This document shows positions 1 through 24,886 of a DNA stretch of 24,886 bases, one piece after another. Every line of letters starts with the position of its first letter. Within the stretch, counting starts at the first letter, position 1. The translations under genes were made by a program, and so were the position numbers. The stretch comes from an uncultured Candidatus Saccharibacteria bacterium (lineage in GTDB: Bacteria > Patescibacteriota > Minisyncoccia > Minisyncoccales > CG1-02-41-26): assembly GCA_964409215.1 (NCBI GenBank), contig CAYPCL010000002.1, positions 1 to 24,886 on the forward strand, in the 5' to 3' direction. The notes beneath the pieces are model-generated. The model saw only the letters and a list, made by a program, of their open reading frames with translations. It did not search any database and was not told where the DNA came from.

Positions 1-223
1 TCATAGCCGGAGAAACCTCTCCGGTAAAAGAACCTTCCCGCCAAAAGCAGTTTTGGGCTCCCAATTTAATATTCCTCCCGAGAGCTAAAGAATCCAAAAA
101 AGGAAAAGGGGGGCAAACAATGAATTTGCTCTTGGTTTTTTTATTTATCTTTTCCAAAAGCTTTTGAGCCTCTTTTTTGCTTGAAGGATTGCATTTCCAA
201 TTGGCAACTATAATTTTTTTCAT
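1..223 (-). CDS. tpiA: Triosephosphate isomerase, N-terminal part (runs off the window; not in the ORF track)
   Basis: Manual translation from ATG at 223: MKKIIVANWKCNPSSKKEAQKLLEK...VCPPFPFL...IKLGAQNCFWREGSFTGEVSPAM. It carries the TIM motifs ANWK, CPP, GAQN and FTGEVS. ATGA overlap with the upstream gene's stop. Confidence 0.95.
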   Translation of the reverse strand, partial: MKKIIVANWKCNPSSKKEAQKLLEKINKKTKSKFIVCPPFPFLDSLALGRNIKLGAQNCFWREGSFTGEVSPAM

Positions 224-666
224 ATGGTTAGAGTTAAAAAAGTTACTATTAAAGTGGCTATTAAAAGCCCCGACAAAATCAAGGGAAAGGACTGGCGAAA
301 TTTAATGCCGAAGAGAAAAGCGCAAATGGAAGCCGTCCAGCCTCCGGTCAGGGGCAAAGGAACAGCCACTAATAATATTAAAGCAAATTTATCCAGTTTT
401 TTAAACTTCTTTCGATGGCTCCGCTCCGTTTTGGCGAAAAGCCAGCCGAAGAATCTTTCAAAAAAAACAAATCTTTCCCTTAAGAATCGGGAAACGGGTT
501 CCAAAAAAAGAAGGAGAAAAAGAACGGGAATTAGATTGCCCAAGAGAGAGAAAAAAATACCCGACCAAAGAGGAAGATTGTAGCTTTTCAAAGCCAAGGG
601 AATAGCTCCTCTTAATTCCAAAACCGGACTCATAGCCACTAAAAGTATTTTAAGTTCTACTATCAT
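220..666 (-). CDS. Small multi-pass membrane protein, COG2426 / putative small multi-drug export family
   Basis: Hydrophobic 148 aa with the family-typical SPVLELRGAIP and VAVPLPLTGGWTASI motifs. Confidence 0.8.
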   Translation of the reverse strand: MIVELKILLVAMSPVLELRGAIPLALKSYNLPLWSGIFFSLLGNLIPVLFLLLFLEPVSRFLRERFVFFERFFGWLFAKTERSHRKKFKKLDKFALILLVAVPLPLTGGWTASICAFLFGIKFRQSFPLILSGLLIATLIVTFLTLTI

Positions 667-1670
667 GATTTTCTCAAATAGAGGGCTGCTTCCCGGGGCT
701 TGATAGTTGGAATTTCAATGCCCGCTCCCAGATCAAGTCCTCCAATTTGATAAGAAATTCGGGGAATTATTTCAAAATGCCAGTGATAATAGGAATAATT
801 TCCTCCGTCAGAAGGAGAAGTTCTCAGAAAAAAATTGTAATCGGGTTTTTTTAACCCTCTTCTCATTTTAGCCAAAACCTGAGAAAAGATTTCAGCCAAA
901 GACTCTTTATCTTTTATTTCCTCAAAATAGCTTAAATGACTTTTGGGGTAAATCCTAACTGTAAAAGGCATCCTGTAGGCAAAGGGGCAAAAAGCGATAA
1001 ATTTATCATTTTCCCAGACAATTCTTTCTTTTTCCTCTTTTTCCCAATTTATTATGGAGCAGTGAATGCATTCTTTTTTCTCCCGCCAGTATTTTTCCGA
1101 ACCTAAAAGATAATTTCTAACATCGGAGTCAATAACGGGAATACCGACAATTTGAGAATGAGGATGGGAGATAGTTGCTCCAGCTTTATTGCCGTGATTA
1201 TGGAAAATAAAGATATAGTTTACAACCTTTTCTTTTTTCAATTCCAAATATCTTTCCTGATAAGCGGAAAAAACCTCGACAATCTTATCAATCGAAAGCC
1301 GGGAGAAATCTTTGCGATGGCTTCTGGTTATCACTACCTCGTGAAAACCCACTCCTTCCAAGGAACGGTAAGGCCCCCTTTCTTTCTCACTTAAATCACC
1401 GGAAGGAAAAAGAGCCGGGTATTTGTTCGGTATAACCGCCAAGCTCCATTTCTTGGAATTGTTCTTAGGATAAGTTAAAACCGGCTTCTCCTGTCCCTCC
1501 AACTTGCAGAAAGGACAATACCTTTGAGGAAAAATCTTTTTCAGAAGGGATTCCCGGCCGTTCTTTTTAAAGCTCCTCGGCCTTTCTGACCGATTGGAAG
1601 CAATAATAACCCAATCCTTGCTAATGGGATCAAAGCGGAGCTGGGAGTATTTTTTCTTTTTTAGAGACAT
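663..1670 (-). CDS. galT: Galactose-1-phosphate uridylyltransferase (GalT)-family nucleotidyltransferase
   Basis: RFDPISKDWVIIASNRSERP, CPFC zinc motif, PNKYPAL, HEVVI and catalytic HPH in AGATISHPHSQI. Start placed at ATG 1670 because a TATAAT lies 7 nt upstream; the ORF track uses 1679. The real substrate is not determinable from sequence. Confidence 0.85.
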   Translation of the reverse strand: MSLKKKKYSQLRFDPISKDWVIIASNRSERPRSFKKNGRESLLKKIFPQRYCPFCKLEGQEKPVLTYPKNNSKKWSLAVIPNKYPALFPSGDLSEKERGPYRSLEGVGFHEVVITRSHRKDFSRLSIDKIVEVFSAYQERYLELKKEKVVNYIFIFHNHGNKAGATISHPHSQIVGIPVIDSDVRNYLLGSEKYWREKKECIHCSIINWEKEEKERIVWENDKFIAFCPFAYRMPFTVRIYPKSHLSYFEEIKDKESLAEIFSQVLAKMRRGLKKPDYNFFLRTSPSDGGNYSYYHWHFEIIPRISYQIGGLDLGAGIEIPTIKPREAALYLRKS

Positions 1671-1677
1671 TACTTTC

Positions 1678-1683
1678 ATTATA
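1678..1683 (-). promoter_or_regulatory. Possible -10 element for the galT-like gene (near-leaderless)
   Basis: TATAAT 7 nt before ATG 1670; no convincing -35 (TTTTCT at 17-nt spacing). Confidence 0.4.
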
Positions 1684-1694
1684 CTAAATTTTTG

Positions 1695-1808
1695 GGAGAA
1701 AGAAAAAACCTTGAGCGGAAGCTGGTGCTCAAGGCGTAAATTATTGTGCTTTTATTTTTCAGCGATTCTCGCATTACCTTGGAGCTTCCTACGAGAAACC
1801 GCCTCTCC
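1695..1808 (-). ncRNA. Candidate structured cis-regulatory RNA (two hairpins with complementary loops), family unknown
   Basis: Hairpin 1 at 1802-1762 (GCGGUUUCUCGUA / UGCGAGAAUCGC; its G-U pairs work only on the minus strand), 27-nt A-rich linker, terminator hairpin at 1734-1709. Loop GGAAGCU (1789-1783) is complementary to loop AGCUUCC (1723-1717). Confidence 0.6.
1703..1734 (-). terminator. Intrinsic terminator-like hairpin downstream of map
   Basis: Minus-strand RNA CCUUGAGC-ACCAGCUUCC-GCUCAAGG (perfect 8-bp stem) followed by UUUUUU. Confidence 0.8.
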
Positions 1809-1823
1809 TTTAAATTTATTAAA

Positions 1824-2582
1824 TTAATTCATCTTTGTCAAGACTTGAGGCCCTTTTTTGGTTACGGCAATCGTATCTTCAAAATGAGCCGAAAGGGATC
1901 CGTCCTTGGTTTCAATGCCAAAGCCGTCAGTCGAGTCCTTTATTTCCCAGCTCCCCATTGAGGCCATGGGTTCCAAACAAACAACCATGCCTTCTTTTAT
2001 CTTTTCCCCGCTATGCCTCTTGCCGTAGTTTAAAATCTGAGGTTCTTGATGAAGCTCCCGGCCTATTCCGTGGCCGCATAAATCGCGGATAACGCTAAAA
2101 CCCTGGGATTCAATAAATCTTTGAATGGTATTGCCGACATCGCCGAAGGTATTGCCGGGTTTTGCTTTTTTAATTCCCAATTTCAAAGATTTCTTAACAG
2201 CTTTAATCAGTCTCAAAGCTTCAAAATCAGTGAATTTTTCCCGGGAAATAGGAATAGTCAAAGCCATATCGCTGTAATATCCCTTATACTTAACTCCCAA
2301 ATCCAAAGATAAAATATCCCCCTCTTTCAATTTGTAATCAGAGGGAAGGCCGTGGACAATTTGGCTGTTTATTGAGGTACAAAGAGCAGCTGGAAATCCC
2401 TGATAATTTTTAAAAGCCGGCTCAGCCTTGGATTTTAAAATAAGGTCTTCAGCGACCTTGTTTAATTCTTTGGTGGAAATTCCAACTGCGGCCATTCTTT
2501 TAAGCTCTTTCATAACAGCTGAAAGAATAAAAGCTGCTTCCCGCATAGTATCCATTTCCTTTTTGGATTTCAAAGAAATCAT
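1824..2582 (-). CDS. map: Methionine aminopeptidase type I
   Basis: IVHGLP, LDLG, SDMA, CGHGIG, LEPM and HFEDT metal-site motifs; canonical position after adk. Confidence 0.97.
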   Translation of the reverse strand: MISLKSKKEMDTMREAAFILSAVMKELKRMAAVGISTKELNKVAEDLILKSKAEPAFKNYQGFPAALCTSINSQIVHGLPSDYKLKEGDILSLDLGVKYKGYYSDMALTIPISREKFTDFEALRLIKAVKKSLKLGIKKAKPGNTFGDVGNTIQRFIESQGFSVIRDLCGHGIGRELHQEPQILNYGKRHSGEKIKEGMVVCLEPMASMGSWEIKDSTDGFGIETKDGSLSAHFEDTIAVTKKGPQVLTKMN

Positions 2583-3238
2583 TTTAAAGCTTTTAAAATA
2601 TCATCAAAAACATCTTTAATCGGCTGTTCGCCGTCAATTTCTATCAATTTTCCTTTTTCCCGATAGTAGTCAATTACCTTGATAACTCTTTTATCAAAAA
2701 AATCAAGGCGGTTCTTTATGGAATTTGGATTATCATCCTCCCTGGCTACAAGTTCTCCTCCGCATTTATCACAAACCTTAAGCTTTTTAAAACCCTCAAC
2801 CCAGGGAATCAAACGACCGCATTTTTTGCAAATTCTTCTCTTAGTCAACCTTTCAAAAGCTTCTTTCCGGGAGATATCTATTAAAATTGGATGGAAATTT
2901 TTTTCTTTTCCCAGCCAAACCAAAAAACTATCCAGGACTTTAGCTTCTCCGATTCTCCGGGTTGCCCCGTCAAAAAGAATACCCTGGCCTTCCTTGATAT
3001 TGTAGGATATTTCATGAAGGAGCAGAGCTATTGCCAAATCATCAAAAGGCAAACCTCCTTCATCAATAATTTTGTTAATCTTTTTCCCCGCCAAGGTGTC
3101 TTTTTCGGCCAAATCCCGGAAAAGATCACCAGTGGAAAGATAAAACAAATTACCAAAATGCTCCATTAGAAGCTTGGCTTGAGTTCCCTTCCCGGAACCG
3201 GAACGGCCTATTAGATTGAGACTTATTGTTCCTGGCAT
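2579..3238 (-). CDS. adk: Adenylate kinase (zinc-lid type) with divergent NMP-site motifs
   Basis: P-loop GRSGSGKGTQ, STGDLFR, lid RRICKKC...CDKCGG, REDD, RL; located between secY and map. Confidence 0.9.
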   Translation of the reverse strand: MPGTISLNLIGRSGSGKGTQAKLLMEHFGNLFYLSTGDLFRDLAEKDTLAGKKINKIIDEGGLPFDDLAIALLLHEISYNIKEGQGILFDGATRRIGEAKVLDSFLVWLGKEKNFHPILIDISRKEAFERLTKRRICKKCGRLIPWVEGFKKLKVCDKCGGELVAREDDNPNSIKNRLDFFDKRVIKVIDYYREKGKLIEIDGEQPIKDVFDDILKALK

Positions 3239-3247
3239 CCTGATTGG

Positions 3248-3276
3248 ATTATAGAAGAAAAATTTATAATTTACAA
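3248..3276 (-). promoter_or_regulatory. Sigma70-type internal promoter for adk-map
   Basis: TTGTAA (3276-3271), 17 nt, TATAAT (3253-3248), 9 nt before the adk ATG. Confidence 0.7.
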
Positions 3277-3283
3277 GAATTTT

Positions 3284-4564
3284 TTAGAAATCCTCATACT
3301 CCCTCATCTCCATTTGGGACTTAATCTGCCTCCAGGTGTCCAGAACAACACTGACAACAATAAGAACGGCTGTTCCTCCGATTAAGAAGCCGAAGGAAGT
3401 TACCCCGGTTGTCCCCTGGATAATGGAAGGCATAACGGCTATTAAGCCTAAAGATAAAGCTCCGATAAAAAGGGTTCTATAGAGTATCTTATGAAGGAAT
3501 TGAGCGGTAGATTTGCCCGGCCTGATACCGGGAACGAATCCCCCCATTTTCTTAAGATTTTGGGAAATTGATTCCGGATCAAAGGTAACGGCGGTATAGA
3601 AATAAGTAAAGAGAAAAACCAAGCCGAAAAAGGATATTCCGTAAACCCAGCTATTTTGAAAGAAATTAGCCACCGATTTAACGGCTTGGGCAATAAAGGA
3701 ACCGCCTTCGGCAAAAAAGTTGGCTATCATATTGGGAAACATAAGAAGAGCCAAGGCAAAAATAATGGGAATAACTCCGGCCGGATTGATATTCATCGGC
3801 AGATAGGTGGAAACTCCCCCGTACATTTTGTTCCCCCTGACTCTCTTGGCGTAGGAAACGGGAATATTTCTCCGGGCTTGGGTTATCAAAACAACTCCGG
3901 CGATTATAAGGAGAGCGACTCCAAAAAAGAAAATATAGTTGGGAACCTGAGAAGGATCCCATTTGGCAATCATTGCTCCAATTTCCGAAGGAGTTCTGGC
4001 AATAATGCCGGCGAAAATAAGAAGAGAAACTCCATTGCCTATCCCCTTCTCCGATATTAATTCACCCAGCCACATTAAAAAGACGGAGCCGGCAGTTATG
4101 GTGACAATTCCTCCGGCCAGTTGAACAAAAGAAAGCTGGGGAACGGCCCCCTTGCTTTGAAGCAGAGCCAACATAGCGTAGGACTGAAGAATGGCAAAAG
4201 GGACGGTTAGAATTCTACCTATTTGATTGAATTTTCTCTTCCCTTCTTCACCTTCTTCCTTGTAAATCTTCTCCAACTTGGGGAAAATCATAGTTAAAAG
4301 CTGGAGGATAATAACACCGGTAATATAGGGGCCTAAACCCAGCATTACTATTGAAAGATTGCTCAAAGCTCCTCCAACAAATAAATTCAAGAGGCCTAAA
4401 AATTGATTGCCGCTGAAAATTTCCTTTAAACTTTCGCTGGCAATGGTGGGAATGGGAATATTGGCCGCCAGCCTGAAAACGGCAAAAATCGCCAGAACAA
4501 AGAGAATTTTATTCCGAAGCTGTTTGTCTTTAAATATTAAAATAATTTTATTAAGCCACTTCAT
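3284..4564 (-). CDS. secY: Preprotein translocase subunit SecY
   Basis: LGLGPYIT, LMWLGELISEKGIGNGVSLLIF, YLPMNINPAGVIPIIF, GGFVPGIRPG, GGTAVLIVV. Confidence 0.99.
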   Translation of the reverse strand: MKWLNKIILIFKDKQLRNKILFVLAIFAVFRLAANIPIPTIASESLKEIFSGNQFLGLLNLFVGGALSNLSIVMLGLGPYITGVIILQLLTMIFPKLEKIYKEEGEEGKRKFNQIGRILTVPFAILQSYAMLALLQSKGAVPQLSFVQLAGGIVTITAGSVFLMWLGELISEKGIGNGVSLLIFAGIIARTPSEIGAMIAKWDPSQVPNYIFFFGVALLIIAGVVLITQARRNIPVSYAKRVRGNKMYGGVSTYLPMNINPAGVIPIIFALALLMFPNMIANFFAEGGSFIAQAVKSVANFFQNSWVYGISFFGLVFLFTYFYTAVTFDPESISQNLKKMGGFVPGIRPGKSTAQFLHKILYRTLFIGALSLGLIAVMPSIIQGTTGVTSFGFLIGGTAVLIVVSVVLDTWRQIKSQMEMREYEDF

Positions 4565-4992
4565 ATTTTCACTTCTCCCCCGGCTTTCTTAATTTTCTCC
4601 CGGGCGCTCTTAGAAACTCGGCATCCTTCAACAATCAACTTCTTTTTTAAATCTCCCTGGCCGAGAATTTTGACTTTAGGCACCTTATTATTTATCTTAC
4701 GAATCATTTTCCTCTTTAGCAAAATTGGAGGAGTTACTTTTTCTCCTTTTTTGAAATTATTTTCCAAGTCGAAAAGATTGATTATTCTCTCTTTCTTGTC
4801 TTTAGCAGAAGTTCGATATCCCCTCAGTTTGTGATATTTCTTTATCAACTCTCTTACTATCGGCTTGGATCCGCTGCCGGCTCTGGCTTTCTGCCCCTTG
4901 ATTCCCCTTCCGGAATAGGTGCCTTTCTTGCCTCCCCGGCCGATTCTTTTCTTCTTTTTTCTATTTTTGTTTTTCAGCTGGTGAATTTGCAT
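4561..4992 (-). CDS. rplO: 50S ribosomal protein uL15
   Basis: RIGRGGKKGTYSGRGIKGQKAR, KVKILGQG, SKSAREKIKKAGG. Confidence 0.97.
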   Translation of the reverse strand: MQIHQLKNKNRKKKKRIGRGGKKGTYSGRGIKGQKARAGSGSKPIVRELIKKYHKLRGYRTSAKDKKERIINLFDLENNFKKGEKVTPPILLKRKMIRKINNKVPKVKILGQGDLKKKLIVEGCRVSKSAREKIKKAGGEVKI

Positions 4993-5446
4993 TTTTAACT
5001 TTTAATTTCTTAAGAGCTTTAATTGTTGCTCTGGCAATATTCAATTTATTTCTCGTTCGAGAAATCAATTTGGAAGAAATGTTTTTAATTCCGGCAAGAT
5101 TACAAACAACTCTGACAACTCCTCCGGCTACAACCCCTCTTCCTTTGGTTTGAGGACGGAGGAGAACCTTGGCTGAACCGTATTTTGCTATTACTTCATG
5201 GGGAATGGTCTCTTCAACAAAAGTAATTTTAATGGTCTCTTTCTTAGCCGAACGGGTGGCTTTTTGAATCCCTTGAGCCACATCTCTTCCTTTGGCTGCT
5301 CCGACACCAACTCTCCCTTTTCCATCTCCGACTATAACAACTGCTCGGAAGCGCAGCTGTTTACCTCCGGCTGTAACTTTGGTTACCCGGGCTAAATCCA
5401 GCAATTGGGAATTAAAATCATCTTTTTTTGTTTTTGGTTTAATCAT
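4961..5446 (-). CDS. rpsE: 30S ribosomal protein uS5
   Basis: RVTKVTAGGKQLRFRAVVIVGDGKGRVGVG, GRGVVAGG, NIARAT. Confidence 0.98.
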   Translation of the reverse strand: MIKPKTKKDDFNSQLLDLARVTKVTAGGKQLRFRAVVIVGDGKGRVGVGAAKGRDVAQGIQKATRSAKKETIKITFVEETIPHEVIAKYGSAKVLLRPQTKGRGVVAGGVVRVVCNLAGIKNISSKLISRTRNKLNIARATIKALKKLKVKNANSPAEKQK

Positions 5447-5448
5447 AT

Positions 5449-5802
5449 TTAAAATTCTAGTCCTTTTTCCCGGGCTCCTTCGGCTAGGGCTTTAACCCGG
5501 CCGTGATACTTATATCCTCCCCGGTCAAAAACAACCTTTTTAATTTTCTTTTTAAGAGCCTCTTCAGCCATTAATTTACCTACCTCTGAAGCTTTCTCTT
5601 TCTTACTCTTTTGAGAGGACTTTAAATCTAAATCGGAAAGGGAAAGGAGTGTCTTTTCTTTCTGATCATCAATCAATTGAGCATAGATATGCTGATTGGA
5701 CCGAAACACGAAAAGACGAGGCCTTTGAGAAGTGCCTTTTACTTTTCCTCTTATTCTTCTGTGTCTTTTTTTTCTTTTATTCAGCATGTTATTCTTCGGC
5801 AA
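5449..5802 (-). CDS. rplR: 50S ribosomal protein uL18
   Basis: [43 protein letters not shown]. Confidence 0.98.
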
Positions 5803-6331
5803 CCGCTTTCTTGCCCTCTTTTCTTCTTACTTTTTCTCCAAGATATCTGATTCCCTTTCCCTTATAGGGCTCGGGCGGTTTAACTTTTCTTATTTTAGCT
5901 GCTAATTCTCCTACTTCTTGCTTGTTGATACCGGAAACAGTAATGATATTTTTCTCCACCAAAATTTCCAGATTCTCCGGAATTTTCATTTTTACCTGAT
6001 GAGAAAAACCAACATCCAACTCTAATTCTCTTCCCTGAAGAGCCGCCTTATAGCCGATGCCTTGGATTTCCAGCTTCTTTTCAAAACCTTCGGTCACTCC
6101 CTTGATATTGTTGGCTAAGAGGGTTCTTGTCAATCCCCAAAAGGATTTTCCCCTTTTATTTTCAAGACCGGGAACAACAAACAATTTTCCGTCTTTTTCC
6201 TCAACCGAAATCTCTTTGGGAATATCGTTATAGAGCTCCCCTTTGGGGCCTTTGATCACCACTCTTCCCTTATCCATTTTAATTTCCACTCCCTGGGGTA
6301 TTTCAATTGGCTTTTTCCCTATATGAGACAT
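5789..6331 (-). CDS. rplF: 50S ribosomal protein uL6
   Basis: [37 protein letters not shown]. Confidence 0.98.
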
Positions 6332-6335
6332 AAAT

Positions 6336-6725
6336 TTACCAAATTTCGGCTATTATTTCCCCTCCCAAGTTTTCTTTTCTGGCCTTTTGGCCGGTCATCA
6401 AACCCTTGGGGGTGGAAATAATGCTAATCCCGTAGCCTTCCCGAACTTTCCTAATTTCTTTTGATTTCAAATAAATTTTCCGGCCCGGCTTGGATATTTT
6501 CTTAAGAGAAATTATAGCCGGTTTTCCTTCCTTATCGTATTTAAGAAAGATTATAATGTTTTTCTTAATTCCTTTCTTGGTTTCCTTAAAATCCCTGATA
6601 AACTTATTTTCAGCCAAAATCTCGGCTATTCTCAGCTTTATTTTGGAAAAAGGAACATCAACCGCCGGTTTCCCGACCGCCTGGCTGTTTCTTATCCTTG
6701 TTAACATGTCAGCTATTGCATCCAT
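6336..6725 (-). CDS. rpsH: 30S ribosomal protein uS8
   Basis: DAIADMLTRIRN, ISKPGRKIY, IISTPKGLMT, GGEII. Confidence 0.98.
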   Translation of the reverse strand: MDAIADMLTRIRNSQAVGKPAVDVPFSKIKLRIAEILAENKFIRDFKETKKGIKKNIIIFLKYDKEGKPAIISLKKISKPGRKIYLKSKEIRKVREGYGISIISTPKGLMTGQKARKENLGGEIIAEIW

Positions 6726-6728
6726 AAT

Positions 6729-6914
6729 TTACCAACTGCTTTTCTTAATTCCGGGAATCTTGGCTTTGGCTGCCATTTCCCGAAAACATATCCGGCAAAG
6801 TCCGAAATCCCTCATATAACCTCTTCTTCGGCCACACTTAAAACAGCGCCGGACAACACGACTTTTAAATTTGGGTGTCTTCTTTGATTTTTCTATTTGA
6901 CTTTTTTTAGCCAT
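6729..6914 (-). CDS. rpsN: 30S ribosomal protein uS14, short zinc-binding (C+) form
   Basis: 61 aa; [10 protein letters not shown]...[11 protein letters not shown]...IPGIKKSSW. Confidence 0.97.
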
Positions 6915-6916
6915 AA

Positions 6917-7477
6917 TTAACTTTCTTTCTTAAAAGGAACCCCCATTAACTTTAACAATTCCAGGGATTCTTCTCTGCTCTTGGCTTTGGTGACTATTGT
7001 CACTTCCAAGCCGAAGATATTTTTTTCCCTTTCAGCTATAACTTCGGGAAAGGGGCCGTATTCCTCAAAACCAATAGTCAGATTACCACTTTTATCCAAA
7101 GATTTCAAAGAAATTCCCTGAAAGTCACGAGTTCGGGGCAGAACCACCGAGATTAATTTCTCTAAAAAGCCGAACATTTTTTGCCCCCGGAGAGTAACTT
7201 TAGCTCCAACCGGAACTCCCTCTCTTAATTTAAAAGAGGCTATTGAAATCCTGGCTTTAGTCAACTTCGGCTTTTGGCCACTAATATTTTTTAAAACTTC
7301 TATTGTATTGTTGATAATCTTCTCCCTTTCCGAAGAATCCTTACCGGAAGCTCTTTTGCCGAAACTGGAATTAAGAACAACTTTCTTTATTTTCGGAACA
7401 GCCATAATATTTTTGTAATCAAACTCCTCCATTAATTTGGGAAGGACCTCTTTTTTATACTTTTCTCCTAATCTCAT
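6917..7477 (-). CDS. rplE: 50S ribosomal protein uL5
   Basis: [41 protein letters not shown]. Confidence 0.98.
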
Positions 7478-7779
7478 ATTTCCTGGTTACACTTTTTACA
7501 CAGCCTGTGTTTCTTTTCTCCTGATTTCCCGTAGCCCGCCTTAGTCGGCTTGCCGCACTTGGGACAAATTAATTTTACATTGGAAACGGGAATGGGAGCG
7601 GCTATTTCAATAACTTGGCCTTTTTCGCCCTCCTTCTTGGGACGATGATGTTTCTTTTTCATATTTACATTCTCAACCAAAATCTTTGACTCTTCGGGAA
7701 ATCCCCTTAAAACCTTGGATTTCTTTCCTTTGTCCTTTCCCCTAATTATTAAAACTTGGTCCTCTTTTCTTATTTTCAT
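7474..7779 (-). CDS. rplX: 50S ribosomal protein uL24
   Basis: KOW motif GKDKGK, VENVN, APIPVSNV. Confidence 0.97.
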   Translation of the reverse strand: MKIRKEDQVLIIRGKDKGKKSKVLRGFPEESKILVENVNMKKKHHRPKKEGEKGQVIEIAAPIPVSNVKLICPKCGKPTKAGYGKSGEKKHRLCKKCNQEI

Positions 7780-8144
7780 ACAACTTCCTTGGCTAAAGTT
7801 ACAATTTTTTCAAAACCTTTTTCTTTTAATTCCCGGGGGATGGGGCCGAAAATTCTATTGCCTCTTATTTCCTTATTTTCGTTCAGGAGACAACAGGCAT
7901 TTTCATCAAACCTGATATAGGTTCCGTCCTTTCTCTTAAAATTTTTCTTTTGCCTGACAATAACCGCTTTGACAATAGCATGAGTTTTAACTTCCCTACC
8001 CGCTTCGGCTTGCTTGACAGAAGCAATGATTATATCGCCTATTTGGGCATATCTTTTCCTGGTTCCTCCGGGAACATTAAAACACTGGACCATCTTAGCT
8101 CCGGTATTATCGGCTACTTTTACTTTTGTTCCCGGTTGAATCAT
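7776..8144 (-). CDS. rplN: 50S ribosomal protein uL14
   Basis: MIQPGT, VADNTGAK, DGTYIRFDENA, RIFGPI. Confidence 0.98.
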   Translation of the reverse strand: MIQPGTKVKVADNTGAKMVQCFNVPGGTRKRYAQIGDIIIASVKQAEAGREVKTHAIVKAVIVRQKKNFKRKDGTYIRFDENACCLLNENKEIRGNRIFGPIPRELKEKGFEKIVTLAKEVV

Positions 8145-8374
8145 ACTTTTTTCTTAACAATCCACCTTTTATCCTTACTTAAAGGACGGCATTCTTCAAT
8201 ATTAATCCTATCACCGACCTTATAGTCTCCTTTTTCAAAATGAGCCTTATAGTTGTTGGAAACCTTGTACCTTTTTTTGTACTTGGGATGCTGTTTAATC
8301 CTGGTTACTTTAACAACTAATGTCTTCTTCATTTTATCGGAGATAACTTCTCCTTGTAATATTTTTTTGGCCAT
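8141..8374 (-). CDS. rpsQ: 30S ribosomal protein uS17
   Basis: GEVISDKMKKT, HPKYKK, ECRPLSKDKRW. Confidence 0.97.
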   Translation of the reverse strand: MAKKILQGEVISDKMKKTLVVKVTRIKQHPKYKKRYKVSNNYKAHFEKGDYKVGDRINIEECRPLSKDKRWIVKKKV

Positions 8375-8377
8375 AAA

Positions 8378-8572
8378 TTATTTTTGATTAAGAAAAGTTT
8401 TTATTCGAGCAATATCCTTTCTGTTTTCTCTTATTTCCTTAACATTCTTGATATTACCGGCGCTTAGATCAAACTTAAATTGGCGGAGTTTGCTTCTCTT
8501 TTCATTTAAAATTTTGGAAAGCTCTTTTTTGCTCTTTTTTTTAAAATCTTTTATTTTTTCTTTTCTTTTCAT
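8378..8572 (-). CDS. rpmC: 50S ribosomal protein uL29
   Basis: LRQFKF...IRENRKDIARIKT; position between rplP and rpsQ. Confidence 0.93.
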   Translation of the reverse strand: MKRKEKIKDFKKKSKKELSKILNEKRSKLRQFKFDLSAGNIKNVKEIRENRKDIARIKTFLNQK

Positions 8573-8575
8573 AAG

Positions 8576-8986
8576 TTAGCGCTTTATAAATTTCGTTCTC
8601 ACGGCTAATTTAGCTGAAGCCCTTTTGAGAGCTTCTCGAGCGGTTTCTTCGGGGATTCCGTCAACTTCAAAAATAATCCTCCCCTGTTCAACCGGAAAAA
8701 CATAATGATCAACATCTCCTTTTCCTCCGCCCATCGGAAATTCCACTCCCTTGGTGGTAATCGGCTTGTCAGGAAAAATCCTCGTCCAGATTTCTCCCTT
8801 GCCTTTGATTATTCGACTGATAGCCCGGCGGCCGGCTTCCAATTGGGCCGAGCTTACCCATTTACTGTCAAGGGACTTTAAACCGAAACTTCCAAAGGCA
8901 ATTCTATTGCCTCGGGAGGCCACTTTCCGGCTTCTTCCTTTCTGCATCTTTCTGTATTTCGTTTTCTTGGGCTCTAAAAGACTCAT
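8576..8986 (-). CDS. rplP: 50S ribosomal protein uL16
   Basis: PKKTKYRKMQKGR, QLEAGR, RIFPDKPIT, MGGGKG, KLAVRTKF. Confidence 0.98.
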   Translation of the reverse strand: MSLLEPKKTKYRKMQKGRSRKVASRGNRIAFGSFGLKSLDSKWVSSAQLEAGRRAISRIIKGKGEIWTRIFPDKPITTKGVEFPMGGGKGDVDHYVFPVEQGRIIFEVDGIPEETAREALKRASAKLAVRTKFIKR

Positions 8987-9624
8987 ATATTCTTTCTCTC
9001 CCCCTTATATATCCAGACCTTTATTCCTATCACTCCGTAAGTGGTATAGGCCTGATTAAAGGCATAATCAATATCGCTTTTTAGGGTATGTTTAGGCATT
9101 CTGCCTTCCTGGAGCCATTCTCTCCTAGACATGCTGATCCCGTTTAATCGGCCGGAAACTTCCACTCGAGCTCCTTGAGATTCCTTATTTCCCCTAATTT
9201 TATTCAGAGCCATTTTTAGAACTCTTCGGTAAGGAACCCTTCTTTCAATTTGACCGGCCATCCATTTGCTGCTGAGCTGGGCCGAAGACCAGGGATTTTT
9301 GATGGCTACTACCTCTATTTTAATGTTTCTCTTCTCGTCAGCCAGCATCTTATCCAGCTCTTTCTTGATGCTTTCCACCTCTTTGCCTCCCCGGCCGATA
9401 ATGAGGGCGGCTCTCGGTGTCTTAATGATAATTTTTAAATCAGTTGCTCCTCTCTCAATTTCAATGTTTTCAATGCTCTCCCGAGAAATTCTTTTTTTAA
9501 GATATTCCCTTATTTTATGATCTTCTTCCAGGTACTTGGGAAAATTCTTACTGTAAAATCCTCGGGACTGCCAGTCCTTAATATTAAATATTCTTAATAT
9601 TTTGGGATTTGTTTTTTTAGTCAT
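8983..9624 (-). CDS. rpsC: 30S ribosomal protein uS3
   Basis: KH domain PRAALIIGRGG, SGRLNG, EGRMPKHTL, TTYGVIGIKVWI. Confidence 0.98.
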   Translation of the reverse strand: MTKKTNPKILRIFNIKDWQSRGFYSKNFPKYLEEDHKIREYLKKRISRESIENIEIERGATDLKIIIKTPRAALIIGRGGKEVESIKKELDKMLADEKRNIKIEVVAIKNPWSSAQLSSKWMAGQIERRVPYRRVLKMALNKIRGNKESQGARVEVSGRLNGISMSRREWLQEGRMPKHTLKSDIDYAFNQAYTTYGVIGIKVWIYKGERKNI

Positions 9625-9958
9625 GTTTTTTTTCTTCCAAAATTAAGGTGATGTGAGACGTTTTCTTTTGAATTTCAGCTGCCCGCCCCCGGGCTCTGGC
9701 TCTCCACCTTTTTAATTTGGGGCCCTCGTTGACAAATATCTCGGAAATAAAGAGGTTCTCGGTTCTTAATTTAAAATTATTTTTGGCATTGGCTAAAGCT
9801 GAACTCAATAGTTTTTTTAAGGGCCGACCGGCCTTCTTAAAGGTAAAATCCAAAAGAGCCTCCGCTTCCCGGGCATTTTTACCTCTGATTAAATCAGCCA
9901 CTAATCTCACTTTTCTCGGAGCTATTCTTAAATAATTAAGTTTGGATGTCACTTTCAT
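9617..9958 (-). CDS. rplV: 50S ribosomal protein uL22
   Basis: RIAPRKVRLVADLIRG, SALANA, RARARGRA, TSHIT. Confidence 0.98.
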   Translation of the reverse strand: MKVTSKLNYLRIAPRKVRLVADLIRGKNAREAEALLDFTFKKAGRPLKKLLSSALANAKNNFKLRTENLFISEIFVNEGPKLKRWRARARGRAAEIQKKTSHITLILEEKKHD

Positions 9959-9960
9959 GT

Positions 9961-10245
9961 TTATTTCTCTTCTTCAAGACCTTTTTGTATTTTACCCCCG
10001 TGCCTGGTGAATTTGGTGGTTGGAGCAAATTCCCCCAGCTTATGTCCGACCATCTCCTCTCTGATTTTAATCGGAATATGCTCTTTGCCATTGTGGACTC
10101 CAAAGGTAAAACCGACCATTTCCGGAGTGATGGTTGCCGCTCTTCTCCAAGTCTTTATTGTCTTATTGTCGTCTTTTTTCAGCTTGGAGATTTTCTTCAA
10201 CAATTTTTCATCGATATAGGGTCCTTTTTTTAGACTTCTGCTCAT
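9961..10245 (-). CDS. rpsS: 30S ribosomal protein uS19
   Basis: [31 protein letters not shown]. Confidence 0.98.
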
Positions 10246-11015
10246 TTTCTTCTTTTAATAATAAGTTTATTACTCCACTTTTTTCTTTTTCTGGTTTTAA
10301 CACCTCTGGCCGTCTTGCCCCAGGGAGTTTTAGGATGTTTCAAGCCGATTGGCGATCTGTCCTCTCCGCCGCCATGGGGATGGTCAACCGCATTCATAGC
10401 CGAACCGCGAACAGTCGGCCTTTTTCCTTTTAAGCGATTCAAGCCCGCTTTTCCAATAATTTTAAATCTATGCTGGGGATTGGAAAGAGCGCCGATGGAA
10501 GCGAAACATTCTCCAAAAACCTTTCTTAGCTCTCGGGAAGGCATCTTTAGGATAACATATTTACCCTCTTGACCGGAAGTAAAACAGCTGTTTCCGGCTG
10601 AACGGGCAATTTTCCCTCCTCCGCCGGGAGACAGCTCTACATTATGAACCGGAGTCTCGCCGGGAATATTCTTTAATTTCATCCTGTTGCCCGGCTTCAA
10701 GGGGGCTTTTTCATCAAAAACAATTTCCGCTCCCACTTCCACCTTCTGGGGACAGAGAATATAGGATTTCTTTCCGTTTTCAAAAAGAACTAAAGCAATA
10801 TAACAGGTCCTGTTGGGATCGTATTCTATCGCTTCAACTTTTCCTTTTAAGGGAATGTCTTTTTGGGAGAAATCTATCAGGCGATATCTTCTTTTGACTC
10901 TTCCTCCTTGATGACGAACGCTAATTCTTCCCCTGTTGGACCGGCCGGACTTTTTCTTAAGCACCTTAATCAATCCTTTTTCCGGTTTCTTTTTTGTTAA
11001 CTTTTGCTTAGTCAT
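10242..11015 (-). CDS. rplB: 50S ribosomal protein uL2 (shortened N-terminus)
   Basis: [42 protein letters not shown]. Confidence 0.98.
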
Positions 11016-11016
11016 A

Positions 11017-11403
11017 TTATTTAGGCAATATCTCTATTTCTTGTCCCTTTTTAACGGTAACAACGGCCTTTTTATAGCCTTTCTTCCAGCCCTCGGTTCT
11101 TCTTAACTTTCTTTTTTTTCGGGGAATATTGATAATTCTCACTTTTAAAACGTCAATATTATAGAGATTACTTAAGGCCTTTTTGATTTCCGACTTATTG
11201 GCTCCCTCTTTTACCCGAAAGATATATTGGTTTTTTTCAGCCAGCCAAGAGGCTTTTTCGGTAATATGGGGGAAATCCAAAACAGACCAAGCTAAAGCGG
11301 AACCAACCGGCTTTTTAACAGCCGGGATTTTTTTTTCCTCCTTCGGCTTTTCTTCTTTCTTTTTCGGCTTTTTTTCTTTTTTAAATAAATTTTTCAATTT
11401 CAT
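11017..11403 (-). CDS. rplW: 50S ribosomal protein uL23 with charged N-terminal extension
   Basis: PHITEK, NKSEIKKA, KKAVVT core preceded by about 35 Lys/Glu/Pro-rich residues. Confidence 0.95.
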   Translation of the reverse strand: MKLKNLFKKEKKPKKKEEKPKEEKKIPAVKKPVGSALAWSVLDFPHITEKASWLAEKNQYIFRVKEGANKSEIKKALSNLYNIDVLKVRIINIPRKKRKLRRTEGWKKGYKKAVVTVKKGQEIEILPK

Positions 11404-12029
11404 GCTAAAAAGGTTTCTTTAATAATTTTAAGTGATTTTTTTGGCATTAAAAGACATTTAAAACTCAATAGATCAAGAGTATTGAGATTTCTGGCTGAAA
11501 TAACAGATAATTGAGGAATATTTCTTGAAGCCAGAACTATATTTTTATCATATTCAGGCAAAATAATCAACTTTTTGCCCGAAACGGGCAGTTTGTTTAA
11601 GATCTTTTCCATTTCCTTGGTTTTTGCTTCTTTTATTCCCAAGTCCTTGAGAATAATCAATTGATTGTTTCTTGCTTTAGCGGAGAGAGCTGTGAAAAGG
11701 GCTTTTCTTCTCATTTTTTTAGGAATTCTTTTCTTATAATTCCTTTCTTTCCTGGGACCGAAGGTTACTCCTCCGCCAATCCAGATGGGAGAACGGTTGC
11801 TGCCGTGCCTGGCCCGTCCGGTTCCTTTTTGGGCCCAGGGCTTCCGGCCTCCTCCTCTCTTCTCACCTCTGTCTTTGCTGTGAGCGGTATTCTGCCGGCG
11901 GTTGGCCATTTGAGAAACGGCCACTTGGTAAACTAAATTATCGTTTATTTTCAAACCAAAAATATCTTTGGGCAATTGGGTCCCTTTTTCCATTTTCTCT
12001 CCTTTTTGATTATAAGTATCCGCTAACAT
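11400..12029 (-). CDS. rplD: 50S ribosomal protein uL4
   Basis: KPWAQKGTGRARHGS, GGGVTFGP, ASRNI. Confidence 0.98.
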   Translation of the reverse strand: MLADTYNQKGEKMEKGTQLPKDIFGLKINDNLVYQVAVSQMANRRQNTAHSKDRGEKRGGGRKPWAQKGTGRARHGSNRSPIWIGGGVTFGPRKERNYKKRIPKKMRRKALFTALSAKARNNQLIILKDLGIKEAKTKEMEKILNKLPVSGKKLIILPEYDKNIVLASRNIPQLSVISARNLNTLDLLSFKCLLMPKKSLKIIKETFLA

Positions 12030-12607
12030 AATATTTCCAAAAGAGTCCCTCGATGTCCGGGAACGGCGCCTTTGACAGCGATTATCCCTTTTTCGGAGTC
12101 AACTTCAATTACTTCTAAGTTTTCAACAACTTTCTTTTCCGCTCCCATCTGACCGGGCATCTTTTTTCCTCTTAAAACACGCTGGGGACCGGTGGCTCCG
12201 ACCGAGCCGAGAGATCTGTGTTCTCGTTTTACTCCGTGAGTAGCGCTTAAACCGTGGAATCCCCATCTTTTGACGGCTCCCTGAAAGCCTTTTCCCTTGG
12301 AAATTCCCCTGATTTTAACCTTGTCGCCTTTTTCAAAAGAAGAAACTTCAATCTTATCCCCTTCTTTTAATTCCGATTCCCCTCCTTTGAATTCTCTTAA
12401 ATAGCGGTAATTCTTCTTTTTTCTGCTCTTTTTTTCTTTCTTCAGTTTTTCCCAACCAATTTGAAGAGCTTGGTAGCCGTCTTTTTCTTTTGTTTTTTTC
12501 TGAGTCAGAAAACAAGGTCCTGCTTTAATTAAAGTTATTGGGACAACATTTCCCTCTTGATCGAAAATCTGGGACATATTCAATTTTCTGCCTAATATGA
12601 ATTTCAT
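12023..12607 (-). CDS. rplC: 50S ribosomal protein uL3
   Basis: ILGRKLNMSQIF, DGYQALQ, SKGKGFQGAVKRWGF, GKKMPGQMG, VKGAVPG. Start set at MKFILG (ATG 12607) instead of the ORF track's 12652. Confidence 0.97.
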   Translation of the reverse strand: MKFILGRKLNMSQIFDQEGNVVPITLIKAGPCFLTQKKTKEKDGYQALQIGWEKLKKEKKSRKKKNYRYLREFKGGESELKEGDKIEVSSFEKGDKVKIRGISKGKGFQGAVKRWGFHGLSATHGVKREHRSLGSVGATGPQRVLRGKKMPGQMGAEKKVVENLEVIEVDSEKGIIAVKGAVPGHRGTLLEILC

Positions 12608-12622
12608 TTTTTTAAAACAAAG

Positions 12623-12662
12623 GCCGGGTCCAAGCCCGGCAATTAAAACCAAGACCCATTGC
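12623..12662 (-). promoter_or_regulatory. Structured rpsJ-rplC intergenic leader (two overlapping hairpins)
   Basis: GCAAU-GGGUCUUGGUUUUA-AUUGC overlaps GCCGGG-CUUGGA-CCCGGC. Confidence 0.5.
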
Positions 12663-12701
12663 TGAAAAAATAATCTTAAAAACCTGTTTCCATAATTTTA
12701 A

Positions 12702-13049
12702 TTAAATGGCTTTTATTTCAATGTCAACACCGGTGGGTAATGTCAACTCCCTTAGAGATTCTACAAATCTCTGACTGGGGTTAAAAATTTCAACCAAGCG
12801 TTTATGGATTCTCATTTCAAACTGCTCGCTGGATTTTTTATGAACAAAAGTAGAACGGTTAACGCTGTATCGGTGGATTTCCGTCGGCAGAGGAACCGGT
12901 CCGATAATGTCAACTCCTCCTCGATCGGCAATTTCAACAATCTGCTGACAGCTTTTATCCATAACTTTACTGTCATAAGAGCGGAGTTTTATCCGTAATT
13001 GAGGTTTTACTTCCTTTTTCTTTTTTATTTTACCTTTTGGGGCTGGCAT
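12702..13049 (-). CDS. rpsJ: 30S ribosomal protein uS10
   Basis: LRIKLRSYD, GPVPLPT, EQFEMRIHKRL, LPTGVDIEI. Confidence 0.98.
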   Translation of the reverse strand: MPAPKGKIKKKKEVKPQLRIKLRSYDSKVMDKSCQQIVEIADRGGVDIIGPVPLPTEIHRYSVNRSTFVHKKSSEQFEMRIHKRLVEIFNPSQRFVESLRELTLPTGVDIEIKAI

Positions 13050-13063
13050 TATTTAATTTAGGT

Positions 13064-13095
13064 GAAAAATCAGAGCCCGAGGGCTCTGGATTTTC
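13064..13095 (-). terminator. Terminator/attenuator-like hairpin between tuf and rpsJ
   Basis: CAGAGCC-CUCG-GGCUCUG followed by AUUUUUC on the minus strand. Confidence 0.7.
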
Positions 13096-13109
13096 CATTA
13101 TTTTTTTTC

Positions 13110-14303
13110 TTATTTTATTATCTTGGTAACCACTCCGGCCCCAACTGTTCTTCCTCCTTCCCTAATAGCAAACCTTTGCTTTTCTTCAAGGGCAACTGGA
13201 GCAATCAACTTAACTTTGAAAGTGATAGTATCACCGGGCATAACCATTTCCGTTCCTTCAGGCAAAGCGACATCACCGGTTACATCGGTTGTTCTGATAT
13301 AGAATTGGGGCTTATAGCCGGTAAAGAAAGGAGTATGGCGTCCTCCTTCGTCCTTGGACAAAACATAAACTTCAGCTTCAAATTCCTGATGAGGAGTAAT
13401 TGAACCGGGCTTGCAAAGAACCTGTCCCCTGTCAATATTTTCCTTCTTGACTCCTCTTAAAAGAATGCCGACATTGTCTCCGGCCCTTCCTTCATCCAAA
13501 CTCTTATTGAACATTTCCACGCTGGTAGCGATTGTTTTCTGGGTTTCCTTTAAACCTACTATTTCCACTTCTTCTCCGGGCTTGACGACTCCTCTTTCAA
13601 TTCTTCCGGTAGCAACAATTCCCCGGCCTTCAATTGAGAAAACGTCTTCAATTCCCATTAAGAAAGGTTCTTCCAAAGATCTCTTGGGTTCGGGAATAAA
13701 TTCATCAACCTTCTCAAGAAGTTCTCCGACCGGCTTCATCACTTCGTCATCGGGGGAACTGGCATCCAAAGCTTTAAGAGCTGATCCTTTGATAATAGGA
13801 ATTTTGTCTCCTTCAAACTCATATTTCTTCAGGAGTTCTCTTAATTCCGATTCAACCAATTCAATCATTTCCGGATCATCAACCTGGTCGGTCTTATTTA
13901 AGAAAACTACCAAAGAAGGCAGGCCTACCTGGCGGGCTAAAAGAATATGCTCCTTGGTCTGAGGCATGGGTCCGTCAGCGGCTGAAACGACTAAAATGGC
14001 TCCGTCCATTTGAGCGGCGCCGGTTATCATGTTTTTAATGTAGTCGGCGTGGCCGGGACAATCAATTAAAGCATAGTGCCTTTTTTCCGTCTCAAACTCA
14101 GTATGGCAAATATTAATAGTTACTCCTCGGGCGTTTTCCTCGGGAGCGGAATCAATTTGCTCAACGGTCTTCTCCGATCCTTTAAGACCTTTCATGTGGG
14201 TGTACTTTAAAATGGCGGCAGTCAAGGTGGTTTTACCGTGATCTACGTGGCCAATCGTACCAATATTTAAGTGTGGCTTTGTTCTTTCAAATTTTTCAGC
14301 CAT
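13110..14303 (-). CDS. tuf: Elongation factor Tu
   Basis: [51 protein letters not shown]. Start at [11 protein letters not shown] (14303). Confidence 0.99.
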
Positions 14304-14380
14304 AATTTTATAAAACATGAAACCGGGAATATGAAGCTTTAAAAGTTTCAGATCCAAGCCCCAAGCTTTAATTTAATTAA

Positions 14381-14409
14381 AATATAACAAAAACGATTCT
14401 ATTAGTCAA
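14381..14409 (-). promoter_or_regulatory. Sigma70-type promoter for tuf
   Basis: TTGACT (14409-14404), 17 nt, TATATT (14386-14381), with an extended TGn. Confidence 0.8.
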
Positions 14410-14415
14410 CCTCTC

Positions 14416-14652
14416 TTAAAAAGGGAGGTCTTCTATTTTTAGTTCCTTTTGACCATTCTCTCTGTTCAGCTCCTCGTTAATCTCCTTGAAAGACTGAAAA
14501 CCGTTTTTTTTCTCCTCCAGACCGGGAAGTTCTTTCTGTTCTTCCTGGGACTGATTGTAATCTTCAAAGGAAACCAGAACAGCTACCGGCTTATCGTTCT
14601 CAACAATAATGTATTTCTCTCCTTTTTTTGGTTTAAATTTAAGAAAATTCAT
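14416..14652 (-). CDS. Small protein: Phd/YefM-like N-terminal segment, acidic linker, C-terminal IEDLPF
   Basis: KYIIVENDKPVAVLVSFEDY resembles the Phd/YefM core (xxITRNGKPVAVLxSxEDY). It has its own promoter and fits the fusA-tuf gap. Confidence 0.75.
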   Translation of the reverse strand: MNFLKFKPKKGEKYIIVENDKPVAVLVSFEDYNQSQEEQKELPGLEEKKNGFQSFKEINEELNRENGQKELKIEDLPF

Positions 14653-14660
14653 ACTTTTTG

Positions 14661-14689
14661 ATTTTAAACCTTTTGCTGGATTTTTTCAA
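14661..14689 (-). promoter_or_regulatory. Sigma70-type promoter for the small gene between fusA and tuf
   Basis: TTGAAA (14689-14684), 17 nt, TAAAAT (14666-14661), 8 nt before the ATG. Confidence 0.7.
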
Positions 14690-14693
14690 TAGC

Positions 14694-16808
14694 TTAACGC
14701 CTTTTTCCTTCAATTACTTCTTGGGCAACATTTTTGGGAACCTTTTCGTAATGGCTAAACTCCATTGTAAAGGTACCCCGGCCCTGAGTCAAGGAACGAA
14801 TAGCGGTAGCATAACCGAACATTTCCGCCAAAGGAGCTTTGCCTTCAACAACTTTCAGTTTTCCTCTTTCTTTGGTTTCTTCAATCATTCCCCTTCTTCG
14901 GTTGAAATCTCCGGTAATATCTCCGAAAAACTCTCCCGGAATGGCTATTTCTATTTTCATTATCGGCTCCAACAACTGGGGATCGGCTTTCTTGGCTCCC
15001 GATTGAATCGCCTGAATGGCAGCAATTTTAAAAGCTGCTTCCGAAGAGTCAACTTCATGGAAAGATCCGTCATAGAGGGTAACTTCAGTGTCAACAATGG
15101 GATAACCGGCTAAAACGCCCTTTTCCAGCGCTTCTTCCACTCCTTTCCTAACCGAAGGAATAAATTCCCTAGGTATGGTTCCTCCTTTTATCTCATCGTT
15201 AAATTTAAATCCTTCGCCTCTTTCCTTGGGTTTAATTTTTAAACAGACATGGCCGTACTGGCCCCTGCCTCCGGATTGTTTGATATATTTGCCTTCCGCT
15301 TCCGTCTCCCGGCTGATTGTCTCCTTGTAGGAAACCTGGGGACGGCCGGTAGCCGCTTCCACTTTGAATTCCCTTTTCATTCGGTCAATAAGAATATCAA
15401 GGTGAAGCTCGCCCATTCCGGAAATTATAGTTTCCCCGGTTTCCAGATCCTCCCTTATTTTAAAGGTAGGATCTTCTTCAGCCAATTTATTCAAAGCACT
15501 GCCCATTTTTTCCTGATCGGCTTTGCTTTTAGGATTGATTCTAATGGAAATAACAGGCTCGGGAAATTTCAACTCCTCCAAAAGAATGGGATTTGAAGGG
15601 TCGCAAATAGTATGGCCTGTCTTGGTATTTTTCAAACTGACGCTGGCAGCAATATCTCCGGCATAAATTTCTTCTATTTCATTCCGGGAATTGGAATGCA
15701 TTCTCAGCAATCTTCCAACTTTCTGGGTTTCTCCGCTAGCCGCATTGAGAACAGTGTCTCCTTTTTTTAAAACCCCGGAATAAACCCGAAAATAGCTTAA
15801 TTTCCCCACATAAGGGTCAGTAGCTACTTTAAAAACCAAAGCGGAAAATGGAGAAGAATCTTTCGGTTCCCGGCTTAATTCATTTTCTTTCTCCAGATCA
15901 AGGCCTTTGACCGAGGAAATATCAGAAGGAGCCGGAAGATACCAGCAAACGGCATTCAAAAGAGGCTGAACTCCGATATCCTTGAGAGCTGAACCGCAAA
16001 AGACGGGAATAATGTCATAATTGAGAACCGCTTTTCTTAAAGCTTTTCTTATTTTATCAATGCTTAACTCCTTGCCTTCAAGATAATCTTCCAGCATTTC
16101 CTCGTCTTCAGCCGCAATTTTTTCCATCATTTCTTTTCGGACCTTCTGGACTTTTTCCTTTAATTCATCGGGTATCTCCTCCTTTTTTACTTTCTCTCCG
16201 TGATCTCCTTCAAAATAAATGGCTTCTTGGGTTATTAGATCAATAACTCCCTGGAGGTCGGCTCCGGCTCCGATGGGTATCTGAACCGGCAGAGCTTTTT
16301 TAGTTAATTTTTCGTGGATGCTTTCCAGGCTTTTTTCAAAATTGGCTCCGATTTTATCCATCTTATTAATAAAACAGATTCTGGGAATATCATACATATC
16401 GGCCTGATGCCAAACAGTCTCCGATTGGGCTTCTACTCCGGCCACTCCGTCGAAAATCACCACCGCTCCGTCCAAAACCCTCAAAGAGCGCTGAACTTCA
16501 GCCGTAAAGTCAATATGGCCGGGAGTGTCAATAATATTTATTTTGTGTTCATTCTCCTTGCTCTTATCATCTTTAGAAAAAATTTCCGGAGTCCAATAAC
16601 AAGTGGTGGCCGCCGAAGTGATGGTAATGCCTCTTTCTCTTTCCTGCTCCATCCAATCCATAATGGCTTCTCCTTCATGAACTTCCCCTATTTTATGGGA
16701 AATTCCCGTGTAAAACAAAATGCGCTCGGTGGCTGTGGTCTTCCCGGCGTCAATATGGGCGATAATGCTGATATCTCTTGTTTTTTCCAAAGGATAATTT
16801 CTAGCCAT
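14694..16808 (-). CDS. fusA: Elongation factor G
   Basis: [62 protein letters not shown]. Confidence 0.99.
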
Positions 16809-16819
16809 ATTTACCTAAT

Positions 16820-17281
16820 TTACCTAGCTAAATAGGCAAAGGCCTTATTGGCCTGAGCCATTTTATGAATATTAATTTTCTTTTTGATCGCTTCTCCTTC
16901 ATTTTTGGAGGCCAAAATTAGCTCCTTGGCCAATCTTTCCTCCATTGGAGAACCTTTACGGTTCCTGCTAATACCGATTATCCATCTCATGGCCAGAGTA
17001 TTTCTTCTCTCGCCCTTGACTCCCCGGGGAACCTGATAAGTTGCTCCTCCAACCCGCTGGGGCCTGACTTCCATATCTGGTGAAGCATTTTCAATTGCTT
17101 CTTCAAAAACATCCAAGGGATTCTTCTTGGTTTCTTTCTTTATCATCTCAAAAGCTCCATAGACTATCTTTTTGGCTAAGTGTTTTTTGCCTCCTTTCAT
17201 AAGTTGATTAATAAATCTGGAAACTAAAACGCTATTATGGAGGTCATCGGGCTTTATTTCTTTTTTCTTGAACTTTTTCAT
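16820..17281 (-). CDS. rpsG: 30S ribosomal protein uS7
   Basis: LMKGGKK, RVGGATYQVP, LAMRWI, HKMAQANKAFA. Confidence 0.98.
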   Translation of the reverse strand: MKKFKKKEIKPDDLHNSVLVSRFINQLMKGGKKHLAKKIVYGAFEMIKKETKKNPLDVFEEAIENASPDMEVRPQRVGGATYQVPRGVKGERRNTLAMRWIIGISRNRKGSPMEERLAKELILASKNEGEAIKKKINIHKMAQANKAFAYLAR

Positions 17282-17283
17282 AA

Positions 17284-17703
17284 TTAACTGCTGCTTTTTT
17301 TCTTCTTGGTTCCGTATTTTGATCTTGATTTCTTTCGGTCCTCCACTCCGGAAGTATCTAGGACTCCCCGGACAACATGGTATCTTACTCCGGGTAAGTC
17401 TTTAACTCGGCCTCCTCGAATAAGAACAACTGAATGTTCCTGGAGATTATGTCCTTCGCCGGGAATGTAGGCGCTTACTTCTTTGCCGTTGCTCAATTTA
17501 ACTCTGGCTACTTTTCTCAAAGCCGAGTTAGGTTTTTTGGGAGTAACGGTAAAAACTCTGGTGCAGATTCCCCTCTTAAAGGGAGAGGGATAATAGGAGG
17601 GCCTGTTTTTAATCGTATTTTTGCCAAATCTCAGAGCTTTCATTTTGCTCTTTTTCTTAATTTTTTTTCTCGGTTTTTTAACTAATTGATTTATAGTCGG
17701 CAT
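17284..17703 (-). CDS. rpsL: 30S ribosomal protein uS12
   Basis: [46 protein letters not shown]. Start at MPT (17703). Confidence 0.99.
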
Positions 17704-17732
17704 AAATAAAAAAATGCTTAAGCACTGGAGAT

Positions 17733-17761
17733 AAATTAACAAAAAATAATTTGAATGTCAA
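17733..17761 (-). promoter_or_regulatory. Sigma70-type promoter of the str operon
   Basis: TTGACA (17761-17756), 17 nt, TAATTT (17738-17733), with an extended TGn. Confidence 0.8.
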
Positions 17762-17767
17762 TAAGGA

Positions 17768-18388
17768 TTAAATAAAGGGAACTCCGACAATTAACTCAAA
17801 AAGGAAATTCACAATCGGAACTATGAATCGGAAAAGAAAGAAAATAAAGAATATTAAAATAAGAAGACCGTAGCGGCTCAAATTCACTTTTAACTGATTG
17901 TACTTTTCGGGCAGAAGGGCAAAGAGAATATGGGAGCCGTCCAAGGGAGGAATGGGAATTAAGTTAAAAATAGCTAAAAGAAGATTGACCCAGATAATGA
18001 AGCCGAAAGCGATAACAATGTTTTCCCCCGAAGGAATTTTCAGCCAGGGAATAAATCTCAAAAGAAGGCCGAAGAAAACAGCTAAGGATATATTAGCCAG
18101 AGGACCGGCAGCAGCCACTTTGGCTTCGGCGAATTTTCCTCTTAAATTGAAGTTGTTGACCGGAACCGGCTTAGCCCAGCCGAAAATAATTCGGGACTGA
18201 AAAAGAATCAACATTAAAGGAAGAAGAACCGAACCAAAGGGATCAAGGTGCTTTAAAGGATTCAAAGTCAGCCGGCCCGCTTCCTTGGCTGTGGGATCTC
18301 CCAATAAATCAGCTGCCCAGCCGTGGGAGATTTCATGAATAATAACTGAAAAGAGGAAGATAATAATAATTAAAATATATTCAATCAT
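17768..18388 (-). CDS. Site-2 protease family (M50) intramembrane metalloprotease
   Basis: HEISH (HExxH), GDPT, AGPLAN, FNLIPIPPLDG; hydrophobic. Confidence 0.95.
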   Translation of the reverse strand: MIEYILIIIIFLFSVIIHEISHGWAADLLGDPTAKEAGRLTLNPLKHLDPFGSVLLPLMLILFQSRIIFGWAKPVPVNNFNLRGKFAEAKVAAAGPLANISLAVFFGLLLRFIPWLKIPSGENIVIAFGFIIWVNLLLAIFNLIPIPPLDGSHILFALLPEKYNQLKVNLSRYGLLILIFFIFFLFRFIVPIVNFLFELIVGVPFI

Positions 18389-18393
18389 AACCC

Positions 18394-18449
18394 TTGAAAA
18401 AAATTCAATTTAATAATAGTATTATAAACATATGTCTAAAGTTTGTAAA
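18394..18449. promoter_or_regulatory. Overlapping divergent promoters for rpmB/tRNAs (+) and the site-2 protease (-)
   Basis: Plus: TTGAAA 18394-18399, 17 nt, TAGTAT 18417-18422. Minus: TTTACA 18449-18444, 17 nt, TATAAT 18426-18421. Confidence 0.6.
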
Positions 18450-18659
18450 ATCTGCGGGAAAGGATCTCGAGTCTTTGGAGTAAGAAAAAAACTCCGGGGC
18501 AAGTATAATCCTACTGCCAAAAAAAGAAAGTATCCCAATCTTCAGTGGCTTCGGGTACCTGAAGATATAAAGCTCAAAAAATACAAACCCTACGCCGGTC
18601 AGAGAATTAAAGCTTGTTCCAAGTGTATTAAAAGACTTTCCTTAAAAAACGGGGTATAG
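18432..18659 (+). CDS. rpmB: 50S ribosomal protein bL28 (zinc-binding form)
   Basis: MSKVCKICGK...KRKYPNLQW...IKACSKCIK. Confidence 0.9.
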   Translation: MSKVCKICGKGSRVFGVRKKLRGKYNPTAKKRKYPNLQWLRVPEDIKLKKYKPYAGQRIKACSKCIKRLSLKNGV

Positions 18660-18723
18660 TGTAATTGGCTAACATACACGCATGGGGTGCGTGCGATTCT
18701 CGGTTCAAGTCCGGGTACCCCGA
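18650..18723 (+). tRNA. tRNA-Pro(GGG), CCA not encoded
   Basis: Acceptor CGGGGUA/UACCCCG, A73, D-loop GG, anticodon arm CACGC-AUGGGGU-GCGUG, T-loop UUCAAGU. C1-G72 and A73 fit Pro identity. Confidence 0.95.
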
Positions 18724-18729
18724 ATAATT

Positions 18730-18802
18730 GCGGGTGTCGTATAATGGCTTATTATTTCTCCCTTCCAAGGAGAAGATGGCGGTTCGAATCCGCTCACCCG
18801 CT
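18730..18802 (+). tRNA. tRNA-Gly(TCC), CCA not encoded
   Basis: Acceptor GCGGGUG/CACCCGC, U73, anticodon arm UCUCC-CUUCCAA-GGAGA, T-loop UUCGAAU. Confidence 0.95.
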
Positions 18803-18807
18803 TCATC

Positions 18808-18838
18808 AAAAAAAGGGCCTCTTTTGGGGACCCTTTTT
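18808..18838. terminator. Probable bidirectional intrinsic terminator
   Basis: AAAAAGGG-CCTCTTTTGGGGA-CCCTTTTT, between the convergent tRNA-Gly and the ubiquitin-like gene. Confidence 0.7.
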
Positions 18839-18840
18839 GA

Positions 18841-19089
18841 TTAAGAAAATAAACCGGGATAAATCCTCGAATAATAAAAAGGAATAAAAATAACTTTGTC
18901 TTTATCCTTTAATTCTTCATCCCAGCTTACTTTTTTATTGTTAACCAAAACAGCATCACTGGGCTCAACTTTTAAATAAGACACTCGGAAAATTACCCCG
19001 ACGGTTATTTTCCTGTTATTTAAAACTTTGACTTGATGGTTATTAAAACTTCCCAAACGACTGACTTCTATTATTGTTTCTTCTGACAT
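18841..19089 (-). CDS. ThiS/MoaD-like (beta-grasp, ubiquitin-like) small protein without C-terminal GG
   Basis: AVLVNNKKVSWDEELKDKDKVIFIP matches the ThiS/MoaD pattern (VxVNxxxxxxdxxLkdGDxVxIiP). Strong SD AGGAGGAG before ATG 19089; 82 aa. Confidence 0.65.
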   Translation of the reverse strand: MSEETIIEVSRLGSFNNHQVKVLNNRKITVGVIFRVSYLKVEPSDAVLVNNKKVSWDEELKDKDKVIFIPFYYSRIYPGLFS

Positions 19090-19171
19090 TACTCCTCCTT
19101 TTTTAAAGTTGTTAAGTTGCTGAACACTACTTTCTAACATATTAAAAATTCTTTTTCAAATTGAAAAATTA

Positions 19172-19180
19172 TGTTAAAAT
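19172..19180 (+). promoter_or_regulatory. Extended -10 promoter element for thiI
   Basis: TGTTAAAAT, 9 nt before ATG 19190. Confidence 0.55.
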
Positions 19181-19189
19181 AATTGGGTT

Positions 19190-20335
19190 ATGCATATCAT
19201 CTGCCATTATGCCGAAATAGGCCTTAAAAAGGGCAAGAGGAGGTTTTTTGAAGAAAAACTGGTTGAGAATATCAAATCGACTTTAAAAGCGGAGTCTTTT
19301 AAGCAGGTTAAAAGAATCTCCGGCCGGATTATTATTGAATTTGAATCGGACATCTCTCCTTCTCAATGGGACAAAATTAGTGTCCTATTAAAAAATGTCT
19401 TTGGAATAAGCCATTTTTCCCTTGCTCAAAGCTTTCAGCCGGAAATAGAAGAAATTAAGAAAAAGGGATTGGAAATTTTAAAAGAAAAGGAATTTAAAAC
19501 CTTTAAAATTGAAACTCAGCGCTCCAATAAGAATTTTCCCCTCACTTCTCCGGAGATAAACCGGCAGATTGGAGAACATGTATTAAATAATCTTAAAAAG
19601 AAAGTGGATTTGGAAAATCCCGATTTAACTCTTTTCATAGAAATAGTTGATAATTATTCTTTTATTTATTCGGAAAAGATAAAAGGCCAAGGAGGTTTGC
19701 CGGTCGGCAGTTCGGGAAAAGCCCTCTGCCTCCTCTCCGGAGGAATTGACTCTCCCTTGGCCGCTTATTTGGCTATGAAAAGAGGGATTAAATTGGAGCT
19801 TATCCATCTTTACTTTGACAAATCTTCAATAAAGAAAGTCAAGGAAATAGCTAAAATCCTCAGTAAATTCCAAAAAAAGATAAAACTTCATTTGATTCCC
19901 TTCAAGGAGATTCAAGAAGAGATAGCCCGAAAACTTCCCTTGGAGACAAGATGCCTCCACTGTAAGAGAATGATGCTGAAAATTGCTCGGGAAATCGGAG
20001 AAAAGGAAGGGATTAAAACAATAATAACCGGGGAGAATATCGGCCAGGTTGCTTCCCAAACTTTGGCTAATTTAAGGACAATTGAATTAGGCAATGATTT
20101 TCTAATCTTAAGGCCCCTCTCTTGCTTTGATAAAAAAACAACCATAGAAAAAACCAAAGAAATAGGAAGTTATGAAAAATCAATTATTAAGGAACTCCCC
20201 TGCCCTATCGTTCCCGAGCATCCTGAAACAAAAAGCTCTCCTGAGAAAATAAGGAGAGAGGAGGAGAAAATAGACCGGGAAAAACTTGTTAAAAAAGCTT
20301 TGGCAGAATCTGAAGACCTCGTTATTATAAGTTAG
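19190..20335 (+). CDS. thiI: tRNA 4-thiouridine(8) synthase ThiI (NFLD-THUMP-PP-loop, no rhodanese domain)
   Basis: HYAEIGLKKGKRRFFE, THUMP TFKIETQRSNKNF...VDLENPD, GQGGLPVGSSGK, PP-loop LLSGGIDS, TGENIGQVASQT, LRPL. Confidence 0.96.
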   Translation: MHIICHYAEIGLKKGKRRFFEEKLVENIKSTLKAESFKQVKRISGRIIIEFESDISPSQWDKISVLLKNVFGISHFSLAQSFQPEIEEIKKKGLEILKEKEFKTFKIETQRSNKNFPLTSPEINRQIGEHVLNNLKKKVDLENPDLTLFIEIVDNYSFIYSEKIKGQGGLPVGSSGKALCLLSGGIDSPLAAYLAMKRGIKLELIHLYFDKSSIKKVKEIAKILSKFQKKIKLHLIPFKEIQEEIARKLPLETRCLHCKRMMLKIAREIGEKEGIKTIITGENIGQVASQTLANLRTIELGNDFLILRPLSCFDKKTTIEKTKEIGSYEKSIIKELPCPIVPEHPETKSSPEKIRREEEKIDREKLVKKALAESEDLVIIS

Positions 20336-20454
20336 AAATTGTCTCAGTACTGATTCTAAGTGGGTGTCCTCACGTTAAATCAAGTTGATTTAACAAATAT
20401 TGGACTCCCATTTTGAAGGTTTTGTACAGAATATTCTAACTTTAAACGGGGCCA
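20315..20454 (-). ncRNA. ssrS: Probable 6S RNA (compact, ~140 nt)
   Basis: Rod-shaped fold: GGCCCCGUU..AAGUUAGAA / UUCUAACUU..AACGAGGUC, then GUAC/GUAC, central bubble AAAACCUUCAA / AGAAUCA, AAUGGGAGUCC / GGACACCCACUU, and terminal GUUAAAUCA/UGAUUUAAC. A dedicated TTGACA/TATAAT promoter lies upstream. Ends are approximate. Confidence 0.7.
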
Positions 20455-20459
20455 CTTTC

Positions 20460-20489
20460 ATTATATACTCCTTTAAAATCACCTGTCAA
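20460..20489 (-). promoter_or_regulatory. Consensus sigma70 promoter driving the 6S-like RNA
   Basis: TTGACA (20489-20484, inside the last codons of the kinase gene), 18 nt, TATAAT (20465-20460); no ORF follows on this strand. Confidence 0.8.
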
Positions 20490-21549
20490 TCATTAAAACT
20501 TCCCCTAACTGTTTAATCAGGGAAATGACCACCGGCGGAGGCATTAAGCTGTAGCATTGCCTTCCCCGGTCATCTCTGATTTTCCAGGGTTTTTTTTCAG
20601 CTTTTATTTTTCCAAAATCATTAATCTTATAATTGTATTCCGGGGTAATTTCGTAATCATTGACATATTTCAAAGCTTTTTGAACGGGAACAACGTTATT
20701 AAGCATTACTTTGGGAACACCCGACAAGGATAAAACCTTCCTTATAATCTTTTCGTCTTTTTCCAATCTTGATTTAATATTGGCTATCCCCAATTCATCC
20801 CCTTCTTTCTTGACCATTCTCGCTCCTTGGCACCGGGGATTATCGCAAATCAAATAAAATTCCTTTTTTCTTTTATCATAGCCCACTTCTTTGGTCGGCA
20901 GAAGCTTGGTGCTCCGGGAAGTCTGGCACAAGGGGCAGATAACTCTATGTTTTATTCTTTCATTGATAACCGACTCCGGTATGTTTATAAGGACAAAAAC
21001 ATCGGGGTCTTCCCGATAACCTATCAAATCTCTGAAAAAGAGAGAGTAGGAAATTTGATCCATATCCCGGGGAAATCCATCTATAAAAAAAGATTTATCC
21101 TCTCCCCGATCGGCTATCTCCATTTTAACCAGGGCTAAAATCAATTCACTGGGAAGAAGGCTCTTGGTATTTCTCTTTTTAAAAGATTTTATTATTTCCT
21201 TCAGAGGGGTAAATCCCCTATAATTCTTTTCAAGAAAGGAAATGATTTTTTTCTTTTCCTTTCTCTTCTTCATTCTCTTTTCAATGTCCCTGACAATGTC
21301 ACCGACGGAAAGATGTTCTATTTTTTCAGGGTCGACTATTTCTTTGAACATTTTAGCGTAGGTTCCTTTGCCGGAATTCTTTTTGCCTATCATATAGGCG
21401 ATAAAACTATTCTTTTTCAGGTGTTCTCTTAATTTTTCTATTTCCTTCCCGGCTTTCAAATCAAAATAATCCCTTCTCTGGTTTGGATCGGTAAGATCAA
21501 ATTTTTTTGAGATATTATTCAACTTTGTTTTAAAAATTGGAAATTCCAT
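20479..21549 (-). CDS. Enlarged adenylate-kinase-like nucleoside monophosphate kinase (356 aa)
   Basis: P-loop GKKNSGKGT, SVGDIVR, LLPSE, FIDGFPR, Cys lid RVICPLC...ICDNPRC; long N- and C-terminal extensions. Confidence 0.85.
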   Translation of the reverse strand: MEFPIFKTKLNNISKKFDLTDPNQRRDYFDLKAGKEIEKLREHLKKNSFIAYMIGKKNSGKGTYAKMFKEIVDPEKIEHLSVGDIVRDIEKRMKKRKEKKKIISFLEKNYRGFTPLKEIIKSFKKRNTKSLLPSELILALVKMEIADRGEDKSFFIDGFPRDMDQISYSLFFRDLIGYREDPDVFVLINIPESVINERIKHRVICPLCQTSRSTKLLPTKEVGYDKRKKEFYLICDNPRCQGARMVKKEGDELGIANIKSRLEKDEKIIRKVLSLSGVPKVMLNNVVPVQKALKYVNDYEITPEYNYKINDFGKIKAEKKPWKIRDDRGRQCYSLMPPPVVISLIKQLGEVLMIDR

Positions 21550-22402
21550 AACTAAAGTTTAACTTTTTTCCGTCTGATTTAATTTCAATATTACCTGACT
21601 TATCTGTTCTTAGAATAGTTATACCAAAATCATCCAATCTCTTCAATATTTCAGGATGAGGATGATTATAGGGATTATTGTGGCCAACAGAAATCACCGC
21701 TAATTCAGGATTAACCAACCTTAAAAATTCGGAATTACTGGAACTTTTACTTCCGTGGTGGGCAACTTTTAAAATTTCTGCTTTAAGGTCGGCATTTAAT
21801 AAAAGTTTTTCAATTTCCTCGCCTATATCTCCGGTTAAAAGAAAATCATTTTCCCCAAAAGTCATTTTCATTACAATTGAAGTATTATTAGAAGCTCTAT
21901 CAGCAACTTCCCCTTCCCGGGACTCAAAAGGATAAAGAACAAAAAACTCAAGATCTCCGGCTTTAATTTTCTGGCCCTTCTCTCCAATGAAAACTCGGGC
22001 TTCTTCCTCTTTTAGGTTTTCCTCCCAATAACCAAAAGTCCTGGTATTTTTCTTTATTCCATTCCATAAAATATTTTCCACCCGGTAGCTTTTTAATACA
22101 TAATTAAGGCCTCCCAAGTGATCGTAATCGGGATGAGTAAGAACCGCCAAATCAATGGTTTTATCCCAAAAAGGAATTTGCCCGCTTAGTTTTTCCAGGA
22201 TTCTTTTTCCCGAAGGGCCGCCGTCAATAATAATTTGATGATTTTCCGGGGTCCTGATAAAAATACTTTCTCCCTGTCCGACATCAAAAAAAACAACCTT
22301 TAACTTGTCGTCTAAATTTAAAACTTCCCTCCAGACAAAAAAATTGGAGAGAGTTAGAAAAAGAATAATTATTAAAAAAATCTTATTTTTAAATTTATCC
22401 AT
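21530..22402 (-). CDS. Membrane-anchored metallo-beta-lactamase-fold hydrolase, stand-alone ComEC/Rec2 C-terminal-type domain
   Basis: N-terminal TM helix, FFDVGQGES, IIIDGG, THPDYDHLGG, NNTSIV, LTGD, LKVAHHGS, VISVG..N.YNHP. Confidence 0.9.
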   Translation of the reverse strand: MDKFKNKIFLIIILFLTLSNFFVWREVLNLDDKLKVVFFDVGQGESIFIRTPENHQIIIDGGPSGKRILEKLSGQIPFWDKTIDLAVLTHPDYDHLGGLNYVLKSYRVENILWNGIKKNTRTFGYWEENLKEEEARVFIGEKGQKIKAGDLEFFVLYPFESREGEVADRASNNTSIVMKMTFGENDFLLTGDIGEEIEKLLLNADLKAEILKVAHHGSKSSSNSEFLRLVNPELAVISVGHNNPYNHPHPEILKRLDDFGITILRTDKSGNIEIKSDGKKLNFSYGISNF

Positions 22403-23408
22403 TAAACTCAGGCTGGAAGAATTGATTAATTTTAATTTTTTTAGGGATTACTTCCAGAGACCCATTATTTCCTTTCTTTGTTAAAGTTATCTCTAAAACC
22501 AATCCTTCCATTGTTTCTTCGGAAAAACCCTGGTCAAAGACAAAATTACCCAAAGAATAGGCTATCCATCCCCCCTTATACCTCTCCATTTTCTGAATTA
22601 CGTGGGGATGGTGTCCTATTACTATATCAGCTCCGGAATCGATACAACCTTCGGAAAACTTTTCTTGAAAATCGGTTATAACTTTGCTGTATTCAATTCC
22701 CGTATGAAGAGAAACGATAAGAAGGTCAACTTCTTTTCTTACATCTTTAATATAATTTTTTACATTCTCCAGGGAATAATAATTTATCCAGGCAAGGCCG
22801 GCCGAATTGCTCTTGGCTTGCCAATAGCTCGTTCCCAGATTGGTATAGGCAAGAAATCCTATTTCAATTCCATTAACTTCCTTGGTTTTAAGGGAAAAAG
22901 CTTCTTCTCTGTCGCGGCCGGCTCCCAAACAGCTTATGCCGGCTTTCTCCAATCTATTTAAGGTGTCCAAAAAAGCTTCCCGGCCGTAGTCAAAAGTATG
23001 ATTATTGGCCAAAGATAAAACATTAAAACCGAGATAATTAAGAGCTTCAATTGATTCCGGAGAAAATCTAAAAGAATAGATGCTTCCCGCTTTTTCCCCT
23101 TTATCGGAAAGGGGTCCTTCAAGATTGCCGAAAATTAGATCCGAATCCTTAAAATCTTCCTTTATCTTTGAAAAAGGAAAATGCCAGTCGTTCCCACCAA
23201 ACTTTTCAACCATAAATTCCACTCCCCTGTTGAGCATAATGTCCCCAACGGCAGTAATTTTAACTTTCTTTTCTTTTAAGGGTTCCTGGGATAAAGAAAC
23301 ATTTCCGGTTAAAAAAAGATTGCTTTGGCTCCAATTGAATTCAAAGACTAAAAAACCGACTATCAGGCCGATTGAGAAAAAAAGGATTTTTGAATAAAAA
23401 TCTTTCAT
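22395..23408 (-). CDS. CapA / PGA_cap family calcineurin-like metallophosphoesterase, membrane-anchored
   Basis: AVGDIML, GNLEGP, LANNHTFDYG, SLHTG, GHHPHV, YSLGNFVFDQ. Start set at ATG 23408 (MKDF). Confidence 0.9.
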   Translation of the reverse strand: MKDFYSKILFFSIGLIVGFLVFEFNWSQSNLFLTGNVSLSQEPLKEKKVKITAVGDIMLNRGVEFMVEKFGGNDWHFPFSKIKEDFKDSDLIFGNLEGPLSDKGEKAGSIYSFRFSPESIEALNYLGFNVLSLANNHTFDYGREAFLDTLNRLEKAGISCLGAGRDREEAFSLKTKEVNGIEIGFLAYTNLGTSYWQAKSNSAGLAWINYYSLENVKNYIKDVRKEVDLLIVSLHTGIEYSKVITDFQEKFSEGCIDSGADIVIGHHPHVIQKMERYKGGWIAYSLGNFVFDQGFSEETMEGLVLEITLTKKGNNGSLEVIPKKIKINQFFQPEFNG

Positions 23409-23416
23409 GAGAAAGC

Positions 23417-23503
23417 TTACTTTTTCCAATCCTTAATGGAATCCTTTAAAACAATGATTCCCACTAAAATAAAAACTATTATCGGTATAATTATTTCCTT
23501 CAT
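23417..23503 (-). CDS. 28-aa single-pass membrane microprotein (not in the ORF track)
   Basis: Manual translation MKEIIIPIIVFILVGIIVLKDSIKDWKK*. It fills the gap, starting 9 nt after the ferritin-like stop and ending 8 nt before the capA-like ATG. Confidence 0.5.
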   Translation of the reverse strand: MKEIIIPIIVFILVGIIVLKDSIKDWKK

Positions 23504-23512
23504 AAACCGCTG

Positions 23513-23791
23513 TTATTCTCCTAACTCCTCCCTGACTTCCTCTTTGCCTTTTTCCAGCTCTTTAACCTGCTCTTTGTCAAGCTTGAGAAGAAGGGCTTCA
23601 AATTCTCCGACATGAGTTTTCTCCTCTCGAGCAATATCAAGAAGAATCTTTTTGATATCTTCGTTTTCAGTCATAGCCGCCATCTGCTCGTAGAGATTAA
23701 CAGCATCTAACTCGGCAATTAAGCCGGCTCTGAGAATTTCTTTATCTATGTCTTCTTTGTTTTTTAATTTTAAGGGTATTTTTGAAAGCAT
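23513..23791 (-). CDS. Ferritin-like protein of the encapsulated-ferritin (EncFtn/Flp) type
   Basis: ILRAGLIAELDAVNLYEQMA...ILLDIAREEKTHVGEFEALL two-helix half-ferritin pattern (E...Y and EExxH ligands). Start set at MLSK (23791); 92 aa. Confidence 0.85.
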   Translation of the reverse strand: MLSKIPLKLKNKEDIDKEILRAGLIAELDAVNLYEQMAAMTENEDIKKILLDIAREEKTHVGEFEALLLKLDKEQVKELEKGKEEVREELGE

Positions 23792-23801
23792 AAATTTATT
23801 A

Positions 23802-24848
23802 TTATGACCTTTGAAGATAAACTGTCTGGGTGGGATAAGCAAAAACAATATCCTCTTTTTCAAATTTTTCTTTCAAAGCCAAGTTTATTCTTTCCTGGAT
23901 ATCCATATAGACATTGTAGTCGGAACTGTTAAGATAGTAAACAACTTCAAACTCCAAACTGAAATCGCCAAATTTCTTAAAGTGAACTCTGTCCAAATCA
24001 GCAAAATTAATTTCTTTTATAACATCGGAGACTATTTCCGAAACTTTTTTAATTTTTTCATTGGGAGTTTCATAAGCAATTCCAAAAGAAAATACTATTC
24101 TTCTTTTCTTCATCTTCTTATAGTTGTTAATCCTGCTAGAAGTTAATTCCTTGTTGGAAATAACCAGCTCTTCTCCTTGGAGAGTTTGGAGCCGAGTTGA
24201 TTTTATCCCTATTTTTTTAACCACTCCCATATCCTTGCCAATGATAATGAAATCCCCAATTTCAAAAGGACGATCAAAATAAATGGAAAAACTGGCGAAA
24301 ATATCACCTAAAATATTCTGGATGGCAAAAGCTATGGCAATTCCGCCAATTCCCAAACCGGCAACTAAAGTGGAAATGTTGTAACCTAAATTCTGAAGAA
24401 TTAAAATGACAGCAACCAGCCAGACAATAACTTTAATTATCTTAGTTGCTATTTTAACAAGATGAGGATCAAACTCCCCTCCTTTTCTTTTTTCAATTAC
24501 TTTTTGGGAACCGTAATCAATAAAAGAAGTAACCACTTTTATCAAATAGTAAGCCAAAACAGCCAAGAAAAGATAATAAATGATTTTATCGGCCAAGTTG
24601 GAAAGAACAATAAATCTGGAAGCTAAATAAAGAGGAAATATTAAATAGAAAAGAAAACCGACGCTTTCAATAACCGCTACTAAGGAACTATCAAAATCAT
24701 TCTTGGTCTTTTGAGTTAACTTTTTCAGCTTATTTATACCTACTGTTCGGAAAAATCTCAAAATCAAGAAAACAATAATAAAAACGCCTAAAGCAATTAG
24801 ATATTCCTTGATTGAATTTCCGGCCAAATTAAAAGTTAGAAAATCCAT
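23802..24848 (-). CDS. mscS: Small-conductance mechanosensitive channel family protein
   Basis: AGLGIGGIAIAFAIQNILGDIFAS, DRPFEIGD, IGIKST, NYKKMKKRR, FGDFSL, IVFAYPT. Confidence 0.95.
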   Translation of the reverse strand: MDFLTFNLAGNSIKEYLIALGVFIIVFLILRFFRTVGINKLKKLTQKTKNDFDSSLVAVIESVGFLFYLIFPLYLASRFIVLSNLADKIIYYLFLAVLAYYLIKVVTSFIDYGSQKVIEKRKGGEFDPHLVKIATKIIKVIVWLVAVILILQNLGYNISTLVAGLGIGGIAIAFAIQNILGDIFASFSIYFDRPFEIGDFIIIGKDMGVVKKIGIKSTRLQTLQGEELVISNKELTSSRINNYKKMKKRRIVFSFGIAYETPNEKIKKVSEIVSDVIKEINFADLDRVHFKKFGDFSLEFEVVYYLNSSDYNVYMDIQERINLALKEKFEKEDIVFAYPTQTVYLQRS

Positions 24849-24854
24849 ATTTTT

Positions 24855-24863
24855 ATTATAGCA
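24855..24863 (-). promoter_or_regulatory. Extended -10 promoter for the mscS cluster (leaderless geometry)
   Basis: TGCTATAAT, 6 nt before ATG 24848. Confidence 0.65.
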
Positions 24864-24886
24864 GAAAAAAATTCATTTAAAAGATT

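What the first reader, a model, noticed from the sequence alone, without database searches (positions are those of the whole stretch)
1695..1808. Candidate riboswitch-like RNA: loop 1 can either kiss the terminator loop or invade the terminator stem
Seen on the minus strand, 5' to 3': hairpin 1 (GCGGUUUCUCGUA / UGCGAGAAUCGC) with a 16-nt loop GGAAGCUCCAAGGUAA, a 27-nt A-rich linker, then terminator CCUUGAGC-ACCAGCUUCC-GCUCAAGG-UUUUUU. Loop-1 GGAAGCU is a perfect 7-bp complement of terminator-loop AGCUUCC. Loop-1 GCUCCAAGG copies the terminator 3' arm GCUCAAGG with one extra C, so it could instead pair with the 5' arm CCUUGAGC. The two pairings share GCU and are mutually exclusive. GGAGAG (1808-1803) and UUCUCC (1700-1695) could close the whole element. 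G-U pairs become A-C mismatches on the plus strand, which fixes the orientation. Known: a hairpin whose loop kisses a terminator loop is the guanidine-IV riboswitch architecture, but I cannot confirm a sequence match to that or any other class. Inference: a switch controlling read-through from adk-map into galT-COG2426-tpiA. Caveat: a possible galT -10 lies downstream of the terminator, so this could instead be a 3'-end stabilising structure or a free sRNA.
Basis: partly seen in the sequence, partly recalled or inferred. Interest (0 to 1): 0.85.

Follow-up and report, generated by a model that had tools for sequence, protein, structure and literature searches.

The report
Structured terminator region after map gene
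The stretch between the map and galT-like genes of this Patescibacteria (CPR) contig carries a real hairpin followed by a real transcription terminator whose loops could pair, but it exists in only two sequence versions and nothing shows it is a ligand-sensing switch, so it is best read as the operon's terminator with a lineage-specific extra hairpin.

Summary
The sequence description is correct. On the minus strand there is a 13-bp hairpin (1803-1761, 16-nt loop), a 26-nt A-rich linker, then an 8-bp terminator with a 10-nt loop and U6 (1734-1703). The two loops share a perfect 7-nt complement (chance about 0.003 for these loops). The minus strand folds better than the plus strand. No Rfam family matches, guanidine-IV included.

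Only one other sequence version exists (L082, identical in L177; Map 92% identical). More than 150 further relatives have a plain terminator or a gene right after map. In L082 all 5 stem substitutions keep pairing (p about 0.04) and the 7-nt kiss is unchanged, so there is no covariation. The proposed stem-invading segment CCAAGG is lost (GAAACGA), which removes one state of the proposed switch.

galT has its own conserved TATAAT positioned for a leaderless mRNA. The linker looks long enough for the kiss and the full terminator to coexist, unlike guanidine-IV.

Best reading (about 0.5): the intrinsic terminator ending the ribosomal-protein/secY/adk/map unit, plus a lineage-specific 3'-UTR hairpin. 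Rivals: a small RNA of about 100 nt (0.2) and a riboswitch-like attenuator (0.12). It is a lead, not a discovery.

The parts
1824..2582 (-). map (type I methionyl aminopeptidase), last gene of the ...secY-adk-map unit; stop codon TAA at 1826-1824
   Evidence: ORF list, translation, Pfam PF00557 at E = 3.8e-52
1813..1841 (-). Promoter-like site TTGACA (1841-1836), 17 nt, TAAATT (1818-1813). It overlaps the end of map and would start an RNA near 1806.
   Evidence: Consensus scan gives 10/12 matches, and the site is identical in L082/L177. The evidence is weak: TTGAC[AT] hexamers are common in coding DNA here, and promoter-like hits are only modestly enriched (30 found against 19.5 expected).
1804..1808 (-). 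GGAGA, 5' arm of a possible closing helix with UCUCC (1699-1695). It could only form in read-through transcripts.
   Evidence: MFE structure and RNAalifold; 5 invariant pairs
1761..1803 (-). Hairpin 1: 13 bp with U1796 bulged (5' arm 1803-1790, 3' arm 1773-1761), -15.8 kcal/mol
   Evidence: Folding. Four one-sided substitutions in L082 (G1803A, C1801U, U1791C, A1769G) all keep a standard pair. Probability by chance is about 0.09.
1774..1789 (-). Loop 1, GGAAGCUCCAAGGUAA. The 5' part GGAAGCUCC (1789-1781) is conserved. The 3' part AAGGUAA (1780-1774) differs at 5 of 7 positions in L082 (GAAACGA).
   Evidence: Alignments. RNAalifold alternatively pairs GGA/UCC as a 3-bp apical extension.
1783..1789 (-). 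GGAAGCU, the loop-1 half of the 7-bp loop-loop (kissing) complement
   Evidence: Inverted repeat I5. Duplex energy is -11.7 kcal/mol in the window and -10.2 in L082. Chance is about 0.003.
1735..1760 (-). A-rich single-stranded linker. Its core AAAAGCACAAUAAUUUACG (1753-1735) is 19/19 identical in L082. The 5' part has one substitution (G1760A) and a 3-nt deletion.
   Evidence: Alignment. Mean probability of being unpaired is 0.92. No complementary site elsewhere in the window.
1703..1734 (-). Intrinsic terminator: 8-bp stem (5 G-C pairs) 1734-1727 / 1716-1709, 10-nt loop ACCAGCUUCC (1726-1717), U6 tract 1708-1703; -13.3 kcal/mol
   Evidence: Inverted repeat I3, custom terminator scan, folding. 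31/33 positions are identical in L082, and C1727U keeps pairing.
1717..1723 (-). AGCUUCC, the terminator-loop half of the kissing complement
   Evidence: I5. Unpaired probability is 1.0 in the window. In L082 the last C is drawn into an extra G-C stem pair.
1695..1700 (-). UUCUCC, 3' arm of the possible closing helix. It lies downstream of the U-tract.
1668..1683 (-). galT promoter -10 TATAAT (1683-1678), then 7 nt, then ATG (1670-1668): a leaderless-type arrangement downstream of the terminator
   Evidence: Sequence. adk and the ORF ending at 24848 show the same TATAAT-N6-9-ATG layout. The exact 12-mer TATAATGAAAGT recurs behind a perfect TTGACA at 20454-20489. Conserved in L082/L177. Gene callers start the protein at this ATG (335 aa).
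663..1670 (-). galT-like HIT-family hexose-1-phosphate uridylyltransferase gene, followed by a PF06695 membrane-protein gene (220-666)
   Evidence: Pfam PF01087, PF16285, PF01230 and PF06695; gene order in L177

Best explanation
The element is the 3' end of the long ribosomal-protein/secY/adk/map transcription unit of a Patescibacteria (CPR) genome.

Its second hairpin plus U6 is an ordinary Rho-independent terminator. It stops transcription before the separately promoted, apparently leaderless galT-like gene. The first hairpin is a lineage-specific addition between the map stop codon and the terminator. It makes the mRNA tail a compact, stable structure of about 100 nt.

The 7-nt complement between the two loops can probably form. 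The net gain is roughly -6 to -10 kcal/mol after opening costs, before any kissing-loop penalty. The 23-26-nt linker looks long enough to span hairpin 1, the kissing helix and the fully formed terminator. A kiss would therefore compact or stabilise the terminated 3' end rather than prevent termination. No ligand sensing is involved.

Shown here: the structures, the strand, the pairing-preserving substitutions, the absence from other relatives, and galT's own promoter motif. Inferred: terminator function, 3'-end stabilisation, the steric argument, and the absence of a switch.
For: - Terminator anatomy is canonical apart from its large loop: 8-bp stem with 5 G-C pairs, U6, -13.3 kcal/mol.
- It sits at the end of a co-directional gene string.
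- Relatives often place a simple terminator and then a TATAAT promoter right after map. Under a strict definition 22 of 152 loci have one, mostly less than 40 nt from the stop codon with 3-5-nt loops. The terminator's position is therefore expected, and hairpin 1 is the novelty.
- galT has its own TATAAT-N7-ATG, and the same 12-mer occurs at another promoter in the window.
- Hairpin 1 and the terminator are kept in L082/L177 through 5 of 5 pairing-preserving substitutions.
- Minus-strand folding gives z = -2.2 to -2.7, against -0.7 for the plus strand.
- The invading segment of loop 1 is not conserved.
- No Rfam family matches.
- Neither a covariance model nor DNA patterns found any homolog beyond one genus-level lineage.
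Against: - A plain terminator model does not explain perfect conservation of the 20 nt after the map stop (1823-1804) and of the 19-nt linker core (1753-1735). Four-fold degenerate sites are only 74% identical between the two genomes. Those segments look constrained, as in an sRNA or a cis-regulatory RNA.
- A 10-nt terminator loop with 9 of 10 positions conserved is unusual. The guanidine-IV discoverers used exactly this kind of hint.
- The 7-nt complement has a chance probability of about 0.003.
- Evidence that hairpin 1 is under selection is weak (p about 0.09 alone, about 0.04 with the terminator).
- Nothing here measures termination or RNA stability.
Confidence: 0.5

Rival explanations
1. 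It is a separate small RNA of about 100 nt, or a 3'UTR-derived sRNA with an internal promoter. It would be transcribed from TTGACA-17-TAAATT overlapping the end of map, start near 1806 and end at the same terminator. The 5' hairpin would protect it, and the conserved single-stranded linker AAAAGCACAAUAAUUUACG would be the seed that pairs with targets elsewhere in the genome.
For: - Promoter-like site with a perfect -35 and 17-nt spacing. The -10 and start region is 20/20 identical in L082/L177, while neutral sites are 74% identical.
- The layout is typical of sRNAs: 5' hairpin, then an unpaired conserved linker (19/19 identical, probability unpaired 0.92), then a terminator.
- The stems vary while the single strands are conserved.
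Against: - TTGAC[AT] hexamers are frequent in coding DNA here, and the -10 matches only 4 of 6 positions.
- No target site exists within the 25-kb window.
- No homologs exist outside one lineage.
- No expression data are available.
Confidence: 0.2
2. It is a riboswitch-like or otherwise regulated attenuator with a split aptamer, in the manner of guanidine-IV. A ligand or factor would modulate the loop-1/terminator-loop interaction and so set read-through into the galT-like, PF06695 and tpiA genes.
For: - The outline is the same as the mepA motif: a P1 hairpin loop complementary to a conserved terminator loop.
- The 7-nt complement has a chance probability of about 0.003 and is retained in L082.
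- The terminator loop is unusually large and conserved.
- In the window, loop 1 can sequester 6 nt of the terminator 5' arm as well, at -14.5 kcal/mol.
- The linker and loop halves are conserved while the stems vary.
Against: - No Rfam hit.
- No covariation in the kiss.
- The invading segment is lost in L082.
- The linker of 23-26 nt should allow the kiss and the full terminator together, removing the steric logic of guanidine-IV (inference).
- galT has its own promoter downstream of the terminator.
- The downstream genes are not those of any known riboswitch regulon.
- Only two sequence versions exist.
- RNAalifold offers a simpler reason for conservation of GGAAGCUCC, namely a 3-bp apical stem.
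Confidence: 0.12
3. Only the terminator is functional. Hairpin 1 and the loop complement would be evolutionary debris, for example a decayed inverted partial copy of the terminator, or an insertion into a promoter module.
For: - Loop 1 reads like the reverse complement of the terminator's 5' flank, arm and loop with gaps (GGAAGCU-C-CAAGG-UAA against UUA-CG-CCUUG-...-AGCUUCC).
- Hairpin 1 evolves at a near-neutral rate, 34/43 identical against 74% at 4-fold sites.
- The exact motifs TTTAAAGGAG and TATAATGAAAGT are adjacent at 20454-20477 but lie about 120 nt apart here, flanking the element.
- Direct repeat D1 and inverted repeat I1 flank the element.
- Relatives lack the hairpin.
Against: All 4 stem substitutions in hairpin 1 keep pairing. 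The flanking repeats are AT-rich and short, so they may be chance or shared promoter features (24 of 100 shuffles do as well).
Confidence: 0.13
4. The region encodes a small protein: ATG 1774 to TAA 1679, 31 aa, MRESLKNKSTIIYALSTSFRSRFFLSPKNLV.
For: The frame is open in both versions. The 3-nt indel is in frame, and 4 of 6 substitutions are synonymous (manual count, p about 0.07).
Against: - The start codon lies inside the hairpin-1 stem, with no conserved ribosome-binding context.
- The frame runs through the terminator, so terminated transcripts would lack a stop codon.
- A 1-nt deletion changes the C-terminus in L082.
- No Pfam match.
- The same substitutions are explained by G-U wobble changes in the stems.
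Confidence: 0.03

Closest known systems
Rho-independent (intrinsic) transcription terminators at operon ends, with structured 3' UTRs
   Same: G+C-rich 8-bp stem followed directly by U6. It lies at the end of a co-directional operon, just upstream of the next gene's promoter. Relatives carry simple terminators at the same place.
   Different: The loop is 10 nt rather than the usual 3-5 nt and is conserved. An extra 13-bp hairpin lies 26 nt upstream, and its loop is complementary to the terminator loop.
Guanidine-IV riboswitch (mepA motif)
   Same: A P1 hairpin, a single-stranded linker and an intrinsic terminator, with pairing (P2) between the P1 loop and the terminator loop (bioRxiv 10.1101/2020.10.21.349134).
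   Different: - No match to the Rfam model.
- The linker is long rather than limiting.
- The loop pairing shows no covariation, because only two versions exist.
- The downstream genes are galT-like and PF06695, not guanidine exporters or carboxylases.
- The phylum (Patescibacteria) is outside the six phyla reported for the motif.
- The element follows a coding gene by 16-20 nt rather than sitting in a dedicated 5' UTR.
HMP-PP (thiS) riboswitch and cobalamin riboswitches that contact the expression-platform hairpin
   Same: Regulatory information is placed in, or contacts, the loop or stem of the terminator or expression-platform hairpin (PMC6478431 and PMC10653944 as listed; the mechanisms are from general knowledge).
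   Different: No sequence or model match. No conserved aptamer core can be defined from two sequences.
3'UTR-derived bacterial sRNAs with an internal promoter (type I, for example DapZ-like; from general knowledge)
   Same: The promoter-like site lies inside the end of the upstream CDS. The terminator is shared with the mRNA. A conserved unpaired stretch lies between a 5' hairpin and the terminator.
   Different: The promoter is unproven, no target is identified, and no chaperone context is known for this lineage.

Membership tests
Guanidine-IV riboswitch (mepA motif) | Significant match to the family covariance model (conserved loop nucleotides plus P1 and terminator) | tested here: not met
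   Rfam 15 cmscan gave nothing at gathering thresholds. At E <= 10 on positions 1600-1900 the list holds 12 matches to other families (best E = 0.55), all far below their gathering scores, and the mepA motif is not among them.
Guanidine-IV riboswitch (mepA motif) | P1 hairpin loop base-pairs with the terminator loop (P2) | tested here: met
   A perfect 7-bp complement, 1789-1783 with 1723-1717, is present in both versions. It is invariant, so covariation does not support it.
Guanidine-IV riboswitch (mepA motif) | Linker too short for P2 and the full-length terminator to coexist (the basis of the ON switch) | tested here: not met
   The linker is 26 nt in the window and 23 nt in L082. By a simple length estimate it can span 13 + 7 + 8 stacked base pairs. 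This is an inference, not a structural measurement. The feature is as described.
Guanidine-IV riboswitch (mepA motif) | Association with guanidine-related genes (mepA/MATE, sugE/Gdx, carboxylases) | tested here: not met
   The downstream genes are a galT-like HIT-family transferase, a PF06695 (DedA-related) membrane protein and tpiA.
Guanidine-IV riboswitch (mepA motif) | Selective guanidine binding and guanidine-dependent anti-termination | not testable with these tools
   This needs in-line probing and transcription assays.
Intrinsic (Rho-independent) terminator | G+C-rich stem-loop directly followed by a U-tract on the transcribed strand | tested here: met
   8-bp stem with 5 G-C pairs, U6, -13.3 kcal/mol. 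The standard scan missed it only because its loop limit is 8 nt.
Intrinsic (Rho-independent) terminator | Placement at the end of a transcription unit, conserved by position in relatives | tested here: met
   It follows the last gene of the secY-adk-map string. 22 of 152 relatives have a strict terminator within 220 nt of the map stop, and examples are visible.
Intrinsic (Rho-independent) terminator | Measured transcript 3' ends at the U-tract | not testable with these tools
   No transcriptome data are available.
Trans-acting sRNA (3'UTR-derived, own promoter) | Functional promoter giving a discrete 5' end | tested here: inconclusive
   TTGACA-17-TAAATT matches 10 of 12 positions and is conserved, but such hexamers are common in coding DNA here.
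Trans-acting sRNA (3'UTR-derived, own promoter) | Conserved unpaired seed with complementary targets | tested here: inconclusive
   The linker core is 19/19 conserved and unpaired. No complementary site exists in the 25-kb window. The rest of the genome is not available.
Purine-riboswitch-like three-way junction with L2-L3 kiss / bacterial SRP RNA (both considered because of the closing helix and the GGAAGC..CCAAGG string) | Match to the Rfam models | tested here: not met
   No hit at E <= 10.

The most novel reading that the evidence does not exclude
A new, very narrowly distributed cis-regulatory RNA of Patescibacteria. It would use a split, terminator-loop-embedded sensor: the hairpin-1 loop kisses the terminator loop, with the conserved linker contributing to the sensor. 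It would tune termination at the end of the ribosomal-protein operon and thereby read-through into the sugar-nucleotide (galT-like), membrane (PF06695) and glycolysis (tpiA) genes. That would make it a second, unrelated instance of the guanidine-IV/HMP-PP design principle.
Probability: 0.1. Interest if true: 0.75.

Novelty: new member of a known kind. Interest (0 to 1): 0.3.

Why it matters
As read here, it is an ordinary operon-end terminator with a lineage-specific decoration. It is useful mainly for annotating where the ribosomal-protein super-operon ends in this CPR lineage, and for showing that galT is separately, probably leaderlessly, expressed.

It would matter more if the loop-loop contact proved to be functional. 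Terminator-loop-embedded sensors are thought to be under-discovered, because terminators are filtered out of ncRNA screens. Almost nothing is known about RNA-based regulation in Patescibacteria.

With only two sequence versions the case cannot be made computationally. The element is small enough for a quick in vitro test.

Tried and rejected
- Rfam at gathering thresholds over the whole window found only two tRNAs. At E <= 10 on 1600-1900 there was only noise, such as Spd-sr07, SIB and snoRNAs.
- blastn-short and nhmmer of the element against 81 loci found only the identical Logan contig L081.
- Covariance model R1 was built from window plus L082. It was searched over the window, 161 map loci, 13 viral loci and 2 pattern hits. 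Nothing beyond noise appeared. L129 (E = 0.13) lies in a reverse ORF and has no similar structure.
- DNA pattern scans. Both loops in GTDB representatives gave 0 hits. The same pattern in IMG/VR gave 13 hits, none matching the model. The linker 20-mer in GTDB gave 2 chance hits, in a Clostridiales and a Methylobacter contig, with no hairpin or terminator.
- Protein-anchored searches for closer relatives. Map and GalT yielded only L082 and L177, which have identical intergenic regions. A search with the N-terminal GalT fragment returned almost nothing and was wasted.
- SRP RNA idea. GGAAGCUCCAAGG resembles GGAAGCAGCCAAGG of 4.5S RNA from memory. It was rejected because there is no 5' partner strand and no Rfam hit.
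- Shine-Dalgarno plus small ORF after AAAGGAG. Rejected because the window has GCG where L082 has GUG, plus an in-frame stop. The genome also shows little SD usage.
- The 31-aa ORF from ATG 1774 is kept only as a 3% rival.
- An alternative nested antiterminator, GAGGCG (1805-1800) pairing with CGCCUU (1736-1731), appears in nascent-transcript folds. It is broken by an A-C mismatch in L082.
- Screen of 152 relatives for an analogous hairpin-plus-kiss after map: none found.
- PF06695 as a hint to an efflux or riboswitch regulon. The literature places it in the DedA superfamily with no riboswitch link.

Full report
**What is there.** All coordinates below are on the minus strand. The map stop codon is at 1826-1824. 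After it come, in order:
- an AU-rich 16 nt;
- GGAGAG (1808-1803);
- hairpin 1 (5' arm 1803-1790, loop GGAAGCUCCAAGGUAA 1789-1774, 3' arm 1773-1761; 13 pairs with U1796 bulged);
- an A-rich linker (1760-1735);
- a terminator (CCUUGAGC 1734-1727, loop ACCAGCUUCC 1726-1717, GCUCAAGG 1716-1709, U6 1708-1703);
- CUUUCUCC;
- TATAAT (1683-1678) and the galT-like ORF.

The repeat finder reports the terminator arms and the 7-nt complement GGAAGCU/AGCUUCC independently (I3 and I5). RNAfold returns both hairpins and the GGAGA/UCUCC closing helix (-35.8 kcal/mol, z = -2.68). Without the flanks the two hairpins remain (z = -2.18). The plus strand folds no better than shuffles (z = -0.73).

A complement of 7 nt or more between two loops of these sizes and composition arises in about 0.3% of shuffles. 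This is notable but post hoc.

**Context.** The contig is from a Patescibacteria/Parcubacteria (CPR) genome: the closest public records are such MAGs. The minus strand carries a ribosomal-protein string ending in secY (3284-4564), adk (2579-3238) and map (1824-2582). Next come the element, a galT-like HIT-family uridylyltransferase (663-1670/1679), a PF06695 membrane protein (220-666) and, in the sister genome, tpiA.

The genome shows little Shine-Dalgarno usage. Several genes have TATAAT 6-9 nt before the ATG: galT, adk and the ORF ending at 24848. galT therefore probably has its own promoter giving a leaderless mRNA. The exact 12-mer TATAATGAAAGT recurs behind a perfect TTGACA (18-nt spacer) at 20454-20489. 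This promoter lies downstream of the terminator.

**Known families.** Rfam 15 finds only two tRNAs in the window at gathering thresholds. At E <= 10 on 1600-1900 it finds only noise. The mepA (guanidine-IV) motif, purine, SRP and other models do not match.

**Homologs.** Searches were anchored on Map in GTDB representatives, in JGI metagenomes and in the 5.8-billion-protein set, and on GalT. They gave one close relative, L082 (Map 92% identical), and a second assembly of it, L177, whose intergenic region is identical. L081 is identical to the window. The next relatives are at most 68% identical in Map.

In those more distant relatives, sequence search finds nothing. So does a covariance model built from the two versions (the best hit, L129, is a reverse ORF). 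DNA pattern scans of GTDB representatives and IMG/VR gave nothing real.

In relatives, map is followed directly by a simple terminator and a TATAAT promoter, or by the next gene. Of 152 loci, 22 have a strict terminator within 220 nt, mostly less than 40 nt from the stop codon with 3-5-nt loops. None has an upstream hairpin whose loop matches the terminator loop. The terminator's position is thus expected. Hairpin 1 and the kiss are specific to one genus-level lineage.

**What the one comparison says.** The window and L082 are 74% identical at four-fold degenerate sites (375/507) but 90% identical in the map-galT spacer (126/140). The changes are clustered:

| Segment | Identity or change |
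|---|---|
| Hairpin 1 (43 nt) | 9 changes |
| 20 nt after the stop codon | 20/20 identical |
| Linker core | 19/19 identical |
| Terminator | 31/33 identical |

All four substitutions in the hairpin-1 stem (G1803A, C1801U, U1791C, A1769G) and the one in the terminator stem (C1727U) convert between G-U and A-U or G-C pairs. Every cell stays paired, and there is no double-sided change. Transitions make up 90% of the differences, so 5 of 5 compatible changes has a probability of about 0.04, and hairpin 1 alone about 0.09. This is suggestive, not proof.

Loop 1 splits into a conserved 5' part, GGAAGCUCC, and a 3' part with 5 transitions in 7 nt (AAGGUAA to GAAACGA). The terminator loop changes only A1726G, which in L082 adds a G-C pair and shortens the loop to 8 nt.

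**Consequences for the proposed switch.**
- The kiss survives in both versions, at -11.7 and -10.2 kcal/mol for the loop duplex. Opening costs are 1.9 and 3.7 kcal/mol. It is invariant, so it carries no covariation.
- RNAalifold offers a simpler reason for conservation of the loop-1 5' part: GGA/UCC forms a 3-bp apical extension, and the variable 7 nt becomes a bulge.
- The invasion of the terminator 5' arm by loop-1 CCAAGG is strong in the window (-9.2 kcal/mol alone, -14.5 combined with the kiss). It is essentially absent in L082 (-3.5).
- In guanidine-IV the linker is too short for P2 and the full terminator to coexist, and that is what makes it a switch. Here the linker is 23-26 nt. By a simple length estimate it spans 13 + 7 + 8 stacked pairs, so a kiss need not interfere with termination (inference).
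- galT does not depend on read-through for a promoter.

**Best explanation (about 0.5).** This is the intrinsic terminator that ends the ribosomal-protein/secY/adk/map unit and insulates the galT promoter. It is preceded by a lineage-specific hairpin, which gives the mRNA a compact 3' tail. The loop complement may add a tertiary clamp. No ligand switch is involved.

**What this does not explain.** The strong conservation of the post-stop 20 nt and of the unpaired linker is not accounted for. That keeps two rivals alive:
- a small RNA of about 100 nt from the TTGACA-17-TAAATT site overlapping the map stop. Such hexamers are common in coding DNA here. Probability 0.2.
- a riboswitch-like attenuator. 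Probability 0.12.

Two further rivals are weaker. Hairpin 1 may be neutral debris or an insertion: the flanking repeats D1 and I1, and the motifs TTTAAAGGAG and TATAATGAAAGT, which are adjacent at 20454-20477 but split here. Probability 0.13. The 31-aa ORF from ATG 1774 runs through the terminator and is unlikely. Probability 0.03.

**Novelty and score.** The element belongs to no described RNA family and is confined to two sequence versions. As a terminator with an extra hairpin it is a new member of a known kind. The most novel reading that cannot be excluded is a terminator-loop-embedded sensor in CPR bacteria, at about 10% probability. Interest is 0.3: a cheaply testable lead, not a finding.

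Noticed in passing
window 20336-20489 (minus strand): A strong promoter, TTGACA-18-TATAAT, overlaps the stop codon of ORF 20479-21549. It shares the exact 12-mer TATAATGAAAGT and the exact 10-mer TTTAAAGGAG with the map-galT spacer. The 140-nt region downstream lies between convergent genes and folds into a long hairpin (-32.4 kcal/mol, z = -3.07). It has no Rfam match. It could be an sRNA or an antisense RNA to the 3' end of gene 19190-20335.
   Followed up: partly
window 1668-1683, 3236-3253, 24846-24860 (minus strand): TATAAT lies 6-9 nt before the ATG of galT, adk and the ORF ending at 24848. Most genes lack a Shine-Dalgarno sequence upstream. The genome appears to use leaderless mRNAs and SD-independent initiation widely.
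   Followed up: partly
window 14416-14652 (minus strand): A 78-aa ORF with a Phd/YefM antitoxin domain (PF02604, E = 4.8e-07, just at the cut-off) sits between fusA and tuf inside the str operon. No toxin partner is visible. A TTGACT-17-TATATT promoter for tuf follows it.
   Followed up: partly
window 13071-13088 (minus strand): A terminator- or attenuator-like hairpin, CAGAGCC-cucg-GGCUCUG followed by AUUUUU, lies between tuf and rpsJ. It is the only other intergenic terminator-like site on the coding strand in the window, and it has a normal 4-nt loop.
   Followed up: no
window 1774-1780 compared with L082 3303-3309: Five transitions occur within 7 nt of the loop-1 3' half. This is faster than four-fold degenerate sites (26% differences; p about 0.015 by hand). 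All five changes either remove or create complementarity to the terminator 5' arm and its flank. The direction of change is unknown because there is no outgroup.
   Followed up: partly
window 1673-1690 and 1808-1825; 1682-1699 and 1804-1821: Direct repeat D1 (AATTTAGTATAATGAAAG and AATTTAATAAATTTAAAG, 78% identical) and inverted repeat I1 (18 nt, 78% complementary) bracket the element. This would fit an insertion or a duplicated promoter -10 region, but a pattern search shows such AT-rich matches are not rare.
   Followed up: partly
window 1-2582; loci L001-L161: The usual infA-rpmJ-rpsM-rpsK-rpsD-rpoA genes do not follow map in this lineage. In relatives the genes after map vary: a GT2 glycosyltransferase, galT or tpiA. 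In L019 galT follows map by 4 nt. This junction is therefore a recombination-prone operon boundary.
   Followed up: no
window 220-666 (minus strand): The gene after galT is PF06695, labelled 'putative small multi-drug export protein' (E = 1.4e-34). The literature places this family in the DedA/VTT superfamily rather than among drug exporters.
   Followed up: partly

Follow-up and report, generated by a model that had tools for sequence, protein, structure and literature searches.

The rpmB Stop Codon Lies Inside tRNA-Pro(GGG) in a Patescibacteria Genome, Probably as a Tolerated Side Effect of Genome Compaction

Introduction

RNase P cleaves at position +1 of a tRNA. In mitochondria, tRNAs reportedly serve as punctuation between genes with incomplete stop codons, as is said to have been described by Ojala, Montoya and Attardi in 1981, and a terminal U or UA is completed to UAA through polyadenylation.

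Overlaps between a CDS and a t(m)RNA gene of the same orientation have been put forward as candidate sources of non-stop mRNA in bacteria (Hudson, Lau and Williams, 2014, Front Microbiol 5:421, PMC4131195). In that survey of 2031 bacterial genomes, 250 of 115,660 t(m)RNA genes (0.22%) were overlapped, and the smpB-ssrA overlap, for which a feedback logic was described, was found nowhere but in Candidatus Carsonella ruddii. Similarly, selC genes nested in or overlapping selB were predicted in Alpha- and Gammaproteobacteria, and it was proposed that tRNA processing gives a non-stop selB mRNA, with expression of the protein and of the tRNA as alternatives (Mukai, 2021, Int J Mol Sci 22:4605, PMC8124441). 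In the secG-leuU transcript of E. coli, the tRNA is released by one RNase P cut, which leaves 14 nt past the secG stop, and the half-life of the secG mRNA after this cut is under 30 s (Mohanty and Kushner, Nucleic Acids Res 36:364, PMC2241853).

Here, we describe a related arrangement in a 24,886-nt stretch of Patescibacteria DNA, called the window. The gene rpmB, coding for ribosomal protein bL28, is a functional CDS that ends inside a valid tRNA-Pro(GGG) gene on the same strand, which is the arrangement of the class of Hudson et al. (2014); as in that class, maturation of the tRNA is predicted to remove the stop and to leave a substrate for trans-translation. The pair differs from the known members in that it belongs to Patescibacteria, outside the top families in the table of that paper. 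It resembles selB/selC in having a bacterial tRNA gene inside the 3' part of an ORF, but in selB/selC the tRNA works together with the protein and the ORF can contain it entirely, whereas rpmB and tRNA-Pro share only 10 nt; both cases are bioinformatic predictions. With secG-leuU, the locus has in common the order of a small CDS, a tRNA and a terminator, and the 14-nt spacer of secG-leuU is near the 12-nt median of the rpmB relatives. However, the secG fragment retains its stop, whereas a spacer of -10 means that the rpmB stop is lost, and secG-leuU has been shown experimentally, whereas for rpmB/tRNA-Pro the cut is a prediction. The likeness to mitochondrial punctuation is that tRNA excision sets mRNA 3' ends and that gene ends abut or overlap tRNAs. 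It is a resemblance and not membership, as the cut end of rpmB (...AAAAAA) has no U.

Structure of the rpmB/tRNA-Pro Junction

The features of the unit, in window coordinates and with the basis of each, are as follows.

18394 to 18422, plus strand: promoter-like TTGAAA-17-TAGTAT (consensus scan, 9/12 matches; a consensus match only)
18432 to 18659, plus strand: rpmB (bL28), single copy, 75 aa, TAG stop at 18657-18659 (ORF, homologues, PDB chains, genome search)
Between 18649 and 18650, plus strand: predicted RNase P cut (RNase P is known to cleave at tRNA +1)
18650 to 18659, plus strand: overlap of rpmB and tRNA-Pro, 10 nt (ORF, ARAGORN, Rfam)
18650 to 18723, plus strand: tRNA-Pro(GGG), 74 nt, no encoded CCA (ARAGORN, Rfam, cloverleaf in the minimum-energy fold)
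18730 to 18802, plus strand: tRNA-Gly(UCC), no encoded CCA (ARAGORN; Rfam, 58.8 bits, cut-off 29)
18810 to 18840, plus strand: terminator-like hairpin GGGCCUCUUUUGGGGACCC, flanked by a 5' A tract and a 3' U tract (minimum-energy fold)

The 3' end of rpmB reads ...AAA AGA CTT TCC TTA AAA AAC GGG GTA TAG, with AAC at 18648-18650. From the ORF and the ARAGORN and Rfam ends, the overlap is exactly 10 nt. Position C1 of the tRNA coincides with the last base of the Asn73 codon, the codons of Gly74 and Val75 and the stop also lie within tRNA positions 1-10, and the TAG itself forms U8-A9-G10. The 5' strand of the acceptor (18650-18656) is paired with 18716-18722 in the minimum-energy fold. An earlier, sequence-only reading of the window had placed the acceptor strand at 18650-18656 and U8 in the TAG stop and had given a 10-nt overlap, and every structural statement in it proved correct. 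The tRNA boundaries, which it had left to dedicated callers, are 18650-18723 in ARAGORN, and the same ends were obtained with Rfam RF00005 (53 bits, cut-off 29, full model, positions 1-71). C18650 pairs with G18722 (C1-G72), and the discriminator A73 is A18723; C1-G72 with A73 is typical of bacterial tRNA-Pro. With two callers giving equal ends, a GGG anticodon, C1-G72 and A73, the window tRNA is a bacterial tRNA-Pro. A spacer of 6 nt separates it from tRNA-Gly(UCC).

The -10 element TAGTAT (18417-18422) ends 9 nt upstream of the rpmB ATG, and a Shine-Dalgarno sequence is not evident, suggesting that the rpmB message may be nearly leaderless. Between the rpmB ATG and the tRNA, no further plus-strand promoter-like site was found at the scan threshold, and there is no room for a terminator between rpmB and tRNA-Pro. 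The hairpin at 18810-18840 also appears in a weak Rfam alignment and is absent from the list of the simple terminator scan. On the minus strand, a promoter-like TTTACA-17-TATAAT (18449-18421) overlaps the rpmB promoter-like site.

Identity of bL28 and Conservation of the Junction

The window rpmB ORF had no Pfam match at the default threshold, and the family models scored below their cut-offs (PF00830, E 0.83, 10.1 bits, cut-off 27; TIGR00009, E 3e-4, 21.1 bits, cut-off 48.3). Its identity is settled by a chain of homologues, a structural alignment, invariant motifs and the single copy. There are 118 homologues of 50-126 aa, many of which are named L28 or have PF00830; they belong mainly to Patescibacteria, e.g., Gribaldobacteria, Nealsonbacteria, and Paceibacterota. 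Residues 1-68 align with mycobacterial bL28 chains in the PDB, such as 5o60_Y (E 5e-3), and C5, C8, C62, and C65 and the motifs KYNP and YPNLQ are invariant among the homologues. The genome of the window (G000; 533 kb, 65 contigs, 97% complete) has one rpmB copy, and a search of 61 genomes, G000 among them, gave a bL28 match in 58. By homology, then, the window ORF is a divergent Patescibacteria (CPR) bL28. Its C-terminus is ...RLSLKNGV, and close homologues stop 2-4 residues sooner, past the conserved KCIKRL motif. At several other loci (L014/L039, L015/L041, L016/L049, L043, and L106), bL28 has a Lys/Glu/Pro-rich C-terminal extension and a length of 91-112 aa; among these, L049 also terminates inside the tRNA.

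The junction was compared with that of L111, an independently assembled relative whose 304-kb contig comes from another metagenome. The two rpmB genes differ at 21 of 225 bases, of which 19 are synonymous (dS 0.55, dN/dS 0.02), and the two bL28 proteins differ by two substitutions. The tRNA-Pro genes show 0 differences over 74 nt, and one base differs in the 52 nt upstream of rpmB. By these substitution patterns, rpmB and tRNA-Pro are both clearly under purifying selection. It is extremely improbable that a sequencing or assembly error masks an earlier rpmB stop or that either gene is a pseudogene. Such an artefact could be suspected from the A6 run at 18644-18649 directly before the tRNA, from a TAA at 18643-18645 that is one base out of the rpmB frame, and from the shorter C-termini of the close homologues. 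However, L111 keeps the frame, the A6 run, the stop and the whole junction despite the 21 substitutions elsewhere in rpmB, so the overlap is not a sequencing error, which the sequence-only reading had named as the finding that could undo it. A 44.9-kb contig of run X3, from an L111-type strain that may not be independent of L111, covers 18380-18802 gap-free, with no insertion or deletion at the junction; contigs of runs X1 and X2 did not extend across it. The low dN/dS and the well-scoring, unchanged tRNA also argue against an artefact, and analogous overlaps are present at nine other loci.

Linkage of rpmB and tRNA-Pro in Relatives

A total of 139 distinct rpmB loci were collected from species genomes and metagenomes. 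In 115 of them, tRNA-Pro(GGG) is the next gene on the same strand after rpmB, at a median distance of 12 nt from the rpmB stop. These linked loci fall into the following gap classes.

Overlap (below 0): 10 loci
0 nt: 5 loci
1-5 nt: 20 loci
6-10 nt: 17 loci
11-20 nt: 24 loci
Over 20 nt: 39 loci

Tight spacing is therefore frequent (42 loci with a gap of 0-10 nt). The conservation of the overlap, which had also been left to a comparison of relatives, is partial: it is common to the window and L111, but in 105 of the 115 linked loci the rpmB stop lies upstream of the tRNA. Across this order-level group of Patescibacteria, the conserved linkage could reflect selection for co-expression. The 23 loci that have no tRNA behind rpmB and the loci with long gaps may represent insertions behind rpmB. 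At L133 (1501-1700), ARAGORN gives a tRNA-Leu(UAA) 1 nt past rpmB, where the others have tRNA-Pro(GGG).

The ten overlaps are of three lengths.

10 nt: window, L111, and L049; the stop is at tRNA positions 8-10
15 nt: L098, L116, L139, L148, and L168; the stop is at tRNA positions 13-15
21 nt: L131 and L171; in L131 the stop is a TAG at tRNA positions 19-21

The overlap of the window lineage is common only to the window and the L111-type relative, and the two closest relatives that do not overlap have rpmB and tRNA 70 and 101 nt apart. Most overlapping loci have nearest relatives that do not overlap, so that overlaps arose or reverted at least six times. Alignment indicates how an overlap can come about: L131, L148, and L116 are without exactly 33 nt (the last 8 codons, the stop and the spacer) that are found in L146 and L132, and this deletion fuses the conserved KCIK core straight to tRNA position 1. 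At the start of the tRNA, L131 is distinguished from L148 by T13C alone, which turns TAA into CAA and shifts the stop to the TAG at positions 19-21. A TAG is present at positions 8-10 in 71 of the 115 linked tRNAs, positions 13-15 read TAA or TAG in 87, and all ten overlaps terminate in the tRNA frames of positions 8-10 or 13-15. Since the tRNA has early stops in two of its three frames, running into it alters just a few C-terminal residues of bL28. A comparison of L131 (1620-1770) with L146 (1584-1750) shows the same rpmB core next to very different tRNA-Pro sequences, with overlap states of -21 and +6, suggesting that the boundary between rpmB and the tRNA has undergone recombination or replacement.

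Overlaps in the Genome of the Window

The genome contains 36 tRNA genes and one tmRNA gene, and about 15 of these lie at most 27 nt from the stop of a co-directional gene upstream. Five of the 37 overlap a real upstream gene and four more are at gaps of 0-2 nt, as listed here.

rpmB and tRNA-Pro(GGG): 10-nt overlap
Conserved 110-aa CPR protein (L179, 810-1142) and tRNA-Trp (L179, 1133-1206), contig C22: 10-nt overlap, TAA at positions 8-10
smpB (L174, 1468-1941) and tmRNA (L174, 1934-2308), contig C14: 8-nt overlap, TGA at positions 6-8
Pilin-like gene (L176, 185-739) and tRNA-Lys(CUU): 1-nt overlap
M48 peptidase gene (L178, 164-1063) and tRNA-Ser(GGA), minus strand: 1-nt overlap
DivIC gene and tRNA-Gly(CCC): gap 0
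GPI gene and tRNA-Leu(CAG): gap 0
FtsX gene and tRNA-Gln(CUG): gap 1
FtsH gene and tRNA-Ile(UAU): gap 2

Compared with the survey background (Hudson et al., 2014), overlaps are about 60-fold more frequent in this genome (P about 2e-8), and when, as in the survey, only Pfam-positive upstream genes are counted, 3 of 37 overlap (P about 7e-5). The protein upstream of tRNA-Trp matched no Pfam or NCBIfam family; it has 217 homologues, and the one in L111 (P0120) is 110 aa as well. In both 1-nt overlaps, the G of the TAG is G1 of the tRNA. An RNase P cut there would leave UA at the mRNA end, which is a further likeness to mitochondrial punctuation.

The 3' end of smpB reads ...AAT CGG GGA TGA, and the 5' end of the tmRNA was confirmed by a full-length match to RF00023. 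Among the 20 related genomes that have smpB beside ssrA, 13 have the smpB stop within the tmRNA gene, with overlaps of 8 nt in seven, 18 nt in four, 28 nt in one and 30 nt in one. In this respect the group is unlike the class as described by Hudson et al. (2014), in which the smpB/ssrA overlap was confined to Carsonella.

Proposed Expression of the Unit and Alternative Explanations

Taken together, the overlap is a real one between two functional genes. It probably arose from genome compaction, and it is probably tolerated as a side effect of packing and does not serve as a dedicated switch. In this order of Patescibacteria, rpmB and tRNA-Pro(GGG) form a conserved, tightly spaced unit that is most likely co-transcribed, in the order promoter, rpmB, tRNA-Pro, (tRNA-Gly), terminator, with the promoter and terminator as predicted sites. 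The genome codes for the factors that would act on such a transcript, namely RNase P RNA (RF00010, 139 bits), RnpA (PF00825, 85 bits), SmpB (PF01668, 172 bits), a tmRNA with the tag ANLSNEPAYAYA, and a PolyA_pol-family enzyme of the CCA-adding type (C5, 4869-5249). A single transcript would carry rpmB, tRNA-Pro and tRNA-Gly, and ribosomes trailing the polymerase would terminate at the UAG while the 5' strand of the tRNA is unfolded and uncut. A ribosome on the last rpmB codons would cover about the first 20 bases of the tRNA, so that termination and the folded tRNA could not occur at the same time. Folding of the tRNA would come later, and RNase P would then cut between 18649 and 18650, freeing the tRNA. 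The upstream rpmB fragment would then end in ...UUAAAAAA, with neither an in-frame stop nor a protective hairpin. This fragment would be expected to decay fast from its unprotected 3' end, and ribosomes left on it would be rescued by tmRNA-SmpB. The sequence-only reading had proposed that tRNA maturation leaves a non-stop rpmB mRNA, and this appears sound, judging from the cut end and the encoded RNase P, tmRNA and SmpB. Its further statement that each transcript yields either message or tRNA does not follow; translation could come first and the cut afterwards, as in secG-leuU of E. coli (Mohanty and Kushner, PMC2241853), so that a single RNA molecule could supply both products.

Other ways of ending rpmB were rejected. 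A -1 frameshift at A_AAA_AAC (18644-18650), which has the form of a slippery site, would, as read by eye, lead into the frame CGG GGT ATA GTG TAA, which ends deeper, at tRNA position 15, and no plausible slip site was found for a +1 shift to the TAA at 18643-18645. Stop completion by polyadenylation was also rejected, since the cut end has no U and added A residues give Lys codons only.

The tRNAs and rpmB might instead be expressed by separate routes, with a promoter inside rpmB as the main source of tRNA-Pro and tRNA-Gly and with rare processing of the read-through rpmB RNA, in which case the overlap would be of little consequence to rpmB; we consider this very unlikely. A perfect -10 hexamer, TATAAT, does occur within rpmB at 18504-18509, with a weak -35 element. 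However, these six bases are the codons of the invariant Tyr25-Asn26, and TAT-AAT is under-used at this position in the relatives (39 of 115, where local codon usage predicts 65; the P value is only indicative, the relatives not being independent). This under-use could mean that spurious promoters are avoided. The codon pair is also no commoner where the tRNA is tightly linked (19/65 vs. 20/50), and L111 has TACAAT instead. Being under-represented and unrelated to tRNA linkage, the hexamer was rejected as a conserved tRNA promoter. Moreover, without a terminator before the tRNA, any rpmB transcript holds the whole tRNA and would still be a substrate of RNase P.

It is quite unlikely that the overlap is a selected device for coupling or decay, as the sequence-only reading had proposed, in which translation of the final rpmB codons has to compete with tRNA folding and RNase P, these set the yield of bL28, while trans-translation removes bL28 excess, by the same logic as in the selB/selC model of Mukai (2021). 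Several observations fit such a device. By the geometry, passage of the ribosome and the tRNA fold would be mutually exclusive at 18650-18670, rpmB and tRNA-Pro are linked in most loci (115/139), the RNase P and trans-translation machinery is all encoded, and the same idea is in print for selB/selC and smpB/ssrA. In addition, rpmB is essential and present in one copy, and the survival of its overlap to dS 0.55 could be a sign of usefulness. Against this, the overlap is scattered, with a separate rpmB stop in 105 of the 115 linked loci and wide gaps (70-101 nt) in the nearest genera. Overlaps arise through simple deletion and point mutation, and unrelated genes in the same genome (those of the peptidase, the pilin-like protein and the 110-aa protein) have the same layout. 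No regulation-specific sequence feature was found at the rpmB/tRNA-Pro overlap. A clade-wide conserved overlap between a partner protein and its tRNA, which marks the switch of Mukai (2021), is not seen here, as the overlap occurs in 10 of the 115 linked loci. With at least six origins and similar packing throughout the genome, the scatter speaks for the tolerated side effect of compaction over a built-in device. To our knowledge, bL28 and tRNA-Pro have no specific partnership.

Significance of the Overlaps

The idea of a non-stop mRNA made by t(m)RNA maturation is already published (Hudson et al., 2014; Mukai, 2021), and rpmB/tRNA-Pro is a well-documented example of it and not a new mechanism. 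What is new is the rpmB/tRNA-Pro pair with its recurrence, the density of overlaps in the genome, and how widely smpB and ssrA overlap in this CPR order; the literature search found no CPR-specific account of tRNA/CDS overlaps. Our results indicate that an essential single-copy ribosomal protein gene can hold its stop inside a tRNA across substantial divergence, and that overlaps are tens of times commoner in these tiny genomes than in bacteria at large. Annotation pipelines commonly score a CDS/tRNA overlap as an error, and in CPR genomes they may therefore shorten or discard genes such as this rpmB. If the cleavage is confirmed, these organisms would offer a natural system for asking how far routine expression depends on ribosome rescue. 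A broader reading, that RNase P sites routinely define mRNA 3' ends in this order as a counterpart of mitochondrial tRNA punctuation, is quite unlikely. If it were true, rpmB and smpB would be expressed from messages that are stop-less by design, trans-translation would be a constitutive step of gene expression, and t(m)RNA maturation would feed back on the supply of ribosomes and of the rescue factor.

Neighbouring Genes

The gene thiI lies at 19190-20335, 467 nt beyond tRNA-Pro (PF02568, E 3e-61). The sequence-only reading had pointed to ThiI as the enzyme modifying U8, encoded about 0.5 kb away. The distance is right, but a functional link is unsupported and was rejected: ThiI acts in trans on tRNAs generally, and thiI is found downstream in four lineages only (the window, L111, L003/L032, and L017/L042) among roughly 139 loci, which makes it an incidental case of local synteny. 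The hairpin sequence at 18810-18840 is missing downstream of tRNA-Gly in L111. In the window, a ThiS-like ORF (18841-19140, minus strand; PF02597, E 0.002) is convergent with the tRNA unit, and the hairpin, as a predicted structure, may terminate both this ORF and the rpmB-tRNA-tRNA unit.

Follow-up and report, generated by a model that had tools for sequence, protein, structure and literature searches.

A candidate gene for a divergent, miniaturised 6S RNA with its own predicted promoter in a Parcubacteria/Nealsonbacteria-like CPR bacterium

The intergenic element described here probably encodes a 6S RNA (ssrS-type) that is both divergent and miniaturised, in a Parcubacteria/Nealsonbacteria-like CPR bacterium, a reading to which we assign a probability of about 0.75 and in which the 6S function is proposed by analogy. 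6S RNA is the RNA that switches off RNA polymerase and is regarded as nearly universal in bacteria. No description of a 6S RNA in CPR/Patescibacteria was found in the full-text literature searched. The window, i.e., the whole stretch of DNA analysed (24,886 nucleotides), carries the element between two convergent genes, namely ThiI (19190-20335, plus strand) and an adenylate-kinase-like (ADK-like) ORF (20479-21549, minus strand). Homologous elements are present in 56 distinct metagenomic loci, usually directly 3' of the same ADK-like gene, although these loci were collected via the ADK-like protein, which bears on any linkage between the RNA and ADK. The features of the window copy are the following:

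20484..20489, minus strand: -35 hexamer TTGACA, within the final codons of the ADK-like ORF; TTGAC(N) occurs in the same place in 49 of the 56 homologous loci
20460..20465, minus strand: -10 hexamer TATAAT, separated from the -35 hexamer by an 18-nt spacer
20313..20455, minus strand: RNA gene, 143 nt by the bounds of the family model (model R1, 83.6 bits, E 1e-16, full length)
20455-20453 (5-7 nt past the -10) and near 20315-20313, minus strand: predicted 5' and 3' ends of the RNA
20445..20453, minus strand: P1, outer closing stem, 5' strand GGCCCCGUU, pairing with 20315-20323; family helix 1, compensatory changes in 10/10 pairs
20315..20323, minus strand: P1, 3' strand AACGAGGUC, antisense to the final codons of ThiI
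20434..20442, minus strand: P2, middle closing stem, 5' strand AAGUUAGAA, pairing with 20329-20337; family helix 2, compensatory changes in 7/7 pairs
20329..20337, minus strand: P2, 3' strand UUCUAACUU, forming a 9-bp helix with AAGUUAGAA
20424..20431, minus strand: P3, inner closing ("downstream") helix, 5' strand UUCUGUAC, pairing with 20343-20350; family helices 3-5, 73-89% paired, with compensatory changes
20343..20350, minus strand: P3, 3' strand GUACUGAG, by fold and family covariation
20410..20423, minus strand: central bubble, 5' strand AAAACCUUCAAAAU, 14 nt, unpaired at the family level; consensus AC(U)AAAC, then a U-rich run
20351..20361, minus strand: central bubble, 3' strand ACUUAGAAUCA, 11 nt; its leading A (20361) never varies in the family
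20402..20409, minus strand: P4, 5' strand GGGAGUCC, pairing with 20362-20369; GGG in 55 of 56 members, inner pairs covary
20362..20369, minus strand: P4, 3' strand GGACACCC, by covariation and conserved bases
20370..20401, minus strand: conserved internal loop (AAUAUU opposite UGA) and apical hairpin P5 (20373-20395); family helix 8, compensatory changes in 9/9 pairs and 96% of cells paired

The RNA appears to be transcribed on its own account. An earlier, sequence-only reading had proposed that a consensus TTGACA-18-TATAAT promoter fires into an ORF-free stretch between convergent genes, and this was borne out: the promoter (minus strand, 20489-20460) scores 12/12 and is unique at that score in the 24.9-kb window, against 0.00 in 100 dinucleotide shuffles, and the sole ORF in the RNA stretch is a 23-aa frame without conservation. 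This 23-codon ORF (MKVAPFKVRIFCTKPSKWESNIC) has its ATG in the -10 box and a Shine-Dalgarno-like AAGGAG upstream, in the window as well as in locus L027. It could be taken for the gene of a small protein, a reading that is hardly credible and is refuted by the absent conservation of the ORF, as the other 54 loci either lack the ATG or, in most cases, have the frame stopped after 1-8 codons. No frame is conserved, and the substitutions are compensatory for base pairing rather than codon-like.

Among the 56 homologous loci, 49 have a promoter of at least 9/12 at a fixed distance, 14 of these scoring 12/12. In 44 of 50 promoters of the relatives, 4 nt separate the end of the TAnAAT-type hexamer from model position 1, a distance that would place the transcript start within 1-3 nt of the closing-stem base. 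Furthermore, a sigma70-type promoter is retained where the RNA is inverted (L080) or set apart from the ADK-like gene by 1.3-1.8 kb (L047, L059), and thus it travels with the RNA. On the same strand, most relatives have a downstream terminator (A-run, hairpin, U-run) or a U-run right after the closing stem, an own Rho-independent terminator being present in many of them. No U-run follows the rod in the window, where the 3' 23 nt of the RNA gene overlap the end of ThiI. Taken at the level of sequence, the predicted near-consensus sigma70-type promoter and the own terminators of many relatives indicate that the RNA is probably an autonomous transcription unit. In addition, the promoter alignment is direct evidence, of a comparative kind, that canonical TTGACA/TATAAT promoters are used by these organisms.

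The minus-strand RNA (20455..20315) folds into one rod with an MFE of -39.1 kcal/mol (z = -5.3), and none of 200 shuffles folded equally well, in agreement with the single rod that had been drawn by eye. Both helices described at that time, the 9-bp AAGUUAGAA/UUCUAACUU and the GGGAGUCC/GGACACCC pairing, were found, as was the AU-rich terminal hairpin, and the asymmetric central bubble proved real at the family level, with AAAACCUUCAAAAU opposite ACUUAGAAUCA in the window. RNAfold places a few extra pairs within the central loop of the window copy, which are not conserved in the family. The same holds for part of the inner stem as first proposed: GGGAGUCC/GGACACCC stands, while its extension (AAU.../...ACUU) is not conserved. 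In nearly all members the central internal loop comprises 13-16 nt on the 5' side and 9-13 nt on the 3' side. The element is 128-148 nt long, with a mean of 137 nt (43 trimmed copies). Some lineages carry a branched sub-variant with an additional 5' hairpin domain.

Comparison of the relatives strongly supports the fold. Partners are paired in 89.1% of 2147 cells, compared with 40-48% when partners are slid, and compensatory (double) changes were recorded in 39 of 40 pairs. The covariation score is 0.572 versus a control maximum of 0.136, and it was reached by none of 500 shuffles. A single A-to-G change in L027 converts the C/A mismatch of P1 into a C-G pair. Sequence conservation peaks in the unpaired bases of the bubble, and over the family GGG is found in 55/56 members, CCC in 54-55/56, A in 56/56, C in 55/56, U in 55/56 and A in 53/56. 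Relative to a locus whose ThiI is 90% identical and which is present in the samples JGI 3300018080 and SRR6963352, the element shows 3 differences in about 170 nt, against approximately 9% divergence of the flanking coding DNA. By such comparisons, the conservation of the element is far above chance expectation.

An RNA from the plus strand was also considered. The plus strand folds better in the window (-45.8 kcal/mol), but this candidate was rejected, since it is contradicted by the orientation of promoter and terminators, by the balance of 226 G-U wobble cells to 86 A-C cells on the promoter strand, and by the model scores, model R1 giving only 26 bits on the opposite strand of the window element.

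The genomic context bears on whether the element might merely serve its neighbours. It is syntenic among relatives despite flanking proteins that are only 53-68% identical, and its downstream neighbour varies, with a tRNA in several loci. A contig scan based on ThiI hit distant Bacilli/Mollicutes ThiI loci alone, without any relative of the element, while an exact-protein look-up of the window ThiI found no record. In the P0012 locus, ThiI stands in a different context and the element is absent. It is very improbable that the element acts in cis, be it as a bidirectional terminator of the convergent genes, as a 3'-UTR hairpin between them or as an antisense regulator of the 3' end of ThiI. The convergent position, the better plus-strand fold, the 23 nt overlapping the ThiI end and the U-run right after the closing stem in some relatives would all suit such a role, but it is largely refuted by the comparative data. 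The promoter is conserved at a fixed distance and is kept when the RNA is inverted or displaced (L080, L059, L047), separate terminators lie past the element in many relatives, the downstream neighbour is variable, and G-U cells exceed A-C cells on the promoter strand. Moreover, the conserved positions cluster in the unpaired bases of the bubble, for which a terminator has no use. An intrinsic bidirectional terminator was rejected as a candidate on similar grounds, i.e., the lack of a U-run after the window rod, the separate terminator in relatives and the fact that the unpaired bases are the most conserved.

The element is a long, imperfect, intergenic inverted repeat, and one might think of a miniature inverted-repeat mobile element (MITE) or another repeated palindromic element. 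This can be practically discounted: there is a single copy in the window and one full-length copy per locus, the copies are syntenic, and terminal repeats and target duplications are lacking.

Concerning the identity of the RNA, Rfam searched at the gathering threshold over the whole window yielded two tRNAs only, and at E <= 10 the window element (421-nt and 158-nt searches) gave no RF00013 match, only noise. Two homologues, on the other hand, aligned with RF00013 over its full length (model 1-187) on the promoter strand, namely L098 with 33.1 bits (E 9.5e-4) and L044 with 25.8 bits (E 0.051), these E-values being already multiplied by 4227 families. Approximately 23 further homologues (14 loci/63 kb, 6 more loci, and L040 and L057 singly) had no match to RF00013, and its gathering score of 46.4 bits was reached by no member among the ~26 homologues tested. 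The expectation that 6S would be recognised by Rfam at relaxed thresholds thus failed for the window copy and was realised, below threshold, in only two of about 26 homologues. The broader proposal of a compact 6S RNA in a CPR organism fared better, in that the independent rod with its bubble stands and the comparative data strengthen it, although the support is indirect and that from Rfam is sub-threshold and limited to the same two homologues. Search filters and the indel pattern probably matter for the misses, yet the scores are clearly low. In a reciprocal test with the filters of model R1 off, the E. coli ssrS in L113 was missed, the sole target there being a distant gammaproteobacterial 6S RNA. 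Since any rod-shaped covariance model gives a rod-shaped RNA some score, 33 bits would indicate a similar architecture and motif and leave descent unproven.

The likeness to 6S RNA is clearest at the bubble. The upper-case consensus of RF00013, 'auaauaGGGagccc ... gggcaCCCACCUggaA', corresponds to the near-invariant GGG, CCCAC, U and A of the family at equivalent structural places, and the bases at the bubble edges (...GGGag... / ...caCCCACCUggaA... in Rfam) agree with the window, which reads UGGGAGUCC ... GGACACCCACUUAGAA. The rod of 6S RNA is likewise present, with a closing stem, an enlarged central internal loop, and an apical stem with a terminal loop. The length differs, as the window copy has 143 nt and the family 128-148 nt versus about 160-200 nt for 6S RNA (PMC8414754). 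From GGG to CCC the apical arm measures 42 nt, as opposed to ~67 in the Rfam consensus, and contains one conserved internal loop. The family is clearly shorter than the usual 6S RNA and is missed at the curated Rfam threshold.

These observations leave some room for a lineage-specific structured small RNA that resembles 6S in shape only and has a function other than sequestration, e.g., as a scaffold or regulator tied to the ADK-like gene. Most members, including the window copy, are unscored by RF00013, they are shorter than known 6S RNAs, and they are tightly linked to one protein family, though the loci were collected via that protein. Furthermore, the apical internal-loop sequence CAAUAUUUG.../...CGUGAGG is conserved in the family and could be a specific protein-binding site. 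We nevertheless consider such an RNA unlikely, given that the invariant bases occupy the bubble edges, which are the best-conserved part of 6S, and agree with the Rfam consensus, and that two full-length RF00013 alignments were obtained with strand and coordinates as expected. The element was matched by no other Rfam family. A bacterial small SRP RNA was rejected, as no SRP family appeared at E <= 10 and the apical sequence lacks the domain IV motif with its GNRA-type tetraloop and conserved symmetric/asymmetric loops, and a Y RNA reading was rejected as well.

Accepting the 6S reading, the CPR RNA can be compared with several known systems. It is like RF00013, and especially the Firmicutes-type 6S-1 consensus, in its rod, its large central bubble and the GGG...CCC helix that borders this bubble apically. 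The 3' bubble strand opens with caCCCAC(C/U)UGGAA and the 5' bubble strand is A/U-rich, again as in RF00013. A strong housekeeping promoter of its own, here predicted, and a possible rearrangement between the 3' bubble and the freed closing strand may be further points in common with 6S RNA. The CPR RNA is unlike RF00013 in that its apical arm is ~25 nt and its closing arm 5-10 nt shorter, and in its distinct conserved apical internal loop. The E. coli 6S gene is linked to ygfA/fau, whereas the gene of the CPR RNA is linked to an ADK-like gene. At ~160 nt, the 6S RNA of Aquifex aeolicus is picked up by the standard model, while the CPR family is shorter and escapes it. In both cases, a 6S RNA would have been kept in a strongly reduced genome (for A. 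aeolicus, cited in PMC8414754 and PMC8876501). The CPR RNA shows no sequence or size resemblance to Ms1 of Actinobacteria. Ms1 measures ~300 nt, binds core RNAP rather than holoenzyme and is devoid of the GGG/CCCAC bubble signature. Ms1, which is 6S-related and binds RNA polymerase (PMC9130861), is nonetheless also rod-shaped and also escapes the 6S model. Finally, the engineered B. subtilis variants 6S78 and 6S82cp share with the CPR RNA a central bubble, short helical arms and, as predicted for the CPR RNA, a reduced or absent '-35' region, although they are artificial, 78-82 nt long and bind ~10-fold more weakly, whereas the CPR RNA is natural, ~140 nt long and carries a conserved apical loop and hairpin (PMC8876501).

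If the RNA works like E. coli 6S and B. subtilis 6S-1, its bubble would mimic an open promoter, so that the housekeeping holoenzyme would bind the RNA instead of DNA promoters. The 3' bubble strand (CCCACUU-R-R-A, in which the A after CCC is invariant) would mimic the -10/non-template strand, with the 5' strand standing in for the template; in 6S-1, the 3'-CB is the -10 mimic (PMC8876501). The sequence-only reading had assigned the -10 mimic to UAGAAU, an assignment that is not supported as a conserved feature, as 34 of 56 relatives have G at the second position, and the A shared by all members (56/56) belongs to CCCAC, three bases farther upstream. Upon a rise in NTPs, the polymerase would copy the 5' bubble and the inner closing helix into a short pRNA, which, judged from promoter geometry only, may start at C20424 and would read 5'-GUACAGAAUAUUCU. 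A start at GUUUUGUAC, as previously suggested, has no better support than this C, which is conserved and marks the edge of the closing helix. Synthesis of the pRNA would unwind P3, and its freed 3' strand could then anneal to the 3' side of the bubble (CUUAG/CUGAG in the window), leading to release of the enzyme. When the 5' strand is masked, 31 of 56 members form a hairpin of 4 bp or more in which the 3' bubble joins the freed 3' strand. The local MFE of this release hairpin is -2.95 kcal/mol versus -1.25 kcal/mol for shuffled bubbles (Wilcoxon p ~3e-5, the sequences being related). A rearrangement of the pRNA-release type would thus be possible according to this modelling.

As the apical arm is ~25 nt shorter than the Rfam consensus, contacts that mimic the -35 region would be reduced, or moved to the conserved internal loop and the terminal hairpin. 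A 78-nt 6S-1 without the '-35' arm is known to retain binding of sigma-A RNAP, pRNA templating and release, albeit with an affinity that is ~10-fold lower (PMC8876501). A bolder and rather doubtful proposal is that the family represents a natural 'minimal' 6S without most of the -35-mimic arm, in which capture rests almost wholly on the bubble and the new apical loop and which would be the smallest natural 6S design, or else a new class that has converged on a 6S-like bubble for another partner.

If the 6S reading is true, the 56-sequence alignment and the model could serve to extend the 6S family and to annotate it in CPR genomes. A natural 6S RNA of 128-148 nt would also test which parts of the open-promoter mimic are dispensable, in comparison with the engineered 78-nt 6S-1. 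The global dormancy-type control put forward in the sequence-only reading is an extrapolation. What the 6S reading itself would mean is that ultra-small, regulator-poor episymbionts retain a global RNA-based brake on housekeeping transcription.

The gap separating the convergent genes for ThiI and an adenylate-kinase-like (ADK-like) protein is occupied by an element of about 140 nt that, judged from sequence, is a minus-strand RNA gene. Its components and the two flanking genes are as follows.

19190-20335, plus strand: tRNA 4-thiouridine synthase ThiI (Pfam ThiI, 2.7e-61)
20479-21549, minus strand: ADK-like protein, 356 aa (weak PF00406/AAA_17 match)
20489-20484, minus strand: -35 box TTGACA of a sigma70-type promoter (12/12 together with the -10 box)
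20465-20460, minus strand: -10 box TATAAT, 18 nt after TTGACA
20453-20445 (5') and 20323-20315 (3'), minus strand: P1, outer closing stem
20442-20434 (5') and 20337-20329 (3'), minus strand: P2, middle closing stem
20431-20424 (5') and 20350-20343 (3'), minus strand: P3, inner closing stem
20423-20410 (5', AAAACCUUCAAAAU) and 20361-20351 (3', ACUUAGAAUCA), minus strand: central bubble
20409-20402 (5', GGGAGUCC) and 20369-20362 (3', GGACACCC), minus strand: P4
AAUAUU (5' strand) opposite UGA (3' strand), minus strand: internal loop
20395-20373, minus strand: P5, single apical hairpin

The remaining window genes include a ribosomal-protein/EF-G/EF-Tu cluster, and assignment of the window to the CPR is reasonable because the best named relatives of its proteins are Candidatus Nealsonbacteria, Parcubacteria and Patescibacteria. 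Two tRNA genes lie at 18650-18723 and 18730-18802 (plus strand), preceded by a 75-aa ORF (18432-18659, plus strand) sharing 10 nt with the first tRNA. This ORF is also called in the related loci L026-L030, where it has 72-75 aa and no Pfam hit. Besides a long N-terminal extension, the ADK-like protein has a conserved CxxC...CxxC block. Matches 58-92% identical to it occur in 254 metagenome stretches, and this RNA nearly always follows, a linkage that partly reflects the fetching of loci via that protein. A terminator-like hairpin of 11 pairs (20500-20525, minus strand) is located within the 3' end of its ORF, shortly before the RNA promoter, and carries several substitutions in a close relative.

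The TTGACA-18-TATAAT promoter recognized in the sequence-only reading is the only 12/12 match in the window and occurred in none of 100 dinucleotide shuffles; its -35 box falls in the last codons of the ADK-like ORF, and the RNA is expected to start 5-7 nt downstream of the -10 box. A scan of metagenomes with the ADK-like protein alignment yielded 80 loci, and a covariance model of the family (R1), built on 43 trimmed copies of 128-148 nt (mean 137), detected a single full-length copy in each of 56 distinct loci (68-115 bits); no second copy is present in the window. A promoter matching at 9/12 or better was found in 49 of the 56 loci (12/12 in 14 of these), and it stays with the RNA in loci where the orientation is reversed (L080) or the distance to the ADK-like gene is 1.3-1.8 kb (L047, L059). 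Of the 50 best promoters, 44 have the end of their -10 box 4 nt ahead of model position 1, so transcription would begin within 1-3 nt of the rod's first base pair. Promoter spacers fall into two length classes, 16 and 18 nt, and repeatedly hold TTAAAG(A/G)G immediately before the -10 box (window 20466-20483; L061, L071, L072, L076, L099 and L103, among others), possibly a sub-element that promoters of this clade conserve. On the strand of the RNA, most relatives have either a separate predicted A-run/hairpin/U-run terminator 5-45 nt past the rod or a U-run abutting the closing stem. No clear terminator follows the RNA in the window lineage, where the predicted 3' end runs into the last seven codons and stop codon of ThiI; the 3' closing strand (20313-20335) is antisense to these codons and the TAG (20333-20335). 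A 23-codon ORF (MKVAPFKVRIFCTKPSKWESNIC; 20394-20462, minus strand), with its ATG within the -10 box and AAGGAG 6 nt upstream, was judged spurious, as it occurs in the window and L027 alone and lacks conservation in the other 54 loci. No reading frame is conserved across the homologous loci.

The minus-strand RNA folds into the single rod that had been drawn by eye, with an MFE of -39.1 kcal/mol (z = -5.3) that none of 200 shuffles equalled. The complementary strand also folds (-45.8 kcal/mol), and thus the fold alone cannot settle the strand. Among paired cells there are 226 G-U against 86 A-C combinations, the bias to be expected if it is the promoter strand that folds, and R1 scores 83.6 bits (E 1e-16) for 20313-20455 on the minus strand versus 26 bits on the opposite strand. 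In the closest relative (L026/L027, a 304-kb contig with ThiI 90% identical and unchanged gene order), promoter and RNA differ at 3 positions in about 170 nt, while the flanking coding DNA is about 9% divergent; an A-to-G change there mends a C/A mismatch of the RNA stem and turns a ThiI Leu codon into Pro. Distant relatives (L028, L029/L030; ThiI 53-55% identical) keep the gap, TTGACA, TATAAT and blocks of the RNA, and their closing stem is altered by compensatory substitutions. Covariation, the check proposed for this fold, was borne out: in a model-based alignment of 56 sequences that is itself fitted to the structure, standard pairs fill 89.1% of cells over 40 pairs (40-48% with partners slid 1-3 columns), and 39 of the 40 pairs change on both sides. 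Covariation scores 0.572, a value that none of 500 shuffles attains, whereas slid controls do not exceed 0.136. The outer stem, GGG/CCC helix and apical hairpin, with compensatory changes, also emerged from an independent MAFFT/RNAalifold run.

Conservation among the 56 members is highest at the bubble edges, not in the stems: GGG in 55, and CCC in 54-55, followed by A (56), C (55), U (45), U (55), R, R and A (53). At the same helix/bubble junction, the consensus of the Rfam 6S family (RF00013) has '...auaauaGGGagccc...' in its 5' strand and '...gggcaCCCACCUggaA...' in its 3' strand, and the conserved bases of the element follow this 6S pattern. The relaxed-threshold search suggested earlier gave no 6S match for the window copy at E <= 10, nor for the other homologues tested, except that RF00013 aligned full length (1-187), on the promoter strand, to the element in L098 (1450-1588; 33.1 bits, E 9.5e-4) and L044 (1310-1448; 25.8 bits, E 0.051), with a factor of 4227 families included in E and both scores under the gathering score of 46.4 bits. 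Reciprocally, R1 does not detect E. coli ssrS. The curated model does not admit the element, but architecture and signature bases agree with 6S. The main rival, which we regard as unlikely, is a lineage-specific RNA with a mere resemblance to 6S. There was no credible match to any other Rfam family; sub-threshold hits of the 'rimP leader' and 'Thr leader' kind (<=43.8 bits; L045:1671-1780, L063:1372-1462, L055:1457-1556) fall on downstream A-run/hairpin/U-run terminators and are generic terminator look-alikes, not leaders. We believe, at roughly three chances in four, that the element is a true 6S RNA in miniaturised form.

The 3' bubble strand of 6S RNA is a -10 mimic (PMC8876501). The UAGAAU mimic proposed for the window is not conserved as such: at its second position, where a -10 box has its critical A, 34 of 56 members carry G. 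If the invariant A20361 is the -11 equivalent, counting over the eleven 3'-bubble bases would put +1 on G20350:C20424, the first P3 pair, and the pRNA would then begin with G opposite the conserved C20424, as 5'-GUACAGAAUAUUCU. The start at GUUUUGUAC put forward previously, templated from C20419/20418, is possible, and no observation favours it. When the 5' strand of P2/P3 was masked in imitation of a pRNA hybrid, 31 of the 56 members showed pairing of 4 bp or more between the 3' bubble and the freed 3' strand (CUUAG with CUGAG in the window). These local folds are more stable, at -2.95 kcal/mol, than those with shuffled bubbles, at -1.25 kcal/mol; since the sequences are phylogenetically related, the resemblance of these predicted folds to the E. 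coli-type release hairpin is no more than suggestive.

Known 6S RNAs, which occur in nearly all bacteria, are rods of 160-200 nt whose internal loop is enlarged (PMC8414754). The total length here is under that range; the apical arm spans 42 nt between GGG and CCC, compared to about 67 in the Rfam consensus, and the closing arm is reduced by 5-10 nt. The bubble measures 13-16 nt (5') and 9-13 nt (3') across the family. Also unlike known 6S RNAs, a sequence-conserved internal loop (CAAUAUUUG / CGUGAGG) lies about 8 bp above the bubble, and five loci carry an extra hairpin domain of 75-85 nt beside the 5' end (L057:3095-3167, L083:~1490-1565, L086:~3110-3189, L055:~1255-1341, L094:~3165-3251). 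This hairpin, GGCRGUGCYC ... AAUUUCUAAC, has no Rfam match; the promoter is shifted 75-85 nt upstream, and an additional outer stem, AUGGC/GCCAU, completes a three-way junction.

In the full-text literature no paper was found tying 6S RNA to CPR, Patescibacteria or Parcubacteria, the one co-occurrence being incidental, and the family would be overlooked by standard annotation because every member scores under the Rfam threshold. Even when cut down to 78 nt and deprived of the '-35' arm, 6S-1 binds sigma-A RNAP, if about 10-fold less tightly, serves as a pRNA template and is released again (PMC8876501), and a natural 6S RNA of 140 nt is therefore mechanistically plausible by analogy. The family is probably a new, miniaturised variant of 6S RNA.
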